DNA from: Gammaproteobacteria bacterium
Lineage (GTDB): Bacteria > Pseudomonadota > Gammaproteobacteria > Natronospirales > JAIVGZ01
Length of the DNA stretch: 64,000 nucleotides
Assembly (NCBI GenBank): GCA_040882865.1
Contig: JBBEAN010000008.1
Span: forward strand, 556,437 to 620,436
Direction: 5' to 3'
The position numbers were made by a program, and so were the translations under genes. The notes under the pieces are model-generated. The model was not told the DNA's origin. It ran no database searches and saw nothing but the letters and a program-made list of their open reading frames with translations. Positions within the stretch are counted from its first letter, which is position 1. Each line of letters starts with the position of its first letter. Shown here piece after piece: positions 1 to 64,000 of the stretch.

Positions 1-1
1 G

Positions 2-469
2 GATATCGTCTTCGAGGTCGAGCAGGTTTTCGTCTGGGGTCAGGCGACCGGCAACGCGACCTACCTCGGTGAAACCCGCCCGTTCAACGCCGTGATGTGT
101 GCGGCGGTTGTCGATTCCGAATGGGTCGGTTGGGCAGGCTGTGACGGCGTCCAAGACGTGAATGGCAGCTACGTGATGTTCAACACGGACGCGACCGAGA
201 GTTCAGTCAACAACACCTTCTACGGGGTCATCAACGCAAACTACGACGCGATCGTCGGAGGGACGTTGAATGGCGACTCCGGCGTCGCCGGCCACACCGT
301 GGGCTGTTCCGCGCCGATCGGCTACGCGGGGGAATTCGCAGTCACCACCAGCCGGGTATCCGAGCCAACGTCTATCGACGACTGCAAGAAGGGAAATTGG
401 GAACAGTTCGGATTCAGCAATCAAGGTCGGTGCATCCAGTATCTCAATACGGGGAAAGACAGCCGCTAA
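2..469 (+). CDS. hypothetical protein, 3' fragment (frame open to the left window edge)
   Basis: The frame is open from base 2 (DIVFEVEQVFVWGQ...) to TAA 467-469, so the GTG/ATG at 92-97 in the ORF track is probably internal. C-terminal Cys motif DDCKKGNWEQFGFSNQGRCIQY. No family recognised. Confidence 0.4.
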   Translation, partial: DIVFEVEQVFVWGQATGNATYLGETRPFNAVMCAAVVDSEWVGWAGCDGVQDVNGSYVMFNTDATESSVNNTFYGVINANYDAIVGGTLNGDSGVAGHTVGCSAPIGYAGEFAVTTSRVSEPTSIDDCKKGNWEQFGFSNQGRCIQYLNTGKDSR

Positions 470-1323
470 GGCAATGGCTGCCCGCAGTGCTCGCAGCGGC
501 CACGGGCGTCGTTTACCTCGCCACGCTTCACGCGCTCGAGTTCGTCGACGAACGCGGCGCCGAGGATGGCGGTCGGTAGCGCGAACATCGCGATGCCGAG
601 TACGGAAATGACACCGCCCAGCAGACGGCCGAGCCCGGTCACCGGGTAAAGGTCCCCGTAGCCAACGGTGGTGAGCGTCGCGACCGAGTACCACATGGTC
701 GCCGGGATGCTCGTGTACACGTCGGGCTGCGCGGGGTTTTCGACGTAGTAAATCAGCGTCGAAGCGATCAACCACAGCACCGATCCGATCGCGAGCGTCA
801 CACCGAGTTCATAGCGTTTCGCCGTGAACACGCGTCCGAGCGCCTGCATCGCCGCCGAGTAGCGCGTCAGCTTGGCGAGGCGCAGGATGCGGAACAAGCG
901 CAACGCACGCAGCGCACGCAAATCGACAGCGATGAACGCGAGATAGAACGGCAGGATCGCGAGCAGGTCGAAAATCGCGAGGGGTGACGCCATATAGCGC
1001 AGCCGGCCCCAAACCGGATGCGCATAACGCGGGGACTCGACAGCCGCCCACACGCGCGCGATGTACTCGACCGTGAATACGGACACCGCGACGACTTCGA
1101 TGCTCCAGAACCACGTGCGGTAATCCGCCCCGAGCGGTTCGACGGTCTCCAGGACGAGAGCGACGATCGACAGAACAATCAGCGTGATGATGATGCGGTG
1201 AACCCACGCCTCCAACGGGCTGTGGGCCGGTGTATCGAGTATCTCGTGCGTTCTCGCGCGGATTCGCATCAACGCTACTTTACCCGGACGACCGGTCAGT
1301 TGTCCGCAAGGGCGACAAGGCAC
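466..1323 (-). CDS. voltage-gated potassium channel (6TM ion transport protein)
   Basis: K+ selectivity filter TTVGYGD. S4-like arginine ladder LRALRALRLFRILRLAKLTR. Several TM helices. Start is either GTG 1323 or ATG 1269 (MRIRARTHEILD). Confidence 0.85.
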   Translation of the reverse strand: MPCRPCGQLTGRPGKVALMRIRARTHEILDTPAHSPLEAWVHRIIITLIVLSIVALVLETVEPLGADYRTWFWSIEVVAVSVFTVEYIARVWAAVESPRYAHPVWGRLRYMASPLAIFDLLAILPFYLAFIAVDLRALRALRLFRILRLAKLTRYSAAMQALGRVFTAKRYELGVTLAIGSVLWLIASTLIYYVENPAQPDVYTSIPATMWYSVATLTTVGYGDLYPVTGLGRLLGGVISVLGIAMFALPTAILGAAFVDELERVKRGEVNDARGRCEHCGQPLP

Positions 1324-1324
1324 A

Positions 1325-2542
1325 TCAGGTCGGCAACGTATACCCGTCGTCGCGGAACAGCTTCAGGCACGCGGCGGCAGCCGCGAGGTCGTACAGCGTG
1401 CCCGCGCCCCGCTCGATTTCGGCGAGCGCCGCGTCGATGCCGAGGCCCGCGCGGTACGGCCGGTGCGACGCCATCGACTCGACGACGTCCGCGATCGCGA
1501 TGATGCGTGCCTCAAGCAATATCTCGTCGCCCTTGAGGCCGCGCGGATAGCCGCTGCCATCGATGCGTTCGTGATGCTGGCGCGCGACTTCGGCGACCGG
1601 CCACGGGAACTCGACGCCTTTCAGGATTTCATAACCAGCCTGCGCGTGCTCTTTCACCAGGCTGAATTCGATGGCGCTCAGCCGCGACGGCTTGGTCAAT
1701 ATTTCGGACGGAACCTGGATCTTGCCGACGTCGTGCAGCGAGCCGGCGATGCGCAGACCACGAAGCATGTGGTCGTCGTGGCCCATCACTTGAGCGATTG
1801 CCGCCGCAATTTCGCCGACGCGATGCTCGTGGCCGGCGGTGTACGGGTCGCGGACCTCGACCATGTGCGACACGACATCGACCGTCGCGGCGAGCGTACG
1901 GTCAGTGCGCGCGATCGAGTTGCGCAACGCTTCCTCGATCGCGACACGCGCGCTGATGTCGGTCCACGCACCGACGATTTGCGCCGGCTCCGTCGCGGTC
2001 GCGTCGATGTAGCGAAGTTCATCGTGAATGTAGGCAACCCTGCCGTCCGCGCGCAAAAACCGGTATTCGTGGACGACAGACCCTAGGTCGACGACCTTGC
2101 CCAATGCGTCGACCACCGCCTCGATGTCGTCTGGATGTACGTGCTCGTGCCACCACCCCGGTGCGAGCGCCTCGTCGAGCGTATAGCCGAAGGTACTCTG
2201 GAGGTTGTCACTGACCCACACTGGATGGAAGTTGGCGCCATCACGCTCGAGCGCGTACACAACCACCGGAATCGAAGAGAAGAACTGCGGCACGCGTCGC
2301 GTCAGCGTCCGGTTGCCGGCCTCGGCACTGTGCGCGCGTCGTTCGCTTGAGGACAGCCGGTGCAGGATGATGAACAGGATGACCGAGGTGACGAGTACGA
2401 ACCCCGCTCCCTTGAGCATGCTCGCATCGGCCAGCGCCTCGGGAGCCACGAGTTGGAGCATCAGCCAGTCGCTGCCGAGCACCCAACCGGTCGCAAGCAC
2501 TGCGTAGAGTCCGACGATCCGCCAGATCCGGTTGCTGTCCAT
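1325..2542 (-). CDS. membrane-anchored PAS / HD-GYP domain protein (c-di-GMP phosphodiesterase type)
   Basis: HD motif (SLHDVGK) and HHERIDGSGYP (HD-GYP signature). Two N-terminal TM helices and a PAS-like middle region. AGGAGG lies 6 nt upstream of ATG 2542. Confidence 0.9.
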   Translation of the reverse strand: MDSNRIWRIVGLYAVLATGWVLGSDWLMLQLVAPEALADASMLKGAGFVLVTSVILFIILHRLSSSERRAHSAEAGNRTLTRRVPQFFSSIPVVVYALERDGANFHPVWVSDNLQSTFGYTLDEALAPGWWHEHVHPDDIEAVVDALGKVVDLGSVVHEYRFLRADGRVAYIHDELRYIDATATEPAQIVGAWTDISARVAIEEALRNSIARTDRTLAATVDVVSHMVEVRDPYTAGHEHRVGEIAAAIAQVMGHDDHMLRGLRIAGSLHDVGKIQVPSEILTKPSRLSAIEFSLVKEHAQAGYEILKGVEFPWPVAEVARQHHERIDGSGYPRGLKGDEILLEARIIAIADVVESMASHRPYRAGLGIDAALAEIERGAGTLYDLAAAAACLKLFRDDGYTLPT

Positions 2543-2577
2543 TGCGCCTCCTTGGCCTCCCGATACTATACTGATTC

Positions 2578-2994
2578 ATGGTCAACGAACGCTATCGCGA
2601 CCTCGCGCCGCTCGTGTTCCGCCTGTTTCTCGCGTTCGTGTTGATTTATGGCACGCTCGACAACGTCTTGAGCCAAGAACGCATGGTGGAGTTTCGTGAT
2701 TTCCTCGCGCAGAATGGCTTCCCGTACCCGCCGTACGCGGCGTACCTTGGCGTGTATGCGCAGTTCATCGCCGGTATCCTGTTCGCGCTGGGCTTGTTCA
2801 TCCGGTACGCCGCGGCGGTGATGGTGGTGAATTGGATTGTCGCAATCGTGATGGTGCATTGGGGGCTGCCCTTCCAGCAGAACATCGCGGTCATCGCGAT
2901 GCTGGTCGGGGCGGTGTTCTTCGTGTTGTACGGCGCGCCGCGTTACTCATTGGATGCGTGGCGCAGGAGGGGAGTGACACATGGCCAAATCTAA
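2578..2994 (+). CDS. DoxX family membrane protein
   Basis: 138 aa, four TM helices, DoxX-like sequence (FLAFVLIYGTLDNV..., YLGVYAQFIAGILFALGLF). Confidence 0.75.
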   Translation: MVNERYRDLAPLVFRLFLAFVLIYGTLDNVLSQERMVEFRDFLAQNGFPYPPYAAYLGVYAQFIAGILFALGLFIRYAAAVMVVNWIVAIVMVHWGLPFQQNIAVIAMLVGAVFFVLYGAPRYSLDAWRRRGVTHGQI

Positions 2995-3079
2995 AGACCA
3001 GAAACGGGAAACCAAGAAGCAACCAAAGATGACCTTGCAGGAAAAGCGCGTCGCAAAACGCGAGAAAAAAGGGAAGTAA
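2981..3079 (+). CDS. candidate small lysine-rich protein (32 aa)
   Basis: Below the ORF-track size cut-off. ATG 2981 is preceded by AGGAGGGGAG (2966-2975). Translation MAKSKDQKRETKKQPKMTLQEKRVAKREKKGK, stop TAA 3077-3079. Overlaps the DoxX 3' end by 14 nt. Confidence 0.35.
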   Translation: MAKSKDQKRETKKQPKMTLQEKRVAKREKKGK

Positions 3080-3081
3080 AC

Positions 3082-3264
3082 TCAGTCGTACGGCGGCGGC
3101 TGGTCGGTCGCCTGTTGCGGGCCGATCAGCAGCAACACGATGAACGCGAGGAACGGGCTCGCGAGCAGCGACAGGATGAAATAGCCGAACAGCGAACGGC
3201 CGCGGTTGCGCGCGAACACGCCCACCATGACCGAGAACAATAGGTAGAGCAGTACGAGAACCAT
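3082..3264 (-). CDS. small membrane protein (2 TM)
   Basis: 60 aa with two hydrophobic helices separated by ARNRGRS and a Pro-rich tail. ATG start 3262-3264. Confidence 0.5.
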   Translation of the reverse strand: MVLVLLYLLFSVMVGVFARNRGRSLFGYFILSLLASPFLAFIVLLLIGPQQATDQPPPYD

Positions 3265-3371
3265 CGGTGCAGTTTACACTTGATCTGCACGGTGTTCCTC
3301 CATGTGGACTACACTACCCCCATGCCTGCGCCTCGAGGAAAGCTGGCAGACCGAGTCGGCGCGCTGCCGCT

Positions 3372-4985
3372 ATGACTGCGTACCGCGCCTTCCTTGTCGC
3401 ACTCATTTTCGTCGGCCTGATCGTCGTCGGCGCGGTTTTCGTCACGCTGCAGGCGGCTGAGACAACCGCCGCCCGGACCGAAGCGGCTGGACGTCTGTTG
3501 TTGCTCGAGCGGGTGAAAGTGAGCCTGCTGCGCAGCGAAAGCACGCAACGCGCCTACCTGTTGACCGGAGACGGCGCATACCTGCAGTTGTCCGAGCGGA
3601 ATGCGGCCGACGTCGTCCAGCACCTCGATAGGCTGCGCGCCGGCGGCTATGCCGCCCACACACTGCCTGCGGACATCGCCGAATTGCATGCCGCGGCGCG
3701 CGGGCGCATCGATTCGCTGCGCGAGGTCATCGACACGAACGGTCGCGACGGGCCTGATAGGGCCCAGCTGCTCATCCGTGATCGCGCGTCGGCCGACATG
3801 GACCGCTACCTCACCGTGAGTGCGCGGATCGAGCAGAGCGAGACCGTTCACCTGCAATCGCTGCGGGACCATTCAACAGTCCTGGCGACGCGCTTGCTGT
3901 GGCTGCTCGGTCTTGGTGCCGTGCTGAATCTCGCGTTGCTCTGGCTCGTCTACCGTGTCATGCGCGGCGACATGCGCCTGAAGCAACAGCTGATCGACCG
4001 GATGGAGAAGAGCGGAGACGAAATCGTCCACCTGAACGAGATGAACAGCGCATTGCTGTCCTGCAGCGACCAGCAGGAGGCGAATCAAGTTGTGCGTCAC
4101 TACATCCGATTGCTCTTCCCCGGTACCGCTGGCGGCCTGTACTTGTACCGCGCATCGCGCAACCTGCTGGAACTGCAGGCCACGTGGGGTACGCCTGACG
4201 GCGCCGTCGCTGATTCGATACTGAGCGACGAATGCTGGTCGTTGCGGCGCGGTGCCACCCATCTCCACCGTGGCGACGACGACCTCGCATGCACGCATGT
4301 CGACCCGAGCGGCACGGGTTACTGTTGTGTACCGATGATGGCGCTCGGCGAGACGCTGGGCATGCTCCATACGCAGTGCGATTCCTCTGACACCGAGCGG
4401 GTGCGGTTGATTGAGACCGTCGCGACACAGGTAGCGAGCGCGATGGCGAATTTAAATCTACGCGCCGCGTTGCATGCGCAATCTATCAAGGATCCGTTGA
4501 CCGGCCTTTTCAACCGCCGCTACCTCGAGGAGACCGTCCAGCGCGAGACGCTCCGGGCGTTGCGCAACGACGGTTCGATGGGTGTGGTCATCCTGGACAT
4601 AGACCACTTCAAGACCTTCAACGACAGCCACGGGCACCAAGCCGGCGACTATGTGCTGCAAGTGGTCGGCGAAGCGCTGCGCAATGCGATCCGCGGCGAC
4701 GATATTGCGTGTCGCTACGGTGGCGAGGAGTTCACCTTGATTCTGCCGGGCGCCACGCTCGAGCAAGCGGTGCAGCGCGCGGAACAGGTGCGCATCGCAA
4801 TTTCACAACTGCCGTTACACGTCGGCGGGCGCACGCTCGACGCGATTACGATATCGCTCGGCGTCGCGTCGTTCCCGGCACATGGCAACGACTGGCCTCG
4901 TGTATTGCAGGCGGCCGACGCCGCTCTCTATCAGGCGAAACAAAAGGGCCGTAACTGCGTCGTCACCGCGGTACGCCCTGAATGA
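3372..4985 (+). CDS. diguanylate cyclase, CHASE3 sensor / GAF-like / GGDEF
   Basis: Active site RYGGEEF with an RxxD I-site (RGDD) 5 residues upstream. CHASE3-like periplasmic region (STQRAYLLTGDGAYLQ) lies between two TM helices. ATG 3372 (MTAYRAFLVALIF) is preferred because the GTG at 3267 sits only 2 nt from the divergent gene's start codon. Confidence 0.85.
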   Translation: MTAYRAFLVALIFVGLIVVGAVFVTLQAAETTAARTEAAGRLLLLERVKVSLLRSESTQRAYLLTGDGAYLQLSERNAADVVQHLDRLRAGGYAAHTLPADIAELHAAARGRIDSLREVIDTNGRDGPDRAQLLIRDRASADMDRYLTVSARIEQSETVHLQSLRDHSTVLATRLLWLLGLGAVLNLALLWLVYRVMRGDMRLKQQLIDRMEKSGDEIVHLNEMNSALLSCSDQQEANQVVRHYIRLLFPGTAGGLYLYRASRNLLELQATWGTPDGAVADSILSDECWSLRRGATHLHRGDDDLACTHVDPSGTGYCCVPMMALGETLGMLHTQCDSSDTERVRLIETVATQVASAMANLNLRAALHAQSIKDPLTGLFNRRYLEETVQRETLRALRNDGSMGVVILDIDHFKTFNDSHGHQAGDYVLQVVGEALRNAIRGDDIACRYGGEEFTLILPGATLEQAVQRAEQVRIAISQLPLHVGGRTLDAITISLGVASFPAHGNDWPRVLQAADAALYQAKQKGRNCVVTAVRPE

Positions 4986-5063
4986 CTATTTGGGAATTTT
5001 TACTCTCAAATAGTGTGATGCAGTTCGCACCGCTGGCCGATTCGGGCGCGTACAAATCCTCAC

Positions 5064-5423
5064 ATGAACGAAGACATCACCCAAATCCGGCGCCGCGCGG
5101 TCATGAGCCGCGCGCTGCTTCGCACGACGAGCCGCCTCGGTCTGAGCCGCGAACGGCTCGCGTCCGCGACCGGCCTGCGTCTTGCCGAAATCGCCTCGCT
5201 GGAAAACGAAGCGGGCGAGCTCGACCCGGCCGACCCGCGCTGGAATGCGTTCGTCGAACTCGTCCGCTTATGCTGGATCCTGGACGTCGTGTCGGCGGGC
5301 GACGACGCCGCCATGCGCGACTGGATGCATTGCTACAATCGCGACCTCAACGCCGTTCCGGCCGACTTCATTGCAGGCGAACGCGGGCTCAGCGAGGCAA
5401 TCCGTTACCTCGAGGCCCACTAA
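5064..5423 (+). CDS. Xre-like HTH / DUF2384 (MbcA-ParS type) antitoxin-like protein, no toxin partner
   Basis: 119 aa. The C-terminal part (DDAAMRDWMHCYNRDLNAVPADFIAGERGLSEAIRYLE) resembles the DUF2384 toxin-binding domain of RES-toxin antitoxins. No RES-type ORF is adjacent. Confidence 0.55.
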   Translation: MNEDITQIRRRAVMSRALLRTTSRLGLSRERLASATGLRLAEIASLENEAGELDPADPRWNAFVELVRLCWILDVVSAGDDAAMRDWMHCYNRDLNAVPADFIAGERGLSEAIRYLEAH

Positions 5424-5438
5424 CCACTCGTTTCAGCT

Positions 5439-5777
5439 TTAGTGGCCTTCGTGATCCTTCCGGCCCTTACCCTTGCCTTTGCCTTTGTGCATCTTTTCCA
5501 TCTTCGCGATCTGGTCTTCATTGAGAAGCGCGCGAATCTCGGTGCGGACCTGCTCGTGCGACTTCTTGATTTGCTCACGCGCGTCTGCGGTCCGCTCGTG
5601 ATGCTGCTTCATAAGCGCTTCGACCTGGGCGCGCTGGCTGTCGGTGAGATCCAGCCGCTCGGCCATGCGGTCCATGTGCCGCTCGTGCCTGTCGCCGCCA
5701 TGCTCGCCGGGGTTCGCCCAGGCGCCGCTCGCCAGTGTGAGGCCCAGCGCCGCGGCCGTCAGTAGAGTCATTCTCAT
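5439..5777 (-). CDS. Spy/CpxP-family periplasmic protein (LTxxQ motif)
   Basis: Signal peptide MRMTLLTAAALGLTLASGAWA. LTDSQRAQVEALMKQHHE motif. His/Lys-rich tail. GGAG lies upstream of ATG 5777. Confidence 0.75.
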   Translation of the reverse strand: MRMTLLTAAALGLTLASGAWANPGEHGGDRHERHMDRMAERLDLTDSQRAQVEALMKQHHERTADAREQIKKSHEQVRTEIRALLNEDQIAKMEKMHKGKGKGKGRKDHEGH

Positions 5778-5850
5778 GATGCATCTCCGTAGTGGGACGT
5801 ATGGCAGTATGAACCGGATCCCCCCACAAAGTTCCGTTGCGAGCAATCGC

Positions 5851-6960
5851 CTACGACGTCGCCCGGCGGCGGGTGAACATCACCGGCACGAATCGCACGA
5901 AATAAACGAGGAAGCCGGCCACCCAGAGCGCCGCCGCCACAACCAGTGCGAGCCGCCCGGCATTGAACGGCAGCAATGGATAGATGAGTCGCGGTACCAC
6001 CGCGGTCGCAATCAGTACGAATGCAGTGACCATCCAGCCATCGGCGCGCAGGGGCCGGCCACTGTGGCCAAGCGCCACGCGCGTCATCATGCCGATTGCA
6101 AGGCTGCCGAGCGCACCCATCGTCAGCGCGTGCAGCGTCGCCGCGGGTGGGAATGGCGTCGCCCGTAACGCGAGTGCGATGACAATCCAGAGATAGCCGA
6201 CGTGGAGTATCCACAACAACGGAACGCCCAGCGTGCCCCAAGGCTTCCAGTACGTCATGCGGGCCGCGAGCAACAACGCCGCGGCGACCGCGACCCAACC
6301 CGGCCACGCAGCGGTCGGCGCGAGCCAACCGGCAATCACCGCGGCAATGACCGCCGCCACGGACACGTGTCCAAGCTGCGCATTGTCCTTGACGCCGAGT
6401 GTCGGCAATCCACGCCCGGTGAAAAACGGGATCACACGCGCACCGATGAAGACCAGGAGGATCATCACGACATCGATCGCCGCCCTCAAGAACGCGACCG
6501 ACGGCCAAAGGTGCACCGCGACGCCCGCGAGCGATAAGGCCGTGAGAATCGCGAGCACCGGGTAATTGCGACGATTCCGAGTCGCGAGGATTGGCACGGC
6601 GACCACAAGGGTCAGCGCCGGGAAGAAGGCTGCCGCAAGCACCTCAACGACGGGCATCGGCAGAACCGGCCAGACGAGGCCGATGCGCGGCACCAGCCAG
6701 AGGACGGCAAGGCCCGCGATGAGCCGCGGCCCGGCGACGAGCCGACCGGTCCAGTTGCCGACGGCCGTGAGCAAGAATCCGGCAATCAGCGCCGCCGCGA
6801 AGCCGAACACCATCTCGTGCCCGTGCCACACCAACGGCGACCAGCCGACCGCGCCCTGGCCGCTGCCGGTGAGGAACGCGACCCAAGCGATGACGTGGAA
6901 CACCGCGAAACCGGAAGCGGCGAGGAAGAACGGACGAAACCCATCGGAAAATAGCGGCAT
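5851..6960 (-). CDS. NnrS family membrane protein
   Basis: Starts MPLFSDGFRPFFLAASGFAVFHV, a typical NnrS N-terminus, followed by about 12 TM helices. The 528-aa track ORF is an upstream over-extension that overlaps the next + strand gene. Confidence 0.8.
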   Translation of the reverse strand: MPLFSDGFRPFFLAASGFAVFHVIAWVAFLTGSGQGAVGWSPLVWHGHEMVFGFAAALIAGFLLTAVGNWTGRLVAGPRLIAGLAVLWLVPRIGLVWPVLPMPVVEVLAAAFFPALTLVVAVPILATRNRRNYPVLAILTALSLAGVAVHLWPSVAFLRAAIDVVMILLVFIGARVIPFFTGRGLPTLGVKDNAQLGHVSVAAVIAAVIAGWLAPTAAWPGWVAVAAALLLAARMTYWKPWGTLGVPLLWILHVGYLWIVIALALRATPFPPAATLHALTMGALGSLAIGMMTRVALGHSGRPLRADGWMVTAFVLIATAVVPRLIYPLLPFNAGRLALVVAAALWVAGFLVYFVRFVPVMFTRRRATS

Positions 6961-7056
6961 TGCCGCACCATAGGCGGTCGCGCCCCGTCGGACGTTGCGC
7001 CAGCGCAAACCGCACGGTACCGTACTGGACGATTGCCTTGGAATCAGGAGCACGCA

Positions 7057-7617
7057 ATGCCGTTGACAATCAACTTCGAACTCAGTGATCAGGACCTCGA
7101 ACATTTCCGCGAGCTCATGCAAAAGGCGATCACGGCCGCGGCAACGGAGGCCCCGTCCGCCATCATTGCGGGTACCGAGAAGCTGCTCGCGCGGCTGCGC
7201 GGTGTTGAGCTGCCGGAGTTCATCCGCACGCGGATGACGAGCCTCGAGATGATGAAAACGATGCTCGAGGACAAGGGCTTCGACCTGCCTGACGAAGAGC
7301 GCCAGCGCGTGGTGAGCGCCCTGACCTACTTCCTCGATCCGGACGACATCATCGCTGACGACATCCCCGTGCTGGGTTTCCTCGACGACGCGATCATGAT
7401 CGAGTTGATCAACGAGGAGCTCCAGGAAGAGCTGCACGCGTACCGCGACTTCTGCCAGTTCCGGGAGACCGAATGCAACCGGCGCGGCACCGAGATCTCG
7501 CTGATGACGCGTGAAGAGTGGATGGACTCGAAGCGGATTGAGCTCATCGACCGGATCCGCGAACGCCGTGCCGAGCGCGGCCGCCGCGGCCGCCGGTCGC
7601 TATTCGGCGGCTACTGA
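7057..7617 (+). CDS. DUF1232 (YkvA-like) domain protein
   Basis: DIPVLGFLDDAIMIELI matches the DUF1232 core. AGGAG lies 6 nt upstream of ATG 7057. Confidence 0.55.
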   Translation: MPLTINFELSDQDLEHFRELMQKAITAAATEAPSAIIAGTEKLLARLRGVELPEFIRTRMTSLEMMKTMLEDKGFDLPDEERQRVVSALTYFLDPDDIIADDIPVLGFLDDAIMIELINEELQEELHAYRDFCQFRETECNRRGTEISLMTREEWMDSKRIELIDRIRERRAERGRRGRRSLFGGY

Positions 7618-7621
7618 CGCT

Positions 7622-8971
7622 TCACTCGAGTTTCCGATACAGGGTGCGGCGCCCGATGTCGAGAATTTCGGCAGCGCGCCGCTTGTTGTCACCCGTGTAC
7701 TCCAATACCCAGCGGATGTAGCGCCGCTCGAGCTCGGCGAGCGTGATCGGCATCGCATCGCCGAGTCCGAAGGGGTCCGACTTCGCCTGTGACGCCTCGT
7801 CGCCGCCCGCGCGAACGCGATCCGGTAAGTGGCGCGGTTCGATTCGGTTACCGGAGCAAAAGGTCGCGGCGCGCGTGAGCGTGTTCTGCAATTCGCGCAC
7901 GTTGCCGGGGAACGGGTACTTCTGGATCATCTCGAGCGTCGCATCCGCGAGCATCAACGACGGCCGCCCCAGGTCGCGGGCGAGCCGCGCGAGGATGTGT
8001 GCGGCGAGCTCGATTTTGTCGTCGCCGCGCTCACGCAGCGGCGGCAGGTGCAGTTGCAGCGCCTCGAGCCGGTAATACAGGTCCTCCCGCACTGCGCCCG
8101 CAGCGACTTCATCCTCGAGCTTGCGGTTCGTCGCGGTGATGATGCGGACATCCACCTCGATTTCGGCGTTACCCCCGACCGGCCGCACCTTATGGTCCTG
8201 CAGTACCCGAAGGAGTTTTGCCTGCAGCGCCAGCGGCATTTCGCCGAGCTCGTCGAGGAACAGCGAACCGCCGCCCGCTTCCGCAAACAGCCCCGCGCGG
8301 GCGCCGCGGGCGCCCGTGAAGGCGCCGGCCGTGTGTCCGAAAAATTCCGCTTCCAGCAACGCCTCGGGGATACTCGCGCAGTTCACCGGCACGAACGGAC
8401 CCGCCCGACGCTCGCTCTCGTCGTGGATTGCGCGCGCGACGAGTTCCTTGCCGGTGCCCGACTCGCCCGTGATCAGAACGGGTTCCGATGAGCGCGCGAC
8501 CTGGCGGATCGCGGTGTACACGCGCTGCATCACCGTGCTCGATCCGACCATGCCGTGAAATTCCGACGCACCCCGCAGCGCATCGAGATCCGCGCGCGCG
8601 CGCCGCTGTGCGAGCACGCGGTCGACGCGAATGACCAGGTGCTCGAGATCGAGCGGCTTCGTCAAAAAATCATCGGCGCCCTTCTTCAACGCTTCGACCG
8701 CCTGGGGCACCGAGCCGAACGCGGTAATCAGCACGATACCGGGGCTGCCGGGCTGCGCGCGCAGCGACTCGAGCAGGTCCATCCCGTTACCGTCGGGTAA
8801 TCGAAGGTCGCTGATGACGACGTCGCACGGACTCGCCGAAAGGAATTGCCGAGCCGCCTTGATACCGGGCGCGGTCTCCACCGTGTAGCCATGCTCGGCG
8901 AGCTCGTCCGCCAGTAATTGCCGAAGCGCGTCGTCATCCTCGACGATCAGGATCGTTGCGTACTCAGGCAT
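7622..8971 (-). CDS. sigma-54-dependent response regulator (NtrC family)
   Basis: REC domain, AAA+ domain with Walker A GESGTGKE and the sigma-54 contact loop GAFTGA, and a C-terminal HTH (RRAAEILDIGRRTLYRKL). Confidence 0.9.
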   Translation of the reverse strand: MPEYATILIVEDDDALRQLLADELAEHGYTVETAPGIKAARQFLSASPCDVVISDLRLPDGNGMDLLESLRAQPGSPGIVLITAFGSVPQAVEALKKGADDFLTKPLDLEHLVIRVDRVLAQRRARADLDALRGASEFHGMVGSSTVMQRVYTAIRQVARSSEPVLITGESGTGKELVARAIHDESERRAGPFVPVNCASIPEALLEAEFFGHTAGAFTGARGARAGLFAEAGGGSLFLDELGEMPLALQAKLLRVLQDHKVRPVGGNAEIEVDVRIITATNRKLEDEVAAGAVREDLYYRLEALQLHLPPLRERGDDKIELAAHILARLARDLGRPSLMLADATLEMIQKYPFPGNVRELQNTLTRAATFCSGNRIEPRHLPDRVRAGGDEASQAKSDPFGLGDAMPITLAELERRYIRWVLEYTGDNKRRAAEILDIGRRTLYRKLE

Positions 8972-10412
8972 CGCTGCGGAACCTCATCTCGAAGCCGGCG
9001 CCGCCGAGGTCCTCGCTGCGGTACACGATGAGTTCGGCGCGGTGGTCGGCCGCGACGCCGAGGACGATCGCGAGCCCGAGTCCGCTGCCCTCGCCGGGCG
9101 CCTTGGTGGTGAAGAACGGGTCGAACATGCGCTCGCGCACCGCATCGTCGATGCCGGGGCCCGAATCCTCGACGAACAGGGCCGGGTCATCGTGGTGCAA
9201 GCGCCAGCCGACCCGGACCGTACCGCCCGGTGCTGCCTGCGCGGCGTTACGCAGCAAGTGGCCGAGCGCCTCGCGCAAACGGCCAAAGTCGGCACGCGGC
9301 ACGTCCGCATCGCCATCCGGAAGTCGCACGTCAACGAGTGTTCCTTCGGCGCGGCAGCGCTCGCGGGTATCCGTCGCTGCGAGCGACACGAGTTGCCTTA
9401 GCGACACATCGGCGAGCGCCGCGTGGCTCGCGCGGCCGAAACCGAGCAGTTGCCGGATCACCGACGACATCCGGTCCACCGCATTGCGGATGCCGATCGA
9501 AATATTCCCGAACTGAGTACCGGGCTCGGCGATGCGCGCGAGCTTCTGTGCGTGCGCGTCGACGACTGCGAGCGGCGTGCCGAGCTCGTGCGCAACGCCC
9601 GACGCGAGCCGGCCGACCATCGCGTACTTCGCGCTCTCGCGCAGCCGTGCCTCGAGTTTTTCTTGATGTTCGCGCTTCGCCGCGAGGTCCGCATCCTTCT
9701 CGATCATCGCCTCGAGCATGCCGTTGAAGCGGTGAGCGAGCTGGCGCAGTTCGCCCGGACCGCGTTCTTCCGCGCGCACCGAGCTATCACCCCCAGCGAC
9801 CGCATCCATCGTGTGCTTAAGCGACTGTAGCGGCCGGCCGATCGCGAGGTAGTGGCCGACATAGACGAGGATTCCGAACAAGACCGCGCCCATCAGCAGC
9901 AGCCAGACACCGTTGCGCCGTAACTGCGCGAGGTAGGCGCGCATCGCGCCGGCGTCGCGCGTGACTTCGAGCAGGCCGATCACCTGGCCGCTCGTTGCGT
10001 ACAAAGGCACGAAGTACGAGTACATCTCGCGCCCGCCGACTGACGACGCGTACTCGCCGCCGGCTGCTTGGGTCCCGGGTCCGGCAACCGCGCGCCGTGG
10101 CTGCCGCACGGCCGGGTCCTGGTCCGCGGCCGCGACAAGTTCGCCGTGCTCGTCGTAGACGTACACGCCGTAGACGCGCCCCGTGCCGTACGCCGACCAC
10201 AGCGCGAGATCGAGTTCGCGGTCGCTGCGGCTCTGAAGCGACCGGCTCATCGGCGCCTGCAGCGTCCGGGCAATCAGCTCAATGTCCTCCTTCATGCGGT
10301 CCTCGATCCGCTCTTCGAGCGCCTGCACGGCTAAAAGCCCCACCGCGAACGCGACGAGGAGCGGCAGCGACACGAGGACGATCAGGACCAGGCGGATACC
10401 GATGTTGTGCAT
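8964..10412 (-). CDS. sensor histidine kinase (periplasmic sensor, HAMP, HisKA, HATPase)
   Basis: H-box SGVAHELGTPLAV and G-boxes DSGPGI / GEGSGLGLAIV. Two TM helices flank a periplasmic domain of about 150 aa. Overlaps the regulator gene by 8 nt. ATG 10412 (MHNIGIRLVLIVLV) is preferred over the longer track ORF. Confidence 0.85.
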   Translation of the reverse strand: MHNIGIRLVLIVLVSLPLLVAFAVGLLAVQALEERIEDRMKEDIELIARTLQAPMSRSLQSRSDRELDLALWSAYGTGRVYGVYVYDEHGELVAAADQDPAVRQPRRAVAGPGTQAAGGEYASSVGGREMYSYFVPLYATSGQVIGLLEVTRDAGAMRAYLAQLRRNGVWLLLMGAVLFGILVYVGHYLAIGRPLQSLKHTMDAVAGGDSSVRAEERGPGELRQLAHRFNGMLEAMIEKDADLAAKREHQEKLEARLRESAKYAMVGRLASGVAHELGTPLAVVDAHAQKLARIAEPGTQFGNISIGIRNAVDRMSSVIRQLLGFGRASHAALADVSLRQLVSLAATDTRERCRAEGTLVDVRLPDGDADVPRADFGRLREALGHLLRNAAQAAPGGTVRVGWRLHHDDPALFVEDSGPGIDDAVRERMFDPFFTTKAPGEGSGLGLAIVLGVAADHRAELIVYRSEDLGGAGFEMRFRSDA

Positions 10413-10605
10413 GGGGACCAGCGTAGCGTGCGCGTGCGCATGTGCCGATTTGGCAAAAACCCTATATGGAGCCGGAAAAAGCGGGGTTTTTCCCCCGCTG
10501 GATTCAGTCGTGTGCCAGATTGTCCCAACCCGCGGAAAGGTCAACGCTTGACGCACCTACCGCGAGAGGCGCCCCACTCAAGGCTTTTCGCCATTCGAAG
10601 TGTTC

Positions 10606-10621
10606 TGGCATGGGCCTTGCA
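10606..10621 (+). promoter_or_regulatory. sigma-54 (-24/-12) promoter
   Basis: TGGCATgggccTTGCA matches TGGCAC-N5-TTGCW, with GG at 10607-08 and GC at 10619-20. It lies 45 nt upstream of ATG 10666 and is divergent from the sigma-54 regulator operon. Confidence 0.65.
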
Positions 10622-10665
10622 TCTATGTCAGCACACTCAAACTTTACCTTGAAGGAGGTATACCA

Positions 10666-11556
10666 ATGCATCTGACAAAAGCACTGGCAGCACTGAGCGC
10701 CGGGTCGCTTCTGTTGATCGGGCACTCGACACTCGCCTACGCACAGGATGATCCGTATACGGACGACACACGCGACGAGCAGTCGACCGAAACCACCACG
10801 CAGGACGACACTTGGTCGAGCGACACCGAGACCACAGCCGATGCCGACGTGGACATGCAGGATGATTCCGATGTCGAGTCCGACTCGACGATGGACACGT
10901 ATGCCCAGAACGAGGATGACGAGTACAGCGCCGAAGTGGATGTCGACTCGAGTTCCGAGTCGGATTCCGACGTGTACGCGCGTACCGAAGATGACGAGTT
11001 CCGTGCCGACGTAGACGTCGATGCGGAAAGCGACACCTATGCTGCGACCCGGGACGACGATGAGTTCCGTGCCGACGTAGACGTCGATGCGGATGCCGAC
11101 AGCGACACCAGCTCGTCGACCTACGCGCAGACCGAAGACGATGGCTTTGACGCCAGCGCCGACGTGAACGCGGATGTCGACAGCAGCGCTTCGCCGGACC
11201 TGCAGGAGCAGGTCGCCCAGATTGACGTCGAAGTGGACGTCGACGCGGCGAAGATCGAGGAGCTCGCGCAGATCCACGTGGAAATGCAGAAAGAGACCCG
11301 CGATCTTGCCGACCAGATGTCGGGCGCCGGTTCGACTGCAGACGCGCAGGAACTTCAGGCGCAGATGGTCGACCGCCAGGTCGAGGTGATTGAACGCCAC
11401 GGTTGGACCCGCGATGAGTACAACGCGGTCGTCGACACCGTGAACGAGAATCCCGACCTCCGCGCGCAGTTCATCGAAAATGTGGTGAACAGCGATACCG
11501 CGGTCGCGCAGACTGAGTCGGAAGACCCGGCTGCCGAGGAAGACACCGACTGGTAA
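10666..11556 (+). CDS. secreted, highly acidic repeat protein with C-terminal DUF4168-like domain
   Basis: GGAGG RBS and signal peptide MHLTKALAALSAGSLLLIGHSTLAYA. About 190 aa are dominated by D/E/T/S with repeated Y-A-x-T-E-D-D-E-F-R-A-D-V-D-V-D-A units. The C-terminus (ELAQIHVEMQKE...WTRDEYNAVVDTVNENPDLRAQF) resembles DUF4168. Confidence 0.7.
   Translation: MHLTKALAALSAGSLLLIGHSTLAYAQDDPYTDDTRDEQSTETTTQDDTWSSDTETTADADVDMQDDSDVESDSTMDTYAQNEDDEYSAEVDVDSSSESDSDVYARTEDDEFRADVDVDAESDTYAATRDDDEFRADVDVDADADSDTSSSTYAQTEDDGFDASADVNADVDSSASPDLQEQVAQIDVEVDVDAAKIEELAQIHVEMQKETRDLADQMSGAGSTADAQELQAQMVDRQVEVIERHGWTRDEYNAVVDTVNENPDLRAQFIENVVNSDTAVAQTESEDPAAEEDTDW
10996..11093 (+). repeat. intragenic tandem duplication (66-nt period) in the acidic protein gene
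   Basis: The 32-nt string GAGTTCCGTGCCGACGTAGACGTCGATGCGGA occurs identically at 10996-11027 and 11062-11093. Confidence 0.85.
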
Positions 11557-11655
11557 AAGCAGCGGTCAAGTCCGGCCCTAGCAGACGCATCGGTACGAAG
11601 CAGTAGCAGTGAGTCGTCAGCCGAAGCAGTAAACGTACCGATTTAGGTCCGGCAA

Positions 11656-11689
11656 GCGCCCGTCAGTCCCTGACGGGCGCTTTTTTTTT
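11656..11689 (+). terminator. rho-independent terminator
   Basis: 10-bp stem GCGCCCGTCA / TGACGGGCGC with a 5-nt loop, followed by a run of nine T. Confidence 0.8.
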
Positions 11690-11692
11690 GGT

Positions 11693-11950
11693 TCAATGAT
11701 TGCGAAGCGCGCTGATCAACTCGCCTTTGTCCATTCTTGACCGGCCGTCGATGCCGATTTCGGAGGCGCGCTTTTCCAGTGCCTCTTTCGTCCAATCTTC
11801 GTAATCACCGGCTTTACCGCCTTTCCGTCCGACGGCTTCGCGGCCTTCGTTCGCCGCAGCGTTCGCGATGCGGGCGGCTTTCTCTTTGCTCGCGCCGTCC
11901 TTACGCAGTTCCTGGTACGTCTCTTCATCTTTGATCTGTTTCGATGGCAT
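11693..11950 (-). CDS. small Rho_N (SAP-like) domain protein
   Basis: 85 aa. EETYQELRKDGASKEKAARIANAAA... and the C-terminal KGELISALRNH are typical of small Rho-termination-factor-N-terminal-domain proteins. Confidence 0.65.
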   Translation of the reverse strand: MPSKQIKDEETYQELRKDGASKEKAARIANAAANEGREAVGRKGGKAGDYEDWTKEALEKRASEIGIDGRSRMDKGELISALRNH

Positions 11951-12048
11951 GAAGGGGCTCCTCCGCTCCGGGTGTGCACGGGATGGTCGCAGGGGCGGGT
12001 CGTCTGGTATGTTGGCTGCCTCACACAGTGCATTGAATTGGAGGCTTT

Positions 12049-13836
12049 ATGCTTCGCCGCGCCCTCGTTATCGTGATGTTGCCCATCTTCCTGCTCGCAG
12101 GCTGCGCCCAGGAGGAGGCACAGACGCAGACCGCCGCCGACGCCGGCGCCGAACTCAACGCGCTGTTCGAGCGCCATTTCGAACAGAACCTGGAGCTGAA
12201 TCCGCTCGGTTCGACCTTCCTCGGCGAACGGCGGTACAACGACCGCTTCCCGAACAGCATCGGCCCTGAACATCGCGCTGAGCAGCTCGCGCTTGAGCAG
12301 CGATTCCTCGAGGAGATTCGTGCAATCGACCCATCGGGGTTGGGTGAGCAAGATCGGCTGAGTTACGAGATGTTCGTTGCCGACCGCGAACGCGCAATCG
12401 CCGGCGAGCGCTTCCCGAACCACTTGATGCCGTTGAACCAGTTCTATTCGACGCCAAATTTCTTCGTGCAACTCGGCTCCGGTTCGAGCGCGCAACCGTT
12501 CGAGACGGTCGAGGATTACGAAAACTTCTTGAGCCGTATCGACGGGTTCGTGGTCTGGGTTGACCAGGCGAAAACCAACTTCCGCGAGGGCATCGAGCAG
12601 GACGTGGTGCTGCCGCGCATCCTCGTCGAGCGCACACTGCCGCAGCTCGCCGCACATGTCGTCGACGACCCGGAGCAGAGCCTGTTTTGGCGCCCCATCA
12701 CGAACATGCCGGACGCCATCATCGGCGACGATCGCACGCGGATCATGGATGCTTACCGTGCTGCAATCACGGACCAACTCGTACCGGCGTACGCCGGGCT
12801 GCATGATTTCCTGCGCGACGAGTACCTGCCGCATGCACGCGAGACGGTGGGTATGAATGCGTTGCCGAACGGTGAAGAGTGGTACGAATTCCGCGTCGCG
12901 AACATCACGACGACGGACCTCACCCCGGCCGAGATCCACGAAATCGGTCTCGCCGAAGTCGCGCGCATCCACGAAGAAATCCGCGGGGTGATGGCCGACG
13001 TGGGTTTCGAGGGAACGTTGCACGAATTCTTCGTTTACACCGAAACCGATTCGCAGTTCTTCTACGAAACGGGTGAAAAGTTGATCCAGGGTTACCGCGA
13101 CCTGCAGGCGGTTGTCGACCCTCTGTTACCCGCGCTGTTCGACCTCGCGCCGAAGGCGAATTACGAAGTTCGCGCGGTCGAGCCGTTCCGTGAGCAGTCC
13201 GCGGCCGGCGGTTCTTACATGCGGCCATCGCCGGATGGCTCGCGGCCGGGCGTTTTTTATGCGAACACGTACGACATCAAGGCGCGCCCCATTTGGGCGA
13301 TGGAATCCCTGTCGCTGCATGAGGCCTCGCCGGGCCATCACTTCCAGCTTTCGATCCAGCAGGAGCTCGAAGGCCTGCCGCGCTTCCGCCGCTTCGGCGG
13401 CTATACGGCGTACACCGAGGGCTGGGCGTTGTATGCCGAGACGCTCGGTAAGGAACTCGGCGTGTACACCGACCCGTATCAGTATTACGGGGCGCTGTCC
13501 GCGGAGCTCTGGCGCGCGATCCGGCTCGTTGTCGACACCGGGTACCACCACCACGGCTGGACACGCGAGCAGGTGCTCGAGTACATGGACGCGAACTCGG
13601 CGACGGCACCCGCGCGAGCGATTGCCGAGGCCGAACGCTACATCGCCATCCCGGGCCAGGCGGTCTCGTACAAGATCGGCCAGCTGAAAATTTCCGAGCT
13701 CCGTGCGCGCGCGGAGCAAGCGCTTGGCGATCGCTTCGATGTGCGCGCATTCCACACCGAAATCCTGAAGGACGGAGCACTTCCGCTCGACGTGCTGGAG
13801 GGCAAAATCAATCGGTGGATTGAGACCCAGCTATGA
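12049..13836 (+). CDS. DUF885 family lipoprotein (metallopeptidase-like)
   Basis: Lipobox LLAGC. HEASPGHHFQ motif typical of DUF885. 595 aa. Confidence 0.8.
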   Translation: MLRRALVIVMLPIFLLAGCAQEEAQTQTAADAGAELNALFERHFEQNLELNPLGSTFLGERRYNDRFPNSIGPEHRAEQLALEQRFLEEIRAIDPSGLGEQDRLSYEMFVADRERAIAGERFPNHLMPLNQFYSTPNFFVQLGSGSSAQPFETVEDYENFLSRIDGFVVWVDQAKTNFREGIEQDVVLPRILVERTLPQLAAHVVDDPEQSLFWRPITNMPDAIIGDDRTRIMDAYRAAITDQLVPAYAGLHDFLRDEYLPHARETVGMNALPNGEEWYEFRVANITTTDLTPAEIHEIGLAEVARIHEEIRGVMADVGFEGTLHEFFVYTETDSQFFYETGEKLIQGYRDLQAVVDPLLPALFDLAPKANYEVRAVEPFREQSAAGGSYMRPSPDGSRPGVFYANTYDIKARPIWAMESLSLHEASPGHHFQLSIQQELEGLPRFRRFGGYTAYTEGWALYAETLGKELGVYTDPYQYYGALSAELWRAIRLVVDTGYHHHGWTREQVLEYMDANSATAPARAIAEAERYIAIPGQAVSYKIGQLKISELRARAEQALGDRFDVRAFHTEILKDGALPLDVLEGKINRWIETQL

Positions 13837-14816
13837 TTCGAACCCGAAATATCCTTCTCGCCGGTTGCGCGCTGGCGGTTGCGGCCTGTTCGACAACGCC
13901 GGAGGACCACCACGAGCGATTCCAGGCCGTGAGCCACCCGCCGGTGATGCTGAGCCACCTGCACGCACTCGCGCGTTCGAACAACGACTTGCGCCGCAAC
14001 TCGCTCGTCGCGATGCTGAAGACCCACGGCTTGGAACCGGAACTGACCGAGTTTCCGAATAGCTTCCCGGACCGCGGCGATCCGCGCGGGAGCGGTACGA
14101 ACATCAGCTTCACGGTCGGCGAGGGCGAGAAGGAAATCATCGTCGGCGCGCATTACGACGCGGCCCGACTTGCCGACGGCTCGATATCCGAGGGCATGGT
14201 CGACAACGGCGCGAGCGTGATTGCGCTCATTCATGTCGCGGACGAACTGCGCCAGCACAGAGAGACCAACCACAAGGTCCGCTTCGTATTTTTTGATATG
14301 GAGGAAATTGGGCTCGTCGGGTCGCGTCACTTTGCCCAATCGCTCGACCCTGAGAAGGTCGTCGCGATGATCAATCTCGACGTCAATGCTTACGGCGAGA
14401 CCGTGTTCTATGGCGCGACGCAGCACGGCCACGCGCCGCTGTACGACGCGATGCGCGCCGCTTGCCGCGATCTCGAGCGCGAGTGCGTTGATTTCCCCGA
14501 CTATCCGCCGAGCGACTACCTGAGCTTCGAGGAGGTTGCGATTCCGAACGTGTCGCTCTCCGTGCTACCGCGTAGCGAGGCGTACGAGCTGTGGCTCGCA
14601 ATGAATGCAGGCGCGACCACCCGCTTCGCCGACGATTTCGTCCCGGGCGTGTTCCGCCGGATCCACAGCGACGGCGACACCTTCGAAACCGTCCAACCCG
14701 CAGCAATCGTCGCCGTGTGCGACGTCGTCCTCGGCCTGCTCCACCACCTGAACCACGTCGAGTTCCCGCCGCGCGAACCCGACCCCGAAATACCGATGCG
14801 CGAGCCCGTTCCCTAG
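13833..14816 (+). CDS. M28 family peptidase, lipoprotein
   Basis: Lipobox VAAC. M28 metal-ligand context (IIVGAHYDAA, DNGASVIALI, FVFFDMEEIGLVGSRHF). ATGA overlap with the upstream gene. Confidence 0.8.
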   Translation: MIRTRNILLAGCALAVAACSTTPEDHHERFQAVSHPPVMLSHLHALARSNNDLRRNSLVAMLKTHGLEPELTEFPNSFPDRGDPRGSGTNISFTVGEGEKEIIVGAHYDAARLADGSISEGMVDNGASVIALIHVADELRQHRETNHKVRFVFFDMEEIGLVGSRHFAQSLDPEKVVAMINLDVNAYGETVFYGATQHGHAPLYDAMRAACRDLERECVDFPDYPPSDYLSFEEVAIPNVSLSVLPRSEAYELWLAMNAGATTRFADDFVPGVFRRIHSDGDTFETVQPAAIVAVCDVVLGLLHHLNHVEFPPREPDPEIPMREPVP

Positions 14817-14822
14817 CGCGGC

Positions 14823-16382
14823 ATGAACCTGCCGACGAAGTCATTGGCGCAGGAGCGTTTCGGCCTGATTGTTCATCCGACGGTGTTTTTCGCGTCGGTC
14901 GCGCTCATCGCATTCTTTGTAATACTCACGATCGTCGCGCTCGGCGACATGCGTATCATTTACGCGGACATACAGAGCTGGATCGCCGAGAATCTCGGCT
15001 GGCTGTTCATACTCCTCGTGCAGGGATTCCTCGTATTTTCGGTGGTCCTCATGCTCACGCGGTTCGGCCGGGTGCGCCTCGGCGGCGCCGGCGCGAAGCC
15101 CGCGTATTCCTACGCCGGTTGGCTATCGATGTTGTTTTCGGCCGGGATGGGCATTGGACTCGTGTATTGGGCCGTCGCAGAACCGGTGATGCACTTTTCT
15201 GCGCCGCCGTTTGCGGAGCCCGGAACCGCGGCCGCCGCGAAGGAGGCGATGCAGTACACCTTCCTGCACTGGGGCCTGCATGCATGGGGAATCTACGCGG
15301 TGGTGGCCATCTCGCTCGCCTATTTCGCGTATAACCGCGGCCTACCGCTGACGATTCGTTCCGCGTTCCACCCGCTGATCGGCGACCGCATCTTCGGCTG
15401 GATGGGTGACGTGATCGACATTCTGGCGGTGCTCGCGACGATGTTCGGCATCGCGACCTCGCTCGGCCTCGGCGTAAACCAGATCGGCGCCGGAATCGGA
15501 CACGTGTTCGGCGTAGAATCGTCGACCGCGCTCGAAATCTTCCTGATCTTCGCGATCACGCTGCTCGCGACCACCTCGGTCGTGCTCGGGCTCGACAAGG
15601 GTGTGAAGCGGCTGTCCGAGGGGAACATGATCCTCGCCGCCGCGCTGATGACGTTCGTGCTGCTACTGGGGCCGACGCTGTTCATCCTGAAATCTTTCGT
15701 GCAGAACACCGGCGAATACCTACAGAACTTGTTCCAGCTCGCGAGTTGGACCGAGGCCTACCGACCCGACGCCGATTGGCAAGCGGGGTGGACCGTATTC
15801 TATTGGGCGTGGTGGATCGCGTGGTCCCCGTTCGTCGGCATGTTCATCGCGCGCGTGTCGTACGGACGCACGATCCGCGAATTGATCCTCGCCGTGCTTG
15901 CGGTGCCGACGCTGATGACGCTGCTGTGGATGAGCGTGTTCAGCGGCGCAGCGTTGTCGGGCGCGCTGGCCGGCACGAGCGACATCGTCGCGGCCGTGAA
16001 CGAGAACCTGTCGACTTCGCTGTTCGTGCTGCTCGAGGGCTTCCCGTTGAGTTCGTTGACGTCCGGCCTCGCAATCCTGCTGATCATCGTGTTCTTCGTG
16101 ACCTCATCCGACTCCGGCTCGCTCGTGATCGACACGATCACGTCCGGCGGCAACACCGACCCACCGGTCGTACAGCGTGTGTTCTGGGCCGGCACCGAGG
16201 GCGTCGTTGCCGCGGCGCTGCTCCTCGGCGGCGGTCTTGGCGCGCTGCAGACTGCGTCGATAACGACCGGCCTGCCGTTCTCGATCGTGCTCGCTTTGAT
16301 GTGCGTCGGGTTGTTGAAGGCGTTGATGCACGATTACCCGGCGCCACCGATTCTCGGCCGCCGCAAGCTCACTTCGACGTAG
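14823..16382 (+). CDS. BCCT family (betaine/carnitine/choline) transporter
   Basis: Signature Trp-rich segment WTVFYWAWWIAWSPFVGMFIARVSYGRTIRE. 12 TM helices. Confidence 0.9.
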   Translation: MNLPTKSLAQERFGLIVHPTVFFASVALIAFFVILTIVALGDMRIIYADIQSWIAENLGWLFILLVQGFLVFSVVLMLTRFGRVRLGGAGAKPAYSYAGWLSMLFSAGMGIGLVYWAVAEPVMHFSAPPFAEPGTAAAAKEAMQYTFLHWGLHAWGIYAVVAISLAYFAYNRGLPLTIRSAFHPLIGDRIFGWMGDVIDILAVLATMFGIATSLGLGVNQIGAGIGHVFGVESSTALEIFLIFAITLLATTSVVLGLDKGVKRLSEGNMILAAALMTFVLLLGPTLFILKSFVQNTGEYLQNLFQLASWTEAYRPDADWQAGWTVFYWAWWIAWSPFVGMFIARVSYGRTIRELILAVLAVPTLMTLLWMSVFSGAALSGALAGTSDIVAAVNENLSTSLFVLLEGFPLSSLTSGLAILLIIVFFVTSSDSGSLVIDTITSGGNTDPPVVQRVFWAGTEGVVAAALLLGGGLGALQTASITTGLPFSIVLALMCVGLLKALMHDYPAPPILGRRKLTST

Positions 16383-16403
16383 CGCCTACGGTATCATCGT
16401 CGG

Positions 16404-17324
16404 ATGGATACCAGTCACATCAATCGCTGCCTCGACCAAGTCAACCGCGTCATCGTCGGCAAGTCGCATGAAGTCCGACTGTCGGTCGCCTGTCTTCTCG
16501 CGCACGGCCATCTGCTCATTGAGGACGTGCCAGGCGTCGGCAAGACCACACTCGCCCACGCGCTCGCGCGCACGCTCGGCCTGCGCTACCAGCGCATCCA
16601 GTTCACCTCCGACATGCTGCCCGCGGATATCATCGGTGTGTCCGTGTTCGAGCGCGATGCAGGCACGTTCCGGTTCCATCCCGGGCCGATTTTCGCGCAG
16701 CTCATCCTCGCCGACGAGGTGAACCGAGCGACGCCGAAGACGCAGTCGGCGTTGCTCGAGGCGATGGAAGAACACCAGGTCACCGCCGAGGGCGAGACAC
16801 GGCCGTTGCCCGACCCGTTTTTCGTGATCGCGACGCAAAACCCCTTGCGGCAGATCGGGACGTTCCCGCTGCCGGAATCGCAGCTCGACCGCTTCCTGAT
16901 GCGTATCACGCTCGGGTTCCCGGGCGAGGACGCCGAGCGCCTGTTGCTTCGAGGCGAGGACCGGCGCGCGATGGTGTCCCAGCTCACCCCATCGGTCGAG
17001 GCGGCGACGCTGGTCGCGTTGCAGCGCCAGGTGCGTACGGTCCACGTCGCTGACGCGCTGCTCGACTACGTGCAGGCGCTTCTCCGCTACAGCCGGGAAG
17101 CGGCATCGTTCGACAGCGGTCTGTCGCCCCGCGCGGGCCTCGCGCTGGTGCACGCCGCGCAAGCGTGGGCATTGATGGATGGGCGCGATGCGGTGCTGCC
17201 CGAAGACGTACAGGCGATCGCACCGGGTGTGTTCAGTCATCGACTACGAGGCGCGGGCGACCTCGCCGACGCGCACGGTGAGCGACTCGCGCAAACGCTG
17301 CTCGCCGCGGTAGCGGTCCCCTAA
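16404..17324 (+). CDS. MoxR-like AAA+ ATPase
   Basis: Walker A DVPGVGKTT, Walker B LILADEVNRATPKTQSALLEAMEE. Typical size of 306 aa. Confidence 0.9.
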   Translation: MDTSHINRCLDQVNRVIVGKSHEVRLSVACLLAHGHLLIEDVPGVGKTTLAHALARTLGLRYQRIQFTSDMLPADIIGVSVFERDAGTFRFHPGPIFAQLILADEVNRATPKTQSALLEAMEEHQVTAEGETRPLPDPFFVIATQNPLRQIGTFPLPESQLDRFLMRITLGFPGEDAERLLLRGEDRRAMVSQLTPSVEAATLVALQRQVRTVHVADALLDYVQALLRYSREAASFDSGLSPRAGLALVHAAQAWALMDGRDAVLPEDVQAIAPGVFSHRLRGAGDLADAHGERLAQTLLAAVAVP

Positions 17325-17330
17325 GCGCCC

Positions 17331-18296
17331 GTGATTGCGGCGCTGCGTCGGCGCTGGTCCGATACGACCCAGGCCTGGTTGCTCGCGCGCCAGGGGCGCG
17401 ACAGCGAACGTGCCGTCCTGCGACGCGGCCGCATCTACATCCTCCCGACCGCGTTCGGCTTCGTCTACGCGTTGTTCGTGTTCGGCCTGTTGCTCGGCTC
17501 GATGAACTACACGAACAGCATGGGATTCATCCTGACCTTCCTGCTCGGCGCACTGGGGCTGCTCGCGATGCACCATACCCACCGGAACCTGCTCGGTCTT
17601 GTCATCGAGCGCGGCCGCGTGGAGTCACCATTCGCCGGCCAGCAGGCGGTGTTCACGCTGCACGTGACCAACCCGAGTGACACGCGGTGTTGGGCAATCG
17701 GCGCGGACAGTGAAGCGATGCCATCGTGGTTCGTCGACATTGAGCCGCGCGACTCGGCGCTGTTGCCGCTGCCCGTCGCCGCGCCGCGGCGTGGGTTGCT
17801 CGCACTGCCGTCCGCGCGCGTCTACACGCGGTATCCATTCGGCCTTTTCCACGCGTGGGCCGTACTCCATATGGACCTGAGGGTCATCGTATACCCGAAA
17901 CCTGCGGCCGCGGCCCCGCCCGTGCCGACCTCGGATGGCGACGGTCGCGGTACGCTCGAAGCGCGCGGGCAGGACGACTTTGCGGGTCTGCGCGATTACC
18001 GCGCGGGTGAGTCACCGAGACAGATCGCATGGAAGGCGTTCGCGCGCGACGAACAGCTCCGCTCGAAACAATTCAGCGGCGCGATGCAGTCGGCGCCATG
18101 GTTCGAATTCGAAGCGCTGGACGGTATGGATACCGAGCAGCGTTTGTCGGTGCTTTGCCGCTGGGTGCTTGACGCCGAACGCGACGGTCTGCGCTACGGG
18201 CTGCGACTGCCGGGCACGGTCATCGAGCCGGCGGGGGGCGACTCGCATCGGCGCGCGTGCCTCGAGGCGCTCGCGCTGTACGAGCCCGCGCGATGA
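17331..18296 (+). CDS. DUF58 domain protein (MoxR partner)
   Basis: Position immediately after MoxR. Two N-terminal TM helices. DFAGLRDYRAGESPRQIAWKA motif. Confidence 0.8.
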   Translation: MIAALRRRWSDTTQAWLLARQGRDSERAVLRRGRIYILPTAFGFVYALFVFGLLLGSMNYTNSMGFILTFLLGALGLLAMHHTHRNLLGLVIERGRVESPFAGQQAVFTLHVTNPSDTRCWAIGADSEAMPSWFVDIEPRDSALLPLPVAAPRRGLLALPSARVYTRYPFGLFHAWAVLHMDLRVIVYPKPAAAAPPVPTSDGDGRGTLEARGQDDFAGLRDYRAGESPRQIAWKAFARDEQLRSKQFSGAMQSAPWFEFEALDGMDTEQRLSVLCRWVLDAERDGLRYGLRLPGTVIEPAGGDSHRRACLEALALYEPAR

Positions 18297-20256
18297 GCTT
18301 CGCCCGGCTCGCCGACCCCAACCTGACGTCGGATCGACTGTCATGGTTGCTCGTGAGCTTGGTCCTGGTACTCGCCCCGCACGTCGTGCGGCTGCCGCTT
18401 TGGGTGACGGCGTTGTTCGTCGCGCTCGCGATTTGGCGACTCGGTGCCGCGCGCGTGGGTTGGAAGATGCCGCCCGCGTGGCTGCGCGCCGCGCTTGCGC
18501 TCGGTGGCTTCGCAGCAATCGGCCTTCAATTCCGAGAATGGGGTGGGCAGGAAGCCGGCATCGCAATGCTCGTCGTGATGGTTTCGTTGAAGCTCACGGA
18601 GACCACTCGAAAGCGCGACGGCGTCGTTCTGGTCCTGATCGGCTACATCCTTGTCATCGGCAACTTCCTGTATTCGCAAACGCTGCCGACCGGCGCGTAC
18701 ATGCTGTTCGCCGTCTGGGTGATCACCGCGACGCTGCTGCACCTGAACCATCCGACGGGCGGTGTGCCGCTCGCACCGCGTCTGCGTCAGTCGGGCGTGT
18801 TGCTCGCGCAGGCGCTGCCCGTCGCGCTTGTGCTGTTCCTGTTGTTCCCGCGTGTGCCCGGCCCGCTGTGGGGCGTGCCGACCGGCCAGGACGCGACGGG
18901 CGGCCTCACTGACCGGATGGAGCCCGGGAGCATCGCCGAGCTTTCGCAATCCGATGTGGTGGCGTTCCGCGTCGAATTCGACGGCGCTATCCCGCCGCGT
19001 GGGCAGCTTTACTGGCGCGGGCCGGTGTTGCGCCAATTCGACGGTCGTGCGTGGACGCAGGGACTCGACCTGCTCGCCGAAGGCTTCACCTACGAATCGC
19101 GCGGCGCGCCTGTCGCGTACGAAGTGTCGCTCGAACCGCACCGCTATCGCTGGCTGTTCGCGCTCGACCTGCCCGCGATGGTGCCTGACGAAGCACGACT
19201 CACGCGCGCATTCCAGCTCTATGACGCCGAGCCCGTGCGCGAGCGGAAGCGCTACGCGATGGAGTCGCACCTCGATTACACGACAGGCGCCGAGACTTCG
19301 CCGTATGAGATGCGCTACGCGCTGCAGTTGCCGCGTGGCGGCAATCCGCAGGCGCGCGCGCTCGCCGCACGCCTGCGCGATGAGTACGCCGATCCACGCG
19401 ACCGGGTCAACGCGATACTGCTGTATTTCCGCACCGAACCATTTTTCTATACGCTGTCGCCTCCGCTACTCGGCCAGCACTCGGTCGACGAATTTCTGTT
19501 CGGCACCCGGCGCGGCTTCTGCGAGCACTATGCGGGCGCCTTCGCGTTCGTGATGCGCGCGGCCGGTGTCCCGACGCGCGTCGTGCTCGGATACCAAGGC
19601 GGCGAGCTGAACCCCGTCGGCGATTATTTGATTGTGCGCCAGTCCGACGCGCACGCATGGACCGAAGTACATTTCGACGACGTCGGCTGGGTACGGGTGG
19701 ACCCGACCGCGGCGGTGTCGCCCGACCGCATCGAGTTCGGCGCGAGCGGGATGGCCGAACTCGAGGGCCGGGCACGCGGCGCGCTCGGCGAACTCGCGTG
19801 GGTCAACCGCCTGCGGTTGCAGTGGGACGACCTGAATAACCGTTGGAATCAGTTCGTGCTTGGTTACAACCGCGACCGGCAGCGCGAGCTGCTCGAGGAG
19901 TTCGGCTTCCGCGACGTCGGCTATCGCACGCTCGTGGTGCTGCTCGTCGTGTCACTCGCACTCGTGATGGGCGCGTTGGGGCTCTGGTTGTTCTGGCAAG
20001 CGCGTCCAGCGCGCGTGCGCGACCCCGCGGTTCGGCTGTACCTGAAGCTGCAGCGCCTGCTCGAGCGGCGCGGCGTTCTGCCGCGCCGGCCCGACGAAGG
20101 GCCGCGTGATTACGCGGCGCGCGCGTCCGCCGCAAACCCGGCGCTCGCAACCGCGGTCGGCGCGTTCATCGATGCATTCGTACAGTACCGATACCACCCA
20201 GCGCCGTCGGCAGCAGAACTCGCGGCGATGAAGCAGGCGCTCGCGTCGCTGAAAAA

Positions 20257-20260
<4 letters not shown>
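18293..20260 (+). CDS. transglutaminase TgpA-like membrane protein (DUF3488 + transglutaminase core)
   Basis: N-terminal polytopic region. Catalytic Cys context [12 protein letters not shown], then SDAHAWTEV...VRVDP. ATGA overlap with the DUF58 stop at 18293-18296. Confidence 0.85.
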
Positions 20261-21843
<1,583 letters not shown>

Positions 21844-21881
21844 CAGAACCGCGCATTTTAACAGAAGGGTTCAGAACAAAG

Positions 21882-22349
21882 TTAGAGTGGAAGCGCCAGC
21901 ACGATGGCGTCTTCGCGCTGGCCGCGAGCCGCCGGGTAATAGTTGTTCCGCAAACCGACCTCGACGAACCCGGCGACGCGATACAGATGCAGTGCCGCGT
22001 CGTTCGATGGGCGTACCTCGAGGAACAGGGCCTTGGCGCGGTGGCTCCGCGCCAGCTCAAACACGTGGTCGAGCATCATCCGGCCCAGGCCCGTGCGCTG
22101 CCGCGCCGGTGCCACGCACAGGTTGAGCAGATGTGCCTCACCTGCGCCGACTGACATCACCACATAGCCGGCGACACCGTCGTCGGCCTCGGCGATCCAG
22201 CAGCAGTATCCGATGCGTAGGCAGTCGCGGAAGATTCCCGCGGTCCACGGGTAGGGATAAGCCGCGCGCTCGACTTCCATGACCGCGTCGATGTCGCTGG
22301 TGCGCATCGGCCGCAGTTGCACGGGTGCCGGCTCGCGTTGCGCACTCAT
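21882..22349 (-). CDS. rimI: ribosomal-protein-alanine N-acetyltransferase
   Basis: GNAT core (RQRTGLGRMML) and RimI-like N-terminus (MRTSDIDAVMEVERAAYPYPW). Start ATG 22349 forms an ATGA overlap with the upstream stop. The longer track ORF is an over-extension. Confidence 0.8.
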   Translation of the reverse strand: MSAQREPAPVQLRPMRTSDIDAVMEVERAAYPYPWTAGIFRDCLRIGYCCWIAEADDGVAGYVVMSVGAGEAHLLNLCVAPARQRTGLGRMMLDHVFELARSHRAKALFLEVRPSNDAALHLYRVAGFVEVGLRNNYYPAARGQREDAIVLALPL

Positions 22350-23098
22350 GCGACGGGCTCCGCGACGCTCAGCGCGAGCTTGAGGTCGTCCCACGCGCGG
22401 CGCTTCTGTCCCGGTGATCGCAGCAGGTACGCCGGGTGATACGTTGCGACAAGCGGTGTTTCTCGCGTGCCATACCGATGCACGGTGCCGCGCAGTTTGC
22501 CGATTGGCTGGTCGCTTGCGAGCAGCGTCTGCGCGGCGATGCGGCCCACGACGAGAATGAGTTCGGGTTCCACGAGCGCGATTTGGCGATCCAGGAATGC
22601 ACGGCACGCCGTGAGCTCATCAGACTTCGGGTCGCGGTTGTCGGGCGGCCGGCACTTGAGCGTGTTCGCGATGTACACGCGCTCACGCGGCGCGCCCGCG
22701 GCCGCGAGCATCGCATTGAGGAGTTGCCCGGCGCGACCGACGAACGGCTCGCCTTGGCGATCCTCCTCCGCGCCCGGCGCCTCACCCACAAGCATCCAAC
22801 GCGCGTTGCGATCGCCCGTGCCGAATACGGTTTGCGTGCGGCTTCGGTGGAGGTCGCAGGCGGTGCAGGTGGAGACGGTTTGCTGGAGGGTGTCCCAATC
22901 GAGGGTCGAGGCATCGGCGAGTTCGCGGCGCGAAGGCGCCGCTCCAACAGGGGCTGGTGGTGACTCGGGCACATCGCGGCGCAAAGGCGCCGCTCCTACA
23001 GGTGTCGACTCCGGTAATGGCGCCGCTCCTACAATCGGTGGCCTGACATAGAGCTGAACACCGAGGGCGTCGAGGTAGTGGCGGCGCCGCGCGTCCAC
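22346..23098 (-). CDS. uracil-DNA glycosylase, family 4, with REP-derived N-terminal linker
   Basis: Motif A GEAPGAEED, motif B HPAYLLR, Cys cluster (CTACDL...), N-terminal YLDALGVQLY motif. GTG start. Confidence 0.85.
   Translation of the reverse strand: MDARRRHYLDALGVQLYVRPPIVGAAPLPESTPVGAAPLRRDVPESPPAPVGAAPSRRELADASTLDWDTLQQTVSTCTACDLHRSRTQTVFGTGDRNARWMLVGEAPGAEEDRQGEPFVGRAGQLLNAMLAAAGAPRERVYIANTLKCRPPDNRDPKSDELTACRAFLDRQIALVEPELILVVGRIAAQTLLASDQPIGKLRGTVHRYGTRETPLVATYHPAYLLRSPGQKRRAWDDLKLALSVAEPVA
22922..23036 (+). repeat. REP elements x2.5 (orientation A), in frame inside the UDG gene
   Basis: 22922-22953 TTCGCGGCGCGAAGGCGCCGCTCCAACAGGGG. 22973-23004 ATCGCGGCGCAAAGGCGCCGCTCCTACAGGTG. 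Half copy at 23019-23036 GGCGCCGCTCCTACAATC. The 51-nt period equals 17 codons. Confidence 0.9.
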
Positions 23099-23893
23099 TC
23101 AATCAATCTCGGGCTTCGCGGTCCGCCGACGCTGCCAGAGGCGCCACAGCATGACGGCCGGGCCGGACAATGCGTAAAAGAAGGCCATCAGGAACAAGAC
23201 GCGTGGCGGGTTCAGCGCAATCAGGATGAACACGAGCGGGACCATCACAAGCACCGGGAACGACACACGCTGGCTGAGGTTCAAGTCCTTGAAGCTGTAA
23301 TAGCGCACGCGCGAGACCATCAGCGCGCCCGCAGCAATCGTGAAGAAAATCGCGAGGGCGACGAGGTCGCCGCCCGCGTAGCCCATCGTGTTGCCGACCC
23401 ACACGAAGGTTGCGAGCAGCCCTGCGGCGGCCGGGCTCGAGATGCCCACAAAGTAACGTCTGTCGGCGGTGCCGGCCTGGGTGTTGAAGCGCGCGAGGCG
23501 CATCGCGGCCGCGACTGCGTAAAAGAAGGCGGCGAGCCAGCCGATCTTCGACCAGAACCAGCCACCCAGACCCTCGAGCGCCCACTGATACATCACGAGC
23601 GACGGCGCGATGCCGAACGACACGAGGTCCGACATTGAGTCGTACTCCTTGCCGAAGTCGCTCTGGGTGTTGGTCATGCGGGCGATGCGCCCATCGAGCC
23701 CATCGAGGATGCCAGCGATGATGATGGCAATGGCCGCTGTCTGGAATCGTCCGCCCATTGCCGCGATGATTGCGTAAAAGCCTGCGAACATCGCCGCCGT
23801 CGTGAACAGGTTCGGCAACAGATAAATCGCGCGCCGGCGCTCGGCGGGATGGTCGGTGGTCGTGCCTGGCTCTTCGGGGGTCTGCATGGCCAA
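23099..23893 (-). CDS. pssA: CDP-diacylglycerol--serine O-phosphatidyltransferase
   Basis: CDP-alcohol phosphatidyltransferase motif GILDGLDGRIARMTNTQSDFGKEYDSMSDLVSFG. Start is TTG 23893 or ATG 23887. Confidence 0.85.
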   Translation of the reverse strand: MAMQTPEEPGTTTDHPAERRRAIYLLPNLFTTAAMFAGFYAIIAAMGGRFQTAAIAIIIAGILDGLDGRIARMTNTQSDFGKEYDSMSDLVSFGIAPSLVMYQWALEGLGGWFWSKIGWLAAFFYAVAAAMRLARFNTQAGTADRRYFVGISSPAAAGLLATFVWVGNTMGYAGGDLVALAIFFTIAAGALMVSRVRYYSFKDLNLSQRVSFPVLVMVPLVFILIALNPPRVLFLMAFFYALSGPAVMLWRLWQRRRTAKPEID

Positions 23894-23902
23894 GCCAGTC
23901 TA

Positions 23903-24502
23903 TCAGGCGCTCGGGTGGGTGAGCACCCCGAGCAAGTCGGCACCGGCGAGTACGCGGCGGCCGGGTGCAACCGAAATGTGAGCGTCGGCGGGCAGATACA
24001 CCTCCGCAACGCGCGCGAGGCGCAGCCAGCCACAGCGCTGGCCTTGTCCGACGCGCGAACCGTAACCGACGATGGACTTCGGACACGCAAATCCCGGTGC
24101 CGTATTGATGTACAGAATCACATCGTCGCCCTCGTCCGTCTGCAAGCGCATCCCGCGCGGACCGGCGAGGTCGAGCACTTTGCCCTCGACGGGCGCGCGG
24201 CCGCTGTACGCGCCGAAGAAGCTCACCCGGATGCGGATGCGCACCGCGGTGCGGTTCAACGCCGGATCGGGTACCGTTTCGACGAGCTCGACGATGCCGT
24301 CGACGGGGCTCACCACGCCGAGCGGCTCGGATGGAATGATTCGCTCCGGATCGCGGAACTTGAAGACCAGCGCAAATGCCAGCGCACCGGCGAGCAAGGT
24401 CAACTGAGATTCGAAGAACCAGGCCGCGGCAGTGGCGATGACCGCAAGGGTAATGAGGGGCCAACCCTCTCGGGCGACGGCTGGATGACGTTGTCGTGCC
24501 AT
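23903..24502 (-). CDS. phosphatidylserine decarboxylase-related protein (short type)
   Basis: 199 aa with two N-terminal TM helices, located directly upstream of pssA. Sequence resembles short archaetidylserine/phosphatidylserine decarboxylase proenzymes. Confidence 0.7.
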   Translation of the reverse strand: MARQRHPAVAREGWPLITLAVIATAAAWFFESQLTLLAGALAFALVFKFRDPERIIPSEPLGVVSPVDGIVELVETVPDPALNRTAVRIRIRVSFFGAYSGRAPVEGKVLDLAGPRGMRLQTDEGDDVILYINTAPGFACPKSIVGYGSRVGQGQRCGWLRLARVAEVYLPADAHISVAPGRRVLAGADLLGVLTHPSA

Positions 24503-24522
24503 GAAGGGCGCGTATTCTACGC

Positions 24523-25533
24523 TTATCCCTTGCGGTGGGAAGCCCCCAAAAAAGCCATTCTCGCGCGGAGCGCCGCACCCACCGCCTCAATCGCGTCGGC
24601 GCGGGCGGTGGCCTGCGCTTTCCCGAGGGCCGGGTAGCCCGCGTCGACCTCGGCGGCGAGCTCGCGCGCGAACGCGCCTGAGCGGATTTCCTCAAGAATC
24701 AATCGCATGGACGCCCGAACGGATGCGTCGATCAGGCGCGGGCCCCGAGTGCAGTCGCCGAAGGCAGCGGTGCTCGAAATGGATTCGCGCATGCCGGCGA
24801 TGCCGCGCGCATACATCAAGTCGGCGATGAGCTTGATTTCATGCAGGCACTCGAAATACGCGAGCTCCGCGGGATAGCCCGCATCAACGAGCGTGTCGAA
24901 GCCGGCATTCGCGAGTGCGGTAATGCCGCCGCAGAGCACCGCCTGCTCCCCAAACAGGTCAGTCTCGGTCTCGTCGGCGAACGTGGTCTCGAGCACCACG
25001 GCCCGTCCATGGCCGACCGCGCGCGCGTAGCCGAGCGCACGTTCGAGCGCCACGCCGCTCGCGTCCTGTTGCACCGCGACCAGGCCCGGCACGCCGTGGC
25101 CCGCCGCGTACGTCGCGCGTACCTGGTCGCCGATGCCCTTCGGCGCCACCAGCAGGACGTCGAGGTCGGCCCGCGGCATGATCCGCGCGTAGTGGATGTT
25201 GTAACCGTGGGCGAACAAAAGCGCCGCGCCTTTTTTCAACTTGGGCGCGAGCGACACGTCGTACAGCTCGGGTTGCACCTCATCGGGTACGAGCAATACC
25301 GCAAGGTCCGCCTGCGCGGCGCCGTCGGCGATTCCGACGACGGCGATGTCGTCGTCGGCTGCGCGCGCCCGACGCTGCGAGCTTTCACGCAACCCAACCG
25401 CGACATCCACGCCCGAATCACGCAGGTTCTGCGCGTGGGCGCGGCCCTGCGCGCCGTAGCCGAAAACGATGACGCGCTGCCCGTCGAGGGCATGCGCGTC
25501 GATTTCCCGGTCGGTCCAGCTTTTGAGTGCCAT
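24523..25533 (-). CDS. ilvC: ketol-acid reductoisomerase (class I)
   Basis: [25 protein letters not shown] fold and a full-length IlvC-like sequence. ATG 25533 (MALKSW...) preferred. Confidence 0.95.
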
Positions 25534-25561
25534 GGCTGATAGTAGGCTATCATCTCCGCCC

Positions 25562-27262
25562 ATGAAAACGAGCCAGTTCCCGCTTTATACCGAGAAGGAA
25601 ACGCCGGCCGACGCCGAGATTGTCAGCCACCGCTTGATGCTCCGCGCCGGCCTGATCCGCAAGCTCGCAGCGGGGCTTTATACGTGGATGCCTCTCGGGT
25701 TGCGCGTGATGCGGAAGGTCGAGCGCATCGTGCGCGAAGAAATGGATGCGGCGGGCGCGCTCGAACTCTTGATGCCGGCCGTCCAACCTGCCGAGCTGTG
25801 GCAGGAATCCGGCCGCTGGCAGAAGTACGGGCCCGAACTGTTGCGCATGACCGACCGGCACGACCGTGAATTCTGCTTCGGCCCGACGCACGAGGAAGTC
25901 ATCACCGACATCGCTCGCCGCGAGCTCAAGAGCTACAAGCAACTGCCCATCACGTTCTATCAGGTGCAGACCAAGTTCCGCGATGAGATTCGACCGCGCT
26001 TCGGCGTCATGCGCGCGCGCGAGTTCGTGATGAAGGACGCATACTCGTTCCACGCAACGCAGGCGTCTCTGCAAGAAACCTACGACCGAATGTTCGTCGC
26101 GTACTCGAACGTCTTCTCGCGTTCCGGCCTCGAATTCCGCCCGGTGCGCGCGGCTACCGGGGCGATCGGCGGCAACTACTCGCACGAGTTCCACGTGCTC
26201 GCAGATTCCGGCGAGGATGCGATTGCGTTCTCGGACGCGAGCGACTACGCCGCGAACGTGGAACTGTGCGAGGCACCGTTACCGGCCGCACCCCGCCCCG
26301 CCCCATCGACCGCGATGACGAAAGTCGCGACGCCGGGCGTGCGCACGATGGACGATCTGTGCCGGCACCTTAATATCGACGCATCGCACGGCGTCAAGAC
26401 GCTCGTCGTCGAGGGCACGGATGGCCGCCTTGTCGCGTTCGTGCTTCGCGGCGACCATGAGCTGAATCCCCTGAAGGCAGAGCGCGTCGAGGGCGTCGCG
26501 TCCCCGCTCGCGTTCGCGAGCGAAGAGCGCATCCGCGCCGCCTTCGGGGCGGGTCCGGGTTCGCTCGGGCCGGTCGGTCTCGATGTCCCGGTGTTCATCG
26601 ATCGCGCGGCGTCCGTGCTCGCCGATTTCACCTGTGGCGCGAACGAGGACGGCTTCCATTACACCGGCGTGAATTTCGACCGCGACCTGCCGTTGCCGGC
26701 CATCGCCGACCTGCGCCAGGTCGTCGCAGGCGACCCGAGCCCCGATGGCAAGGGCACGCTGTCCATCGCACGCGGCATCGAGGTCGGACACATCTTCCAG
26801 CTCGGCACGAACTACAGCGAGAAGCTCGGCGCGGCCGTCGTCGCCGAGGACGGTAACGAGACGCCCTTGATTATGGGTTGTTACGGCATCGGCGTGTCGC
26901 GCATCGTCGCAGCGGCGATCGAGCAGAACCACGACGACAAGGGCATCGTCTGGCCGATGCCGATCGCGCCGTTCCAGGTCGCGATCCTGCCGATGAATGC
27001 GCACAAGTCCGACCACGTGCGCGAAGCCGCCGAGGTGCTGTACCGCGATCTTACAGTCGCGGGCTTCGAGGTCCTGCTCGACGACCGCGGCGTGCGGCCC
27101 GGCGTGATGTTCGCGGAGATGGAACTAATCGGCATCCCGCATCGCATCGTGGTCGGGGAGAAAGGACTCGACGCCGGCACATTCGAGTACAAGGGCCGGC
27201 GCGACGCCGAGCCAACGCAGGTCTCGTGCAATGAGATTCTCGCTCATCTTCGCAGTCGTTAG
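25562..27262 (+). CDS. proS: proline--tRNA ligase
   Basis: [34 protein letters not shown] is a classic bacterial ProRS N-terminus. Class II motifs and an INS editing domain are present. ATG 25562. Confidence 0.95.
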
Positions 27263-27797
27263 CGCGCTCGCGCTCGTGGGTCCCGTCGGCGCGCAACCCG
27301 CGCCCGACCCGGAACTGCGCGCGATCCTCGCGCAGGCGGTCACCACCGCCGACAGCTTCGAGGACCGGTTCGACGCCGAGGTCTGGCTGCTCGATATGTC
27401 GCAGCGGCTCGCGCAGCGTGTCCCCGACCCGGTCGAGCGCATTGAGCTGTTGAAACTCATCCACCGCGAGGCGACGCGCGTCGACCTGCCACCCGAACTC
27501 GTGCTTGCGGTGATCGACATCGAGAGCGGCTTCGACCGCTACGCCGTGTCGCGTGCGGGTGCACAGGGCCTCATGCAAATCATGTCGTTCTGGCTCGACG
27601 AACTGGACACCGAGCACGCGAACCTGTTCGATCCGGCGCTGAACCTGCGCATGGGTTGCACCATCCTGCGTGTGTATCTCGACCGCGAGCGCGGCAACCT
27701 CCCCGGCGCACTCGCCCGCTACAACGGCAGCCACGGTCGCCGCGCGTACCCCGACAAGGTGCTCAGTGCGCTGTCGGCCAAGTGGTACCGCGAATGA
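27231..27797 (+). CDS. lytic transglycosylase (SLT domain), secreted
   Basis: Signal peptide [21 protein letters not shown]. Catalytic context [25 protein letters not shown]. Confidence 0.8.
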
Positions 27798-28717
27798 GCA
27801 TCATCTCCGTGAAGGGCCTCACGAAGCGATATGCATCCGGCCTGACCGCGCTGCATGGTATCGACCTCGACATCCGAAAGGGCGAGATATTTGCGTTGCT
27901 CGGGCCGAACGGCGCGGGCAAGACCACGCTCATCAGCATCATCTGCGGCATCGTTAAGCCGACCACCGGCACGATCACCGCCGACGGCCACGACGTCATC
28001 ACCGACTATCGCGCCGCGCGCGCGAAGATCGGGCTCGTCCCGCAAGAACTCACCACGAACGCCTTCGAGACCGTGTGGGCGACCGTGAACTTCAGCCGCG
28101 GCCTGTTCGGCCTGCCGAAGAACCACGCCTACCTCGAGAAGTTGCTGCGCCAGCTGTCGCTGTGGGACAAGCGCAGCGCGCGCATCATGGAGCTGTCGGG
28201 CGGCATGAAGCGGCGCGTGATGATCGCAAAAGCGCTGTCGCACGAGCCGACGATTCTCTTCCTCGACGAACCGACCGCGGGCGTCGACGTCGAACTCCGG
28301 CGCGACATGTGGGACATGGTCCGGTCGATGCGCTCGACCGGCGTCACGATCATCCTGACGACCCACTACATCGCGGAGGCCGAGGAAATGGCCGACCGCA
28401 TCGGCGTCATCAACAAGGGCCGCCTCATTCTCGTCGACGACAAGGCCGTTCTGATGCACAAACTCGGCCGCAAGCAATTGCGCATCGCGTTGCAACAACC
28501 CCTCGCGCGCGTGCCCGATGCAATCGCGGCGTTCGAACTCGAACTCGCCGACGACGGCCGCGAACTCGTGTTCACGTTCGACGCGCAGCGCGAGGACACC
28601 GGCATCGCCGAGTTGTTACGCGAGCTCGGCGGTGCGGGCATTGAGTTCAAGGACCTCAAATCGCGGCAAAGCTCGCTCGAGGAGATATTCGTGGACCTGG
28701 TGACGGAGCGCCGATGA
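27794..28717 (+). CDS. ABC transporter ATP-binding protein (YadG-like)
   Basis: Walker [10 protein letters not shown], signature LSGGMKRR, Walker [12 protein letters not shown] 27794 overlaps the upstream stop. Confidence 0.9.
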
Positions 28718-29475
28718 ACGTCTACGCGATTCGCGCGATTTACCACTTCGAGATGGCACGCGCCGGCCGCACGCTGATGCAGAGCATCCTGTCGCCGGTG
28801 CTCTCCACGTCGCTGTATTTCGTCGTGTTCGGCGCGGCCATCGGCGCGCGCATGGGGCCCATCGAGGGCGTGAGCTACGGCGCCTACATCATCCCGGGCC
28901 TCGTGATGCTGTCGCTGCTGAACGAGAGCATCTCGAACGCCTCGTTCGGGATTTACTTTCCGAAGTTCACCGGCACCATTTACGAGATCCTGTCCGCGCC
29001 CATCTCGACACTTGAGATTGTGATCGGATTTGTCGGCGCCGCGGCCTCGAAATCCATCATCCTCGGGGTGTTGATCCTCATTGTCGCGCGCCTGTTCGTG
29101 GACTACGACATCGCGCACCCGCTCTGGACCCTCGCGTTCCTGACGCTGACTGCATTCGCGTTCAGCCTGTTCGGCTTCCTGATCGGCGTGTGGGCCGACG
29201 GCTTCGAAAAGCTACAGGTCATCCCGATGATGATCGTGACGCCACTGACGTTCCTGGGCGGCGCGTTCTACTCGATCGACATGCTGCCCGAGCCGTGGCA
29301 CACCCTGACCCTCTTCAACCCGGTCGTGTATTTGATCAACGGCTTCCGCTGGAGCCTGTATGGCATCTCCGACGTGAGCGTCGTGTTCAGTATCTCCATG
29401 GTCGCTCTGTTCTTGCTCGTTTGCCTCACCGCCGTCTGGTGGATCTTCAAGACCGGCTATCGGCTGCGTACGTGA
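28714..29475 (+). CDS. ABC-2 type transporter permease (YadH-like)
   Basis: 253 aa, 6 TM helices. ATGA overlap with the ATPase gene. Confidence 0.85.
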
Positions 29476-29741
29476 GGACGGTCCGCTGCATCGTGACCGG
29501 CCGCGTGCAGGGCGTATGGTTCCGCGGCTCGACGCAAAAGGAAGCGCAGCGCTTCGGCGTGACTGGCTGGGCGTTGAACCGAGACGACGGCAGCGTCGAA
29601 GTCGTCGCGCACGGCGACGACGCCGCGGTCAACGCGTTGGTCGCCTGGCTTCATAAGGGCCCCCGCCTCGCACGCGTCGACGCAGTGCAGGTCGAACCCG
29701 CCGAAACCAAATCTCCACTCACCACTTTCGAGGTCCGCTGA
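29472..29741 (+). CDS. acyP: acylphosphatase
   Basis: [16 protein letters not shown] and [13 protein letters not shown] motifs. GTG 29472 overlaps the permease stop. 89 aa. Confidence 0.8.
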
Positions 29742-29744
29742 ACC

Positions 29745-30158
29745 ATGAAATCCGTACTGTTTCTTTGCACCGGCAACGCCTGCCGCAGCCAAATGGCCGA
29801 GGGTTGGGCGAGGCACCTGCGCGCCGACGACTTCACCGCCCACTCGGCCGGTGTCGCACCACATGGCGTTGATCCGCGCGCGGTCCAGGTGATGGCCGAG
29901 GCCGGCGTCGATATCTCCGACCACCGCTCGAAGCACGTGGACGAGCTGCTCGACGCACCGCTCGACCTCGTCGTGACCGTCTGCGACAGCGCGGCCGAGG
30001 CGTGCCCGGTATTCCCGCGCGCGGTGCCGAAGCGACACCACTCGTTCGAAGACCCACCGGCGCTCGCGCGCGACGCGGAGAATGAAGACGAAGCGCTCGC
30101 GCACTATCGGCGCGTGCGCGACGAGATCCGCGCGTTCGTGGAAGCGCTCGAGGTATGA
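29745..30158 (+). CDS. arsC: arsenate reductase (LMW-PTPase type)
   Basis: P-loop [16 protein letters not shown] (CX5R). 137 aa. Directly followed by ACR3. Confidence 0.85.
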
Positions 30159-31177
30159 GCTTTCTCGATCGCTGGCTGACAATCTGGATCTTCCTCGCGA
30201 TGGCGGCCGGCATCGCGCTCGGCCACTTCGTGCCGACCCTTCCATCCCACCTCGCGGTGTTCGAGGTCGGCACGACGAACCTGCTGATCGCCGCAGGACT
30301 CATCGTGATGATGTACCCGCCGCTCGCGCGCGTGCGGTACGAGCTGCTGCCCCAGGTATTCGCGGACCGACGCGTGCTTGGGCTGTCGCTGTTCCTGAAT
30401 TGGATTGTCGGTCCGCTGTTGATGTTCGCGGTCGCAATCATCTTTCTGCACGACCACCCGCATTACATGACCGGCCTGATTCTCGTCGGCATCGCCCGCT
30501 GCATCGCGATGGTGCTGGTGTGGAACCACCTCGCGCGCGGCAGCGCTGAATACGGGGCCGGCCTCGTCGCGTTCAATTCGCTGTTCCAGATCGTGACCTA
30601 CGGGGTGTACGCGTGGTTCTTCATCACCGTGCTGCCGCGCTGGTTCGGGCTCGAGGGTCAAGTCATCGACATCGAGACGCTCGCGGTCGTGAAGAGCGTG
30701 TTGATCTATCTCGGCATCCCATTCGCCGCGGGTTACTTCTCGCGCAAGGTACTCATCGCGCACCGCGGCCGTGACTGGTACGAGTCGGTATTCGTGCCGC
30801 GCGTGAGCCCGTTCACGTTATACGCATTGCTGTTCACCATCGTCGTGATGTTCGCGCTGCAGCGCGACCTGCTCGACCGCCTGCCCGACGTGTTCTTGAT
30901 CGCGATGCCGCTCGCGTTGTACTTCGTGCTGATGTTCTTCACGAGTTTCTGGCTCGCGTGGAAGATGGGCGCAGATTACGAGCGCAGCACGAGCCTCGCG
31001 TTCACCGCTTCGGGCAACAATTTCGAGCTCGCGATCGCGGTCGCGATCGCCGTCTTCGGCATCGGCTCGCCGGTCGCGTTCGCGACCGTCGTCGGCCCGC
31101 TTGTCGAAGTGCCGGTGCTGATCGCGCTCGTGAACGCGGCGTTCTGGTTACGCCGCCGGTGGTACGCCGGAACTTGA
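30155..31177 (+). CDS. acr3: ACR3 family arsenite efflux transporter
   Basis: 340 aa, 10 TM helices, ACR3-like sequence ([30 protein letters not shown]). ATGA overlap with arsC. Confidence 0.9.
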
Positions 31178-31178
31178 A

Positions 31179-31652
31179 CTAGTTCAGGCGCTCGAGGATC
31201 CGCTCCATCTCCGCGATTTCCTCTTTCTGCGCCCGCACGATTTCGTCGCACAGCGTGAGGATTTGGGGGTCTTTGATGGTCGCTTCCTCGCACATCGTGA
31301 TGGCGCTCGAGTGATGCGGAATCATGGATCGCAGGAACTGCCGGTCGCCGACGCCGGCCTGCGTGCGGATGGCGATGATGAGCGCGATGATCGCCACGAC
31401 GCAGCCTACTTGGATCGCGATGTTCGCGGCCTTGTTCTCGTACATCGAGCGCATCACCACGATCATCATGAGCAGCATCGGCGCGACCATGAGGAGCGCC
31501 ATGTAGACGCGGTTCACGTTCACGTGGAAGTGGCTCGGGGACCAGAGGTTCACGAACATGATCAGGAACATCACGACCGCGTTGATCGAGATGACGAGGG
31601 CGAGTTTCTTGTACATCACGCTATCGTGCGAAAACACCGTGTTCACGGCCAT
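31179..31652 (-). CDS. DUF305 domain membrane protein
   Basis: MIPHHSSAITMCE and the C-terminal helix bundle are typical of DUF305. Three N-terminal TM helices. Start is ATG 31652 or GTG 31667. Confidence 0.65.
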   Translation of the reverse strand: MAVNTVFSHDSVMYKKLALVISINAVVMFLIMFVNLWSPSHFHVNVNRVYMALLMVAPMLLMMIVVMRSMYENKAANIAIQVGCVVAIIALIIAIRTQAGVGDRQFLRSMIPHHSSAITMCEEATIKDPQILTLCDEIVRAQKEEIAEMERILERLN

Positions 31653-31667
31653 CAGGTAATCACCCAC

Positions 31668-31700
31668 AAAAAAAGGCCCCGCCGGAGCGGGGCCTTTTTT
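31668..31700 (-). terminator. rho-independent terminator (A-run and T-run on both sides)
   Basis: AAAAAAA-GGCCCCGC-CGGA-GCGGGGCC-TTTTTT, an 8-bp GC stem. Lies downstream of the LysM gene (minus strand) and just after a REP. Confidence 0.7.
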
Positions 31701-31701
31701 G

Positions 31702-31731
31702 AATCGCGACGCCGAGAGCGTCGCTCCTACA
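31702..31731 (+). repeat. REP element, orientation A, stem variant GCGACGC/GCGTCGC
   Basis: AATCGCGACGCCGAGAGCGTCGCTCCTACA. Abuts the LysM stop codon (TTA 31732-34 on the + strand). Confidence 0.9.
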
Positions 31732-33097
<1,366 letters not shown>

Positions 33098-33104
33098 GTC
33101 GATC

Positions 33105-33133
33105 ATCGCGACGCCAAGAGCGTCGCTCCCACA
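33105..33133 (+). repeat. REP element, orientation A, stem variant GCGACGC/GCGTCGC
   Basis: ATCGCGACGCCAAGAGCGTCGCTCCCACA. Ends directly at ATG 33134 of the next gene. Confidence 0.9.
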
Positions 33134-33478
33134 ATGAGATCACTCCCGCCTCACGTGCTTCAGGCGTTGGTACTGCTGTGTTGGGCGGTGTTGTTCTTCG
33201 GGCAGATGGCGTGGTGGGGCTGGCTCGCGGAGGCACCGTTGTTGCCGCGCGCCGCGCTGATCTTCATCGCGGCGGGCCCGCTCCTGCTGCCGCTGCGCGG
33301 GTTGCTACACGATCGACCGCGGAGTTATTTCTGGTTCAACCTGCTCGCGCTGTTGTACTTCGCCGGGGGTATCGCGGGCGCGTACGCGAGCGGCGGGACG
33401 AACTTCGTTGCGTGGTCGCAGATTCTCGCGAGCGTGGGTGGGTTCGCCGCGGGTTTTTACCGCACCAAAGTCCTGTAA
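33134..33478 (+). CDS. DUF2069 membrane protein
   Basis: 114 aa, 4 TM helices. Usual position downstream of wrbA. Confidence 0.65.
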   Translation: MRSLPPHVLQALVLLCWAVLFFGQMAWWGWLAEAPLLPRAALIFIAAGPLLLPLRGLLHDRPRSYFWFNLLALLYFAGGIAGAYASGGTNFVAWSQILASVGGFAAGFYRTKVL

Positions 33479-33518
33479 TCGCGGCACCTGTAGGAGCGGC
33501 GCCTTTGCGCCGCGATTA
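33476..33518 (-). repeat. REP element (orientation B) with extra head fragment, filling the gap between two convergent stop codons
   Basis: TAATCGCGGC-ACCTGTAGGAGCGGCGCCTTTGC-GCCGCGATTA. The 10-bp perfect terminal inverted repeats contain TAA 33476-78 (DUF2069) and TTA 33516-18 (hda stop on the minus strand). Confidence 0.9.
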
Positions 33519-34187
33519 TAAAATGCTTTTGAGCAACGGGATGGTCACCTTGCGTTGCTGCGACAGCGACGCGCGATCAATATCGTCGAGTACGCGGTAC
33601 AGCGAGTTCATGTCGCGCGGCGCATGCTTCAGCAAATAGCGCGCGACCTCTTCCGGTAACTCGAAGCCGCGCTGGTGCGCGCGCAGTGTGAGCGCCGCAA
33701 CGCGGCCGTCGTCGTCGAGGGGCTGCAATACGAACACGGGCCCTGCCGCCAAGCGCGACGCGAGATCCGGCAGCGCAAAACCGAGCACGCTCGGCACATC
33801 CGCGCCCGCCGCGAGCCAGCGCCCGCCACGCGCGCGCAGCGCGTTGTAGATGCCGAACAGGGCGTGCTCCCAGGCGGCGTCCCCCGCGACTGCGTCGACA
33901 TCGTCAACGCACACGAGGTCAAACGCGTCCCAGCCGTCGATGACCGCGGGATCGAGCGATGAATGCTGCGCGAGCGGCAAGAGTGCGGCCCGAAGGCCCG
34001 CGCCGGTGGTCGCCGCACACGCGGCCTGCAACAAATGCGTCTTACCGACGCCGGCGGCGCCGACCAGAAACAATATGGGCTCTGCGCCGGCGACCGCCGC
34101 GACCGCGCCCGCATTCGGGCCGGCGTAGTACGTGGCGAAGACCGCGCTGTCCGGGAGACCGACGCCGAGCGGGAGTTGCAGGCCCAT
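33516..34187 (-). CDS. hda: DnaA regulatory inactivator Hda
   Basis: Walker A GAAGVGKTHLL and an Hda-like sequence to the C-terminal IPLLKSIL. ATG 34187. The longer track ORF is an over-extension. Confidence 0.8.
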   Translation of the reverse strand: MGLQLPLGVGLPDSAVFATYYAGPNAGAVAAVAGAEPILFLVGAAGVGKTHLLQAACAATTGAGLRAALLPLAQHSSLDPAVIDGWDAFDLVCVDDVDAVAGDAAWEHALFGIYNALRARGGRWLAAGADVPSVLGFALPDLASRLAAGPVFVLQPLDDDGRVAALTLRAHQRGFELPEEVARYLLKHAPRDMNSLYRVLDDIDRASLSQQRKVTIPLLKSIL

Positions 34188-34729
34188 CAGGCGGCGCTGC
34201 GGAGCTGGGTCTCGCGGCGCACCCAGAGCCCCAGATAGAGCAGGCCGCTGAACACAGTCGTGAGGAGCGTGACGGCTATCCAGCTGTCGATCAGCACGCG
34301 GTTCGCGCCGAACGCTGCGTCGTACACGACGAGTACGACGCAGCCGGTCTGCGCAAACGTATTGAGTTTGGAAATCGTCGTCGGCTCCGCGCTGACCGGC
34401 ACCCGGCGGTGCCAGTACAACGCGACGATGATGACATCGCGCGCGAACACGGTCCAAACGAGCCACCACGGCACGAGCCCGAGCCAGCCGATAGTGAAGA
34501 AGGCTGCGACGAGCAGCACCTTGTCTGCCGCAGGGTCCAGCAGCGCGCCGACGCGCGTCTGCCAGCCGAACCGGCGGGCGAAGAATCCGTCGAGCGCGTC
34601 GCTGCAGCCCGCGACCACGAACAGCCAGAGCGCAGGCTCGTATTGACCGTCGAGCAGCCACAGTGTGACCGGGACGACGAGCAACAGGCGCGCGATGCTG
34701 ATCGCGTTGGGCAGATGCTGGAGTGTCAT
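34187..34729 (-). CDS. CDP-alcohol phosphatidyltransferase family protein
   Basis: Motif DALDGFFARRFGWQTRVGALLDPAADKV. 180 aa, 4-5 TM helices. Confidence 0.8.
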   Translation of the reverse strand: MTLQHLPNAISIARLLLVVPVTLWLLDGQYEPALWLFVVAGCSDALDGFFARRFGWQTRVGALLDPAADKVLLVAAFFTIGWLGLVPWWLVWTVFARDVIIVALYWHRRVPVSAEPTTISKLNTFAQTGCVVLVVYDAAFGANRVLIDSWIAVTLLTTVFSGLLYLGLWVRRETQLRSAA

Positions 34730-35832
34730 GGCCGAAGGGTGTAGCGCAGCGAACCCGTCAGTGCTTCGAAGTCGTCCGGGGCACGTGTGAGCTCCGAGCC
34801 CAGTGCAATTGCCCGCTCGAGTTGCTCGGCAGTCCCTCGCAACTCAAGCGCGAAGACGACCTGGTCGCGCTCGACGCGCTCGACCGCCACACCGGCGACC
34901 GGCGACAGCGAACGGAGATAGCCGAGAACGCTCGCGTAATCGGGGATACCGTCGATGCCGGCGACGACGATGCGCGTGCGCCCATCGGCTGCCGTGTCGG
35001 GCATTAGCGAGAATTGCTCGGCGAAGCCATCGGCAATCCAATGCACGCCATCGGCAACGACCGCGTCAAGCGGCCCAGGCTCGGTTGACTTGTGGCTGCT
35101 CGCGCCGTCGGAATACAGAATCCAGCGCGCGCCCCAACGCTCTGTGTCGGCGCGGAACAGGCGGCCGACCAGGATGGCGTCCGAGCGATAACGCTGCGAT
35201 GCACCGGCGATCGCATCGTCGAACCCGCCCCATAAATCGGAGAACGGCAACGAGGTCCGGTCCTGCAGATCCATCAACGGCGGAATGATCGGCACGCCGC
35301 GCCGACGCGCGGTCGCGGTCAGCGCAGCGAGGATGCCATGGGGTGCATCGCTATCGACCAGGTCGCGCTCGAAGCCGTCGTCGTAGGCGAGCCAGACGAG
35401 CACCGCCGGCCGTTCGCGGCCCCAGATCGGCACGTCGCGCTCGACGAGCGCGCGCTGCACGGCGACCGCGTCGAAGCGCGCCCATAGATTCAGCTGCTGG
35501 CGCGGCTCGCCGGTCTCAGGGTCCGTCACTGTCTGCTGCTCGAACCGAAACTGCTGCACCAGCCGGGTCGCCTCGACGTCGATCGCCGCGGCATCGCGGC
35601 GGCCACTCGCACGCACGAACACGATGGCCAGCGCGTCCTTGAGCCCTCGCTGCTGGGACGCGGCGGACTGGTCGGCGACCGGGACCGTGGCCTCGTACAA
35701 ACGCTCGACGACCACCGCCTGCACGGGCGCAGCGGCAAACAAGAGCGACACGGACAGCGTCGCCAGTACGATCAGGGGTCGAGTCGGCACTCGTGTAAAA
35801 TACCATGCTCCGCCTGGCCGAGACATGCTCAT
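34726..35832 (-). CDS. DUF2066 domain protein (secreted)
   Basis: Conserved position between the CDP-alcohol transferase gene and purM. The signal-like segment [24 protein letters not shown] suggests the real start may be GTG 35790. Confidence 0.65.
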
Positions 35833-36859
35833 GCCCGTTCGTACACCGCTTACCTATCGTGACGCTGGCGTCGACATCGACGCGGGAGATGCACTGGTCG
35901 AGCGGATAAAGGACGCCGCGGCCCGCACCCGCCGGCCGGGTGTGCTCGCCGGGCTCGGCGGATTCGGTGCGCTATTCGAACTGCCCACTGGTTATGAGCG
36001 ACCGGTGCTCGTCTCCGGCACGGACGGCGTCGGCACGAAGTTGAAGCTCGCGATTCAGTGCGGCAAGCACGATACGATTGGCCAGGATCTCGTCGCGATG
36101 TGCGCGAACGACATCGTGGTAGTCGGCGCGGAACCGCTGTTCTTCCTCGACTACTACGCGAGTGGCAAGCTCGACGTCGACACGGCCGCAGAAATCGTGG
36201 GCGGGATCGCCACAGGCTGCGAGCTCGCAGGCTGTGCGCTCGTCGGCGGCGAGACAGCGGAGCTCCCCGGCATGTACCACGACGGCGATTACGACCTCGC
36301 TGGTTTCTGCGTCGGTATCGTCGAGAAGGCGCGCATCATCGATGGCGCGCGCGTCGCCGATGGTGATGCCGTTCTCGGCATTGCATCGTCGGGCCTTCAT
36401 TCAAACGGATATTCGCTTGCGCGCAAGATCGTCGAGGTTTCCGGCGCATCGCTCACCGAAGGTTTCGACGGCCGTCCACTCGGTGAGGTCCTGCTCGAGC
36501 CGACGCGCATCTACGTGAAAGCGCTGCTCGCGCTCACCGCATCCGTCGACGTGCACGCGCTCGCGCACATCACCGGCGGTGGCCTGCCCGGCAACCTGCC
36601 GCGCGTATTGCCCGACGGCGCCGGTGCGACAATCGATGCATCGGCGTGGCAGCGGCCGCGGATTTTCGACTGGCTGCAAGCCGAGGGTGCGGTCGTCGAC
36701 GACGAGATGTACCGCACGTTCAACTGCGGAATCGGCATGTGCGTGGTCGTGGCGGCGGCCGACGCCACGCGCGCAATCGAGGTCCTCGCGCAGCACGGCG
36801 AGCGAGCGAACGTTATCGGACGCATCTCAAACGACGTGGACGGCGTGGTCATCGACTGA
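35831..36859 (+). CDS. purM: phosphoribosylformylglycinamidine cyclo-ligase
   Basis: [21 protein letters not shown] and [12 protein letters not shown], full-length PurM. Start is ATG 35831 or 35825. Confidence 0.95.
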
Positions 36860-37518
36860 TGATGTCCGTCGCCGTTCTCGCGTCGGGCCGCGGCTCGAAT
36901 CTCCAAGCGCTCATCGACGCGGCTGCGCGACCGGGCAGCCAGTTCGCCATTCGGTGCGTGGTCTCGGACCGGGCAGATGCCGGCGCGCTCGCGCGCGCGC
37001 ACGCGGCAGGTATCCCTGCCCATTTCATCGACCCGGCCATACACGCCGACCGCGCATCGTTCGACGCCGCGCTCGACGCCGCGTTCGCCGGACACGACCT
37101 TACGGTCCTCGCGGGCTTCATGCGCGTTTTGGGTTCAGCGCTCGTTCAGAAGTGGGCGGGCAGGATGGTGAACGTCCACCCTTCCCTGCTGCCCAAATAC
37201 CGGGGCCTGAACACCCACCAACGTGCGCTGGACGCCAGCGACACTGAACATGGAGCGAGCGTGCATTTCGTGACCGAGACACTCGATAGTGGACCCGTGA
37301 TTCTGCAGGCGGTCATTCCGGTCAATGCGAGCGACGACGCAGCGACCCTCGCGGCGCGCGTGCAGGCCCAGGAGCACCGCATCTACCCGTTCGTCGTCGG
37401 CCTGTTCGCGCAAGGTCGCGTCGCACTCGTTGACGGAGTCGCGACACTCGACGGCAAGGCGCTGGCCATGCCACTGCGCGTCGACGCGGATACGGACCTC
37501 GAATGTATCGCGGCCTGA
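36859..37518 (+). CDS. purN: phosphoribosylglycinamide formyltransferase
   Basis: VLASGRGSNLQALIDAA, NVHPSLLPKYRGLNTHQRAL, GASVHFVT. ATG 36859 overlaps the purM stop. Confidence 0.9.
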   Translation: MMSVAVLASGRGSNLQALIDAAARPGSQFAIRCVVSDRADAGALARAHAAGIPAHFIDPAIHADRASFDAALDAAFAGHDLTVLAGFMRVLGSALVQKWAGRMVNVHPSLLPKYRGLNTHQRALDASDTEHGASVHFVTETLDSGPVILQAVIPVNASDDAATLAARVQAQEHRIYPFVVGLFAQGRVALVDGVATLDGKALAMPLRVDADTDLECIAA

Positions 37519-38246
37519 TTGTAGGAGCGGCGCTTGTGGGAGCGGCGCTCTACGCCGCGATGCCAACGCATGCAACTCCACGGGACGCCGGCCCGTCGCT
37601 CACGCCGTTCGAAGCGACCTACACCGTCACGCGCGGACATATTCGCCTCGGCGAGATGAGCGCGACGCTGCACGCGCCTGTCGACGGTGTGTGGCGCTAT
37701 CACTCGCATTCTGAGACGAGCGGCTTCGTGGCGATGTTCCGCCAGATCACGATCGACGAGCAGTCGACGTTCCGAATGGAGCAGGGCCGCCCCGTTCCAC
37801 TCGCGCACGAATATCGCATGGGCGGAAGCCGCAAGAATCGTGACTTCTCCTTGGCGTTCGACTGGGTCGCACGGGAAGTCCACGGCGTCGTTCGCGGCGA
37901 GACAGTCACTGAACCCCTGGGGCCCGGCGCGATTGACCGGCACTCGGCGCCGCTATCGGTCGCGCTCGCAGCGGCCGGCGGACGCGCGTTCCCGTTCGAT
38001 GTCGTGATGGTCGATCGCGGCCGCACGCGCGAGTACGAGACGGCGCATCGTGGCGAGGAAACACTGAAGACCGATGCCGGTGAGATCGCGACCGTACGCG
38101 TGCTGCTCGTACGTAAAGACGAACCCGATCGCCAGTTCCGGTTCTGGTTCGCGCCGGCGCTCGATCATGTGCCCGTGCGCATCCAGAGCGTGGATGACGA
38201 CGGCAAGACCATCACGCTGCAGTTGAAGTCCTACACCCGCAGCTAG
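37503..38246 (+). CDS. DUF3108 domain protein
   Basis: Conserved position after purN. The beta-rich body is DUF3108-like. The N-terminus MYRGLIVGAALVGAALYAAMPTHA is encoded by REP sequence. Confidence 0.65.
   Translation: MYRGLIVGAALVGAALYAAMPTHATPRDAGPSLTPFEATYTVTRGHIRLGEMSATLHAPVDGVWRYHSHSETSGFVAMFRQITIDEQSTFRMEQGRPVPLAHEYRMGGSRKNRDFSLAFDWVAREVHGVVRGETVTEPLGPGAIDRHSAPLSVALAAAGGRAFPFDVVMVDRGRTREYETAHRGEETLKTDAGEIATVRVLLVRKDEPDRQFRFWFAPALDHVPVRIQSVDDDGKTITLQLKSYTRS
37507..37561 (-). repeat. composite REP (head fragment plus 1.5 copies, orientation B) spanning the purN stop and the DUF3108 start
   Basis: ATCGCGGCCTGATTGTAGGAGCGGCGCTTGTGGGAGCGGCGCTCTACGCCGCGATG. Confidence 0.85.
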
Positions 38247-38249
38247 CTC

Positions 38250-38337
38250 ATTCGCGACGCCAAGAGCGTCGCTCCCACCTGAAGCTGCCGAACCTTCTGC
38301 AAGAACAGGTGGGAGCGACGCTCTTGGCGTCGCGATT
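38250..38337. repeat. REP doublet (REPIN-like), tail-to-tail, variant GCGACGC/GCGTCGC
   Basis: 38250-38281 ATTCGCGACGCCAAGAGCGTCGCTCCCACCTG. 38306-38337 CAGGTGGGAGCGACGCTCTTGGCGTCGCGATT. The arms match at 31/32 positions as reverse complements, with a 24-nt spacer. Lies between convergent genes. Confidence 0.9.
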
Positions 38338-38344
38338 CCAATTG

Positions 38345-38911
38345 TCAGGTTTTCGGCAGCGTCACGCCCTGCTGGCCCTGATACTTGCCGCCGCGATCCT
38401 TGTACGAGGTCTCGCACACTTCATCGGCCTCCAAGAACAGCATCTGCGCGACGCCCTCGTTCGCGTAGATCTTCGCCGGCAGCGGCGTGGTGTTCGAGAA
38501 CTCCAGCGTTACGTGACCTTCCCACTCGGGTTCGAGCGGTGTCACGTTCACGATGATGCCGCAGCGCGCGTACGTTGACTTGCCGAGACAGATTGTGAGC
38601 ACGCTGCGCGGAATGCGGAAATACTCGACCGTGCGCGCGAGCGCGAACGAGTTGGGTGGGATGATGCAGCAGTCGCCCTTGAAGTCGACGAAGCTTTTGG
38701 AGTCGAACGCTTTCGGGTCGACAACTGAACTGTTGATGTTCGTGAATATCTTGAATTCATCGGCGCAGCGCACATCGTAGCCGTAGCTTGACGTCCCGTA
38801 CGACACGATCTTGCCGCCGCCGTTCTCGCGCACCTGGCCGGGCTCGAAGGGCTCGATCATGCCGTGCTCGGACGCCATGCGGCGGATCCACTTGTCTGCT
38901 TTTATCGACAT
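38345..38911 (-). CDS. dcd: dCTP deaminase
   Basis: Full-length Dcd-like sequence ([13 protein letters not shown]...GMIEPFEP..., [23 protein letters not shown]). Confidence 0.95.
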
Positions 38912-38922
38912 CTATTCTCCCC

Positions 38923-38955
38923 AAATCGCGGCGCAAAGGCGCCGCTCCAACAGTG
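38923..38955 (+). repeat. REP element, orientation A
   Basis: AAATCGCGGCGCAAAGGCGCCGCTCCAACAGTG. Lies between the apbC stop (38956) and the dcd start (38911). Confidence 0.9.
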
Positions 38956-40041
38956 TTACTCCATGACGATGCGGGGAAATTTCCCGGCGTGGTCCTTGGC
39001 GGTCAGCGACAGCTTGGCGGTCATGCGACGTGCGATGTCGCGGTAGCGTTGCGCGAGTTCGCCGTCGGGCTCCGCGACGACGGTCGGGTTGCCGCCGTCA
39101 GCCTGCTCGCGGATGCGGATATCCAACGGCAACGAGCCCAGGAACGGAACCTCGTACTGCGCGGCGAGCTTCTCACCACCACCCGCGCCGAACAGATGCT
39201 CCTCGTGGCCGCAGTTCGAGCACACGTGCGTGCTCATGTTCTCGATCACGCCGAGCACCGACACTTCGACCTTCTGGAACATCTTAAGGCCCTTGCGCGC
39301 GTCGAGCAGCGCGATGTCCTGCGGCGTCGTCACGATCACCGCGCCCGCGACCGGCACTTTTTGCGACAACGTAAGCTGCGTGTCGCCGGTACCCGGCGGC
39401 ATGTCGACGATCAAATAATCGAGTTCGCCCCAGTTCGTCTCACCGAGCAGCTGCGTGAGCGCCTGCGTGACCATCGGCCCGCGCCAGACCATCGGCTGCT
39501 CTTCGTCGATCAGATAACCGATGGACATCGTCTTCAGGCCATGCGCGACGACCGGGTTCACGGACTTGTTCTCGCCCGCGGTCGGGCGCTCGGTCGCGCC
39601 GAGCATGCGCGGCTGGCTCGGCCCGTAAATGTCGGCATCGAGCAGCCCGACGGCGGCACCTTCCGCGGCGAGCGCGAGCGCGAGGTTGACGGCGGTCGTC
39701 GACTTGCCGACGCCGCCCTTGCCGGACGCGACCGCGATCACATTCTTGATTCCCGCCATCGGCTGCAGCTGGCGCTGGACCGCATGCGCGATGACGCGCC
39801 AAGACACCGCGGCATCGACCGATTCGACGCCCGGCACTGCACCCAATACGGACTTCAGGCGCGCCGACAATTCGTCCGCGTACGCGCTCATTGGAAAGCC
39901 GAGTTCGACACGAGCACGGACACGCCCACCGTCGGTCGCGAGCTCGCGAACCGCTTTGGCGGTGTAGAGGTCGCAGCCCAGCCAGGGGTCGATATCGTCG
40001 CGGAGCGCCGCTTCCAGCGCGGCGGGGTCAGGGCTCGTCAT
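38956..40041 (-). CDS. apbC: iron-sulfur cluster carrier protein ApbC/Mrp
   Basis: Deviant Walker A SGKGGVGKST and the CSNCGH (CxxC) motif. Divergent from metG, as in many gammaproteobacteria. ATG 40041. Confidence 0.9.
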   Translation of the reverse strand: MTSPDPAALEAALRDDIDPWLGCDLYTAKAVRELATDGGRVRARVELGFPMSAYADELSARLKSVLGAVPGVESVDAAVSWRVIAHAVQRQLQPMAGIKNVIAVASGKGGVGKSTTAVNLALALAAEGAAVGLLDADIYGPSQPRMLGATERPTAGENKSVNPVVAHGLKTMSIGYLIDEEQPMVWRGPMVTQALTQLLGETNWGELDYLIVDMPPGTGDTQLTLSQKVPVAGAVIVTTPQDIALLDARKGLKMFQKVEVSVLGVIENMSTHVCSNCGHEEHLFGAGGGEKLAAQYEVPFLGSLPLDIRIREQADGGNPTVVAEPDGELAQRYRDIARRMTAKLSLTAKDHAGKFPRIVME

Positions 40042-40112
40042 GGGGCGGCATTTTAGCACCGACCGATATGGCATAATTCGCGTTTGCAGAAACCAGCGGA
40101 AAACCCGTCCCG

Positions 40113-42125
40113 ATGACCCAGCGAACCCGCCGGATCCTGGTCACCAGCGCGCTCCCGTACGCGAATGGCCCGATCCATATCGGCCACCTGCTCGAGTACA
40201 TCCAGACCGACGTCTGGGTCCGATTCCAGCAGGCGCGCGGCCACGAGTGCGTGTACGTGTGCGCGAACGACGCCCACGGAACACCGATCATGCTGCGCGC
40301 GCGCCAGGACGGTGTGACGCCCGAGCAGCTGATCGAGCGCATCCGCGGCGAGCACACGCGCGACTTCGCGGATTTCTTGGTCGACTTCGACAACTTCCAC
40401 ACCACGCACTCGGACGAGAACCGCGAACTCACCGAGCTGTTCTACGCGCGCCTGCGCGATGGCGGCCACATCGTCGAGCGCGAAATCGAGCAGGCCTGGG
40501 ATCCGCAGGAAAAGATGTTCCTGCCCGACCGCTATATCCGCGGCGAGTGCCCGCGCTGCGGCGCCGACGACCAGTACGGTGACTCCTGCGAAATCTGCGG
40601 TGCGACTTACGCACCCGCAGAGCTCAAGAACCCACGCTCGGTCGTGTCCGGCGCGACGCCCGAGACGCGCAAATCGCTGCATTATTTCGTGAAGCTCGCC
40701 GACTTCGAGGCGATGCTCAAGGACTGGACCACCACCGGCGCGCACGTGCAGGTACCCGTCGCGAAAAAACTCGGCGAATGGTTCGCGGACGGGCTGCGCG
40801 ACTGGGACATCTCGCGCGACGCACCCTACTTCGGCTTCCGCATCCCGGGGAGCGACGATAAGTACTTCTACGTCTGGCTCGACGCGCCGATTGGCTACAT
40901 GGCGAGCCTGAAGAACCTCGCCGCAAAACGCGACGGAATCGACTTTGACGCGTTTTGGGATACCGGCAGCGACGCCGAGGTGTACCACTTCATCGGCAAG
41001 GACATCATCTACTTCCACACGCTGTTCTGGCCGGCAATCCTGCACGGTGCCGGCTTCCGCAAGCCGACCGCGGTGCACGCACACGGCTTCCTGACCGTGA
41101 ATGGCCAGAAAATGTCCAAGTCGCGCGGCACGTTCATCACCGCGCGCGCGTACCTTGACCACCTCGACCCCGAGGCACTGCGCTACTACTACGCGGCAAA
41201 GCTCGGCCCCGGCATCGATGACATCGACCTGAACCTCGACGACTTCGTGAACCGCGTGAACGCGGATCTCGTGGGCAAGCTCGTGAACATCGCGAGCCGC
41301 TGCGCGGGCTTCATCACGAAGCGTTTCGACGGAACGCTCGCGGCAGCGCTGCCCGACCCCGCGTTGTTCGAGTCGTTCGCGGCCGAGGCCGAAGCGATCG
41401 CAGAGCGCTACGAGCAGCGCGACTTCGCCGGCGCGATGCGGCAAGTCATGGCGCTCGCGGACCGCGCGAACCAGTACATCGATGAGCACAAGCCATGGGT
41501 GATCGCGAAGGACCCATCGCGCACCGACGAAGTGCAAGCGGTCTGTACGCAGGGCCTGAACCTATACCGGCAACTCATTACGTATCTGGCGCCCGTGCTC
41601 CCGCGCACCGCGCAGCGCAGCGCGGACTTCCTCGGCGTCGACGCGCTGTGCTGGCAGGACGCACAGACGCCGTTGCTCGCCCACACAATCAATCCATTCA
41701 CACCGCTGATCACGCGGATTGACCCCGCACAGGTGGCCAAGATGACCGACACGACCGAGACCTCCTCCGCAGCGGCCGCAGGGCCCACCGACCTCGCGCC
41801 GGAGTGCACCATCGACGACTTCACGAAAGTGGACCTGCGCGTCGCGCGCATCGTGAAGGCGGAGCACGTCGAGGGCGCGGATAAGCTCCTCAAACTCACG
41901 CTTGACCTCGGTGGCGCCACGCGCAACGTGTTCGCGGGCATCAAGTCGGCGTACTCGCCCGAGCAACTCGAAGGCCGCCTCACGGTGATGGTGGCGAACC
42001 TCGCGCCGCGCAAGATGCGCTTCGGACTCTCCGAGGGCATGGTGCTCGCCGCGGGTCCGGGTGGCGAAGACCTGTTCATCCTCTCCCCCGACGATGGCGC
42101 GCAGCCCGGTCAGCGCGTAAAGTGA
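40113..42125 (+). CDS. metG: methionine--tRNA ligase
   Basis: HIGH region [17 protein letters not shown] (QKMSKSRG), zinc knuckles CPRCG / CEICG, and a C-terminal tRNA-binding domain. Confidence 0.95.
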
Positions 42126-42126
42126 A

Positions 42127-42708
42127 GTGGTGAACGAATACGCACTGCTGCTCGTCGGCACAGTGCTCGTCAACAACTTCGTCCTCGTCAAGTTCCTTGG
42201 GCTCTGCCCGTTCATGGGCGTCTCGCGCAAGCTCGAGACTGCGGGCGGCATGGCGCTCGCGACCACTTTCGTGCTCACGCTGTCGTCGGTCGCCGGCTGG
42301 GCGCTGCATAAGTGGCTGCTCGTGCCGCTGGGCCTCGAGTACCTGCGCACCCTCACGTTCATCCTCGCGATTGCCGCGGTCGTGCAGTTCACGGAAATGG
42401 CGGTCAAGCGCACGAGCCCGCTGCTGCATCAGGTGCTCGGTATCTATCTGCCGTTGATCACGACCAACTGCGCGGTGCTCGGCGTCGCATTGTTGAACGT
42501 ACAGGAGGACCACGGCCTGGTGTCGTCGGCGCTGTACGGCTTCGGTGCTGCGATCGGTTTCTCGATGGTGCTGGTCGCATTCGCCGCGATGCGCGAGCGC
42601 ATCGCAGCCGCCGACGTGCCAGTCGCGTTCCAGGGCGCCGCAATCGCGCTCGTGACCGCGGGCATGATGTCGCTCGCATTCATGGGTTTCGCGGGCTTGG
42701 TGCGCTGA
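42127..42708 (+). CDS. rnfA: electron transport complex subunit RnfA/RsxA
   Basis: [26 protein letters not shown], 193 aa, 6 TM helices. Confidence 0.9.
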
Positions 42709-42709
42709 A

Positions 42710-43249
42710 ATGCTGAGCGCAATCGTCGCCATCACCACACTCGCCGCCGTGTTCGGGCTGCTGCTCGGCTTTTCGGCCGTGCGCTTTCGCGTCGATGGCG
42801 ACCCGATCGCCGATCAGGTCGAGGCCCTGCTGCCGCAGACGCAGTGCGGGCAATGCACGTTCCCGGGATGTCGCCCGTATGCGGAAGCGATCGTGCGCGG
42901 CGAAGCCGACATCAATCAATGCCCGCCGGGCGGCGAGGCGACCATCCGCGCGCTCGCCGACTTGCTCGACCGCGAACCAAAGGCCTTGAATCCCGACAAC
43001 GGCGCCGAGAAGCCGCGCGTGCTGGCGCTGATCGACGAGCCGCGGTGCATCGGCTGCACGCTCTGCATCCAGGCGTGCCCCGTCGACGCGATCGTCGGCG
43101 CGCCGAAACAGATGCACACGGTCATCGCCGCCGAGTGCACCGGCTGCGAACTGTGCCTGCCGCCCTGCCCGGTCGACTGCATCGACCTGGTGCCCGCCGA
43201 CGACGGAATCGCTGCGTGGCGGTGGCCGGAGCCCGACCATGGTGCATGA
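42710..43249 (+). CDS. rnfB: electron transport complex subunit RnfB/RsxB
   Basis: N-terminal TM helix, [10 protein letters not shown] cluster, and two 4Fe-4S ferredoxin motifs ([24 protein letters not shown]). Confidence 0.9.
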
Positions 43250-43256
43250 GCCGGGA

Positions 43257-43290
43257 AAATCGCGGCGCAAAGGCGCCGCTCCAACAGGTG
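43257..43290 (+). repeat. REP element, orientation A, intra-operon (rnfB-rnfC spacer)
   Basis: AAATCGCGGCGCAAAGGCGCCGCTCCAACAGGTG. Confidence 0.9.
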
Positions 43291-43295
43291 CCAGG

Positions 43296-44786
43296 ATGCA
43301 CGGCGGGTTGAAGCTTGAGCCGCACAAAGCCGAGTCAACGCGCGAGCCGATTCTGCGCGGCCCGCGTCCGAGCGAGCTCGTACTGCCGCTCGCACAGCAC
43401 ATGGGCGCCGCGGCGAAGGCGCGTGTCGCGGTCGGTGACCACGTCGCGCGCGGCCAGCCGCTTGCCGACGCCGACGGTTACCTGAGCGCGCCAGTGCATG
43501 CCCCTGCCTCAGGCACCGTTGTAGCCATCGAGCCGCGCCGCATCGCGCATCCGTCAGGCCTCGCGACGCCCTGCATCGTGCTCGAGACCGACGCCGCCGA
43601 CCATGACTGGGACGGCCTGCACGCGCACCCACAATGGCGCGACCTCACCCCCGAGCAGGTGCGAACGCTCGTGCGCGATGCCGGCATCGTCGGCCTCGGC
43701 GGCGCCGCGTTTCCGACCCACGTGAAACTCAATCCCGCGCTGACCGTCGACACGCTCGTCCTCAACGGCGCGGAGTGCGAGCCGTACATCAGCTGCGACG
43801 ACCGGCTGATGCGCGAGCGCGCGGCGCAGGTCGTCGCGGGTGCGGAGATCCTGCTGCACGCGCTGCAGGCAAAGCGGTGCGTGATCGCGATTGAGGAAGA
43901 CAAGCCAGAAGCGATCGCGGCCATCAAAACAGGAATCGCGGCGCAAAGGCGCCGCTCCAACACCAGCGACTTCGACCTGGCTTTGGAGGTGGTGCCTGCG
44001 ATTTACCCTCAGGGCGGCGAGCGGCAGTTGATTGCCACGGTGACGGGACGGCGGGTCCCGAGCGGCGGCTTACCGCTGAACGTCGGCGTCGTCTGCCACA
44101 ACGTCGCGACCGCGGCCGCGGTCGCCGCAGCGGTGCTGGACGGCGAGCCGCTCACGCGGCGCGTTGTCACCATGACCGGCGACGCGATGGCAGCACCGCG
44201 CAATGTCGACGCGCTGTACGGCACGCCCGTCTCAGCGCTCATCGCCGCGTGCGGTGGCTACGACGCGCCGGTGGACCGACTTGTAATGGGCGGTCCGATG
44301 ATGGGCTTCGCGCTGCCCGGCGACGACGTACCCGTCGTGAAGGCGATGAATTGCATCTTGGCGGAGTCCGATGCGATCGCGGCGCAAAGGCGCCGCTCCG
44401 TCAAACAGGTTCAGCCCTGCATTCGGTGTACGGCGTGTGAAGACGCGTGCCCGGCCGAGCTCCTGCCGCAGCAGCTGCACTGGTTCGCGCGCGCGCGGGA
44501 TTTCGACCAGGCCCGCGATCACGCGCTGTTCGATTGCATCGAATGCGGCGTCTGCGACGCCGTGTGTCCGAGCGACATACCGCTCGCCGCGCAGTTTCGC
44601 TGGGCGAAGGCAGAGATCCGCGCGCGCGATGACGAACGCAGTCGCGCCGAGCTCGCGAAACACCGCTTCGAGGCGCGCGCGCAGCGCCTCGCTGACGAGA
44701 AGCGCGAGCGCGAAGAACGCTTGAAGAAGAAACAGGACCCCGCCGCCATCGAAGCAGCGCTCGCACGCGTGAAGGCGAGCCGATGA
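43296..44786 (+). CDS. rnfC: electron transport complex subunit RnfC/RsxC
   Basis: GLGGAAFPTHVKL, NGAECEPYISCDDRLM, and two 4Fe-4S motifs (CIRCTACEDACP, CIECGVCDAVCP). ATG 43296 is preferred. The GTG at 43239 would read through the REP. Confidence 0.9.
   Translation: MHGGLKLEPHKAESTREPILRGPRPSELVLPLAQHMGAAAKARVAVGDHVARGQPLADADGYLSAPVHAPASGTVVAIEPRRIAHPSGLATPCIVLETDAADHDWDGLHAHPQWRDLTPEQVRTLVRDAGIVGLGGAAFPTHVKLNPALTVDTLVLNGAECEPYISCDDRLMRERAAQVVAGAEILLHALQAKRCVIAIEEDKPEAIAAIKTGIAAQRRRSNTSDFDLALEVVPAIYPQGGERQLIATVTGRRVPSGGLPLNVGVVCHNVATAAAVAAAVLDGEPLTRRVVTMTGDAMAAPRNVDALYGTPVSALIAACGGYDAPVDRLVMGGPMMGFALPGDDVPVVKAMNCILAESDAIAAQRRRSVKQVQPCIRCTACEDACPAELLPQQLHWFARARDFDQARDHALFDCIECGVCDAVCPSDIPLAAQFRWAKAEIRARDDERSRAELAKHRFEARAQRLADEKREREERLKKKQDPAAIEAALARVKASR
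43933..43964 (+). repeat. REP element, orientation A, in frame inside rnfC
   Basis: GAATCGCGGCGCAAAGGCGCCGCTCCAACACC, translated as (G)IAAQRRRSNT. Confidence 0.9.
44375..44410 (+). repeat. REP element, orientation A, in frame inside rnfC
   Basis: GATCGCGGCGCAAAGGCGCCGCTCCGTCAAACAGGT, translated as AIAAQRRRSVKQV. Confidence 0.9.
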
Positions 44787-45640
44787 ACGACGTGCAGGCC
44801 CTCATGACGAAGGTACTGGTCGCGCTGATTCCGGCCGGCGCAATCCACGTCTGGCTGTTCGGCCCCGGCCTGCTGATCAACTGCACGATTGCCGTCGCCG
44901 CAGCACTCGCGGCAGAAGCCTTGATGCTCAAGCTGCGCGGACGCCCGCTCGTCCCCGCGTTGCTCGACTTGAGCGCGCCCGTCACTGCGGTCCTGCTCGC
45001 GTTTGCGCTGCCACCACTCGTGCCTTGGTGGATTCCGGTCGTGGGGACGCTGTTCGCCATCGTCGTCGCGAAGCAACTTTACGGCGGCATCGGCTTCAAC
45101 CTGTTCAACCCCGCGATGGCGGGTTACGTCGTCTTGTTGATTTCGTTTCCAATCGAGATGACACGCTGGCCGGGGCCGTTCGATGGCGTCACCGCGGCGA
45201 CCCCGCTCGATCAAGTCAACGAGGTCGCGACCATTGCGGGCGGCTGGGAATGGCTGTCGCTTGCGGTGCTGGCGGGCGGGCTTTGGCTCCTGTCCCAGCG
45301 CGTGATTCGATGGCCGATCCCGGTTGCGGTGCTCGGCAGCCTCACGGTCATCGCGACCGTGTTCTGGCTCCTCGACCCAGGTCGCTTTGCCTCACCGGCG
45401 TTCCATCTCGCGGGCGGTGCGACGATGCTGTGCGCGTTCTTCATCGCGACGGACCCGGTCACCGCCGCGACGACGCCACGCGGCCGCATTGTCTACGGCG
45501 TCGGTATCGGCACGCTGATCTGGGTACTGCGTAACTTCAGTGTGTATCCCGATGGCGTCGCGTTCGCCGTCCTGCTGATGAACATGGCGGCACCGGCGCT
45601 TGACCACTTCCTCAGACCGCGGGGCGCGGATGCGCGCTGA
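44783..45640 (+). CDS. rnfD: electron transport complex subunit RnfD/RsxD
   Basis: FNPAMAGYVVLLISFP and the FMN attachment region FFIATDPVTAATTPRGR. Shorter (285 aa) than enteric homologues as I recall them, mainly in a periplasmic loop. Confidence 0.85.
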   Translation: MNDVQALMTKVLVALIPAGAIHVWLFGPGLLINCTIAVAAALAAEALMLKLRGRPLVPALLDLSAPVTAVLLAFALPPLVPWWIPVVGTLFAIVVAKQLYGGIGFNLFNPAMAGYVVLLISFPIEMTRWPGPFDGVTAATPLDQVNEVATIAGGWEWLSLAVLAGGLWLLSQRVIRWPIPVAVLGSLTVIATVFWLLDPGRFASPAFHLAGGATMLCAFFIATDPVTAATTPRGRIVYGVGIGTLIWVLRNFSVYPDGVAFAVLLMNMAAPALDHFLRPRGADAR

Positions 45641-46250
45641 CGTTCGCAACGCGCTCGTCGCCGCCACGGTGCTCGCTGCATTCGCACTGGCGGGGACGGC
45701 GCTCGTCACGACCGCGGAGCACTCGACTCGAGCGCGCATCGCGGACAATGAGCGACAGGCGTTGCTGGAATCGCTCGCGCTCATCGTGGATCCTGCACGC
45801 TACGACAATGATCCGCTGGCCGACACAATTCAGCTCGCCGACGTGCGGCTCGGCGATGGTCCAATCACGGTGTTCCGTGCGCGTCGCGCCGACGAACCGG
45901 TCGCAGCCGTTTTCGCCGTGACCGCGCCGGATGGCTACGCCGGGCCCATCCGCATCCTCGTCGCCGTTAACGTAGACGGCACGGTCTCCGGCGTGCGCGT
46001 GATCGCGCACCGCGAGACGCCCGGGCTCGGCGATCCGATCGACGCGTCACGCTCTGACTGGATCCACACCTTCGCCGGGCGCTCACTCGGCGACCCGCCG
46101 CGCGCGCGCTGGACCGTGCGTAAGGACGGCGGCGCATTCGACCAATTTACCGGCGCGACAATCACCCCGCGCACGGTCGTGCACGCCGTCCGCCGCGCGC
46201 TAGAATTCTTCGAGGAGAATCAGGAGGCGCTCTTTGCAACAAGCAACTGA
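45630..46250 (+). CDS. rnfG: electron transport complex subunit RnfG/RsxG
   Basis: N-terminal TM helix, HRETPGLGD, and the FMN-binding [15 protein letters not shown] 45630 overlaps the rnfD stop. Confidence 0.85.
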
Positions 46251-46905
46251 AGGTCTCTGGCGCAACAATCCGGCGCTCGTGCAGCTGCTTGGGCTGTGTC
46301 CGCTGCTCGCGGTTACCGGCACCGCGGTCAACGGGCTCGGTCTCGGGCTCGCGACGCTGTTCGTGCTCGTCGGTTCGAATCTCGTCGTGTCGCTTATCCG
46401 CGGCGCGCTGAGACCCGAAGTGCGGATTCCAATTTTCGTGCTCGTGATTGCGGCCTTGGTCACGACCGTCGAGCTCACGATGAACGCGTTCTTCCACGAG
46501 CTGTACACGACGCTCGGAATCTTCATTCCGCTGATCGTCACGAATTGCGCAATCATCGCGCGTGCAGAGACGTTCGCGTCACGCAACGGCCCGTTACGGT
46601 CGGTGCTCGACGGCCTGTGGATGGGCAGCGGCTTCGCACTCGTGCTCGTGACGCTCGGCGCGGTGCGAGAAATCGTCGGTCACGGCACGCTGTTCGCGGG
46701 CGCCGAACATCTGTTCGGACCCGCCGCCGCCGATCTCGAGCTTCACTGGACGGCGTACCGCGGCTTCCTGCTCGCCGCGCTGCCGCCGGGCGCATTCTTC
46801 GGGCTCGGGCTCCTGATTGCAGCGAAGAACGCGATCGATGCAAGACGGCCCGCGCGAGCTCCGGTGCGGACTCGCGTCACCGCCTCGGACGCAGCGGCCC
46901 TCTGA
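46234..46905 (+). CDS. rnfE: electron transport complex subunit RnfE/RsxE
   Basis: [35 protein letters not shown]. Confidence 0.9.
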
Positions 46906-47546
46906 TGGGACCGGTCTCGCGCACACGTCTGTTTGAACGCCTCAAAGCGCTCGACCCCGCCCCGACGACCGAGCTGGTGTACCGCACGCCGTTCGAACTT
47001 CTGGTCGCCGTCATCCTGTCTGCGCAAGCGACGGACATCGGCGTCAACAAGGCGACCGTAAAACTTTTCGCAGTCGCGAACACGCCGGACGCGATTCTCG
47101 CGCTCGGCGAGGCGCGGCTGAAGCGCTTCGTGAAGACCATCGGCCTGTTCAATACCAAGGCGAAGAACATCATGAAGACTTGTCGCATCCTCGTCGATGA
47201 GCACGGCGGCGAAGTGCCGCGCAACCGCGCGGCGCTCGAGCGGCTGCCAGGCGTCGGTCGCAAGACCGCTAACGTAATCCTGAATACGGCATTCGGCGAG
47301 CCCACCATCGCGGTCGACACACATATCTTCCGCGTGTCGAACCGCACCGGTCTTGCGCCCGGGAAAAACCCGCTCGAGGTGGAGCGCGCGCTGATGCAGC
47401 GGGTTCCGCCGCGCTATCGCAAGGACGCGCACCACTGGCTCATCCTGCATGGGCGCTACACCTGTAAGGCCCGCAAGCCGCTGTGTGGCGACTGCGTCAT
47501 CGCGGACCTGTGCGAATGGCCGGGGCGGGTGGTCGGTGTTCGGTAA
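46905..47546 (+). CDS. nth: endonuclease III
   Basis: HhH-GPD (LPGVGRKTANVIL) and the 4Fe-4S motif CKARKPLCGDCVIADLC. ATG 46905 overlaps the rnfE stop. Confidence 0.9.
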   Translation: MGPVSRTRLFERLKALDPAPTTELVYRTPFELLVAVILSAQATDIGVNKATVKLFAVANTPDAILALGEARLKRFVKTIGLFNTKAKNIMKTCRILVDEHGGEVPRNRAALERLPGVGRKTANVILNTAFGEPTIAVDTHIFRVSNRTGLAPGKNPLEVERALMQRVPPRYRKDAHHWLILHGRYTCKARKPLCGDCVIADLCEWPGRVVGVR

Positions 47547-47964
47547 CAACCGGAACGCAATGCGCGCACGGTACCTTGCGATCTGGCGCAAGCTTCAGGC
47601 GCGCGCGCCGCTCGAGCCGCTGGAAGCGGTCATCGCGTCGGTCATCGAGGACCACCCCGAATACCACGCGCTGTTCGAAAAGGGTGAAGTCGCCCTCGCT
47701 GAAGAATGGTCGCCCGAGGGTGGCCAGTCGAATCCATTCCTCCACCTCGGCCTGCACATCGCCGTCCGCGAACAGGTCGCGGCCGACCGACCGCTCGGCG
47801 TACGTGGCGTTTTCGAGTCGCTCGCGCGCGCGGCCAGCGACCCTCTCGAAGCCGAACACCGCATGATCGAATGCCTCGCCGCGACGCTGTGGGAAGCCGG
47901 CCGCAGCGGCGTCCCGCCGGATGAGGCCGCGTATCTTGAGCGCCTGCGCAGGCTGAAATGCTGA
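47536..47964 (+). CDS. DUF1841 family protein
   Basis: (M)FGNNRNAMRARYLAIWRKLQ...EDHPEYHALFE is DUF1841-like. GTG 47536 overlaps the nth stop. Alternative start ATG 47560. Confidence 0.6.
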   Translation: MFGNNRNAMRARYLAIWRKLQARAPLEPLEAVIASVIEDHPEYHALFEKGEVALAEEWSPEGGQSNPFLHLGLHIAVREQVAADRPLGVRGVFESLARAASDPLEAEHRMIECLAATLWEAGRSGVPPDEAAYLERLRRLKC

Positions 47965-47998
47965 AACGGTGAAATTTAATGCCGCGGTGCCGGTCTTC
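47953..47998 (+). promoter_or_regulatory. candidate ECF-type promoter and triple TGAAA repeat upstream of the RiPP operon
   Basis: CTGAAATG-CTGAAACG-GTGAAATT (47953-47976). TGAAAT (47970-75) is followed after 17 nt by GTCTTC (47993-98). GGAGG RBS at 48014-18. Confidence 0.3.
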
Positions 47999-48025
47999 TA
48001 AGTACCCCCAACTGGAGGAAACACC

Positions 48026-48361
48026 ATGACGAAGTCCCGTAACTACACGCTGGCGCTCGCCGTCGGCACCGCCCTGGCCGCCGCGCCCGCAGCGGCCGCC
48101 GCCAACCCGTTCGGCCTCTCCGACCTCGGCGCCGGTTACATGCTCGGCGCGGCAGCAGCGGGCGACCCGGCGCCGGCAGCGAAAGACGCCGAAGGCAAAT
48201 GCGGCGAGGACAAGGCCAAGAAGGACGCCGAGGGCAAGTGCGGTGAAGGCAAGTGCGGTGAGGACAAGGACAAGGCCGAGGCGAAGGATGGCGAGGGCAA
48301 GTGCGGTGAGGAGAAAGACAAGGCCAAGACGAAAGATGGCGAGGGTAAGTGCGGGGCCTGA
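48026..48361 (+). CDS. secreted Cys-repeat RiPP precursor (five EGKCG motifs; HvfA/oxazolin-like metallophore precursor)
   Basis: Signal peptide MTKSRNYTLALAVGTALAAAPAAAAA. After it comes NPFGLSDLGAGYML, then a K/E/D-rich tail with EGKCG x5 (Cys codons at 48200, 48239, 48254, 48302, 48350), ending EGKCGA-stop. Directly followed by DUF692 and DUF2063 genes. Confidence 0.8.
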   Translation: MTKSRNYTLALAVGTALAAAPAAAAANPFGLSDLGAGYMLGAAAAGDPAPAAKDAEGKCGEDKAKKDAEGKCGEGKCGEDKDKAEAKDGEGKCGEEKDKAKTKDGEGKCGA

Positions 48362-49158
48362 ACGGCACCGGCCTTGGCCTGCGCCGGCCGTTGATCGAGC
48401 CCTTGCTCGAACAGCGGCCGGCGCAACTTTCGTTTCTGGAAGTCGCACCCGAAAACTGGCTCGGTATCGGCGGCCGACTGGGCCGGCAGCTGCGCGCGCT
48501 GTCAGAGCGTTACCCGCTCGCGAGCCACGGCCTCTCGCTGTCGCTCGGGGGTCCCGGCCCGCTCGATGAGGCCTTCGTGCTCGAGCTCAAACGGTTTTTC
48601 GACGAATACGGCATCACGACGTGCAGCGAGCACCTGTCCTACTGCAGCGACGATGGCCAGCTTTATGACCTCCTTCCGATTCCCTTCACCGAGGAAGCCG
48701 TCCACTGGGTCGCCGCGCGCATTCGCCGCGTCGAAGCCCTGCTAGAACGCCCGCTCGCCATCGAGAACGTGTCGTACTACGCAGCGCCTGGCGCCGAGAT
48801 GCGCGAGATCGAATTCGTGAACGCGGTCCTCGAGGAAGCGGATTGCCGACTGCTGCTCGACGTGAACAACGTGCTCGTCAATTCGGTCAACCACGCGTAC
48901 GACCCGGTCGAGTTCATCCACGCTTTGCCCGCGGACCGCGTCGAGTACTTGCACATGGCCGGGCACACCATCGAGGCCGAAGACCTGCGCATCGATACAC
49001 ATGGCAGCGACGTGCCGGACGAGGTGTGGCGATTGCTCGCCGTCGCGTACGCACACTGCGGGCCACTGCCGACGCTGCTCGAGCGCGACTTCAACATCCC
49101 TCCGCTCGACACGCTGCTCGCAGAAGTCGACCGCATCGTCGAAGCACAGCGCGCATGA
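48349..49158 (+). CDS. DUF692 / MNIO family peptide maturase (MbnB-HvfB-BufB like)
   Basis: Motif series SHGLSLSLGG, SEHLSYC, AIENVSYY, LLLDVNN, YLHMAGH, IDTHG (TIM-barrel metal-ligand pattern of DUF692). GTG 48349 overlaps the precursor by 13 nt. Confidence 0.85.
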   Translation: MRGLNGTGLGLRRPLIEPLLEQRPAQLSFLEVAPENWLGIGGRLGRQLRALSERYPLASHGLSLSLGGPGPLDEAFVLELKRFFDEYGITTCSEHLSYCSDDGQLYDLLPIPFTEEAVHWVAARIRRVEALLERPLAIENVSYYAAPGAEMREIEFVNAVLEEADCRLLLDVNNVLVNSVNHAYDPVEFIHALPADRVEYLHMAGHTIEAEDLRIDTHGSDVPDEVWRLLAVAYAHCGPLPTLLERDFNIPPLDTLLAEVDRIVEAQRA

Positions 49159-49871
49159 GTCTGCGCGCCGACCAACTCGAATTCGCCGCGCACTTGCGCG
49201 ACCCCGACGGACACCCGGCCCCGCCGGGCCTCGAGCCACGCCGCGTCGCCGTGTACCGCGGCCTGCTGTTCAAGAACGTGCTCAGCTTCATGCAGAACGG
49301 TTTTCCGGTCATCCGCAAGACGCTCGGCGACGACGCGTTCGCGACGCTCGTGCGCACATGGTTCGCGCAACACCGCGCGACGACGCCGATTTTTCCGCGC
49401 ATGCCGGGCGAGCTCATCGCATGGCTGGCCGATACACCGCGCGCCGCCGCGGGTGCGCCGCCGTGGCTCACAGAGCTTGCGCACTACGAATGGATCGAAC
49501 TGGAACTCCAACTGGATCCGGCGGAAATCGACGTCGACGGCGTGGACGCCGACGGCGATTTGCGCATGGGGGTGCCGGTGTTATCGCCGCTCGCGCGCGT
49601 CCTCGCGTACGATTGGCCGGTCCACCGGATCGGACCGGATTACCGTCCCGAGACGCCGGAACCGACCACCCTGCTCGTGTACCGAGACCGCAGTGACGGC
49701 GTGCGCTTCATGGAGACCAACGCGATGACGCACGCCCTGTTGGCGCTGTTGCGGGACAACGAGACCGCGACCGGTGAGACGCTGCTGCGCGGGCTCGCGG
49801 TCCGTGATGCGGCGCTGTCTCTGCTCGAGTCGCTGCGTGAGCGCGACATCATCGCCGGGGCACGGTCATGA
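49155..49871 (+). CDS. DUF2063 family partner protein (HvfC/BufC-like)
   Basis: N-terminus MSLRADQLEFAAHLRDP...RVAVYRGLLFKNV... is typical of DUF2063. ATGA overlaps on both sides. Confidence 0.8.
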   Translation: MSLRADQLEFAAHLRDPDGHPAPPGLEPRRVAVYRGLLFKNVLSFMQNGFPVIRKTLGDDAFATLVRTWFAQHRATTPIFPRMPGELIAWLADTPRAAAGAPPWLTELAHYEWIELELQLDPAEIDVDGVDADGDLRMGVPVLSPLARVLAYDWPVHRIGPDYRPETPEPTTLLVYRDRSDGVRFMETNAMTHALLALLRDNETATGETLLRGLAVRDAALSLLESLRERDIIAGARS

Positions 49872-50350
49872 CCATTCTCGTCGTGGTTCGCGATTGTCTG
49901 GAAAAGGTCGGCACGTGGTTGCCACAGCTTGCGCTCCGGCTGCTGCTCGCCTGGGAGTACGGCGAAGCGGGCGTGACCAAGCTGCGCGGTGAGAACTGGT
50001 TCGGGCACGTGCAGGACAAGTTCCTGTTCCCGTTCAACTACGTGCCGCCGGCGATCAGTTGGACGCTCGCGACCTGGACGGAAATCATCGGCGCGCTCCT
50101 GCTCGTCATCGGTCTCGGAACGCGCTTCGTCAGCGTTGCGTTCATCGGGCTCACGGTCGTCGCCATCGGCGCCGTCCATTGGCCCGACCAGTGGTCAACG
50201 ATCGGTGACCTGCTGAGCGGGTACACGATTTCCGACCAGGGTCATGGCAATTTCAAGTTGCCGGTCATATTCATCGTCATGCTCCTGCCCTTATTGTTCT
50301 GGGGAGCAGGCAAGGCGAGCGTCGACCATTGGATCCGGACGCGTGACTGA
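49868..50350 (+). CDS. DoxX family membrane protein (BufD/GigT-like)
   Basis: 160 aa, 4 TM helices. Coupled to the DUF2063 gene by an ATGA overlap. Confidence 0.8.
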   Translation: MTILVVVRDCLEKVGTWLPQLALRLLLAWEYGEAGVTKLRGENWFGHVQDKFLFPFNYVPPAISWTLATWTEIIGALLLVIGLGTRFVSVAFIGLTVVAIGAVHWPDQWSTIGDLLSGYTISDQGHGNFKLPVIFIVMLLPLLFWGAGKASVDHWIRTRD

Positions 50351-50855
50351 CAAGCGTCGCAAGTTCGGGACCCTCGTCGCAGCGCTCCTGCCGCAGCTGT
50401 ACCGGTATGCCTACTGGTTGAATCAGGACGGGCAGATCGCCGAGGACGTGGTGCAGGACGCATTGTTACGCGCGTGGCGCGCAATCGATTCCCTGAAAGA
50501 CGAGACGCGGGCGAAGGCGTGGTTGCTCACCATCGTCCGGCGGGAGCACGCGCGTCGGTTCGAGGGCGTGCAGCCGGTCTTCGTCGACCTCGGCGCGCTC
50601 GAACTCGCGGACACGGCCTATCCGGCGGAGGCCGCTGCCGACGCCGCTGACTTGCGGCGGCTCATTGCTGAACTCGAGCCCGCCTACCGCGAACCGCTGG
50701 TGTTACAGGTCGTCGTCGGTCTGTCCTGCGAGGAGATCGCCGAACTGCTGGACTTGAACAAAGCGACGGTGCTGACGCGCTTGTTCCGCGCCCGGCGCCT
50801 TTTGACCCAACGCGTGGCTGCGCCCGTCGTCACGGACGCAGGAGGAATCCTATGA
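50343..50855 (+). CDS. ECF (group IV) RNA polymerase sigma factor
   Basis: Region 2 (DVVQDALLRAWRAIDSL, WLLTIVRRE) and region 4 HTH (LSCEEIAELLDLNKATVLTRLFRARRLL). GTG 50343 overlaps the DoxX stop by 8 nt. Confidence 0.85.
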   Translation: MTDKRRKFGTLVAALLPQLYRYAYWLNQDGQIAEDVVQDALLRAWRAIDSLKDETRAKAWLLTIVRREHARRFEGVQPVFVDLGALELADTAYPAEAAADAADLRRLIAELEPAYREPLVLQVVVGLSCEEIAELLDLNKATVLTRLFRARRLLTQRVAAPVVTDAGGIL

Positions 50856-51547
50856 ACTGTCTCGAGTATCGGCGCACGCTGTTGGAGCGGCCCACCGACC
50901 CCGGTAGCGGCGCGCGCGAACACCAGCTCGCGTGTCGCGCCTGCGCCGACTGGACAACCCAGCAGCAACGGTTCGAACAGCGGCTCGCGTACGCCCTGTC
51001 CGTTCCGGTTCCCGAGGGCGTCGCCGAGCGCGTGATGCTGCACGCCGCCTGGCGCTCACCCCGTCCGCATTGGCAAACCATCGCCGCGACGGTCGCCGCC
51101 GTCACGCTCGGCGCACTACTTGCTATCCAGCTCGCCGACCAGCCGGTGCTCGCACAATCGGTGCTCACGCACGTGTACGACGAACCAGACCTGCTAATAC
51201 CGGGCAGCGAGCCCGTCGATCCCGCACGACTGAAGGCGGTGCTGGAGCGCGTTGGCGGCACACTCGACGGCACAATCGGTTCGGTGCTGCACGCGGGACT
51301 TTGCCCGGTCGGCGGCAAACTCGCCGCGCACCTCGTCGTCGCTGGTGAACACGGACCGATTGCGGTGCTCGTGATGCCGGAATACGGCGTCGCGACAAAC
51401 ACAGCCGTCGGTGACGACAAGCTGCACGGCGCAATCGTGCCGGTTGGCCGTGGCAGCGTCGCGGTCATCGGTTTCCGTGGAGAATCGCTTGATGTGCTCG
51501 CAGAGCGCGTGCGCACTCAACTAAGTATCGCTGACCATGGCGCTTGA
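50852..51547 (+). CDS. anti-sigma factor (zinc-binding HxxxCxxC, single TM; DUF3379-like)
   Basis: MNCLEYRRTLL...EHQLACRAC (H-x3-C-x2-C), TM helix WQTIAATVAAVTLGALLAIQL, and a periplasmic C-domain. ATGA overlap with the sigma gene. Confidence 0.8.
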   Translation: MNCLEYRRTLLERPTDPGSGAREHQLACRACADWTTQQQRFEQRLAYALSVPVPEGVAERVMLHAAWRSPRPHWQTIAATVAAVTLGALLAIQLADQPVLAQSVLTHVYDEPDLLIPGSEPVDPARLKAVLERVGGTLDGTIGSVLHAGLCPVGGKLAAHLVVAGEHGPIAVLVMPEYGVATNTAVGDDKLHGAIVPVGRGSVAVIGFRGESLDVLAERVRTQLSIADHGA

Positions 51548-51932
51548 CCCACGACTCGCGGCGGACACGCTGTCCGTTGCGCAACTCCCGCTTTGCAGTG
51601 TGCGGCTGATGAATGACGCGCGTTACCCGTGGATCATCCTGGTTCCGCGCGTCGAGGATGCCGTCGAGCTGCTCGACCTCTCGGATGCCGACCAACAGCG
51701 CCTATACGACGAAATCAGGCAGTGCGCGCGCGTGCTACAGGAACACACAAGCGCCGACAAACTGAACATCGCTGCCCTCGGTAACGTCGTGCGCCAGCTG
51801 CACGTCCACGTCGTCGCGCGCTTTCACGACGACGACGCGTGGCCGAAGCCGGTCTGGGGCGTGCACCCGGCGGTCCCCTATGAGGACGACGCCGCGGCAA
51901 CGCTGATTCAGGCGCTGGCGACGCGCCTATGA
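51537..51932 (+). CDS. HIT family hydrolase
   Basis: Histidine triad QLHVHVVARF. 131 aa. Overlaps the anti-sigma gene by 11 nt. Confidence 0.8.
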   Translation: MALDPRLAADTLSVAQLPLCSVRLMNDARYPWIILVPRVEDAVELLDLSDADQQRLYDEIRQCARVLQEHTSADKLNIAALGNVVRQLHVHVVARFHDDDAWPKPVWGVHPAVPYEDDAAATLIQALATRL

Positions 51933-52013
51933 ATCGCGGCGCGAAGGCGCCGGCCTATTCGCGGCGCAAAGGCGCCGTTTATTCGCGGCGCAAAGGCGCC
52001 GCTCCTACAGTTG
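51931..52013 (+). repeat. three tandem REP units (orientation A), 24-26-nt period
   Basis: GAATCGCGGCGCGAAGGCGCCGGCCT / ATTCGCGGCGCAAAGGCGCCGTTT / ATTCGCGGCGCAAAGGCGCCGCTCCTACAGTTG. Only the last unit keeps the CTCCTACAG tail. The array begins inside the HIT stop codon (TGA 51930-32). Confidence 0.9.
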
Positions 52014-52021
52014 CGGCGCGA

Positions 52022-52513
52022 TCATTTCAACGCGGTCTGCCAGACCTTCAATTTGTCGGCGTACCGCGTCGTGTTCGCGGGGCTCGACGACGGCAGCACG
52101 TGCACGTCGAGTCCGAACGACGCAACGTGCGCGACGTGTTTCGCCGCGGTCTTGCCGTTGAAGCAAGCGGTCACGAGCTTCGGGCAGCGCGCGATGAGCC
52201 GCGCAAAATCGTTGAACTCCGCGTCGCGGATGTTGCCGTCGAGGCTGCCCTCACGCCGACATCGACCGATCACGTCCCACAAGCCGATGCCGGCGCGCTT
52301 CAACGCGGCGAGCCGATGTCGATACGGCATGCCATGCAGTTCGACGCCGACTGAATCACCGACGAGTCGCCAGAACTGATTCTGCGGGTATGCGTAATAC
52401 TGCTGCGCCGCGAGCGACGCCGCGCCGGGGAAGCTCCCCAGCACCAATACGCGCGTGTCACGCGTGACCACCGGTAGGAGACCCACCAACACCTTGCTCG
52501 TTTTCGAACGCAC
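52022..52513 (-). CDS. DNA-deoxyinosine (hypoxanthine) glycosylase, UDG family 6-like
   Basis: RVLVLGSFPGAASLAAQQYYAYPQNQFW and the C-terminal LPSSSPAN are typical. GTG 52513 gives 163 aa. The 214-aa track ORF would overlap the divergent gene. Confidence 0.6.
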   Translation of the reverse strand: MRSKTSKVLVGLLPVVTRDTRVLVLGSFPGAASLAAQQYYAYPQNQFWRLVGDSVGVELHGMPYRHRLAALKRAGIGLWDVIGRCRREGSLDGNIRDAEFNDFARLIARCPKLVTACFNGKTAAKHVAHVASFGLDVHVLPSSSPANTTRYADKLKVWQTALK

Positions 52514-52533
52514 ATCGCTAATATACTGGCTCC

Positions 52534-52857
52534 ATGGCGGGTGAACTGCGCGAGCGTATATATGCACTGGTCCGGGAGATTCCCGCCGGGTGCGTGACGA
52601 CGTATGGCGCCGTCGCACGCCGCATCGGGTGCGGTGCCCGACAGGTCGGCTACGCGATGGCCGCACTGCCCGCCGGCAGCGACGTCCCGTGGCATCGCGT
52701 GTTGAACAGCCGCGGCGAGGTCAGTATCCCGGGCGACACCGGCGTGCGGCAGCGGTCACTACTCGTTGCCGAAGGCATTGCATTTGATGCACACGACCGT
52801 GTCGACCTCGACCGCGTCGGTTGGGAGCGGGTGCGTGACCGAACGGAAATGAGATAA
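52534..52857 (+). CDS. alkyltransferase-like (ATL) protein, MGMT fold without the acceptor Cys
   Basis: MGMT DNA-binding domain (IPAGCVTTYGAVA). The active-site PCHRV is replaced by PWHRV. Confidence 0.75.
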   Translation: MAGELRERIYALVREIPAGCVTTYGAVARRIGCGARQVGYAMAALPAGSDVPWHRVLNSRGEVSIPGDTGVRQRSLLVAEGIAFDAHDRVDLDRVGWERVRDRTEMR

Positions 52858-52900
52858 GTCGCTGGTTAGCCTCTTCGCATCTGCCGAAAAGAGGTGAGCC

Positions 52901-53959
52901 ATGTCCGTAAAACTCAAACCGCTGAAACAGCAAACCATCGTGATCATGGGCGCAAGCTCCGGCATCGGCCTTGCGACCGCGCGGATGGCGTGCAAGCGTG
53001 GCGCAAACGTCGTGCTCGTCTCCCGTAACGGTGAGGCACTCGAGAACATCTGCAACGACTTGCGCCGCGAAGGTGGCCGTGCCGATTTCATCGTCGCCGA
53101 CGTCGGCGTACGTGAGCAGGTTCGCAACGTCGTCGAGACCGTGATTTCACGGCACGGTGGATTCGACACGTGGATCAACAACGCAGGCGTCGGCGTGTAC
53201 GCGAGAATCGAGGATACGACCGACGAGGACCACGAGCGCATCTTCCAGACCAATTACTGGGGCGTCGTGTACGGCTGCACAGAAGCCCTGAAACATCTGC
53301 GAAAACGCGGCGGTGCGTTGATCAATACGGGCTCGATTTCGTCCGACATCCCTGCGCCGGTCCTTGGCATCTATACCGCGACGAAGCATGCGGTGAAGGG
53401 CTTCACGAATTCGCTGCGGCTCGAGCTCAACCATGACAATGCGCCGGTCTCGCTGACGCTGATCAAGCCGAGCGGCATCAATACCCCGTTCGGCGACCAC
53501 GCGCGCAACTACATGAAACATGCGTCGCAGGTCCCGCCTCCGGTCTATTCGCCGAAGGTCGTCGCCAGCGCGATGCTCCACGCAGCGGAGCATCCGACAC
53601 GCGAACTCGTGATCGGTGGCTCGGGCGCGTCGCTCATCTCGTTTGTGCGCTTCCTGCCACGGGTTGCCGACCGTGTGCTCGAGAAGATGTTTTTCAAGAC
53701 CGCGGTCGACCGCGACCGGCCGCCGCGGGAGACCGAATCGCTGCACGAAGCCGGCGACGGTGGCCGCACGCGCGGCGACCAAAAGGGCTACACGCTGAAG
53801 ACGAGCGCCTACACCTCGGCGAAGAAACACCCCGGCGCGACACTCGGCATCGGCCTTGCGACGGTGGCCGCGGTCGTCGCGGCCCGGCAACTCGTCGCGG
53901 ATCGCAATCAAAACTTCATCGAGCGGGTCTCAAAACGATTGCCGCTACCTAAGGACTGA
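52901..53959 (+). CDS. SDR family oxidoreductase with C-terminal extension and TM anchor
   Basis: TGxxxGIG-like IMGASSGIGLATA, NNAG, and catalytic YTATK. The C-terminal segment [17 protein letters not shown] is hydrophobic. Confidence 0.8.
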   Translation: MSVKLKPLKQQTIVIMGASSGIGLATARMACKRGANVVLVSRNGEALENICNDLRREGGRADFIVADVGVREQVRNVVETVISRHGGFDTWINNAGVGVYARIEDTTDEDHERIFQTNYWGVVYGCTEALKHLRKRGGALINTGSISSDIPAPVLGIYTATKHAVKGFTNSLRLELNHDNAPVSLTLIKPSGINTPFGDHARNYMKHASQVPPPVYSPKVVASAMLHAAEHPTRELVIGGSGASLISFVRFLPRVADRVLEKMFFKTAVDRDRPPRETESLHEAGDGGRTRGDQKGYTLKTSAYTSAKKHPGATLGIGLATVAAVVAARQLVADRNQNFIERVSKRLPLPKD

Positions 53960-53998
53960 GGGTTGACCCGGCGGATCAGGGGGTGAGATTGTCGGCGC

Positions 53999-54430
53999 AT
54001 GTTGATTCGGCCCGCAACGCTTGAGGACGTCCCGGGCGGACTCAAGATGCTCGCAGCGGCGGGCTTGCCCATCGAGGGCACGCTCGCCGCGACCCGGGTT
54101 GCGGCGTCCCAGGCCAGGGAGTCGCCGAGCATCGCACTCGTCGCCGTCGATGATGATGGCAAGATTGCCGGCGGTATCGCGTTCGACATTGTTCCGAGCC
54201 TTGACGAGAACGGCGCGACCGCGTGCGTCCAGATCATGGCGGTCGCACCCGCATTCCAGCGGCGCGGTATCGGCCGCCTGCTGCTTGACGATGTCGAGCG
54301 GCGCGCCTGGGAGAGTGGCTGCGGTCGCGTGGAAATCGTGCCGGGCGTCCAGCGGCCAGAGGCGCGCGCGTTCTACACTGCGCAGGGTTACCGCAAGGTC
54401 AACAACCGGATGGTTAAACGCCGGATATAA
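53999..54430 (+). CDS. GNAT family N-acetyltransferase
   Basis: FQRRGIGRLLL acetyl-CoA loop. 143 aa. Confidence 0.75.
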   Translation: MLIRPATLEDVPGGLKMLAAAGLPIEGTLAATRVAASQARESPSIALVAVDDDGKIAGGIAFDIVPSLDENGATACVQIMAVAPAFQRRGIGRLLLDDVERRAWESGCGRVEIVPGVQRPEARAFYTAQGYRKVNNRMVKRRI

Positions 54431-54437
54431 TCACCAG

Positions 54438-54469
54438 CAGGTGGGAGCGACACTCTCTGTGTCGCGATG
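54438..54469 (-). repeat. REP element, orientation B, stem variant GCGACAC/GTGTCGC
   Basis: CAGGTGGGAGCGACACTCTCTGTGTCGCGATG. Confidence 0.85.
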
Positions 54470-54586
54470 AAAATGCCACGGCGCCGGGCATGGCTCGCTC
54501 AGCTCGTGGGAAGTCACAAACCGACTTCCATCTCGCCTCGCGAGATGCCCATCGCCGGGTTCGCGCTGGTGGACCCACCGGAAGAA

Positions 54587-54618
54587 CAGGTGGGAGCGAC
54601 GCTCTTGGCGTCGCGAAT
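54587..54618 (-). repeat. REP element, orientation B, stem variant GCGACGC/GCGTCGC
   Basis: CAGGTGGGAGCGACGCTCTTGGCGTCGCGAAT. Ends 2 nt before the lpdA stop codon. Confidence 0.9.
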
Positions 54619-54620
54619 CA

Positions 54621-56375
54621 TCACAAATCCGTCAGCGTCCCCGCGAACGCTTCCGCCGAGAAGGCCACCGTCTCCGACAGCGTCGGGTGGGGGTGGATCA
54701 CAAGGCCGATGTCGTGCGCATCCGCGCCCATCTCGATCGCGAGCACCGCTTCTGAAATGAGATCGCCCGCGTTCGGGCCGACGATGCCCGCGCCGATCAC
54801 GCGTCCGGTCTTTTCATCGAACAGCAACTTGCTGAACCCGTCCTGCGCGTCGAGCGCGAGCGCACGACCGCTCGCCGCCCACGGGAAGCGGCCCTTGCCG
54901 ACCTTGATGCCTTTCTGTTTGGCTTCGGTCTCGGTCATGCCGCACCACGCGACCTCCGGGTCGGTATATGCGACCGACGGAATCACGCGCGCGTCGAACG
55001 CCGATTTTTGGCCGGCGGTGACTTCCGCCGCGACTTTCGCTTCGTGCGTCGCCTTGTGCGCGAGCATCGGATTGCCGGCGACGTCGCCGATCGCGAAGAT
55101 GTTCGGCTGGTTCGTGCGCATCTGTTCGTCCACGGGGATGAAGCCGCGGTCGTCGACCGTGACGCCAGCCGCGTCCGCGCCAAGGCCGCGCCCGTTCGGC
55201 TTGCGTCCGATGGCAACGAGTACACGGTCGAAGGTCTGAGATTCCGGCGCGTCCTTGCCGTCGAACGACACCGCGATGCCGCCTTTTTTCGCCTCGAGTT
55301 TCGCGACTTTCGTCGAGAGCCAGATGGCTTCGCACTTCGACTCGAGGCGCTTCTGGAGCACCTTCACGAGGTCGCGGTCGGTTCCCGGCATCAGTCCATC
55401 GGAAAGCTCCACGACACTGACTTTCGTACCCAGCGCCGCGTACACCGTCGCCATTTCGAGCCCGATGATGCCGCCGCCGACCACGAGCAGGCTCGCCGGC
55501 ACATCCTCGAGCGCGAGCGCGCCGGTGGAGTCGATGATGCGCGGGTCTTCGGGCGCACCCGGGAGCTTCACGACGGACGAACCGGCCGCGATGATCGCGT
55601 GCTCGAAATGGATGAGTTCGTTCTTGTCGCCCTCGACCGCGAGGTGATTCGCGTCCTTGAAGCGGCCGACGCCGGTCACGACCGATACCTTGCGTTTTTT
55701 CGCGAGCGCCTTGAGCCCGCCCGTGAGCTGACCGACCACGCCGTCCTTGAACCCGCGCAGCTTTTCGAGGTCGAGCTTCGGCTCACCGAATGAAACGCCG
55801 TGCGTGCCGAGCGTCTCGACTTCCGCCATCACGCGCGCGACGTGCAGCAATGCTTTCGACGGGATGCAGCCCACGTTCAGGCATACGCCGCCGAGCGTCG
55901 GGTAGCGCTCGACCAATATGACTTTCTTGCCGAGGTCGGCTGCGCGGAACGCCGCGGTATAGCCGCCGGGGCCGGCGCCGAGGACCAGCACATCGCACGC
56001 CAACGTGGTGTCCTTACGGGTGGGAGCGGCGCTCTGCGCCGCGATTGGCTCGGATTTCTCCGGCGCCGGTTTTTCCTCGCGGCGCGAAGGCGCCGCTCCT
56101 GCATCCAGGTCACCTGTAGGAGCGGCACCTTCGTGCCGCGATCCGTCAGAAGCTTCGAGCTCGGCAATCTCGCTGCCCTGCGACACCTTGTCGCCGGCCT
56201 TGACCAGGAGCTTCGTGACTTTACCGGCGTGGGTCGATGGCACGTCCATCGCAGCCTTGTCGGTCTCGATGGTGATCAGGCCCTGCTCGGCCTCGACCGA
56301 TTCGCCTTCGGCGACCAGCACCTCGATGACCTCGACGTCCGAGAAATTCCCGATGTCGGGAACGAGAATTTTCAT
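54621..56375 (-). CDS. lpdA: dihydrolipoyl dehydrogenase (E3) with N-terminal lipoyl domain
   Basis: Lipoyl domain (ITIETDKAAMDVPS), FAD site LVLGAGPGGY, redox disulfide CLNVGCIPSK, and HPHPTLSE. 584 aa. Confidence 0.9.
   Translation of the reverse strand: MKILVPDIGNFSDVEVIEVLVAEGESVEAEQGLITIETDKAAMDVPSTHAGKVTKLLVKAGDKVSQGSEIAELEASDGSRHEGAAPTGDLDAGAAPSRREEKPAPEKSEPIAAQSAAPTRKDTTLACDVLVLGAGPGGYTAAFRAADLGKKVILVERYPTLGGVCLNVGCIPSKALLHVARVMAEVETLGTHGVSFGEPKLDLEKLRGFKDGVVGQLTGGLKALAKKRKVSVVTGVGRFKDANHLAVEGDKNELIHFEHAIIAAGSSVVKLPGAPEDPRIIDSTGALALEDVPASLLVVGGGIIGLEMATVYAALGTKVSVVELSDGLMPGTDRDLVKVLQKRLESKCEAIWLSTKVAKLEAKKGGIAVSFDGKDAPESQTFDRVLVAIGRKPNGRGLGADAAGVTVDDRGFIPVDEQMRTNQPNIFAIGDVAGNPMLAHKATHEAKVAAEVTAGQKSAFDARVIPSVAYTDPEVAWCGMTETEAKQKGIKVGKGRFPWAASGRALALDAQDGFSKLLFDEKTGRVIGAGIVGPNAGDLISEAVLAIEMGADAHDIGLVIHPHPTLSETVAFSAEAFAGTLTDL
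56016..56046 (-). repeat. REP element, orientation B, 3-nt loop, in frame inside lpdA
   Basis: ACGGGTGGGAGCGGCGCTCTGCGCCGCGATT. Sense-strand translation IAAQSAAPTR. Confidence 0.9.
56075..56144. repeat. REP doublet (tail-to-tail, no spacer) in frame inside lpdA
   Basis: 56075-56110 CCTCGCGGCGCGAAGGCGCCGCTCCTGCATCCAGGT (orientation A). 56111-56144 CACCTGTAGGAGCGGCACCTTCGTGCCGCGATCC (orientation B, stem variant GCGGCAC/GTGCCGC). Sense-strand translation GSRHEGAAPTGDLDAGAAPSRRE. Confidence 0.9.
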
Positions 56376-56378
56376 AGC

Positions 56379-56447
56379 GAATCGCGGCGCAAAGGCGCCG
56401 CTCGTACAACTCTGGCACCTGTAGGAGCGGCGCCTTTGCGCCGCGAC
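56379..56447. repeat. REP doublet (REPIN-like), tail-to-tail, 5-nt spacer, aceF-lpdA intergenic
   Basis: GAATCGCGGCGCAAAGGCGCCGCTCGTACAAC-tctgg-CACCTGTAGGAGCGGCGCCTTTGCGCCGCGAC. Confidence 0.9.
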
Positions 56448-56454
56448 AAGCCGC

Positions 56455-57735
56455 TCATAGCACCAACCCTTCGACGTCGTGCAAGACTTTCGCCAAGTGC
56501 GTCGTGAACCGCGCAGCGGCCGCGCCGTCGATCACGCGATGGTCGTACGACAGCGACAGCGGCAGCATGAGCCGCGGCTTGAAGTCGTCGCCGTCCCACA
56601 CGGGCTTCATCTGCGACTTCGACACGCCGAGGATCGCGACTTCGGGCGCGTTCACGATCGGCGTGAACGCGGTGCCGCCGATACCGCCGAGGCTCGACAC
56701 CGAGAAGGTACCGCCCTGCATGTCCTTCGCTTTGAGTTTCTTGTCGCGCGCCTTGCCGCTGATCTCGCCGAGTTCCTTCGCGATGTCGAAGACGTTCTTC
56801 TTGTCCGCGTCGCGGATGACCGGTACGACGAGACCCTCGGGGGTGTCGACCGCGAAGCCGATGTGGAAGTACTGCTTCACGATGAGCTGGTCACCGTCGA
56901 GCGACGAATTGAAGCGCGGGAATTCCTTCAGCGTCAGCGCACACGCCTTGATGATGAACGCGAGCGGCGTGAGCTTCGCGCCGAGCTTCTCCGCGTCGGC
57001 CTTCAGCGACTGGCGCACCGTTTCCATATCGGTGATGTCCGCTTCGTCGTGCTGCGTGACGTGCGGAATCGTCGCCCACGCGCGCTGCAGGTGCGGCCCG
57101 GCGATTTTCTGGATGCGCGTGAGCAGCTCGGCCTCGACCGGCCCCCACTGCGAGAAATCGATGCGCGGCGCGGGCTCGAACGACGGGCCGCCCATACCGC
57201 CGCCCTGCATCACGCCCTTCACGAACGCTTTCACGTCGTCGTGGGTGATACGGCCTTTTTTTGCGCTGCCGTTGACGCGCGTGAGGTCGACGCCGAGTTC
57301 GCGCGCAAGTTTGCGGACCGATGGTGACGCGTGGGGTGGCGTGCCGTCAGCGCGGCGGCTGGGCGCCGGTTCCTGTTCGCGGTGCGAAGGCGCCGCTCCT
57401 ACAGGTGGCTCCGAAGGCGCGCCTTTTTCTTCGCGGCGCGAAGGTGCAGGTTCCTTTTCGCGGCGCGAAGGCGCCGCTCCTACATCTTGCTTCTCGGTGG
57501 CTTCGATCTCCGCGATCGGCGTGCCTTCGGAGACCTTGTCGCCGGCCTTCACGAGCAGCTTCGTGATCTTGCCCGCGTGCGTCGACGGCACGTCCATCGC
57601 GGCCTTGTCGGTTTCGATGGTGATGAGGCCGTCCTCGACCGCGACGGTGTCGCCCTCGGCGACCATGACTTCGATGACTTCGACGCCCTCGAAGTTACCG
57701 ATATCGGGGACCTTGATCTGGACCGTGTCAGACAT
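56455..57735 (-). CDS. aceF: dihydrolipoamide acetyltransferase (E2), single lipoyl domain
   Basis: Lipoyl domain (ITIETDKAAMDVPS), E3-binding domain (SPSVRKLARELGVDLTRVNGSAKKGRI), and catalytic SLSYDHRVIDGA. Confidence 0.9.
   Translation of the reverse strand: MSDTVQIKVPDIGNFEGVEVIEVMVAEGDTVAVEDGLITIETDKAAMDVPSTHAGKITKLLVKAGDKVSEGTPIAEIEATEKQDVGAAPSRREKEPAPSRREEKGAPSEPPVGAAPSHREQEPAPSRRADGTPPHASPSVRKLARELGVDLTRVNGSAKKGRITHDDVKAFVKGVMQGGGMGGPSFEPAPRIDFSQWGPVEAELLTRIQKIAGPHLQRAWATIPHVTQHDEADITDMETVRQSLKADAEKLGAKLTPLAFIIKACALTLKEFPRFNSSLDGDQLIVKQYFHIGFAVDTPEGLVVPVIRDADKKNVFDIAKELGEISGKARDKKLKAKDMQGGTFSVSSLGGIGGTAFTPIVNAPEVAILGVSKSQMKPVWDGDDFKPRLMLPLSLSYDHRVIDGAAAARFTTHLAKVLHDVEGLVL
57345..57486 (+). 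repeat. four to five REP-derived units (orientation A), in frame inside aceF
   Basis: 57375-57408 GTTCGCGGTGCGAAGGCGCCGCTCCTACAGGTGG. 57429-57450 CTTCGCGGCGCGAAGGTGCAGG. 57456-57486 TTTCGCGGCGCGAAGGCGCCGCTCCTACATC. A degenerate unit lies at 57345-57373. Confidence 0.85.
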
Positions 57736-60412
57736 CGGCGTGCGTGGCCTTCAACGGCGACGCCTTGTCGGCATCGATCCGATATTTCGTCATGGCCTCG
57801 GTCACGGTCTTCATCGAGATCGTGCCGTCGTCCGCGAGCGCGCGCAGCGCCGCGATCGTGATCCAGCGGCGGTCGACCTCGAAGAAGTGCCTCAGCTGTT
57901 CGCGCGAATCGCTACGACCGAAGCCGTCGGTGCCGAGCACCGTGTAGCGACCACGCACCCACGGTCGGACCTGGTCGGCGACCGCGCGCATATAGTCGGT
58001 CGCAGCAACCACCGGCCCGTCGGTGTCATCGAGGCACTCGGCGACGTACGCGCGCTGTGGGGTCTTCGCGCCGGGGTTCAACAGATTCCAACGGTCGGCT
58101 GCGATGCCGTCGCGGCGCAGTTCATTGAAACTCGTCGCACTCCAGACGTCGGCTTCGACGCCCCAGTCGTCGCGCAGCCATTCGGCCGCGGCGATGACTT
58201 CGCGCAGGATGGTGCCGCTGCCGAGCAACTGCACGCGGGCCTTCGCTTTCTTCTTGCCCTCGCTGAATCGATACAGGCCCTTGAGGATGCCGGGCGCCGC
58301 GCCGTCGGGCATCGCCGGATGCGTGTAATTCTCGTTCATCATCGTGATGTAATAGAAAACGTTCTCGTAATCGGTGTACATGCGGCGCAAGCCGTCATGG
58401 ATGATCACCGCAAGTTCGTACGCGAACGTCGGGTCGTAGCTGATGCAGTTCGGAACCGTTGACGACAACAAGTGACTGTGGCCGTCCTGATGCTGCAGGC
58501 CCTCGCCGTTCAGCGTCGTGCGGCCGGCGGTCCCGCCGAGCAGGAAGCCACGCGCGCCCGCGTCGCCAGCGGCCCACGCGAGGTCGCCGATGCGCTGGAA
58601 GCCGAACATCGAATAGAACAGGAAGAACGGAATCGTCGGCACGCCGTGGTTCGCGTACGCGGTCGCCGCGGCGATCCACGAACTCATCGAGCCGGCTTCT
58701 GTGATGCCCTCCTGCAGTATCTGCCCGTCCTTGCTCTCCTTGTAGAACATCAGCTGGTCGGCGTCCTGCGGCGTGTAAAGCTGGCCTTGCGACGAATAGA
58801 TGCCGAGTTGGCGGAACATGCCTTCCATGCCGAAAGTCCGTGCCTCGTCCGGCACGATCGGCACGATGTACTTGCCGACCTTCTTGTCCTTCAGCAGCGC
58901 GTTCAGGATGCGCACGACCGCCATCGTCGACGAGATCTCGCGATCACCGCTCGATTCGAGTTGCGACTTGAACAGCTCGAGCGACGGCATCTCGAGCGAA
59001 GGCTTCTCGGTGCTGCGCGCGGGCAGATAGCCGCCGAGCTTCTCGCGCTGTTCCTGCAGGTATTTGAGCTCCGGGCTGTCGTCGGCCGGCTTGCAGAACG
59101 GGATGCTCGCGATCTGGTCGTCGCTGACGGGGATGTTGAAGCGGTCGCGGAATGCCTTCAGCGCGTCCTCGTCCATTTTCTTGGATTGATGCGCCGTGTT
59201 CTGGCCTTCACCTGCGGCACCCATGCCGAAGCCCTTCACCGTCTTCGCGAGGATGACGGTCGGCTGGCCGGTATGCTCCATCGCGGCCTTGTATGCAGTA
59301 TTCACTTTGCGCGCGTCGTGCCCGCCGCGGTTCAGGCGCCAGATTTCCTCGTCGCTCATGTTCGCGACCATTTCTTTCAGCTCGGGATATTTGCCGAAGA
59401 AATTCTCGCGCGTGTACGCACCGCCCTTCGCCTTGTAGTTCTGGTACTCGCCGTCGACGGATTCTTCCATCACACGGCGCAATTGGCCGAGTCGGTCACG
59501 CTCGAGCAGCGGGTCCCAACGCGAGCCCCACAGCACCTTGATGACGTTCCAGCCGGAACCGCGGAAGCTCGCTTCGAGTTCCTGGATGATCTTGCCGTTG
59601 CCGCGCACCGGGCCGTCGAGCCGCTGCAGGTTGCAGTTCACGACGAAGACAAGGTTATCGAGGCCTTCGCGACCGGCGAGGCTCGTCGCGCCGAGTGATT
59701 CCGGCTCGTCCATTTCACCATCGCCGAGGAACGCCCACACTTTGCGCTTCGAGGTGTCGGAAAGTCCGCGGTGCTCGAGGTAGCGCATGAATCGCGCTTG
59801 GTAGATCGCCATGATCGGCCCAAGCCCCATCGATACCGTCGGGAATTGCCAGAAGTTCGGCATGATCCACGGGTGCGGATACGACGTGATGCCCTTGCCG
59901 TCGACGTCTTCGCGGTAATGCGCGAGCTGCTCGCGCGTGAGACGCCCTTCGAGGAACGCGCGCGCGTAGATACCGGGCGAACTGTGGCCCTGGATGTAGA
60001 CGAGGTCGCCGCCGTGTTCATCGGACGGCGCGTGCCAGTAATGGTTGAAGCCGACTTCGTACAGGATCGCTGACGACGCGTAGGTGGAGATATGCCCCCC
60101 GAGGTCCGTGCCCTTACGGTTCGCGTGCACGACCATCGCCATCGCGTTCCAGCGGATGTACGCCTCGATACGCTTCTCGAGTTCGCGGTTCCCGGGGTAC
60201 TGCGCGTCGAGGTGCGGCGGAATCGTGTTCACGTAAGCGGTGTTCTGCGAGAACGGCAGGTGGGTGCCCTCGCGGCGCGCGCGGTCAATCAATTGCTCGA
60301 GCAGGAAGTGGGCGCGCTCGGGGCCTTCGACCGCGAGGACGGCTTCCATCGCATCCAGCCACTCACGGGTTTCGGTCGGGTCGGTGTCGCGCGCTGTGCG
60401 TTCGTCTGCCAT
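57728..60412 (-). CDS. aceE: pyruvate dehydrogenase E1 component (homodimeric type)
   Basis: 894 aa. N-terminus [18 protein letters not shown], ThDP motif region [10 protein letters not shown]. 8-nt overlap with aceF. Confidence 0.95.
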
Positions 60413-60489
60413 GCCGGGGAGTGGGCCTTATGCGTTAACGGGACCTGTTATCATCGGCGTTTGCCGGTCCGCGGTCAAGGCGATAAGCA

Positions 60490-61995
60490 ATGAACACAAC
60501 GCTCCCAACCCTCGAAAAAATAGCGATAAAACAGTCAACGACGAAGGCCTCGGAACGCCGCATCGATACGTTGCCGCAACTGCTGTTGATCGTACCCAAG
60601 ACAAAGCGCGCGCACGTCGCGGACTCCGTGCCGTACGCGGATGCGCTCAACACGCGACTCTCGCGCGGCGGCTGGTCGAAGACGCCATCGCACGCGGTCG
60701 TCGAACTCCCGAACGAACGCGCGACGCGCGTCGTAGTCGGTTTCGTCGATAAGGAGGTCGATGCATTCGCCCGTCAAGCGGCCGCGCGCAAGCTCGTCGC
60801 CGCGGCGCGTTTCGAATCAGCGACCGCCATGACCGTCCTCATCGACGGCGTCCAAGGCGCGTCCGCTTGGGCCGAAGCCGTGGTGCTCGCTGCCGGCGCA
60901 GCGTCGTTCGAGCTCGCCAATTTCAAACAGAAGAAAACGCCGCGCAAGCCGCTGAAGCAGATTGAGTTCCTCGCGCTGCCGGCGCGTCATGATTTCGCGC
61001 ACACGCTCGCCGCGGTCCACGGCAATAACCTCGCGCGTTGGTTGTCCGCGCTGCCGCCGAACGCGCTGACCCCGGCGAAGTACCGCCGCTACATCGCGCA
61101 GCTCGCGAAGCGCTACGGCTGGCAGGTCGAGACGATGGGTGAGGTCGCGCTCGCGAAAAAGGGTTGCGGTGCGTTCCTCGCCGTGGTCCAGGGCAGTCCT
61201 GACCGGGACGCCGCGCTGGTGCGTGTGAAATACCGTCCAAAGAAATCGACGCAGCGCACGCTCGCGCTCGTCGGCAAGGGCCTTTGCTATGACACGGGTG
61301 GCGTCAATGTGAAGCCGGCGCGCTACATGTTCGGCATGCACGAGGACATGCTCGGCTCGTCGGTCGCGCTCGGCACACTGCTTGCGCTGACCGAACTCGA
61401 AGCTCCGTTCGCGGTCGACTGTTGGCTCGCGCTCGCGCAGAACCACATCGGACCGGATGCGTACAAGCCGAACGACGTCGTGACGGCGTGCGACGGCACG
61501 ACGATCGAAGTCGTACACACGGATGCAGAGGGGCGCATGGTCCTCGCCGATACGCTCGCGCTCGTCCGCAAATCGAAGCCCGCTCTCGCGATCGACTTCG
61601 CGACGCTGACGGGAAGTTGCGTCGCTGCGCTCGGCACGCGTTACTCCGGTGTGTTCACTAACGACGACGCGCTGCATGAGCCGCTCATCGCGGCCGGCAA
61701 GGCGAGCGGCGAGCGTGTGTGGCCGTTCCCACAGGACGCCGATTACGACAAGGCGCTCGACAGCGACGTTGCGGACATCAAACAGTGCAGCCTTGAAAAC
61801 GATGCAGACCACATCCTCGCCGCGCGCTTCCTGTCGCGGTTCATCGGCAAGGACGTACCGTGGGTGCACGTCGACCTGTCGGCCGGCAATACCAAGGGCG
61901 GCCTCGGCGCGGTGCCGACCGAGAGTACGGGCTTCGGCGTGCGCTTCACGCTCGAGGCGTTGCTGGGTCCGAGGTCAATTCTCTCCGCGAAATAA
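60490..61995 (+). CDS. M17 family leucyl aminopeptidase-like protein
   Basis: VGKGLCYDTGGVNVKP and the NTDAEGR-type motif VHTDAEGRMVLAD. 501 aa. Confidence 0.8.
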   Translation: MNTTLPTLEKIAIKQSTTKASERRIDTLPQLLLIVPKTKRAHVADSVPYADALNTRLSRGGWSKTPSHAVVELPNERATRVVVGFVDKEVDAFARQAAARKLVAAARFESATAMTVLIDGVQGASAWAEAVVLAAGAASFELANFKQKKTPRKPLKQIEFLALPARHDFAHTLAAVHGNNLARWLSALPPNALTPAKYRRYIAQLAKRYGWQVETMGEVALAKKGCGAFLAVVQGSPDRDAALVRVKYRPKKSTQRTLALVGKGLCYDTGGVNVKPARYMFGMHEDMLGSSVALGTLLALTELEAPFAVDCWLALAQNHIGPDAYKPNDVVTACDGTTIEVVHTDAEGRMVLADTLALVRKSKPALAIDFATLTGSCVAALGTRYSGVFTNDDALHEPLIAAGKASGERVWPFPQDADYDKALDSDVADIKQCSLENDADHILAARFLSRFIGKDVPWVHVDLSAGNTKGGLGAVPTESTGFGVRFTLEALLGPRSILSAK

Positions 61996-62158
61996 CGAGT
62001 ATGAGGTGCCCGCGGCCGCTACGGGCTGCGCACCTCGAGCCGTTCGCTGTCTGTGCTTAAAACCGTCAGGTGGCCTCCGGGAACCCGACTCACTATCGAG
62101 GTGCGAGCCACGCTGCGCGGCTTCGCGGCATGCTCACTACACCATCGCGTGGGTGCGA

Positions 62159-62187
62159 CAGGTGGGAGCGGCGCTCTGCGCCGCGAT
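62159..62187 (-). repeat. REP element, orientation B, 3-nt loop
   Basis: CAGGTGGGAGCGGCGCTCTGCGCCGCGAT. Lies 12 nt upstream of the pyrC ATG. Confidence 0.9.
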
Positions 62188-62198
62188 AGGGGCTTATA

Positions 62199-63242
62199 AT
62201 GCCCGCGATGGATTCTCTGACGATCACCCGACCGGACGACTGGCACCTGCACCTGCGCGACGGCGCTGCGATGGCGTCGATCCTGCCGCACAGCGCCGCG
62301 CAGTTCGCGCGCGCAATCGTGATGCCCAACCTCAAACCGCCCGTCACGACCGTTGCGCTGGCGCGCGCGTACCGCGACCGTATTCTCGCGGCGCGGCCGA
62401 ACGGCTCGACGTTCGAGCCCCTGATGACGCTGTACCTGACCGACAACACCCGCGCGACCGAAATTCTCGCGGCGAAGGACAGCGGGTTCGTACACGCGGT
62501 GAAACTCTACCCCGCCGGCGCGACCACGAACTCTGACGCAGGCGTCACCGATCTCGACAAGGCCATGCCTGCGCTCGAAGCCATGGCCGAGTGCGGCCTG
62601 CCGCTACTTGTTCACGGCGAGGTCACCGACCCGGGTATCGACCCGTTCGATCGCGAGGCCGTCTTCCTCGAGCGTGTGCTCGCACCGCTCGTCGCGCGCC
62701 TACCGACTTTGAAAATCGTGCTCGAACACGCGACGACACAGGAGGCCGTCGACTTCGTGCGCGACGCGCCTTCGACCGTCGCCGCGACGATCACCGCGCA
62801 CCATTTACTGCACGACCGCGCCGACCTGTTCCGCGGCGGGCTCCGTCCGCATTATTTCTGCCTTCCCGTGCTGAAACGCGCGCACCACCGCGAGGCGCTC
62901 ATCGCCGCAGCGACCGCAGGCGACTCGAAATTTTTCCTCGGCACCGACAGTGCACCGCACGCGCGTGCGGACAAAGAAAGTGATTGCGGCTGCGCAGGTA
63001 TCTACACCGCGCACGCGGCGCTCGAACTCTACGCGGAGGTCTTCGACACCGCAGGACGTCTCGATCATCTCGAGGGTTTTGCGTCGCACTACGGGGCGGA
63101 CTTCTACGGTCTGCCCCGCAATGAAGGGACCGTTACGCTCGCGCGCGATGCATGGACGGTACCGGCGAATTACGCACTCGGCGACGGCACGGTCGTGCCG
63201 CTACGGGCGAACGAGAATATCCTCTGGCGACTCACTGCTTAA
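62199..63242 (+). CDS. pyrC: dihydroorotase (homodimeric class II type)
   Basis: [39 protein letters not shown]. Start is ATG 62199 or 62208. Confidence 0.95.
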
Positions 63243-63273
63243 TCGCGGCGCGAAGGCGCCGCTCCTACAATTG
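63240..63273 (+). repeat. REP element, orientation A, overlapping the pyrC stop codon
   Basis: TAATCGCGGCGCGAAGGCGCCGCTCCTACAATTG. The TAA at 63240-42 is the pyrC stop. Confidence 0.9.
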
Positions 63274-63288
63274 CTGTTAAGCTGAGGT

Positions 63289-63924
63289 ATGGATTCCGAG
63301 TCACCGCGTTCCCCGCTTGCCACCCGATTTCGTGGATTTCTCCCGGTCGTCATCGACCTTGAGACCGGCGGTTTCAATGCACGTACCGACGCGCTGCTGG
63401 AGATTGCGGCCGTCACGCTTGAGGTCGACCGCGACGGTCAACTGAAGCGCCACTCGACGACCGCGTACCACGTACAACCGTTCCCCGGCGCGAACCTCGA
63501 GCCCGCATCGCTCGAAATCACCGGCATCGACCCGTACCATCCCCTGCGACCCGCACTCCCCGAAGAAGAGGCGTTACGGCGCATCTTTCGAGAAGTACGG
63601 CGCGCGGTGAAAGAAGCGGATTGCACGCGCGCGATCCTGGTCGGTCACAATGCGTGGTTCGACCTCGCGTTCCTGAACGCCGCCATCGAGCGCACCGGAA
63701 TCAAACGCAGCCCTTTCCACCCATTCAGCTCGTTCGATACGGTCACGCTCGCCGGCATCGCGGTCGGGCAGACCGTACTCGCTCGCGCCGTCGAGGCCGT
63801 CGGGATGAAGTGGGATGCGCGCGAGGCACACTCGGCGGTCTACGACGCCGAGCAGACGGCAGACCTGTTCTGCCTACTCGTCAATCAAATGTCTGAAGTT
63901 TACGGGATGATGAACAAGCGCTAG
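63289..63924 (+). CDS. rnt: ribonuclease T
   Basis: DEDDh exonuclease motifs ([39 protein letters not shown]). GAGG RBS. Confidence 0.9.
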
Positions 63925-64000
63925 CGCGCGAGCGCTTTGTCGACTTCCTGCTTCAATTCGCCGTTGTTGTACATCTGAACCACGATGTCGCACCCACCGA
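63921..64000 (-). CDS. grxD: monothiol glutaredoxin (Grx4 family), 3' fragment
   Basis: The minus strand reads ...[25 protein letters not shown]-stop, the typical Grx4 C-terminus. Runs off the right window edge. Confidence 0.6.

Follow-up and report, generated by a model that had tools for sequence, protein, structure and literature searches.

Cysteine-repeat, copper-binding peptides of the HvfA family have been known since 2024 as oxazolin, Buf_EGKCG and captophorin. The closest described systems, the hvf cluster of nontypeable Haemophilus influenzae (oxazolin), fontiphorin of Fontimonas thermophila and gonophorin, constitute the EGKCG class of captophorins, and the chemistry and copper binding of these homologues have been reported (PMC11252979, PMC13097082, bioRxiv 10.64898/2026.07.17.739211). 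In H. influenzae, the DoxX gene (NTHI1440) is located before hvfA (NTHI1441), HvfA contains three AEGKCGEGKCG doublets, and the sigma factor RpoE2 is encoded together with the 67-aa cytoplasmic anti-sigma factor HrsE beside msrAB, apart from the DoxX/hvf cluster (PMC7907618). The bufferin 1 clusters (bufABCD, gig) likewise comprise MNIO, DUF2063 and DoxX genes and yield a secreted, cysteine-derived thiooxazole copper chelator. Their precursor belongs to DUF2282, and they are under the control of adjacent ECF sigma/anti-sigma genes (SigF/NrsF in Caulobacter vibrioides, RpoQ/RsqA in Cupriavidus metallidurans), the reported anti-sigma factor being NrsF (PF06532). NrsF is a multi-pass membrane protein.

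Here, we analysed a locus within a 64-kb stretch of DNA (64,000 nucleotides, termed the window) derived from an uncultured MAG. The features relevant to the following are located on the plus strand, except for the last one, to which no strand is assigned:

47536-47964, plus strand: DUF1841 gene (Pfam DUF1841, 168 bits)
47970-48000, plus strand: predicted ECF-type promoter with -35 TGAAAT (47970-47975) and -10 CCGGTCT (47990-47996)
48014-48019, plus strand: Shine-Dalgarno sequence of hvfA, GGAGGA, evident from the DNA itself
48026-48361, plus strand: hvfA, 111-aa precursor (NCBIfam NF050137, HvfA family domain, 60.2 versus a cut-off of 19.5)
48349-49158, plus strand: hvfB, MNIO (DUF692) peptide maturase (NCBIfam HvfB equivalog, 409.7 versus 360; Pfam PF05114, 339.6 bits)
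49155-49871, plus strand: hvfC, DUF2063/RRE partner protein (NCBIfam HvfC, 252.6 versus 142; Pfam DUF2063 and NGO1945_C)
49868-50350, plus strand: hvfX, DoxX-family membrane protein (NCBIfam HvfX, 145.9 versus 80; Pfam DoxX, 66.6 bits)
50343-50855, plus strand: ECF sigma factor with regions 2 and 4 only, PRK12517 subfamily (Pfam Sigma70_r2 and Sigma70_r4_2; NCBIfam PRK12517, 204.5 versus 197)
50852-51547, plus strand: DUF3379 transmembrane anti-sigma factor (Pfam DUF3379, 122 bits)
51537-51932, plus strand: HIT-family protein (Pfam HIT, 60.4 bits)
51933-52000, no strand: GC-rich hairpin unit CGCGGCGC-RAAG-GCGCCG in three copies, located where the HIT and UDG genes converge

The first four genes represent a textbook hvfABCX cluster, encoding an EGKCG-repeat precursor, an HvfB-type MNIO, its HvfC partner and the DoxX protein HvfX. 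A first-pass annotation, made from the sequence alone, had proposed an MNIO-matured cysteine-repeat RiPP locus (oxazolin/bufferin-like), and the profile searches that it called for bear this out for the oxazolin type: besides the Pfam matches (the PF05114 model being MbnB_TglH_ChrH), all four NCBIfam models, those for the HvfA domain, HvfB, HvfC and HvfX, score above their curated cut-offs, whereas the BufB model stays below its cut-off on the MNIO (269.7 versus 310). The closest solved structure to HvfB is 3bww (243 bits) with identical His/Asp/Glu metal motifs, and the six HvfB motifs quoted in the annotation are found at residues 59, 93, 137, 168, 200 and 215, as are those quoted for the peptide and the anti-sigma factor in their respective proteins. 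In the precursor, a Sec-type signal peptide and the conserved NPFGLSDLGAGYM segment are followed by five EGKCG repeats (residues 56, 69, 74, 90 and 106), which hold the only cysteines of the protein; it can be aligned with 42 family precursors that share this order of signal peptide, NPFxxxxLxxGYM segment and EGKCG repeats. The locus thus has in common with the hvf, fontiphorin and gonophorin systems the four core proteins, the Sec signal and EGKCG precursor, and the MNIO with its DUF2063/RRE partner. It differs from H. influenzae in gene order, which is A-B-C-X, and in its repeats, five mostly isolated EGKCG units instead of three doublets. The public record labels the products 'DUF692 domain-containing', 'putative DNA-binding domain-containing' and 'DoxX family', as had been anticipated; nevertheless, the system is less obscure than this suggested, since several papers have appeared since 2024 and all four core proteins are named by current NCBIfam models.

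By homology to HvfBC and FonBC, the cysteines would be converted to 5-thiooxazole copper ligands. The oxazolone-thioamide chemistry named in the first-pass annotation no longer applies, as the cysteine modification has been reassigned to 5-thiooxazole for the EGKCG family (PMC13097082; bioRxiv 10.64898/2026.07.17.739211). In Caulobacter, the DoxX protein was dispensable for modification and function (PMC11626156).

All seven open reading frames reported previously are present at their coordinates, and their junctions are exact, with overlaps of 13 nt (GTGCGGGGCCTGA), 4 nt (ATGA), 4 nt (ATGA), 8 nt (GTGACTGA), 4 nt (ATGA) and 11 nt (ATGGCGCTTGA). Since six consecutive start/stop overlaps join co-directional genes, this is an operon architecture and not chance. 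The terminator scan predicts no intrinsic terminator inside the block, and co-transcription would be expected. GTG serves as the start codon of both hvfB and the sigma gene, which is supported by profile alignments beginning at residues 7 and 1, respectively. The layout is kept in two relatives, L087 (81% identical) and L088 (60%); the gene calls of L087 likewise show a 13-nt hvfA/hvfB overlap but place the sigma start further downstream, resulting in a protein of 154 aa. On the left, the block ends at the stop codon of the DUF1841 gene, whose probable GTG start overlaps the nth stop by 11 nt. This gene is a backbone neighbour outside the hvf system: the nth-DUF1841 pair also occurs in L087 and in two further relatives, L170 and L171, and DUF1841 lies directly 5′ of hvfA in approximately 19 of 80 metagenomic hvf loci. 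On the right, the hairpin region has a minimum free energy of -54.9 kcal/mol (z = -2.9, RNA fold) and probably represents the 3′-end of the transcript, though a simple terminator scan does not flag it. An eighth plus-strand frame, 51929-52354, which overlaps the HIT stop codon by ATGA and is absent from the first-pass annotation, was considered spurious because it lacks a family match and is antisense to the confirmed UDG gene.

Downstream of hvfX, and in contrast to H. influenzae, the sigma factor is joined to the operon together with a 231-aa transmembrane DUF3379 anti-sigma factor. The window yields no NrsF match in profile searches, and the single-pass DUF3379 protein likewise sets the locus apart from the reported bufferin 1 clusters. 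In 73 of 80 DUF3379 loci a sigma homologue is encoded directly 5′ of the DUF3379 gene, and several of the other seven are truncated contigs; binding of the two proteins to each other would be in line with this order. The H-x3-C-x2-C motif of the anti-sigma factor, HQLACRAC, is found at residue 24, and residues 77-95 make up its only hydrophobic segment. All 88 DUF3379 sequences compared share C3, H24, C28 and C31 of the zinc-type anti-sigma domain at the N-terminus, while H107, E111, C151 and H160 of the periplasmic domain are 85-95% conserved in the same set. An AF2 model (pLDDT 89) shows an N-terminal helical domain, a transmembrane helix (~77-95) and a periplasmic alpha/beta domain. Although Pfam zf-HC2 is not reached by the N-terminus, the DUF3379 family profile matches the anti-sigma domain of Bacillus subtilis RsiW (5wuq, E = 0.0026) across the HxxxCxxC motif. 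RsiW, a ZAS-type protein, resembles DUF3379 in its N-terminal H-x3-C-x2-C domain, one transmembrane helix, an extracytoplasmic domain and a gene immediately 3′ of that of the ECF sigma factor. However, the extracytoplasmic domains are unrelated, and a Foldseek search with the DUF3379 model returned no significant solved relative, only a weak RseB-like match.

The first-pass annotation had regarded a coupled downstream sigma/anti-sigma pair as unusual. This holds for the EGKCG type, as the pair is absent in cis from the 80 closest HvfB relatives, so that the fusion is lineage-specific, but the arrangement is not unique. Among the 80 DUF3379 loci, 28 adjoin MNIO, DUF2063, DoxX or BufA1 genes (bufferin-type clusters), and six of Rhodocyclaceae, Thiobacillus and Undibacterium arcticum (L053, L055, L056, L063, L064 and L066) have a gene order identical to that of the window, BufA1-MNIO-DUF2063-DoxX-sigma-DUF3379, with the same sigma/DUF3379 family and the same promoter motif upstream of the precursor gene. 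They differ in the precursor, BufA1/DUF2282 instead of EGKCG, and their anti-sigma factors are 32-34% identical to that of the window (tblastn). We found no description of these loci in the searchable literature, nor DUF3379 in the MNIO literature as far as it is searchable.

The promoter motif, TGTAAK-N15-CCGGTCT (two blocks approximately 15 nt apart), was derived de novo from the 80 other DUF3379 loci, where it is found upstream of sigma or BufA1 genes; the training loci are thus of the same kind as those to which it is applied. In the 64-kb window its sole match (1 versus 0.00 expected) is positioned 26-56 nt 5′ of the hvfA AUG, inside the 61-nt gap after DUF1841. This site reaches 22.9 bits against the window composition (the highest score in 20 simulated windows being 19.4) and 18.8 bits with a uniform background, which is low compared with the 19.5-33.7 bits of the training set; its spacer is 1 nt shorter than in the majority, and the -35 element reads TGAAAT instead of TGTAAK. 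Both blocks are kept in L087, the spacer being variable. In 2.0 Mb, 58 of 70 matrix matches of at least 15 bits lie before genes for sigma or anti-sigma factors, BufA1 or an MNIO, and nine unlinked hvf loci carry such matches upstream of hvfA versus one on the control strand. No match was obtained in L170 and L171, which lack the sigma pair in cis. Other predicted regulon members include thiol- or redox-type proteins (DUF1223, Cys-repeat cytochrome c). The single match before hvfA predicts a self-activating ECF circuit. We consider it likely that the hvfABCX genes make a secreted peptide metallophore with EGKCG repeats and that an ECF sigma/DUF3379 anti-sigma pair has been appended to them in cis, with a self-activating promoter and the HIT gene as a passenger.

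As to the inducing signal, copper had been assumed, yet the homologous H. influenzae operon is induced by hypochlorite via RpoE2 and a cytoplasmic ZAS anti-sigma factor (PMC7907618). It is conceivable, though we would not favour it, that oxidative or chlorine stress or thiol-reactive compounds are sensed by the cytoplasmic zinc-thiolate site and not copper in the periplasm, the peptide serving in redox protection. The invariant Cys/His residues of a domain homologous to that of ZAS-type RsiW and the thiol- or redox-type regulon members are consistent with such a role. However, many ZAS domains are not redox-sensitive, and the large periplasmic DUF3379 domain with its conserved His, Glu, Cys and His would be superfluous for a purely cytoplasmic sensor. 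Moreover, characterised family members bind Cu(I), and bufferin operons are copper-induced and copper-protective (PMC11626156, PMC11252979).

That the pair is a mere neighbour with other targets, the hvf genes being expressed by read-through from nth-DUF1841 or under another regulator, appears unlikely. The nearest sigma/DUF3379 relatives outside the lineage (52-55% identity) are encoded beside hemB/ALAD, DUF3034 and globin genes and not beside hvf genes, hence the pair may serve targets other than, or besides, the hvf genes; the missing pair in the closest HvfB relatives, L171, whose hvfABC genes start only 21 nt 3′ of DUF1841 without an ECF motif, and the lack of a terminator between DUF1841 and hvfA point in the same direction. 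In contrast, control by the pair is favoured by the position of the only motif match in the window directly before hvfA, by the same motif preceding bufferin precursors in other DUF3379 loci, by the 8-nt and 4-nt overlaps tying the pair to hvfX and by the layout common to L087 and L088.

Likewise, the HIT gene had been counted among the components of the system. It does overlap the anti-sigma gene by 11 nt, no terminator is predicted before it, the arrangement is kept in L087, and in a Xanthomonadaceae MAG a HIT gene lies directly 3′ of hvfC with a 4-nt overlap. Nevertheless, a function as seventh component, for instance in a nucleotide-dependent step of maturation or signalling, seems very improbable. 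In L170, a close relative, DUF1841 and HIT are 4 nt apart between the same flanks, ending with UDG, without hvf genes, and in the DNA alignment with this locus the block borders coincide precisely with the stop codon of DUF1841 and the start of HIT; in L088 the sigma/DUF3379 pair is followed directly by UDG. A HIT gene is absent from all 80 DUF3379 and 80 HvfB loci, the family has 4749 homologues, with functionally unassigned relatives in the PDB, and occurs in unrelated contexts, and a HIT protein is required in none of the characterised hvf, buf or fon systems (PMC11252979, PMC11626156, PMC13097082). HIT is therefore a resident, pre-existing backbone gene downstream of a six-gene block (47965-51536), and is probably co-transcribed as a passenger.

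Finally, it is scarcely credible that the 111-aa protein stays unmodified and binds metal in the periplasm as a cysteine-rich protein, with the MNIO acting on another substrate: although the precursor misses the NCBIfam equivalog model of H. influenzae HvfA (41.8 versus a cut-off of 95) and has mostly single EGKCG units, while FonBC in vitro modified a two-repeat but not a one-repeat peptide (PMC13097082), it passes the HvfA-family domain model, its gene overlaps hvfB by 13 nt, it contains one adjacent EGKCGEGKCG pair at residues 69-78, and the 42 precursors sharing its NPFxxxxLxxGYM segment and EGKCG repeats are all encoded next to HvfB genes.

In the circuit that we propose, the DUF3379 protein would use its zinc-type N-terminal domain to hold the sigma factor at the membrane in the resting state, and basal expression would probably stem from read-through from nth-DUF1841. 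An envelope or thiol-reactive signal, with copper or an oxidant as candidates, may be perceived by the periplasmic His/Glu/Cys/His domain or by the Cys/His zinc site and would free the sigma factor, which would transcribe the whole block from 47970-48000; since this block includes the sigma gene, positive feedback would result. HvfA would be synthesised with its Sec signal peptide and bound by HvfC at the conserved NPF...GYM segment for presentation to HvfB, the iron enzyme, which would oxidise each of the five EGKCG cysteines to 5-thiooxazole (4 Da lost per cysteine), whereupon the exported peptide may bind Cu(I) in the periplasm. Taken together, the locus is an ordinary representative of a known family, HvfA/oxazolin, and its one unusual feature is the DUF3379 pair joined to the operon, which probably switches it on: the biosynthetic system is known, and the regulatory variant is new.

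The seven plus-strand genes between 48026 and 51932 (hvfA, hvfB, hvfC, hvfX, an ECF sigma gene, a DUF3379 anti-sigma gene and a HIT gene) were found in the sequence as the first-pass annotation had described them, with overlaps of exactly 13, 4, 4, 8, 4 and 11 nt. The 111-aa peptide encoded by hvfA indeed contains five EGKCG motifs, which harbor all five of its cysteines. Likewise, the six DUF692 motifs quoted for the second product were all present, and the sixth protein carries an H-x3-C-x2-C motif at residue 24 and a single hydrophobic helix. The GTG starts of hvfB and the sigma gene are supported, because the profile alignments open at residues 7 and 1, respectively. No intrinsic terminator was predicted inside the block by the terminator scan, and a sigma-70 promoter scan over 47400-52400 returned zero sites. 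At 51929-52354, an eighth reading frame shares ATGA with the HIT stop codon; it matches no family and runs antisense to a UDG gene, and was therefore dismissed as spurious. The GC content of the block (65.8%) resembles that of its flanks (66.7% and 64.5%); therefore, a recent foreign origin is not indicated.

All profiles expected for a RiPP locus of this kind, namely DUF692/MNIO, DUF2063, DoxX and the HvfA-family models, were matched in Pfam and NCBIfam. HvfA scored 60.2 with the HvfA-family domain NF050137 (cut-off 19.5) and did not reach the strict H. influenzae HvfA equivalog NF050188 (41.8 vs 95). Alignment with 42 precursors from related loci revealed a shared succession of a signal peptide, judged by eye in HvfA, an NPFxxxxLxxGYM segment and EGKCG repeats, the number of cysteines in the family ranging from 2 to 13. 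The MNIO gene adjoins the precursor gene with the 13-nt overlap, and its product matched NF003818 (409.7, cut-off 360) and PF05114 (MbnB_TglH_ChrH, 339.6 bits). HvfC, the DUF2063/RRE partner of PME type 1, matched NF050145 (252.6, cut-off 142) together with PF09836 (DUF2063) and PF22106 (NGO1945_C), and HvfX matched NF050144 (145.9, cut-off 80) and DoxX PF07681 (66.6 bits). The solved structure nearest to HvfB is 3bww, a DUF692 protein of Histophilus somni, with which HvfB shares H60, H95, E139, D171, H202/H205, D216/H218 and E247 at the aligned positions. According to published work on MbnB and HvfB, these positions would be the iron ligands. A bufferin-type or methanobactin-type MNIO was rejected by the curated cut-offs, as neither the BufB equivalog NF050167 (269.7 vs 310) nor the MbnB equivalog TIGR04159 (31.7 vs 325) was reached. 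The enzyme is an HvfB-type MNIO. Given the profile scores, the identity of the metal motif with 3bww and the precursor alignment, the cluster is, as far as its sequence tells, a normal member of the family that has been named oxazolin (PMC11252979), Buf_EGKCG/oxazolin (PMC12452194) or EGKCG captophorins (PMC13097082). The cysteine modification in this family was reassigned from oxazolone-thioamide to 5-thiooxazole (PMC13097082; bioRxiv 10.64898/2026.07.17.739211). By analogy with HvfBC/FonBC described in the same two studies, we infer that the HvfA cysteines would each become a 5-thiooxazole, with a shift of -4 Da per Cys and an absorbance near 305 nm, and that the peptide would bind Cu(I).

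The identification as a RiPP locus was therefore right, but the system was already known. The anticipated hypothetical or DUF labels apply to the deposited MAG record, which reads 'DUF692 domain-containing', 'putative DNA-binding domain-containing' and 'DoxX family', whereas current models would name the proteins. The exact precursor sequence was not on record in a database look-up.

The product of the fifth gene is an ECF sigma factor comprising regions 2 and 4 only (Sigma70_r2 and Sigma70_r4_2 matched; PRK12517, 204.5 vs 197), and the anti-sigma gene follows directly with a 4-nt overlap. The sole Pfam match of the latter product is DUF3379 (PF11859, 122 bits). All 88 DUF3379 sequences compared have C3, H24, C28 and C31. 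Moreover, the family profile aligned with the solved anti-sigma domain of RsiW (5wuq, E = 0.0026) across H-x3-C-x2-C, and Pfam zf-HC2 was matched only weakly, in a single homologue (E = 0.013). The AlphaFold model (pLDDT 89) comprises an N-terminal helical domain, a long transmembrane helix and a periplasmic alpha/beta domain. Foldseek returned no significant solved relative of the model. In the periplasmic part, H107, E111, C151 and H160 are conserved in 85-95% of the 88 sequences. In the SigF/NrsF regulators of bufferin genes the anti-sigma factor is NrsF (PF06532), whereas the window encodes DUF3379 instead; a Pfam search for PF06532 gave no match at E <= 0.01 in the anti-sigma factor of the window. 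Both MNIO surveys give NrsF as the only anti-sigma partner (PMC13097082, PMC12452194). DUF3379 is essentially absent from the searchable literature, including both surveys and their supplements; PF11859 and PF01230 do not occur in the supplement of PMC13097082, and neither supplement mentions DUF3379 or HIT.

Comparison of the 61-nt gap before hvfA with that of L087, an 81% relative from farmland soil with identical layout and flanks, revealed two conserved blocks with a variable spacer between them. Independently, dyad counting in upstream regions from the other DUF3379 loci yielded TGTAA(G/T)-N15-CCGGTCT(T/A)AT. This pattern occurs once in the window, at 47970-47996, vs 0.00 expected, and scoring with the motif matrix delineates the following feature.

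47970-48000 (including the flanking -10 bases), plus strand: predicted ECF-type promoter, 22.9 bits

This score exceeds the top match in each of 20 simulated 64-kb sequences. In 2.0 Mb of DUF3379 loci, 58 of the 70 matrix matches with at least 15 bits precede a gene for a sigma factor, an anti-sigma factor, BufA1 or an MNIO. Matches were likewise found approximately 35 nt ahead of the sigma genes of the comparison loci L001 and L089 and, in the 60% relative L088, in the hvfC-doxX gap (1096-1127). No match was present in L170 and L171, two relatives without sigma/DUF3379 in cis. Among hvf loci unlinked to the pair, nine have at least 15 bits upstream of hvfA, compared with one on the control strand. 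In silico, an autoregulatory ECF promoter is thus predicted upstream of the sigma-containing operon. Based on the unique promoter match in the window, the motif at other loci and the matches at unlinked hvf loci, the sigma factor encoded in the operon most likely transcribes it, which would result in positive autoregulation. We also conclude that ECF control of these clusters is common and that the lineage of the window has fused the regulator to its target. The ECF207 consensus GAATAA / GGTCT (PMC13492112) resembles the motif of the DUF3379 loci, a likeness that is only a lead. The paper on RpoE2 of H. influenzae contains no promoter consensus for comparison.

A related second two-block motif, TGTAACATTT-N11-TGTCATAAT, was observed ahead of the hvf genes at about 11 metagenomic loci, approximately 95-140 nt before hvfB. 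A different ECF sigma factor, encoded in trans, probably uses it as its promoter.

TGTAACATTT-N11-TGTCATAAT, upstream of hvfB: L128, L136, L139, L147, L151, L152, L155, L156, L160, L166, L169

When each species was scanned through one genome, 246 loci with DUF3379 were confirmed; the neighborhoods of 80 of these were fetched. A sigma gene immediately precedes DUF3379 in 73 of the 80. MNIO, DUF2063, DoxX or precursor genes lie within 8 kb in 28 of the 80, the precursors being nearly all BufA1/DUF2282. Six of these loci share the order of the window (precursor, MNIO, (DUF2063), DoxX, sigma, DUF3379), with HvfC undetected in one of the six (L055); of the remaining Buf-adjoining loci some are divergent and several consist of precursor, DoxX, sigma and DUF3379 alone. 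DoxX, sigma and DUF3379 behave as one unit: L088 has a separate promoter match for it in front of doxX, and in several loci (among L005/L081, L033, L060, L068 and L006) it comes after a precursor gene, with neither MNIO nor DUF2063 nearby. These arrangements hint at a tie of DoxX to the regulator or the precursor rather than to the modifying enzymes.

Several further arrangements were observed. On the chromosome CP070733.1 (L028, L017), DUF3379 lies beside a divergent BufA1-MNIO-DUF2063 cluster that leaves no space for a sigma gene, and a complete sigma/DUF3379 pair is located elsewhere on the same chromosome. In L001 (7684-8945) and L002, representing a 52%-identical sister lineage, the pair is followed by overlapping DUF3034 and bacterial globin genes with no hvf attached. 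The strongest promoter matches of the DUF3379 type (28.8-31.1 bits) face away from the sigma gene and precede genes for secreted proteins with an N-terminal NPCAAKAK-type Cys repeat and a SoxA/TsdA cytochrome c domain, which could represent another Cys-repeat class under the same regulator.

L067 ~7296, minus strand: promoter match, NPCAAKAK-repeat cytochrome c gene
L080 ~6261, minus strand: promoter match, NPCAAKAK-repeat cytochrome c gene
L083 5219-5875, minus strand: promoter match, NPCAAKAK-repeat cytochrome c gene

Moreover, the motif occurs with 24-26 bits approximately 2-3 kb from sigma/DUF3379 at genes for DUF1223, a secreted CxxC protein, and a cupin, which suggests a small regulon reaching past the bufferin genes.

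L063 10106-10894, plus strand: DUF1223/cupin motif locus
L066 ~10956, plus strand: DUF1223/cupin motif locus
L066 4439-4918, plus strand: DUF1223/cupin motif locus

Seen from the enzyme, the 80 closest metagenomic HvfB relatives (59-68% identity) all lack sigma, DUF3379 and HIT nearby, and among the loci compared the pair is found in cis with an EGKCG cluster only in the window, L087 and L088. The sigma/anti-sigma pair, one of two features singled out as unusual, is genuine as a regulatory variant but a modest one: DUF3379 is rare beside EGKCG clusters and recurs with those of Buf1. Besides the window, L087 and L171, about 19 of the 80 EGKCG-type hvf loci from metagenomes have DUF1841 immediately upstream of hvfA. 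This adjacency, absent from the main text of the MNIO survey PMC12452194, may reflect conserved rnf-nth-DUF1841 synteny or a functional link.

47536-47964 of the window: DUF1841, left neighbor of hvfA, always after nth (endonuclease III)
DUF1841-hvfA loci: L101, L108, L109, L117, L122, L124-L126, L130, L131, L133, L135
DUF1841-hvfA loci, continued: L140, L141, L145, L148-L150, L158

The second feature singled out, the HIT gene, turned out to be a neighbor and not a component. It overlaps the anti-sigma gene by 11 nt and is probably co-transcribed with the block here. HIT has many homologues (4749 at E <= 1e-10); those with solved structures come from structural genomics and have no assigned function. 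A functional role in the system was rejected, because HIT is missing from the fetched DUF3379 loci (0 of 80, out of 246), from the 80 closest HvfB loci (0) and from L088, where UDG directly follows DUF3379, and because it is present without hvf in L170. This MAG, whose HIT is 79% identical, has the order Rnf, Nth, DUF1841, HIT, UDG, DNA_binding_1, SDR, GNAT, Lpd, that is, the backbone of the window minus six genes, with a DUF1841-HIT gap of 4 nt. In the DNA alignment, the edges of the block coincide with the DUF1841 stop (47964) and the HIT start (51537). In L171, a Xanthomonadaceae MAG, DUF1841, hvfA, hvfB, hvfC and HIT follow one another without DoxX and without the sigma pair. As judged from L170, the block edges, L171 and L088, HIT is a resident of a site that houses hvf modules and does not belong to the system. 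Three tandem hairpin units follow the HIT gene.

51933-52000: three tandem GC-rich hairpin units, CGCGGCGC-RAAG-GCGCCG, between the convergent HIT and UDG genes

RNA folding gave an MFE of -54.9 kcal/mol (z = -2.9) for this array, which was left unflagged by the terminator scan, folding energy being its sole basis; it resembles a REP-like element or a bidirectional terminator.

With regard to the inducing signal, bufferin operons are induced by copper (PMC11626156), whereas hypochlorite induces the hvf operon of H. influenzae by way of RpoE2 and an anti-sigma factor of the ZAS type (PMC7907618). Cu(I) binding is a property of homologous peptides. Because DUF3379 has invariant cytoplasmic Cys/His and conserved periplasmic His/Glu/Cys/His residues, either route, copper or oxidant, would be compatible with its predicted sites.

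Taken together, the biosynthetic core is nothing new, being one among thousands of oxazolin/captophorin clusters; the HIT gene is removed as a false lead, and the recurrent DUF1841-hvf adjacency is flagged. How operons for copper-binding peptides are switched on is known for few organisms, with SigF/NrsF in Caulobacter and RpoE2/HrsE in Haemophilus; in Cupriavidus, RpoQ could not be shown to control gig. The locus in the window points to a third regulator class, an ECF sigma factor with DUF3379, for which we found 246 confirmed loci in reference species genomes and no literature. Tentatively, and with our doubts slightly outweighing our confidence, we propose that DUF3379 and PRK12517-type ECF sigma factors might form an unrecognised, widespread regulatory family for secreted Cys-rich peptide systems (Buf1 bufferins, EGKCG oxazolins, the NPC-repeat cytochrome c fusion and DUF1223), with envelope sensing by the periplasmic His/Glu/Cys/His residues, possibly through direct copper binding, and a TGTAAK-N15-CCGGTCT promoter. 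If true, sensor, sigma factor and EGKCG biosynthetic genes would be fused in the window in a single self-activating operon. The promoter motif and the candidate sensor residues make a domain of unknown function a testable hypothesis and provide a handle for predicting which organisms induce such peptides, and under which conditions.

Follow-up and report, generated by a model that had tools for sequence, protein, structure and literature searches.

The open reading frame at 48026-48361 encodes, with a probability that we put at about 85%, an HvfA-type precursor of a ribosomally made, modified and exported Cu(I)-binding peptide whose expression is probably driven by an ECF sigma factor. The precursor belongs to an already described family (HvfA/oxazolin/fontiphorin) and is not new; in print, the class goes by the names Buf_EGKCG, oxazolin, fontiphorin and, for the Lys-Cys group, 'captophorin'. 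A sequence-only reading of this DNA had proposed a Sec-exported RiPP precursor in which EGKCG is the site of modification and metal ligation through the adjacent DUF692 enzyme, and this matches the published biochemistry of the family. Obtained in this analysis were the sequence features, the assignment of four genes to their families, the degree to which the Cys context, the leader box and the HvfB specificity residues are conserved, and the compactness of the operon. Published work on relatives supplies the chemistry, the Cu(I) binding, the ECF control and the part that the signal peptide plays in recognition. The following features were located in the 64-kb window, that is, the whole stretch of DNA that was analysed.

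47969-47996, + strand: candidate ECF-sigma-type promoter, GTGAAATTT (-35-like), 13-nt spacer and CGGTCT (-10-like)
48014-48018, + strand: Shine-Dalgarno sequence GGAGG at a distance of 7 nt from the hvfA ATG, identified by reading the DNA
48026-48361, + strand: hvfA-family precursor gene, 111 aa plus stop, ATG at 48026, TGA at 48359-48361
48026-48103, + strand: predicted Sec-type signal peptide, residues 1-26, called by manual criteria and alignment to homologues
48104-48139, + strand: post-signal box N-P-F-G-L-S-D-L-G-A-G-Y, general form [NS]-[PV]-F-x4-L-x2-G-Y
48182-48355, + strand: core, residues 53-110, five EGKCG modules, predicted target Cys 59, 72, 77, 93 and 109
48191-48205, 48230-48244, 48245-48259, 48293-48307 and 48341-48355, + strand: EGKCG modules 1-5, from sequence reading
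48349-49158, + strand: hvfB, MNIO (DUF692) maturase, 269 aa, overlapping hvfA by 13 nt
49155-49871, + strand: hvfC, DUF2063/RRE partner (PME type 1), ATGA overlap with hvfB (4 nt)
49868-50350, + strand: hvfX, DoxX-family membrane protein, ATGA overlap with hvfC
50343-50855, + strand: ECF sigma factor, 170 aa, GTG start at 50343, overlapping hvfX by 8 nt
50852-51547, + strand: DUF3379 protein, 231 aa, probable membrane anti-sigma factor (Pfam DUF3379, E 2.9e-35)
51537-51932, + strand: HIT-family gene, last of the overlapping string (Pfam HIT, E 2.7e-16), overlapping the DUF3379 gene by 11 nt
52034-52046: terminator-like hairpin downstream of the HIT gene

The family assignment is based on all four core genes (hvfA, hvfB, hvfC and hvfX), which score above the curated NCBIfam cut-offs, and Pfam agrees. 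Compared with the HvfA and bufferin families, the precursor passed NF050137 ('HvfA family oxazolone/thioamide-modified RiPP metallophore') with 60.2 bits (cut-off 19.5) in three matched stretches, and a Pfam search of it gave no match, including none to DUF2282. It stayed below the cut-off of the HvfA equivalog NF050188 (41.8 vs 95 bits, with only residues 66-110 aligned), indicating a family member and not an orthologue of H. influenzae HvfA. A homology search with the precursor returned 2621 proteins at E<=1e-3, several of them named HvfA family. HvfB, deposited at NCBI as the same 269-aa protein (MEX0900407.1), matched NF003818 ('HvfB family MNIO-type RiPP peptide maturase') with 409.7 bits (cut-off 360) over profile positions 2-264 of 264, as well as Pfam PF05114 (E 1.4e-101) and PDB 3BWW (E 3.9e-71). 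Its residues R12-R13 and D247-F248 are the counterparts of R15/R16 and D249/F250 of FonB, which were shown to determine the preference for Glu at position 1 and for Lys/Gly on either side of the Cys and to provide the catalytic base (PMC12668002), and they are at least 97% conserved in 79 relatives. HvfC scored 252.6 bits (cut-off 142) against NF050145 ('HvfC family RiPP maturation protein'), with matches to Pfam DUF2063 and NGO1945_C and to PDB 3DEE (E 7.4e-5); both 3BWW and 3DEE originate from hvf-type clusters (PMC12668002). HvfX reached 145.9 bits on NF050144 ('HvfX family', cut-off 80) and matched Pfam DoxX. The sigma factor gene, whose start was taken as called on an identical contig, scored 203.8 bits against NF009170/PRK12517 (cut-off 197) and matched Sigma70_r2 and Sigma70_r4_2. 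Together with the DUF3379 and HIT genes, these form a seven-gene operon in which all six gene junctions overlap. Several overlapping long open reading frames lie on both strands around the locus, as expected at high GC, and the window as a whole gave no match in Rfam and tRNA scans.

Direct reading of 48026-48361 gave the same 111-aa protein as reported earlier. Cys59, 72, 77, 93 and 109 are its sole Cys residues and each lies within E-G-K-C-G, as had been claimed; equally, the composition of core residues 53-110 (K16 G12 E10 D8 A6 C5 T1) agrees with a core devoid of aromatic or large hydrophobic residues, and the protein does end one residue past the last motif, with Ala. The Cys-to-Cys spacing is 13, 5, 16 and 16, so that the modules are arranged as 1+2+1+1. 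In a six-frame translation of the 64-kb window EGKCG occurred five times, always inside the hvfA frame, against a composition expectation of 0.01. At the DNA level the module unit is GAR-GGY-AAR-TGC-GGN. A shared unit had thus been recognized correctly, but the exact consensus given before was slightly too strict because module 5 has GGT and is followed by GCC instead of GA. The core contains two tandem repeats, a 15-nt unit in 2.6 copies at 48230-48268 and a 48-nt unit in 2.2 copies (89% matches) at 48248-48354, the latter an internal duplication whose 16-aa unit holds one EGKCG. An AlphaFold2 model of the precursor (50-sequence alignment) had a mean pLDDT of 49.9 and no secondary structure, suggesting that the precursor is probably disordered before modification.

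The proposed function would have failed if the EGKCG Cys were not conserved in homologues, and it withstood this check. Around 843 repeat-region Cys of 120 homologues, the context was 92-99% conserved: E at -3 in 97%, G at -2 in 94%, K at -1 in 92% and G at +1 in 99%. The number of modules ranged from 1 to 13 among relatives. The suggested change in module number is well supported as an evolutionary pattern; there is no evidence of rapid slippage of the phase-variation type. Most relatives have paired modules, with a mode of 6 or 8, and the Cys number here is odd (5); isolated single EGKCG modules are common and strictly conserved in relatives.

The predicted signal peptide has the n-region MTKSR with a charge of +2, followed by the hydrophobic stretch YTLALAVGTALAAA (by manual criteria a core of 14 residues), Pro21 and an Ala-rich c-region. 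Ala-x-Ala sites occur after residues 24-26, ahead of NPF, as among the homologues, in which the A-x-A site lies 0-3 residues ahead of NPF; cleavage would follow Ala24, 25 or 26, the exact site being ambiguous within the Ala run. The N-terminus carries neither a twin-Arg motif nor a lipobox Cys. In 170 of 175 relatives the box F-x4-L-x2-G-Y stands ahead of the first Lys-Cys, and it is found in 43 of 47 metagenome precursors. In the 50-sequence alignment F29 and Y38 were invariant and N27, P28, L34 and G37 at least 90% conserved. The box may be the site at which the RRE-containing partner HvfC docks and, as the recognition element of HvfC-type partners is still undefined, it is a candidate open to testing. 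Single Ala substitutions ahead of the FonA core still allowed modification (PMC12668002), and the box is therefore unproven as a recognition element. Full-length HvfA with its signal peptide was modified far better than cleaved HvfA (bioRxiv preprint on the revised chemistry).

From these features and the work on relatives, the following course of events can be proposed. The peptide would be translated with its Sec signal peptide and be bound in the cytoplasm by a heterodimer of HvfB, a multinuclear non-haem iron oxidase, and HvfC, the DUF2063/RRE partner, through the signal peptide and probably also the F-x4-L-x2-G-Y box. HvfB would then carry out a four-electron oxidation of the Lys-Cys of each EGKCG to a 5-thiooxazole (-4 Da each), and Sec would export the modified peptide, with removal of the signal peptide just ahead of NPF. 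The disordered, Lys- and acid-rich product would carry as many as five N,S-bidentate thiooxazole ligands and sequester Cu(I) in the periplasm. Expression would probably be driven from 47969-47996 by the operon's own ECF sigma factor, with the DUF3379 membrane protein restraining it.

The candidate promoter begins 5 nt past the stop codon of the DUF1841 gene and ends 30 nt ahead of the hvfA ATG. A single match to GAAAYWT-N12-16-CCGGTCY was found in the 64-kb window, compared with 0.01 expected, and a scan over 47400-52400 found no sigma-70-like promoter. The motif was also present directly upstream of hvfB or hvfA in the related loci L016, L019, L023, L028, L029, L034, L035, L041, L050 and L055. 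Its geometry resembles that of the neisserial sigmaE-operon promoter, GTMAGBWTT-N12-13-CGTCTAAH (PMC2893595), and in H. influenzae (PMC7907618) and Neisseria (PMC2893595, PMC3240639) an ECF sigma factor controls the hvf-type clusters. We infer that the element functions as an ECF promoter. The DUF3379 protein gave a weak match to an anti-sigma NCBIfam model. It has Cys3 and His24-x3-Cys28-x2-Cys31, a ZAS-like arrangement with the layout of MseR/RsrA (PMC2893595), followed by a hydrophobic segment at about residues 74-95, and is thus a probable membrane anti-sigma factor that may complete a circuit with the sigma factor and the promoter. A literature search for DUF3379 retrieved no relevant work.

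More tentatively, the locus could be a self-contained sensor-effector unit of a sort so far undescribed for the EGKCG group. With its ZAS-like Cys3/H-x3-C-x2-C head, the membrane-spanning DUF3379 protein might respond to copper or oxidant stress in the periplasm, or even to how much metal the peptide has bound, and let go of the co-encoded ECF sigma factor, which would then activate transcription from the conserved GTGAAATTT-N13-CGGTCT promoter. The true docking element for HvfC would be the near-universal F-x4-L-x2-G-Y box, retained by the peptide after export and acting jointly with the signal peptide. DUF3379 sensing, a promoter of this type and docking through the box find no mention in the main texts of the family papers searched.

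The physiological role of the family, copper or hypochlorite/oxidative stress, is still debated (PMC12668002, PMC7907618). The same cassette and export route could serve mainly in defence against oxidants (hypochlorite) or thiol stress and not in copper buffering, with the thiol heterocycles and DoxX forming a periplasmic redox system triggered by a redox-sensitive ZAS-type anti-sigma factor. The hvf cluster of H. influenzae is induced by HOCl in an RpoE2-dependent manner (PMC7907618), the neisserial sigmaE operon co-regulates msrAB (PMC2893595, PMC3240639), the DoxX protein of mycobacteria has been connected with thiol and oxidative stress, and the Cys3 and H-x3-C-x2-C residues of the DUF3379 protein are arranged as in the redox-sensing RsrA/MseR. 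However, Cu(I) binding by modified HvfA, fontiphorin and gonophorin is tight, the related bufferins protect against copper, and meningococcal sigmaE expression was unaltered by oxidative stimuli (PMC2893595). We consider oxidant defence as the main role unlikely, and the two roles are not mutually exclusive.

Every EGKCG Lys-Cys in HvfA (6) and FonA (7) is modified with a loss of 4 Da, and the products bind Cu(I) (PMC11252979, PMC12668002). Conversion of Cys to 5-thiooxazole (absorbance at about 305 nm) with Cu(I) binding is known only for HvfA, FonA and NgoA. In vitro, FonBC left a one-repeat substrate unmodified (PMC12668002), and three of the five modules here are isolated singles; therefore, full five-fold modification of this peptide is only inferred. 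The same observation lends some weight to an unmodified, secreted Cys/Lys-rich metal binder, or to a peptide modified only in the tandem EGKCGEGKCG (Cys72 and Cys77) with the three singles left as plain thiols. Such views can also draw on the weak binding of 2-3 Cu(I) by unmodified HvfA and on heterologously made HvfA, which was a mixture with 0-6 modifications. On the other hand, translation of hvfA is coupled to that of a complete HvfB-HvfC pair whose specificity residues are conserved, and the strict conservation of isolated modules in relatives argues that single modules are substrates, which makes both versions quite improbable. The 'up to five ligand pairs' per peptide foreseen from the sequence stand as five bidentate ligands but not as five copper sites, since the HvfA authors suggest, by analogy with methanobactin, about one Cu(I) per two heterocycles.

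As for the nature of the heterocycle, the product was first assigned as oxazolone/thioamide in the original HvfA report (PMC11252979), and this methanobactin-like wording is kept in the NCBIfam names NF050137 and NF050188. Two groups have since reassigned it to 5-thiooxazole (PMC12668002; bioRxiv 10.64898/2026.06.05.730506 and 10.64898/2026.07.17.739211). Oxazolone/thioamide pairs are incompatible with alkylation-assisted HMBC NMR on fontiphorin, oxazolin and gonophorin (PMC12668002), the original authors themselves moved oxazolin to 5-thiooxazole, and HvfB reached only 31.7 bits on the MbnB model TIGR04159 (cut-off 325), so that we regard this older chemistry as highly improbable here. Membership in the methanobactins was rejected, given this score, the DUF2063 partner and a precursor with a signal peptide, and membership in the bufferins, given the 269.7 bits of HvfB on the MNIO_BufB model (cut-off 310) and a precursor without any Pfam match. 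In methanobactin (MbnA/MbnB/MbnC) an MNIO also turns Cys of a ribosomal peptide into an N,S copper ligand, but the precursor has a true leader and no Sec signal, the ligand is oxazolone/thioamide, the partner is MbnC and not a DUF2063 protein, and the role is copper acquisition, not sequestration. Features shared with the bufferins Buf1 (DUF2282) and Buf2 (PMC11626156, PMC12452194) are Sec-signal precursors, a closely related MNIO and a PME1 partner, copper ligands of the 5-thiooxazole type, the buffering of copper in the periplasm and, frequently, clustered DoxX and sigma genes; unlike the precursor here, those of the bufferins are folded non-repetitive domains with other Cys contexts. From Buf_EGKCG 'type 1' (PMC12452194) the precursor differs in its irregular spacing, its 48-nt single-EGKCG unit and the lack of predicted secondary structure, and the beta-helix model published for regular 17-residue-repeat members is unsupported for it (pLDDT 49.9).

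A spurious low-complexity frame in GC-rich DNA can practically be dismissed: the overlapping long frames on both strands and the absence of the exact precursor from a protein collection look-up, which we treated as a gap in the collection and not as evidence against the gene, are outweighed by the curated family match with thousands of homologues, the conserved position upstream of hvfB, the strong GGAGG ahead of the ATG, modules that vary among themselves solely at synonymous third-codon positions, the presence of the hvfA frame in the gene calls on the identical Logan contig, and a C-terminus that is retained in an approximately 82%-identical relative. A cluster look-up found two short contigs at about 82-85% nucleotide identity, both ending at or inside the repeat region.

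The hvfB GTG at 48349-48351 overlaps the TGC codon of Cys109 at 48350-48352, exactly as described before. It is the first start codon past the in-frame stop of the hvfB frame, and the next in-frame start, a TTG at codon 15, would remove the conserved G8-L-G-x-R12-R13; the genes called on the identical Logan contig include the same hvfB frame. As a functional feature of the family, the overlap of start and Cys codon was rejected: the gap between precursor and hvfB was positive in 53 of the 54 genome loci having both a precursor and an hvfB start and in 47 of 47 metagenome loci. AAG-TGC necessarily contains GTG, and the overlap, which is lineage-specific, is therefore an incidental result of having Lys-Cys codons in a tightly packed operon.

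Alongside the bufferins and methanobactin, three further published systems are close to the locus. Oxazolin/HvfA of H. influenzae (PMC11252979) shares the Sec signal, an N-region, C-terminal EGKCG repeats and MNIO, DUF2063/RRE and DoxX neighbours, and its repeat Cys are reported as modification sites, with Cu(I) binding and ECF sigma control. It has three regular AEGKCGEGKCG double modules (6 Cys) and a disulfide pair in the N-region, in contrast to five Cys in a 1+2+1+1 arrangement and an NPF...GY box in an N-region devoid of Cys; doxX is first in the Haemophilus cluster and fourth here, and the Haemophilus anti-sigma factor is a 67-aa cytoplasmic protein encoded elsewhere, whereas the DUF3379 gene lies within the operon. 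Fontiphorin (FonABC) of Fontimonas thermophila (PMC12668002) likewise comes from a gammaproteobacterium and shares EGKCG-type repeats, an Arg-Arg/Asp-Phe MNIO and a PME1 partner; Nevskiales-type relatives have the related leader box SVFQxxDLGAGYM, and the HvfB here shares 66% identity with that of a Fontimonas sp. MAG locus (L062). The seven sites of FonA are grouped as 2, 3 and 2, and the fon cluster is without DoxX, sigma and anti-sigma genes. FonABC is the best biochemical model for the action of HvfBC here. The Neisseria cluster NMB2140-NMB2145/gonophorin (PMC2893595, PMC3240639, PMC12668002) combines DoxX, precursor, MNIO and DUF2063 genes with its own ECF sigma factor and ZAS-motif anti-sigma factor, the hvf-type cluster, sigma and anti-sigma genes forming one operon (PMC2893595, PMC3240639). 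This sigmaE operon controls its own expression through a promoter whose -35 element is 9 nt long, whose spacer measures 12-13 nt and whose -10 element contains GTCT; we liken the candidate to it, with GTGAAATTT in place of GTMAGBWTT as the -35. The neisserial anti-sigma factor MseR is small and cytoplasmic, whereas the 231-aa DUF3379 protein has a predicted membrane segment and a C-terminal domain.

The significance of the result is mostly one of annotation and goes little beyond naming the peptide: an unannotated or 'hypothetical low-complexity' peptide of an uncultured gammaproteobacterium becomes a thiooxazole copper-binding RiPP precursor, and the earlier reading proves sound. New details are the F-x4-L-x2-G-Y box, the range of 1-13 modules, the 48-nt duplication, the lineage-specific overlap, and the sigma and DUF3379 genes behind an ECF-type promoter. 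Dominated by isolated single EGKCG modules, the precursor is a presumed natural substrate that tests the in-vitro finding that one repeat is insufficient, and the conserved ECF-type promoter with the adjacent DUF3379 partner gives a handle on regulation. The by-products (leader box, single-module substrate, promoter and DUF3379 gene, precursor-less hvfBC(X) loci) may be of modest use to specialists.

Among 80 related genome loci, 55 had the order precursor-hvfB-hvfC, and 25 had no KCG-repeat frame upstream of hvfB, so that a precursor always adjoining hvfB was rejected. No Lys-Cys-rich or Cys-Lys-rich frame was found within about 4 kb in these 25 loci; in L019 and L074 the upstream sequence was too short to judge the presence of a precursor. 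Many related hvfBC(X) loci are thus without an adjacent precursor, with Lentisalinibacter, L016 and L035 as examples. Among the matches listed in genome and metagenome contigs, no HvfB relative exceeded 68% identity. In locus L069, the variant EGNCG takes the place of EGKCG.

The genes were assigned on the basis of NCBI curated model cut-offs, and all four core genes scored above theirs. In order, the seven genes of the string are:

48026-48361, +, precursor (hvfA): NF050137 'HvfA family oxazolone/thioamide-modified RiPP metallophore', 60.2 bits (cut-off 19.5)
48349-49158, +, hvfB: HvfB family MNIO maturase model, 409.7 bits (cut-off 360)
49155-49871, +, hvfC: HvfC family model, 252.6 bits (cut-off 142)
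49868-50350, +, hvfX: HvfX family DoxX model, 145.9 bits (cut-off 80)
fifth gene, +, ECF sigma factor: PRK12517, 203.8 vs. 197 bits
50852-51547, +, sixth gene, DUF3379 protein: Pfam DUF3379
51537-51932, +, HIT-family gene: shares 11 nt with the DUF3379 gene and is apparently the last of the operon

The Pfam matches were concordant (MbnB_TglH_ChrH for hvfB, DUF2063 with NGO1945_C for hvfC, DoxX for hvfX), and HvfB and HvfC matched the PDB entries 3BWW (E 3.9e-71) and 3DEE (E 7.4e-5), both attributed to hvf-type clusters (PMC12668002). The database held 2621 relatives of the precursor at E ≤ 1e-3, several already named HvfA-family, the best being merely 55-66% identical. Three other identities scored below their cut-offs: a bufferin (BufB model, 269.7 vs. 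310 bits), an orthologue of the H. influenzae-type HvfA (equivalog model, 41.8 vs. 95 bits), and a methanobactin (MbnB model, 31.7 vs. 325 bits). The locus thus falls within the EGKCG/HvfA family, without being a bufferin, a methanobactin, or an orthologue of the studied protein. We conclude that it belongs to the HvfA/Buf_EGKCG/'captophorin' Lys-Cys family and works like it. The family itself is already known; the interpretation given by the sequence-only reading is supported, with corrections to the chemistry, the stoichiometry, and the significance of a gene overlap.

The translated precursor was identical to the protein read earlier, and the same ORF is called on a Logan contig that matches window 43933-51985 exactly, with a Shine-Dalgarno GGAGG 7 nt 5' of its ATG. 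As claimed, its only Cys residues (59, 72, 77, 93, and 109) all lie inside E-G-K-C-G, the core is devoid of aromatic and large hydrophobic residues (residues 53-110 are K16 G12 E10 D8 A6 C5 T1 only), and a single Ala follows module five. Six-frame translation of the whole window gave five EGKCG, every one in this ORF (0.01 expected from composition). Conservation of the module Cys had been set beforehand as a point on which the sequence-only reading could be refuted. Around the 843 Cys located past residue 30 in the 120 best homologues, E(-3) was conserved in 97%, G(-2) in 94%, K(-1) in 92%, and G(+1) in 99%, so the reading was not refuted.

At the DNA level, the modules share the unit GAR-GGY-AAR-TGC-GGN and differ at synonymous positions only. 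Tandem Repeats Finder reported a 15-nt unit (x2.6, 48230-48268) and a 48-nt unit (x2.2, 89% matches, 48248-48354), indicating that the last two modules and their spacers are a fairly recent 16-codon duplication. The 120 best homologues carry 3 to 12 Cys (modes 6 and 8) and 1 to 10 EGKCG, and among the matches listed, precursors 5' of hvfB in related loci carry 1 to 13 KCG. Modules are grouped in singles, doubles, or triples among the relatives; the 1+2+1+1 arrangement found here, with its odd total, is a minority one and also differs from the studied HvfA/FonA-type examples. The ~82%-identical relative L162 has the same ...GEGKCGA end with a spacer 6 nt shorter, and the three modules of a 66%-identical peptide (P0029) are EGKCG, EGSCG, and EGQCG. 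Expansion and contraction are therefore a real evolutionary pattern, as had been proposed, but no evidence was found for rapid slippage. Some relatives combine EGKCG modules with EF-hand calcium-binding domains, either by fusion or as an interruption (P0003, P0069, P0105, P0106, P0111; L018, L020, L021, L026), a previously described type (PMC12452194). Spectribacter acetivorans has a variant EGNCG/EGSCG precursor whose Cys lack the preceding Lys (L069:3696-3956), and in one Nevskiales MAG the precursor slot is taken by a signal-peptide-bearing peptide that is rich in Ala/Glu/Pro and devoid of Cys (L060:2167-2391).

The leader-like 'NPF...GY' segment noticed earlier is real and strongly conserved. 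A box [NS]-[PV]-F-x4-L-x2-G-Y, beginning 0-3 residues past the predicted signal-peptidase site, lies N-terminal to the first Lys-Cys; 170 of 175 relatives and 43 of 47 metagenome precursors have it there. Residues F29 and Y38 do not vary across an alignment of 50 sequences. The string 'NPF' was not found in the main text of the family papers searched for it; the studied examples have a disulfide in the N-region instead. In vitro, full-length HvfA with the signal peptide still attached outperforms cleaved HvfA by far as a substrate, so the signal peptide plays a leader-like role. For HvfA modification, an intact N-region is 'optimal' (PMC11252979), and no residue preceding the FonA core is singly essential (PMC12668002). 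At least 97% of 79 relatives keep R12-R13 and D247-F248 of HvfB; in FonB, the counterparts of these residues determine the selection of Glu at position 1 as well as of the Cys-flanking residues and supply the catalytic base (PMC12668002).

HvfA of H. influenzae has six Cys in three AEGKCGEGKCG and FonA of F. thermophila has seven; co-expressed with MNIO and partner, they lose 4 Da per repeat Cys, gain a ~302-305-nm chromophore, and bind Cu(I) with high affinity (PMC11252979, PMC12668002). The product, first assigned as oxazolone/thioamide, has since been reassigned to 5-thiooxazole by two groups including the original authors (PMC12668002; bioRxiv 10.64898/2026.06.05.730506, 10.64898/2026.07.17.739211), so the NCBIfam names are out of date. 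From the analogy with methanobactin, the authors of HvfA suggested about one Cu(I) per two heterocycles; fontiphorin, the FonA product, binds up to four Cu and aggregates (PMC12668002). The proposal that each EGKCG is a modification and metal site thus agrees with the biochemistry of the relatives, but the chemistry needs correcting, and the proposed five ligand pairs would be five bidentate ligands and not five Cu sites. For this peptide, we would expect five thiooxazoles at most and tight binding of some two to three Cu(I), or intermolecular networks, with the caveat for full modification that three of the five modules are isolated and FonBC left a one-repeat substrate unmodified (PMC12668002). 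The beta-helix model concerns members with regular 17-residue repeats (PMC12452194), whereas AlphaFold2 predicted no structure for this precursor (pLDDT 49.9).

The hvfB GTG (48349-51) indeed shares nucleotides with the TGC of Cys109 (48350-52). No earlier start follows the in-frame stop, and the next one in frame, at codon 15, would cost the conserved G8-L-G-x-R12-R13; the NCBI entry MEX0900407.1 ('MAG: Gammaproteobacteria bacterium') is the same 269-aa HvfB, and the gene calls on the identical Logan contig agree. The special significance given to the overlap did not hold. All junctions from hvfA to the HIT gene (48026-51932) overlap, by 13, 4, 4, 8, 4, and 11 nt, making this one of six, and as AAG-TGC contains GTG, nothing beyond translational coupling is needed to explain it. 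The overlap is kept in two near relatives (L162 and L163), but among the matches listed the hvfA-hvfB gap is positive in 53 of 54 genome loci with a precursor and a located hvfB start and in 47/47 metagenome loci with a precursor. A terminator-like hairpin (52034-52046) follows the string. The passages of the hvf family papers examined gave no link between HIT proteins and hvf clusters.

Upstream of hvfA, no sigma-70-like promoter was found nearby, and GTGAAATTT-N13-CGGTCT (47969-47996) is unique in the 64-kb window; in layout it agrees with the promoter of the neisserial sigmaE operon (PMC2893595). Ten related loci have the same motif directly 5' of hvfA or hvfB. The general ECF-type form is (G)TGAAAT/GTAACAT - about 13-16 nt - CCGGTCT (L016:3825, L023:3864, L028:3866, L029:837, L034:3862, L035:3825, L041:3910, L050:2999, L055:3490); in L022 a copy lies 5' of hvfX instead. 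Three tandem 8-nt copies, GCTGAAAT / GCTGAAAC / GGTGAAAT, span the DUF1841 stop codon (47952-47975); only the third is correctly spaced to CGGTCT, and the first two look like spare -35-like boxes. The DUF3379 protein has Cys3 and His24-x3-Cys28-x2-Cys31; a stretch around residues 74-95 is hydrophobic, and its C-terminal domain comprises ~135 aa. It shares the ZAS anti-sigma layout of MseR/RsrA, here on a predicted membrane protein (PMC2893595); a literature search on DUF3379 turned up a single paper, on an unrelated matter. Control of hvf-type clusters by ECF sigma factors is established for H. influenzae (RpoE2, HOCl-induced; PMC7907618) and for Neisseria, whose NMB2140-2145 form one autoregulated operon including sigma and anti-sigma genes (PMC2893595, PMC3240639). 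The present operon differs from the studied examples in gene order and in the DUF3379-type partner of its sigma factor. Among 160 loci listed with HvfB 57-68% identical to ours, a sigma gene was detected in two, as weak matches (30-33% identity) that, unlike here, are not immediately 3' of hvfX.

The operon neighbours are rnfC/D/G/E, nth, and a DUF1841 gene (43239-47964). Among the matches listed, nth(-DUF1841)-hvf recurs in 24/80 genome and 33/80 metagenome loci (e.g., L004, L016-L018, L022, L023), indicating an insertion site conserved across several gammaproteobacterial lineages. A KCG-repeat ORF 5' of hvfB is absent from 25 of the 80 genome loci listed (L016, L017, L022, L023, L028, L029, L034, L035, L041, L050, L077, and 14 more); in all 25, a Lys-Cys-rich or Cys-Lys-rich ORF is likewise missing from the surrounding ~4 kb. 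Eleven show the order nth-DUF1841-promoter-hvfB, with ~90-210 nt from DUF1841 to hvfB. The substrate of these loci must be elsewhere in the genome, or absent. The only two near-relative contigs recovered (L162:1-98, L163:1-5; ~82-85% nucleotide identity) both end in or at the precursor repeats, pointing to a tendency of assemblies to break at this spot. Two loci whose hvf clusters are of a typical gammaproteobacterial kind bear the odd labels 'uncultured Halobacteria archaeon' (L026) and 'Pontibacter sp. JAM-7' (L076); these records are probably mis-binned or mis-named.

Follow-up and report, generated by a model that had tools for sequence, protein, structure and literature searches.

In-frame REP elements make up most of the inter-domain linker of a gammaproteobacterial dihydrolipoyl dehydrogenase

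Introduction

GTAG-type REPs are short, hairpin-forming and normally intergenic sequences that in other bacteria are mobilised or maintained by RAYT transposases; the REPIN/RAYT system was reportedly described by Bertels and Rainey in 2011 and by Nunvar and co-workers in 2010. The locus analysed here raises the question of how DNA of this kind comes to be read as protein within lpdA, the gene for dihydrolipoyl dehydrogenase (E3), and what it does there. The window referred to throughout is the whole 64-kb stretch of DNA that was analysed, taken from a gammaproteobacterial metagenome-assembled genome (MAG). An earlier note on this DNA had read three REP segments in the linker of LpdA and had attributed them to a whole REPIN-type unit, either inserted or expanded from the neighbouring intergenic doublet.

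Results

The lpdA gene and its product

54621..56375, minus strand: lpdA, dihydrolipoyl dehydrogenase (E3) with an N-terminal lipoyl domain, 584 aa, a single unbroken ORF
56157..56369, minus strand: lipoyl domain, aa 3-73 (Pfam), lipoyl-lysine motif ETDKAAMD
55995..56156, minus strand: LpdA linker, aa 74-127, about 50 aa between the lipoyl domain and the E3 flavoprotein

Fusion of a lipoyl domain to E3, as the earlier note had it, is borne out, and the gene model of one intact ORF is sound. Pfam places Biotin_lipoyl at residues 3-73, Pyr_redox_2 at 128-446 and Pyr_redox_dim at 465-570, and the protein scores 511 bits against the NCBIfam model TIGR01350 (cut-off 408.8). The identical 584-aa protein is present in three NCBI MAG records (MEX0900417.1, MEX1273668.1 and MEX2360159.1), annotated as dihydrolipoyl dehydrogenase, and PDB 5u25, a 602-aa dihydrolipoamide dehydrogenase chain, aligns with LpdA residues 3-584, spanning both parts of the protein. 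The fused architecture was observed in 120/120 homologues among the matches listed, and the GC3 of the ORF (0.83) is typical of coding DNA. Both the redox-active motif CLNVGCIPSK (CxxxxC) and a C-terminal His-Glu motif (HPHPTLSE) are legible in the sequence. In the homologue alignment D39, K40 and A41 of the lipoyl domain are invariant, and in the AF2 model this region is a beta domain with pLDDT values of 72-91 (means of 10-residue blocks). With its DKA-lysine lipoyl domain, its linker and an E3 part carrying CxxxxC and His-Glu motifs, LpdA has the features of a lipoyl-domain E3 of the P64k type.

Three REP copies in the linker

56111..56142, plus strand: REP1, subfamily A, antisense to lpdA, read as SRHEGAAPTG
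56104..56110, no strand: spacer between REP1 and REP2, the arms of the in-CDS doublet
56077..56103, minus strand: REP2, subfamily A, sense orientation, read as (A)GAAPSRRE
56019..56046, plus strand: REP3, subfamily C, antisense to lpdA, read as IAAQSAAPT
62161..62188, plus strand: intergenic REP of subfamily C, reference copy, identical to REP3

Codon mapping agrees with the earlier note on the positions of the three REP segments and on the use of two orientations, REP2 lying in sense and REP1 and REP3 in antisense. The segment GSRHEGAAPTGD corresponds to aa 78-89 (56109-56144), AGAAPSRRE to aa 92-100 (56076-56102) and IAAQSAAPTR to aa 111-120 (56016-56045). With an nhmmer profile derived from intergenic copies only, REP1 and REP2 gave E values of 5.9e-8 and 6.3e-7, respectively, and REP3 one of 0.0096, its low score being due to its membership of a different subfamily. 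The REP3 sequence, GGTGGGAGCGGCGCTCTGCGCCGCGAT, is an exact match (27/27) to the intergenic copy at 62161-62188, and in view of this subfamily-C twin a reading of REP3 as a decayed subfamily-A copy with a 1-nt deletion was rejected. The 22-nt core GGAGCGGCGCCTTCGCGCCGCG occurs without mismatch at 56078-56099 (minus strand) and with two mismatches at 56119-56140 (plus strand). REP1 has a 5' end, CACCTGTAGG, identical to that of intergenic copies, and its own stem keeps its pairing through a compensatory pair (GCGGCAC/GTGCCGC). The tag of REP2 is GCAG here and GTAG at the same site in two relatives, L081 and L001. The element is stop-free in five of the six frames, the CTG-TAG frame alone being closed, as had been claimed.

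Residues 77-121 have AF2 pLDDT values below 50 and no secondary structure and are predicted to be disordered, and the REP-coded residues, 78-120, coincide with this segment. The copies lie wholly within an ORF of recognised function and away from the N-terminus of the 584-aa enzyme. The composition of the linker is A12 E6 P6 S5. A 47-residue stretch of it, set against the homologues, falls within their range of 30-55 aa, and their linkers are rich in Ala, Pro, Glu and Lys and contain no REPs. The three in-frame copies account for most of the LpdA linker, and its earlier description as largely REP DNA translated in frame holds. Translation through the in-CDS doublet would yield the tryptic peptide HEGAAPTGDLDAGAAPSR.

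The REP family of the window

54589..54616, plus strand: REP, subfamily B, 5 nt 3' of the lpdA stop codon

With up to three mismatches allowed, the 22-nt core matches the window 16 times, whereas shuffled sequences lead one to expect 0.04 matches and never reached 16. The matches reach past the core into the GTAG tail and a CACC flank. About 25 copies belonging to three subfamilies were counted in the 64 kb; approximately 18 of these lie outside long coding ORFs and about 7 are intragenic, within three genes (lpdA, aceF and rnfC), rnfC also carrying its REPs in frame. Judged on 64 kb of genome, the family thus has many copies that are mostly intergenic. The REP hairpin, GCGGCGC-CTTT-GCGCCGC, has a 7-bp stem and a 4-nt loop, and REP3 folds with the same hairpin. 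About half of the A-type copies, REP1 among them, carry TGTAGG and most of the remaining ones GTTG, whilst subfamilies B and C, REP3 included, have GTGG.

A tblastn search of the 64-kb window for a RAYT, a weak test with one E. coli RAYT sequence as query, gave a best E value of 0.72, and the Pfam domains of nine ORFs adjoining REP clusters are unrelated housekeeping domains. Membership of a RAYT-driven family is suggested by the GTAG tag and the architecture of the elements. Metagenome scans gave no match to the 28-mer REP. In a metagenome collection of 241 million records the 22-nt core had 16 single-copy matches, several of which fall in long ORFs whose sequence is unrelated; all 16 lack the GTAG tail, and no RAYT was found. 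Such matches are a caution about bare GC-rich cores and are uninformative on host range.

The in-CDS doublet

56381..56446, no strand: REPIN-like doublet in the aceF-lpdA spacer, arms 56381-56411 (minus strand) and 56416-56446 (plus strand)

REP1 and REP2 form an inverted pair at the short distance typical of the family and would fold as one long hairpin, as in a REPIN. The arms, 56077-56103 and 56115-56141, are 27 nt long, separated by an 11-nt gap and 89% complementary, and their GTAG ends point toward each other. The second doublet reported in the earlier note was located in the aceF-lpdA spacer, where arms 56382-56408 and 56420-56446 are likewise 27 nt long with an 11-nt gap; over 65 nt (56077-56141 against 56382-56446) the two doublets are 83% identical. 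The likeness that the earlier note had drawn to intergenic doublets stands for the geometry of this one but not for that at 38250, which belongs to subfamily B and has a longer spacer. As mRNA the in-CDS doublet has a folding energy of -52.4 kcal/mol (z = -7.15) and the hairpin may not be harmless; the spacer doublet as RNA reaches -63.5 kcal/mol. A scan of 55800-57800 gave no terminator-like or promoter-like feature at the in-CDS doublet, and an Rfam scan of the same interval yielded no family, the sole matches being hairpin look-alikes far under their gathering scores.

Relatives and the history of the linker

REP3 is present in all four close relatives, the genome of the window counted among them, down to 82% protein identity, and in L001 its site holds an A-type REP. 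REP2 is found in three of the four (here, L081 and L001). REP1 with its spacer, a clean 42-nt block, occurs in this genome only and is absent from L081, L001 and L082; the 42 nt (14 aa) missing in L081 comprise the spacer 56104-56110, REP1 and the REP1 flank. L082 (P0004) has neither REP1 nor REP2. No linker REPs were found in P0006 or in 10 more distant homologues, and homologues at 60-68% identity have Ala/Pro linkers free of REP sequence. Since homologues lacking the insert exist, the REP DNA is an addition rather than ancestral coding sequence. LpdA lengths in the four are 584, 577, 583 and 566 aa, and their linkers differ by REP-sized blocks with the reading frame kept every time. The comparative alignment proposed in the earlier note hence confirms retention of the frame, but it points to a stepwise history and not to a single REPIN landing. 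The distribution of the copies (REP3 in four, REP2 in three and the REP1 block only here) speaks against insertion of a whole REPIN-type unit, and expansion from the neighbouring intergenic doublet is not supported, given the 83% identity, the differing spacers and the instability of the aceF-lpdA spacer. Here and in L001 this spacer is occupied by an A-type doublet, in L081 by one B-type REP, and in L082 aceF and lpdA overlap without a spacer.

Nucleotide identities of the E3 domain among the window, L081 and L001 (0.871, 0.847 and 0.874) amount to a near-trichotomy. REP2 differs between relatives at 0-1/27 nt and the linker REP cores at 0-3/27 nt, which is much better kept than third codon positions (P ~5e-5 to 6e-3). 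Such conservation is not predicted by pure nucleotide neutrality and indicates either homogenisation by other REPs or a constraint acting on the DNA or RNA. In assemblies made independently from other samples, REP2 and REP3 sit at these positions too. L001 itself opens with a copy of the lpdA 5' end that is inverted, 88% identical and adjacent to a REP doublet. A target-site duplication at the 42-nt block was considered and rejected, as two GGAT motifs lie 38 nt apart rather than 42 and there is no clean duplication or microhomology.

REP-derived units in aceF

57377..57484, minus strand: aceF linker with three REP-derived units (57377-57406, 57430-57446 and 57458-57484), sense, GAAPSRRE frame

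The aceF linker joins a lipoyl domain to the E3-binding domain (Pfam, residues 6-77 and 134-169). In both the lpdA and the aceF linker the sense copies have GAT preceding GTAGG, CTTC as the loop and AAG/AAA at the 3' end, features that most intergenic copies do not have; an intergenic master copy of this kind would read GATGTAGG...CTTC...AAGA. These common derived features make copying between linkers a live alternative to fresh transposition.

Discussion

Taken together, these data make it very probable that REP insertions were tolerated in lpdA and now serve as linker. GTAG-type REP DNA lies in the part of lpdA coding for the flexible tether from the lipoyl domain to the FAD/NAD domain of E3. 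Translation of the copies would be allowed by the five stop-free frames, which also explain why insertion was survivable, as the earlier note had argued. Net length changes were in multiples of three, which let the frame survive, and the frames used (GAAPSRRE, SRHEGAAPTG and IAAQSAAPT) encode small and charged residues resembling those of a native Ala/Pro/charged lipoyl-arm linker. The REP-coded segment probably acts simply as a tether for the swinging arm, tolerated passengers having turned linker, and the relatives show that REP gain, loss or replacement rebuilds the linker repeatedly while the frame and a length of 30-55 aa stay. The REP identity of the copies, the intact fused ORF, their disordered location and the differences between relatives are observed; how the copies arrived (transposition or REP-to-REP copying), which way the 42-nt event ran and that the enzyme is unaffected are inferred.

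A somewhat unlikely alternative is that a complete REPIN inserted once in the linker and that the relatives then lost the REP1 arm. The geometry of the in-CDS doublet is exactly that of the intergenic doublet in arms (27 nt), gap (11 nt) and 89% complementarity, the window, L081 and L001 are nearly equidistant, which is compatible with loss in two lineages, and MAFFT places part of L001 (TGCCGAGCCTGAAAAG) on the REP1 tail. However, this history requires an exact 42-nt in-frame deletion in L081 and decay of REP1 beyond recognition in L001, although REP2 and REP3 of L001 are near-perfect, and L082 has neither arm; moreover, the canonical intergenic 5' end of REP1 (CACCTGTAGG) set against the coding-copy features of REP2 makes the arms look like different lineages. 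It is unlikely, too, that REP2 was copied between the aceF and lpdA linkers, in either direction, by gene conversion or duplication of paralogous segments. Within a genome the lipoyl domains are 77-85% identical in DNA, the REP begins 3-7 residues past the domain end in both genes (EIEATEKQDVGAAPSRRE in aceF and ELEASDVGAAPSRRE in lpdA), the copies share GAT-GTAGG, the CTTC loop and the 3' AAG/AAA that most intergenic ones lack, and aceF of L081 contains a C-type unit, EPIAARSAAPT, as in lpdA. Yet paralogous domains within a genome are less alike (0.77-0.85) than orthologues between genomes (0.81-0.93), which argues against recent long-tract conversion, the shared features could equally stem from selection favouring Ser over Leu and charged flanks, and the intergenic copies at 22924 and 63244 have the CTTC loop as well.

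Function of the nucleic acid itself is a distinctly improbable explanation, under which the hairpin would be a ribosome pause, a site of processing by RNase III/E or of stabilisation, or a substrate of the REP machinery; a pause might allow co-translational folding or lipoylation between the parts coding for the two domains. In its favour are a strong, highly non-random hairpin, REP cores conserved well beyond third-position expectation and a compensatory double change that keeps the REP1 stem, but relatives have one arm or none here, the doublet shows no terminator-like or promoter-like feature and no Rfam family, and conservation and compensatory change are also predicted by REP-to-REP gene conversion and quasi-palindrome template switching. 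An artefact, either a wrong gene model with separate lipoyl and E3 ORFs or mis-assembly of repeats, is very improbable. The source is a MAG and REP palindromes do disturb assemblies, as the inverted lpdA copy in L001 exemplifies; against this, the ORF is continuous with coding GC3 (0.83), the fusion recurs in 120/120 of the homologues listed, the 5u25 alignment spans both parts, the same protein is found in three MAG records and the REP2 and REP3 sites are the same in independent assemblies. The last reading, in which REP likeness arose from GC-rich Ala/Pro codons by chance or convergence, is effectively refuted. The 16 single-copy metagenome matches of the bare core, several in long ORFs, indicate that GC-rich palindromes can arise in coding DNA, but the window holds 16 matches against 0.04 expected, the matches extend to the GTAG tail, the CACC flank and a 65-nt doublet of conserved geometry, REP3 is the exact 27-mer twin of an intergenic copy, and homologues at 60-68% identity have Ala/Pro linkers without such sequence.

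With tolerated insertion as the preferred reading, the type of event is already known, and lpdA is a further case in a new host and a new gene (Di Nocera et al. 2013). Di Nocera, De Gregorio and Rocco (2013, BMC Genomics 14:522; PMC3733652) described intragenic GTAG/CGTC REPs and the resulting 'REP-decorated proteins'; more than half of these REPs are dimers or grouped repeats, encoding 20-30 aa, and the authors suggested that the insertions occupy flexible linkers or loops. Their list has dimers in E2 subunits of 2-oxoacid dehydrogenases, and among the decorated proteins are Oter_4191 (2-oxoglutarate dehydrogenase E2) and Oter_4192 (dihydrolipoamide acetyltransferase) of O. terrae and Sala_0526 and Sala_1235 (PDH E1 and E2) of S. 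alaskensis (PMC3733652). As in lpdA, the elements are short, GTAG-tagged, single or in inverted dimers and wholly within ORFs of known function, in frame. VGAAPSRR and SRHEGAAPTG here share both their tail, TGTAGGAGCGG / CCTACAGG, and their two frames with the P. putida GTAG-1 peptides VGAGLPAK and FAGRPAPTG listed there. Unlike in the present case, E3/LpdA is absent from that list (text search of the supplement), and the host here is an uncultured gammaproteobacterial MAG. Compared with those cases, three copies of two subfamilies make up most of one linker here, close relatives let gains and losses be ordered, and the intragenic share is high (about 7/25 in the window). In the literature on REPs in lipoyl-domain linkers we found no paper joining these topics, and the sole precedent is a table in the supplement of PMC3733652.

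A comparable outcome is known in Rickettsia. Its palindromic elements (RPE; Ogata et al. 2000, Science 290:347, cited in PMC3733652 and PMC3184786) are in-frame palindromes in many functional protein genes at fold-compatible positions, and are tabulated at about 105-146 nt (PMC3184786). Unlike these elements, which are restricted to Rickettsia, the units here measure 27-32 nt and belong to the classical REP/GTAG type, with most copies still lying between genes; the likeness is one of outcome only and the lpdA units are not RPE family members. With the REPIN/RAYT system (PMC5581495, PMC3184786) the elements share inverted doublets with fixed spacing, several subfamilies per genome and GTAG beside a 7-bp GC stem, but REPINs are described as extragenic and tblastn located no RAYT in the 64 kb here. 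The lpdA doublet may have grown out of a singlet instead of arriving whole. LpdA follows the Neisseria P64k type of lipoyl-domain E3 (PDB 5u25, 1ojt and 1bhy) in its order of lipoyl domain, Ala/Pro-rich linker and E3, whereas ordinary members have a plain Ala/Pro/charged linker without repeat-element DNA.

That the REPs of the lpdA and aceF lipoyl-arm linkers are no mere passengers but actively maintained at the nucleic-acid level, by selection on the mRNA/DNA hairpin, for example as a programmed pause or processing site separating lipoyl and catalytic domains, or by ongoing RAYT or gene-conversion activity, seems to us improbable. If it were so, REPs would keep supplying 2-oxoacid dehydrogenase complexes with new linker modules of variable length, and the cases in Verrucomicrobia and Alphaproteobacteria (PMC3733652) would reflect a general affinity of REPs for Ala/Pro linkers.

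For annotation and repeat masking, a REP should not be taken as intergenic by default, since about a quarter of the copies in the window appear from the sequence to lie in coding frame, and intragenic REP palindromes can break or invert metagenomic assemblies. The lpdA gene is a clean, datable case in which a DNA repeat, selfish or structural, has turned into part of the protein sequence of a central metabolic enzyme, with relatives near enough to follow block-by-block rebuilding of the linker with frame and length preserved. It lends support to the view that repeat DNA can land safely in disordered inter-domain linkers and turn coding there, and offers a mechanism for fast turnover of lipoyl-arm linkers.

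Gene model and domains of LpdA

The genes aceE, aceF and lpdA lie together on the minus strand at 54621-60412, with coordinates in the ORF list as follows.

57728-60412, minus strand, aceE
56455-57735, minus strand, aceF
54621-56375, minus strand, lpdA, a single 584-aa ORF

Pfam domains of LpdA are Biotin_lipoyl (3-73), Pyr_redox_2 (128-446) and Pyr_redox_dim (465-570), and the protein scores 511 bits against NCBIfam TIGR01350 (dihydrolipoyl dehydrogenase; cut-off 408.8). LpdA contains the lipoyl-lysine motif ETDKAAMD, the sequence CLNVGCIPSK (redox-active) and, C-terminally, HPHPTLSE. The top PDB match, 5u25, is a dihydrolipoamide dehydrogenase chain of 602 aa that aligned with LpdA residues 3-584; the E3 part also matched Neisseria P64k (1ojt, 1bhy). 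An identical 584-aa protein is present in three NCBI MAG records (MEX0900417.1, MEX1273668.1 and MEX2360159.1), where it is annotated as dihydrolipoyl dehydrogenase from an uncultured gammaproteobacterium. The arrangement named in the earlier note as refuting its reading, lipoyl domain and E3 as two ORFs flanking an intergenic gap, does not fit this gene.

The REP family of the window

A 22-nt core, GGAGCGGCGCCTT[C/T]GCGCCGCG, was matched 16 times in the window (at most 3 mismatches) versus 0.04 times in dinucleotide shuffles. Fuzzy searches and a profile built from intergenic copies only defined three subfamilies, A (CACCTGTAGGAGCGGCGCCTTTGCGCCGCGAT), B (GGTGGGAGCGACGCTCTTGGCGTCGCGA) and C (GGTGGGAGCGGCGCTCTGCGCCGCGAT), totalling approximately 25 copies in the 64 kb. 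Extended subfamily A copies consist of a GTAG tag, a 7-bp GC stem, a 4-nt loop and a GAT tail.

38252/38308 (38252-38335), inverted doublet of subfamily B
56381-56446, inverted doublet of subfamily A in the aceF-lpdA spacer
54589-54616, subfamily B copy, 5 nt past the lpdA stop codon
33106-33133 and 31704-31730, further subfamily B copies

The repeats show features of GTAG-type REPs and of REPINs (inverted REP doublets). The tail TGTAGGAGCGG...CCGCGA agrees with the Pseudomonas putida REP. This tail encodes the P. putida REP peptides VGAGLPAK and FAGRPAPTG (PMC3733652). A RAYT (REP-associated transposase) gene was not found within the 64-kb window, a weak test with an E. coli RAYT query sequence. 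Three direct REP copies, two lacking the GTAG end, are arranged in tandem with a 25-nt period at 51933-52013, directly after a HIT-domain gene (51537-51932). A composite element at 37519-37561, TTGTAGGAGCGGCGCTTGTGGGAGCGGCGCTCTACGCCGCGAT, resembles a REP 5' half joined to a full subfamily-C copy.

Three REP copies encode most of the LpdA linker

REP matches and codon mapping confirmed the three REP-coded segments of the linker and their previously noted coordinates.

56111-56142, antisense to lpdA, REP1, 2 mismatches, translated SRHEGAAPTG
56077-56103, sense to lpdA, REP2, 0 mismatches to the CTTC form of the core, translated (A)GAAPSRRE
56019-56046, antisense to lpdA, REP3, translated IAAQSAAPT

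REP1 and REP2 form a doublet with 27-nt arms, an 11-nt gap and 89% complementarity. This 65-nt unit shares 83% identity with the intergenic doublet at a distance of 305 nt, in which arm length and gap are equal. REP3 matches the subfamily-A profile at only E = 0.0096 and is an exact 27/27 match to an intergenic subfamily-C element (62161-62188). The two deviations of REP1 from consensus (56119-56140; G to A, C to T) are complementary (GCGGCAC...GTGCCGC) and it therefore keeps its own 7-bp stem; this compensatory pair could reflect hairpin selection or template-switch correction in a quasi-palindrome. Six-frame translation gave a stop in the CTG-TAG frame only, as previously claimed.

In an AlphaFold2 model from a 15-sequence alignment, residues 77-121 have pLDDT <50 and no secondary structure, and the confident parts are the lipoyl domain, whose strands extend to residue 75, and the FAD domain, which is modelled from 123 on. 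The REP copies code for residues 78-120. The 54-residue linker has abundant Ala, Glu, Pro and Ser, and its 47-residue stretch is within the 30-55 range of the homologues compared, whose linkers are plain Ala/Pro/charged sequence.

History of the linker

A search of 5.8 billion protein clusters gave only three close LpdA relatives in addition to the protein of this genome (89%, 88% and 82% identity), the next being 68% identical. The DNA of the close relatives was retrieved under the labels L081, L001 and L082-85.

L081 linker, ASDVGAAPSRREEKAPAPEEKPAPEKSEPIAARSAAPTRKD
L001 linker, ASEGTAEPEKKDVGAAPSRREEKTPAPTQKESRREDAAPTAAKRND
L082 linker, AAPTKPVKAAEPAKSAEPVAAQSAAPTRDD

The REP3 site is occupied in all four of the window, L081, L001 and L082; in L001 it holds an A-type copy, 1 nt longer and in the SRRE frame, with flanking indels restoring frame. 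REP2 is present in three of the four, and a clean 42-nt (14-aa) block made up of REP1 and its spacer occurs in the window only. No REP was observed in the linker of the 68% relative or of ten more distant relatives. Because the window, L081 and L001 are nearly equidistant, either REP1 gain here or loss of one arm elsewhere may explain this pattern. Sequence features favour gain, since the 5' end of REP1 is canonical intergenic and REP2 resembles the copies in coding DNA, and since in L001 the other two REPs are near-perfect with nothing recognisable at the REP1 position. No target-site duplication was found at the 42-nt block.

The earlier note had interpreted the linker as a whole REPIN unit inserted, or expanded from the neighbouring doublet. 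Its REP-derived nature and the tolerance of frames stand, and a single REPIN insertion is possible but less likely than a stepwise history. Derivation from the neighbouring intergenic doublet is possible, without specific support. Spacer content itself varies, with an A-type doublet in the window and L001, a single B-type REP in L081 and no spacer in L082 because aceF and lpdA overlap. In L001, the 88% relative, the first 82 nt of the contig repeat the lpdA 5' end in inverted form at 88% identity and adjoin the REP doublet, either an assembler artefact at the palindrome or a real inverted duplication.

Between relatives the linker REP cores differ at only 0-3 of 27 positions, compared with 29-40% divergence at E3-domain third codon positions (P about 5e-5 to 6e-3), and the linker outside the cores is full of indels. 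In the sense copies of both lpdA and aceF, GTAGG is preceded by GAT, the loop is CTTC (Ser for Leu) and the stem is followed by AAG/AAA, features missing from most intergenic copies. This conservation and sharing is unexplained by simple neutrality; REP homogenisation, copying between linkers, selection on encoded residues or hairpin constraint could each contribute. The lpdA doublet is predicted to form an mRNA structure of -52.4 kcal/mol (z = -7.15). Neither terminator-like nor promoter-like features were found at the doublet, and an Rfam scan of this region gave nothing meaningful.

REPs inside other genes

Intragenic copies account for about 7 of 25 in the window, in the three genes lpdA, aceF and rnfC/rsxC.

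57377-57406, 57430-57446 and 57458-57484, sense, REP-derived units in the aceF linker (lipoyl to E3-binding domain), translated GAAPSRRE or PAPSRRE
43296-44786, plus strand, rnfC/rsxC, with A-type REPs at 43935-43962 and 44376-44409
43259-43290, REP in the rnfB-rnfC spacer, just upstream of the PGAP-chosen rnfC start

REP number and type in the aceF linkers of L081 and L082 differ from those in the window; L081 aceF has a C-type unit, EPIAARSAAPT, mirroring the lpdA unit. The rnfC/rsxC REPs are translated IAAQRRRS, a third frame unused in lpdA and aceF, and lie in loops at which relatives (86% and 75% identity) differ in sequence. In AlphaFold2 models the first occupies the end of a helix and the following loop, and the second a low-confidence stretch ahead of the Fe-S domain. 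At the window's REP loop (columns 220-240 of the RnfC alignment) two relatives, P0123 and P0125, have other short motifs, LANHRLAP and IASHRLAPTWHS, which might stem from translated copies of another REP family.

Precedent and interpretation

The first in-frame palindromic repeats reported within genes were the Rickettsia RPEs (Ogata 2000, as cited in PMC3733652 and PMC3184786). For several species, a survey of GTAG and CGTC REPs (Di Nocera et al. 2013; PMC3733652) recorded copies inside genes, over half of them dimers or grouped repeats coding for 20-30 aa, and suggested location in flexible linkers or loops. Its Additional file 3 includes E2 subunits of 2-oxoglutarate and pyruvate dehydrogenase in O. 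terrae and PDH E1 and E2 in S. alaskensis; LpdA is missing from the list. Our literature search found no paper on REPs in lipoyl linkers. The in-frame REPs of lpdA thus represent a further case of an already known phenomenon. Very probably, REP DNA was tolerated in lpdA and now serves as a generic flexible tether. The lpdA case contributes a linker in which most of the sequence comes from REPs of two subfamilies, close relatives whose linker states form an ordered series, and a high local proportion of REP copies that are translated.

Follow-up and report, generated by a model that had tools for sequence, protein, structure and literature searches.

A swinging-arm linker in AceF probably composed of lineage-specific REP units read in frame in an uncultured gammaproteobacterial lineage

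The linker between the lipoyl domain and the E3-binding domain in a pyruvate dehydrogenase E2 subunit (AceF) consists largely of short palindromic repeats read in frame. Very probably, these repeats are copies of a lineage-specific, GTAG-headed REP element, termed REP-A here, that inserted into the gene, expanded in 27-nt steps and survived because the site was permissive. The gene, aceF, is located on the minus strand at 56455..57735 of the window, the whole 64,000-nt stretch of DNA that was analysed. It encodes a dihydrolipoyllysine-residue acetyltransferase (426 aa) that has one lipoyl domain. Pfam assigns Biotin_lipoyl to residues 6-77, E3_binding to residues 134-169 and 2-oxoacid_dh to residues 201-425, which is the order (PF00364, PF02817 and PF00198) of 2-oxoacid dehydrogenase E2 proteins. 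According to these domain boundaries, the linker comprises residues 78-133 (57337..57504, minus strand). The gene is flanked by aceE (57728..60412) and, on the other side, by lpd (54621..56375, minus strand), which encodes an E3 of 584 aa with an N-terminal lipoyl domain (Pfam Biotin_lipoyl 3-73, with Pyr_redox_2 from residue 128).

Five consecutive 27-nt units occupy 57349-57483 (minus strand) in exact register and account for about 80% of the linker, 45 of its 56 residues. An earlier note, made from the sequence alone, had described the linker as almost entirely REP-encoded. This description holds, with the array refined to the above coordinates, and the peptide that it gave for the aceF sense strand (residues 84-130, DVGAAPSRRE KEPAPSRREE KGAPSEPP VGAAPSHRE QEPAPSRRAD) is the one encoded. 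All units lie on the minus strand. Unit 1 (57457..57483) is a full REP-A copy, GTAGGAGCGGCGCCTTCGCGCCGCGAA, which is translated as VGAAPSRRE and is identical to the REP unit at 27 of 27 positions. Unit 2 (57430..57456, KEPAPSRRE) is degenerate at its 5' end and has 20/27 identities, unit 3 (57403..57429, EKGAPSEPP) is a fragment in register with 14/27, unit 4 (57376..57402, VGAAPSHRE) is a full REP-A copy with one stem mismatch and 26/27, and unit 5 (57349..57375, QEPAPSRRA) is degenerate and in register with 16/27. As a background, 27-mers from elsewhere in the operon were compared with the same unit; their 99th percentile is 13/27, and the probability of at least 14 identities, the value of unit 3, is 0.008. 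Judged by these identities, units 1 and 4 are full copies, unit 2 is clearly a copy that has degenerated at its 5' end, and units 3 and 5 match weakly and are backed mainly by their register. The alternation of full and truncated units proposed earlier can thus be restated as two full, one 5'-truncated and two weak units. Tandem Repeats Finder (TRF) delimits the repeat at 57362-57476, with a period of 27 and 4.3 copies.

Codons for Ala, Pro, Arg and Glu in a genome of 65% GC might by themselves converge on GC-rich quasi-palindromic DNA. E2 linkers are generally rich in Ala, Pro and charged residues, and composition could account in part for the weak units 3 and 5. Nevertheless, such convergence is extremely improbable as an account of the array: units 1 and 4 exceed the background by far and include a GTAG head of the non-coding type, and none of the other AceF linkers in a set of 161 carries the motif in REP-like DNA. 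For units 1, 2 and 4, convergence is ruled out by the nucleotide identity. REP-type linker peptides were confined to this clade among the 161 AceF linkers; the sole GAAPS match elsewhere (L100) is encoded by unrelated codons in non-palindromic DNA. The earlier note had pointed out that orthologues encoding the same peptide with unrelated codons would refute its proposal, and the comparison yielded none.

The units belong to a family of palindromes that is dispersed through the window. A 24-mer, GGAGCGGCGCCTTCGCGCCGCGAA, has 15 matches in the window at three or fewer mismatches and none in 100 dinucleotide-preserving shuffles. At least three subfamilies are present, which have in common the head GT[A/G/T]GGAGC and the tail GCGAT or GCGAA and differ in their stems: REP-A (GTAGGAGCGGCGCCTTTGCGCCGCGAT; 27 nt, equal to nine codons), REP-B (GTGGGAGCGACGCTCTTGGCGTCGCGAT; 28 nt) and REP-C (GTGGGAGCGGCGCTCTGCGCCGCGAT; 26 nt). 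A strict pattern detected 22 full units of the three subfamilies in the 64 kb, 21 of which have the head GTAGGAGC, GTGGGAGC or GTTGGAGC. Twelve of the 22 are clearly intergenic, and seven are located deep inside genes. The heads match the degenerate GTAG variants (GTRG/GTKG) described by Di Nocera, De Gregorio & Rocco (2013, BMC Genomics 14:522; PMC3733652). The REP-A unit of 27 nt has a 7-bp all-GC stem and a 4-nt loop, and the hairpin of an intergenic copy has a predicted energy of -14.9 kcal/mol (z = -2.4). Inverted pairs start at 56381/56421, 38251/38309 and 56076/56116 in the window and at 5151/5209 in a related locus (L001). The first of these is a non-coding REP-A pair (56381..56447, with 56381-56407 on the minus strand and 56421-56447 on the plus strand) in the spacer between aceF and lpd; in two further related loci (L002 and L003), the aceF and lpd genes overlap without a spacer. 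In their size, stem, head, dispersal and inverted dimers, REP-A, REP-B and REP-C have the features of GTAG-tagged REPs, a superfamily of palindromes of 20-40 bp with GC-rich stems of 5-13 bp. An Rfam scan of the window gave no match.

Outside the linker, relatives of AceF with a single lipoyl domain (89, 79, 73 and 66% identity) are highly conserved and almost collinear with it. In this orthologue comparison, of the kind suggested in the earlier note, the domains are kept nearly unchanged and the linkers differ completely. In the relative at 89% (P0002, locus L001), the linker contains another number and arrangement of REP-A units together with a reverse REP-C. The relative at 79% (P0003, locus L002) has an unrelated linker of ancestral type, SGERNKEKLALEAGI..., which is common to the relative at 73%, and its aceF carries an inverted REP-B/REP-A pair in frame near the linker end (HRDAKSVAP...VGAAPLRRD). 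The aceF genes of the relatives at 73% (P0004, locus L003) and 66% (P0098) contain no unit at all. Close relatives are thus distinguished by the gain, loss or exchange of whole units between conserved flanking domains. AceF scans of genome and metagenome contigs retrieved only relatives of 69% identity or less, all REP-free, which serve as negative controls and do not help to trace the history of the linker. Among 167 loci (1.92 Mb), REP-A, REP-B and REP-C were found only in this clade. A test for local repeats of 15-mers in aceF across all loci detected mostly the paralogy between the lipoyl regions of aceF and lpd, and the distant matches were attributable to chance except in L077. The proposed origin of the linker DNA from a palindromic repeat with dispersed copies is therefore supported by the near-perfect units 1 and 4, by the mostly intergenic location of the family and by the unrelated linkers of REP-free relatives. 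With 56 residues, the AceF linker has exactly the median length of the last linker among the 161 AceF linkers, in keeping with the earlier idea that a repeat took the place of an older linker. Because the length is unchanged, the repeat appears to have replaced the ancestral linker and not to have been added to it.

The aceF reading frame is intact and encodes the full set of domains. The possibility of a frameshift or pseudogene had been raised as a refutation of the earlier proposal, and neither was found. Annotators may be misled by such repeats and mask or split genes at elements considered "extragenic". Short repeats of this kind also break short-read assemblies, so one could suppose that repeats were collapsed or mis-joined in the assembly or that the gene is disrupted. 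An independent Logan assembly (SRR27977661) has a contig that ends exactly at the intergenic REP pair of the aceF-lpd spacer. The same assembly, however, is identical to our aceF DNA over all 1281 nt, GC3 is 0.85 in aceF and 0.80 in the linker, and the related but distinct arrangement in L001 comes from an unrelated soil metagenome. An artefact is therefore hardly credible. AceF shows 100% identity to a protein annotated in an NCBI MAG that is labelled "Gammaproteobacteria bacterium". In an AlphaFold2 model built with 50 homologues as input, the lipoyl domain has block-mean pLDDT values of 88-96 and the E3-binding and catalytic domains are also confident, whereas residues ~81-130 have values of 40-51 and no secondary structure. 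The repeat segment is thus predicted to be disordered.

Three other proteins also contain in-frame units: Lpd in its linker, RnfC in two loops and a family-4 UDG in its interdomain spacer. All of these ORFs are intact and encode full sets of domains, and three different reading frames of the unit are used across AceF, Lpd, RnfC and UDG. The Lpd linker contains three full units: a REP-A opposite to the gene (56116..56142, plus strand, SRHEGAAP), a REP-A in gene orientation (56076..56102, minus strand, (A)GAAPSRRE) and a reverse REP-C (56020..56045, plus strand, IAAQSAAP), which is identical to an intergenic copy at 62162-62187. In the first of these, both stem arms are changed (GCGGCAC/GTGCCGC) and the pairing is kept. 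The Lpd linker of L003 is an array of in-frame REP-B units. In rnfC (43299..44786, plus strand), one REP-A (43935..43961, minus strand, IAAQRRRSN) corresponds to an 8-residue gap in the alignment with the RnfC structure 8ahx_C, and another (44376..44402, minus strand, IAAQRRRSV), which lies shortly before the CIRC Fe-S motif, corresponds to a 5-residue gap; the protein in this structure, Azotobacter vinelandii RnfC, lacks both inserts. Clade relatives have REP-like remnants at both sites and no clean empty site, and close relatives define no precise junction or target duplication for the RnfC insertions. The UDG gene (22346..23098, minus strand) has three REP-A units at 22922..23032 on the minus strand (22922-22948, 22973-22999 and a partial unit at ~23010-23032). 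In UDG homologues, the N-terminal RRxxYLxALGI motif and the glycosylase domain are conserved and the spacer between them is variable. The alignment with these homologues starts at residue 1, so the units must lie within the translated region. The Pfam boundaries, the AlphaFold2 model, the gaps relative to the RnfC structure and the variable UDG spacer all place the genic units in linkers or surface loops, with the folds intact.

We propose the following route to the present linker. REP units would insert into DNA at numerous positions, presumably either mobilised in trans by a RAYT-type transposase or spread by recombination among existing copies, and selection would purge those copies that break a fold or a reading frame. 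A crude regular-expression screen for the RAYT/HUH motif [MLIV]P[ND]H.H gave zero matches in six frames of the window. Within genes, copies would last only where nearly any hydrophilic sequence rich in Ala, Pro and charged residues is tolerated, namely in linkers, loops and spacers. Once in the AceF linker, a unit could multiply in steps of 27 nt (nine codons) by slippage or unequal recombination, and units were probably shared between aceF and lpd by gene conversion of their lipoyl modules. The ancestral linker, SGERxKExLALxAGI, which is retained in the relatives at 73-79%, would have been deleted, so that the arm length remained constant, and most units would later have lost their hairpin. 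The REP-encoded peptide would now serve as the swinging-arm linker. In this best explanation, the swap was near-neutral and brought no new function.

A rival history would start from a single ancestral REP dimer in one lipoyl linker. All other units in aceF and lpd would have arisen by slippage and by conversion, both between the two genes and with intergenic copies as donors, and transposition into these genes would not have recurred. When the DNA of the four linkers (aceF and lpd, from the window and from L001) is aligned, a forward REP-A is seen in four of four, with unit 1 shared by L001 aceF and both lpd linkers, and a reverse REP-C in three of four. The resulting scaffold, [REP-A forward]...[REP-C reverse], which is present in three of the four linkers, speaks for a single founding event, as does the exact 27-nt register of the array. 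Conversion is also plausible because the lipoyl DNA of aceF and lpd is 80-96% identical within genomes, with long identical tracts in many taxa. The extra units, on the other hand, differ between genes and genomes in the same alignment. Unit 4 is preceded by CACCT, an extended head that is typical of intergenic copies, and unit 1 is not; the REP-B/REP-A pair of L002 lies at a different position in the linker; L003 has its REP-B array in lpd and no unit in aceF, despite 96% identity between the lipoyl DNA of the two genes; and the RnfC and UDG units are separate insertions. The CACCT of unit 4 and the differing L003 linkers argue for more than one acquisition. We regard a single founding event as a possible but not a probable history, and both new insertions and conversion or slippage may have contributed.

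A bolder extension is that the linkers of this clade (the E2 and E3 arms, the UDG spacer and the RnfC loops) are continually rebuilt from an active REP subfamily, and that REP-A has been shaped by, or was pre-adapted to, life inside genes. This idea draws on the unit length of 27 nt or nine codons, on the absence of stops in five of six frames of REP-A (read directly from the sequence) and on the preference for Ser over Leu in in-frame copies. We consider it rather unlikely. If it is true, REPs are a regular source of disordered linker sequence and not an occasional accident.

With respect to that preference, in-frame copies favour CCTTCG (Ser) over the CCTTTG (Leu) usual in intergenic copies. 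The bias could reflect selection on the peptide or the common ancestry of duplicated units. As evidence of selection, it was dropped and no statistic is claimed, because the coding units are non-independent, being derived from duplication and gene conversion. We likewise dropped the motif EPAPSRR of unit 5, in which Ser is encoded by AGC in place of the TCG of unit 2, as a sign of selection at the peptide level, since it comes from one sequence only.

The earlier note had also proposed that, through the hairpins, the mRNA would be stably structured at the very position of a domain boundary. This is not supported by the folding predictions. Unit 1 forms an intact 7-bp GC hairpin of -15.2 kcal/mol, comparable to that of the intergenic copy, the hairpin of unit 4 is weakened to -9.8 kcal/mol, and the predicted folds of units 2, 3 and 5 do not surpass those of shuffled sequences. 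For the 171-nt linker mRNA as a whole, the minimum free energy is -69.8 kcal/mol, compared with -64.2 +/- 4.2 kcal/mol for shuffles (z = -1.3), and 20 of 200 shuffles are at least as stable. Adaptive recruitment, in which linker hairpins are kept to slow ribosomes, to aid domain-wise folding or to regulate aceF, could appeal to the perfect hairpin of unit 1, to the Lpd unit with paired changes on both stem arms and to the stems that are still intact in most full genic units. It is improbable, however, given that the hairpin is lost or weakened in four of the five AceF units, that the linker as a whole does not surpass shuffles in its predicted folding, that unit number, orientation and position vary freely among relatives, and that units, read in three different frames, also occur in the loops of unrelated proteins. 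Translational pausing at the AceF linker is pure speculation.

The novelty of REPs within coding sequences was overstated in the earlier note. Intragenic GTAG- and CGTC-tagged REPs have been catalogued in many species (PMC3733652). The GTAG-headed palindromes of that survey are mostly intergenic, and a minority lies in frame in known genes as singles, dimers or clusters. The supplementary table of that survey includes the OGDH-E2 (Oter_4191) and a dihydrolipoamide acetyltransferase (Oter_4192) of O. terrae and the PDH E1 and E2 of S. alaskensis (Sala_0526 and Sala_1235), so REPs in 2-oxoacid dehydrogenase E2 genes were already known. The survey also describes clusters encoding 43-82 aa and proposes that such inserts are neutral "in flexible linkers or loops". 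Its GTAG-1 inserts encode VGA..., as do the AceF units. The AceF case is an unusually extensive instance of the intragenic REPs already described in other bacteria. Whereas the catalogued REPs add 7-16 aa, the AceF array fills 45 of 56 aa in a strict nine-codon register; moreover, the repeats have reached both subunits with a lipoyl domain here (E2 and E3), and unit-level turnover of three subfamilies is seen among close relatives. The share of copies deep inside genes (7/22 full units in the window) seems large, given that such families are described as mainly intergenic (PMC3733652). The survey emphasised repair genes and not lipoyl linkers, and the present uncultured lineage lies outside it. 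Our literature search found no paper that singles out lipoyl linkers as REP targets.

Rickettsia RPEs are in-frame palindromes inserted into functional genes at sites tolerated by the protein fold (Ogata et al. 2000, 2002; Claverie & Ogata 2003, cited in PMC3733652), and they have been interpreted as selfish DNA filtered by selection (cited in PMC3733652). RPE-4 and RPE-6 belong to the CGTC type (PMC3733652). RPEs differ from the present repeats in occurring in reduced intracellular genomes and in their unrelated sequences. RPE-1 elements are much longer than 27 nt. REP-A, with 27 nt and a GTAG head, is not a member of an RPE family and is an analogue in behaviour.

The window units also resemble the Pseudomonas-type REP/REPIN elements (GTAG-1), with which they share the head (C)TGTAGGAGC, a short GC stem, a small loop, the GCGAA/GCGAT tail and frequent inverted pairs. 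They are similar to the P. putida REP consensus. The VGA-type peptides in PMC3733652 are consistent with such a resemblance. In contrast to the Pseudomonas type, the stem sequences are different, and the regular-expression screen of the window detected no RAYT motif.

The AceF case reveals no new mechanism or function. It is a natural experiment in which an essential swinging-arm linker is almost entirely replaceable by a selfish repeat while its length is kept, and it agrees with the idea that the length and composition of E2 linkers are under constraint and their sequence is not. The close relatives allow the turnover of the linker to be followed unit by unit. At the protein level, EEKGAPSEPPVGAAPSHR and EQEPAPSR are candidate tryptic peptides from the AceF linker.

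The Lpd (E3) linker that follows the N-terminal lipoyl domain of this enzyme also consists largely of in-frame REP sequence (window 56020-56142). Three full units are present, an inverted REP-A pair and a reverse REP-C, and in one of them both stem arms are altered while pairing is kept. REP-B (28 nt; window 31703, 33105, 38251, 38309, 54441, and 54590) and REP-C (26 nt; window 62162 and 37536) have the same head and tail as REP-A and differ from it in their stems and lengths. Only the REP-A unit has a length divisible by 3.

The linkers of two more distant members of the clade contain other combinations of these subfamilies. The lpd linker of L003 carries in-frame REP-B arrays (DRDAKSVAPTSVAP..., 2960-3065), and the aceF linker of L002 carries an inverted REP-B/REP-A pair in frame (371-440). 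On these grounds, the occurrence of in-frame REPs in lipoyl linkers recurs across the clade, with the subfamilies differing among its members. The lpd ORF of L002 meets a stop after 75 codons, close to the contig end (1540-1677), where another palindrome (CTGACTTCGGGGTCAG) adjoins the stop; this early stop is probably an assembly-end artefact at the repeat. The independent Logan contig carrying aceF (L164) ends exactly at the first intergenic REP beyond the gene (corresponding to window ~56447), and the intragenic units are assembled through in the same contig. An unrelated MAG (L077) contains, within both its aceF and its lpd linker (513-644 and 1857-1901), copies of another short palindrome (GGTGTCTGACACC) that lie in either orientation, which may be an independent instance of the same phenomenon, known from one short contig.

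The lipoyl domain of aceF and the N-terminal lipoyl domain of lpd share long tracts of identical DNA within the same genome at many loci, for example in L023 (9995-10242 versus 11312), L072, L076, and L003, the last with 96% identity between the two lipoyl DNAs. These tracts indicate that gene conversion between the two lipoyl modules is frequent across many beta- and gammaproteobacteria.

Between genes, three units derived from REP-A stand in tandem (window 51917-52007) with a period of 24 rather than 27; therefore, the 27-nt register is particular to the coding array. A 48-nt tandem repeat (window 48248-48354; 2.2 copies, 89% match) within a small ORF (48026..48361, forward strand) has no relation to REPs.

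REP-A units were also found in frame in two other genes of the window. In rnfC, two reverse-oriented units (43935-43961 and 44376-44402) read IAAQRRRS in RnfC loops. Both sites are occupied by different palindromic or REP-like remnants, not empty, in the clade relatives L165-L167, which suggests either that the sites have long been occupied and their elements have turned over, or that the subfamily now current in the genome has overwritten them. In the family-4 UDG gene (22346..23098, reverse strand), three units (22922-23032) lie in the variable spacer that separates the UDG domain from a conserved RRxxYLxALGI motif at the N terminus.
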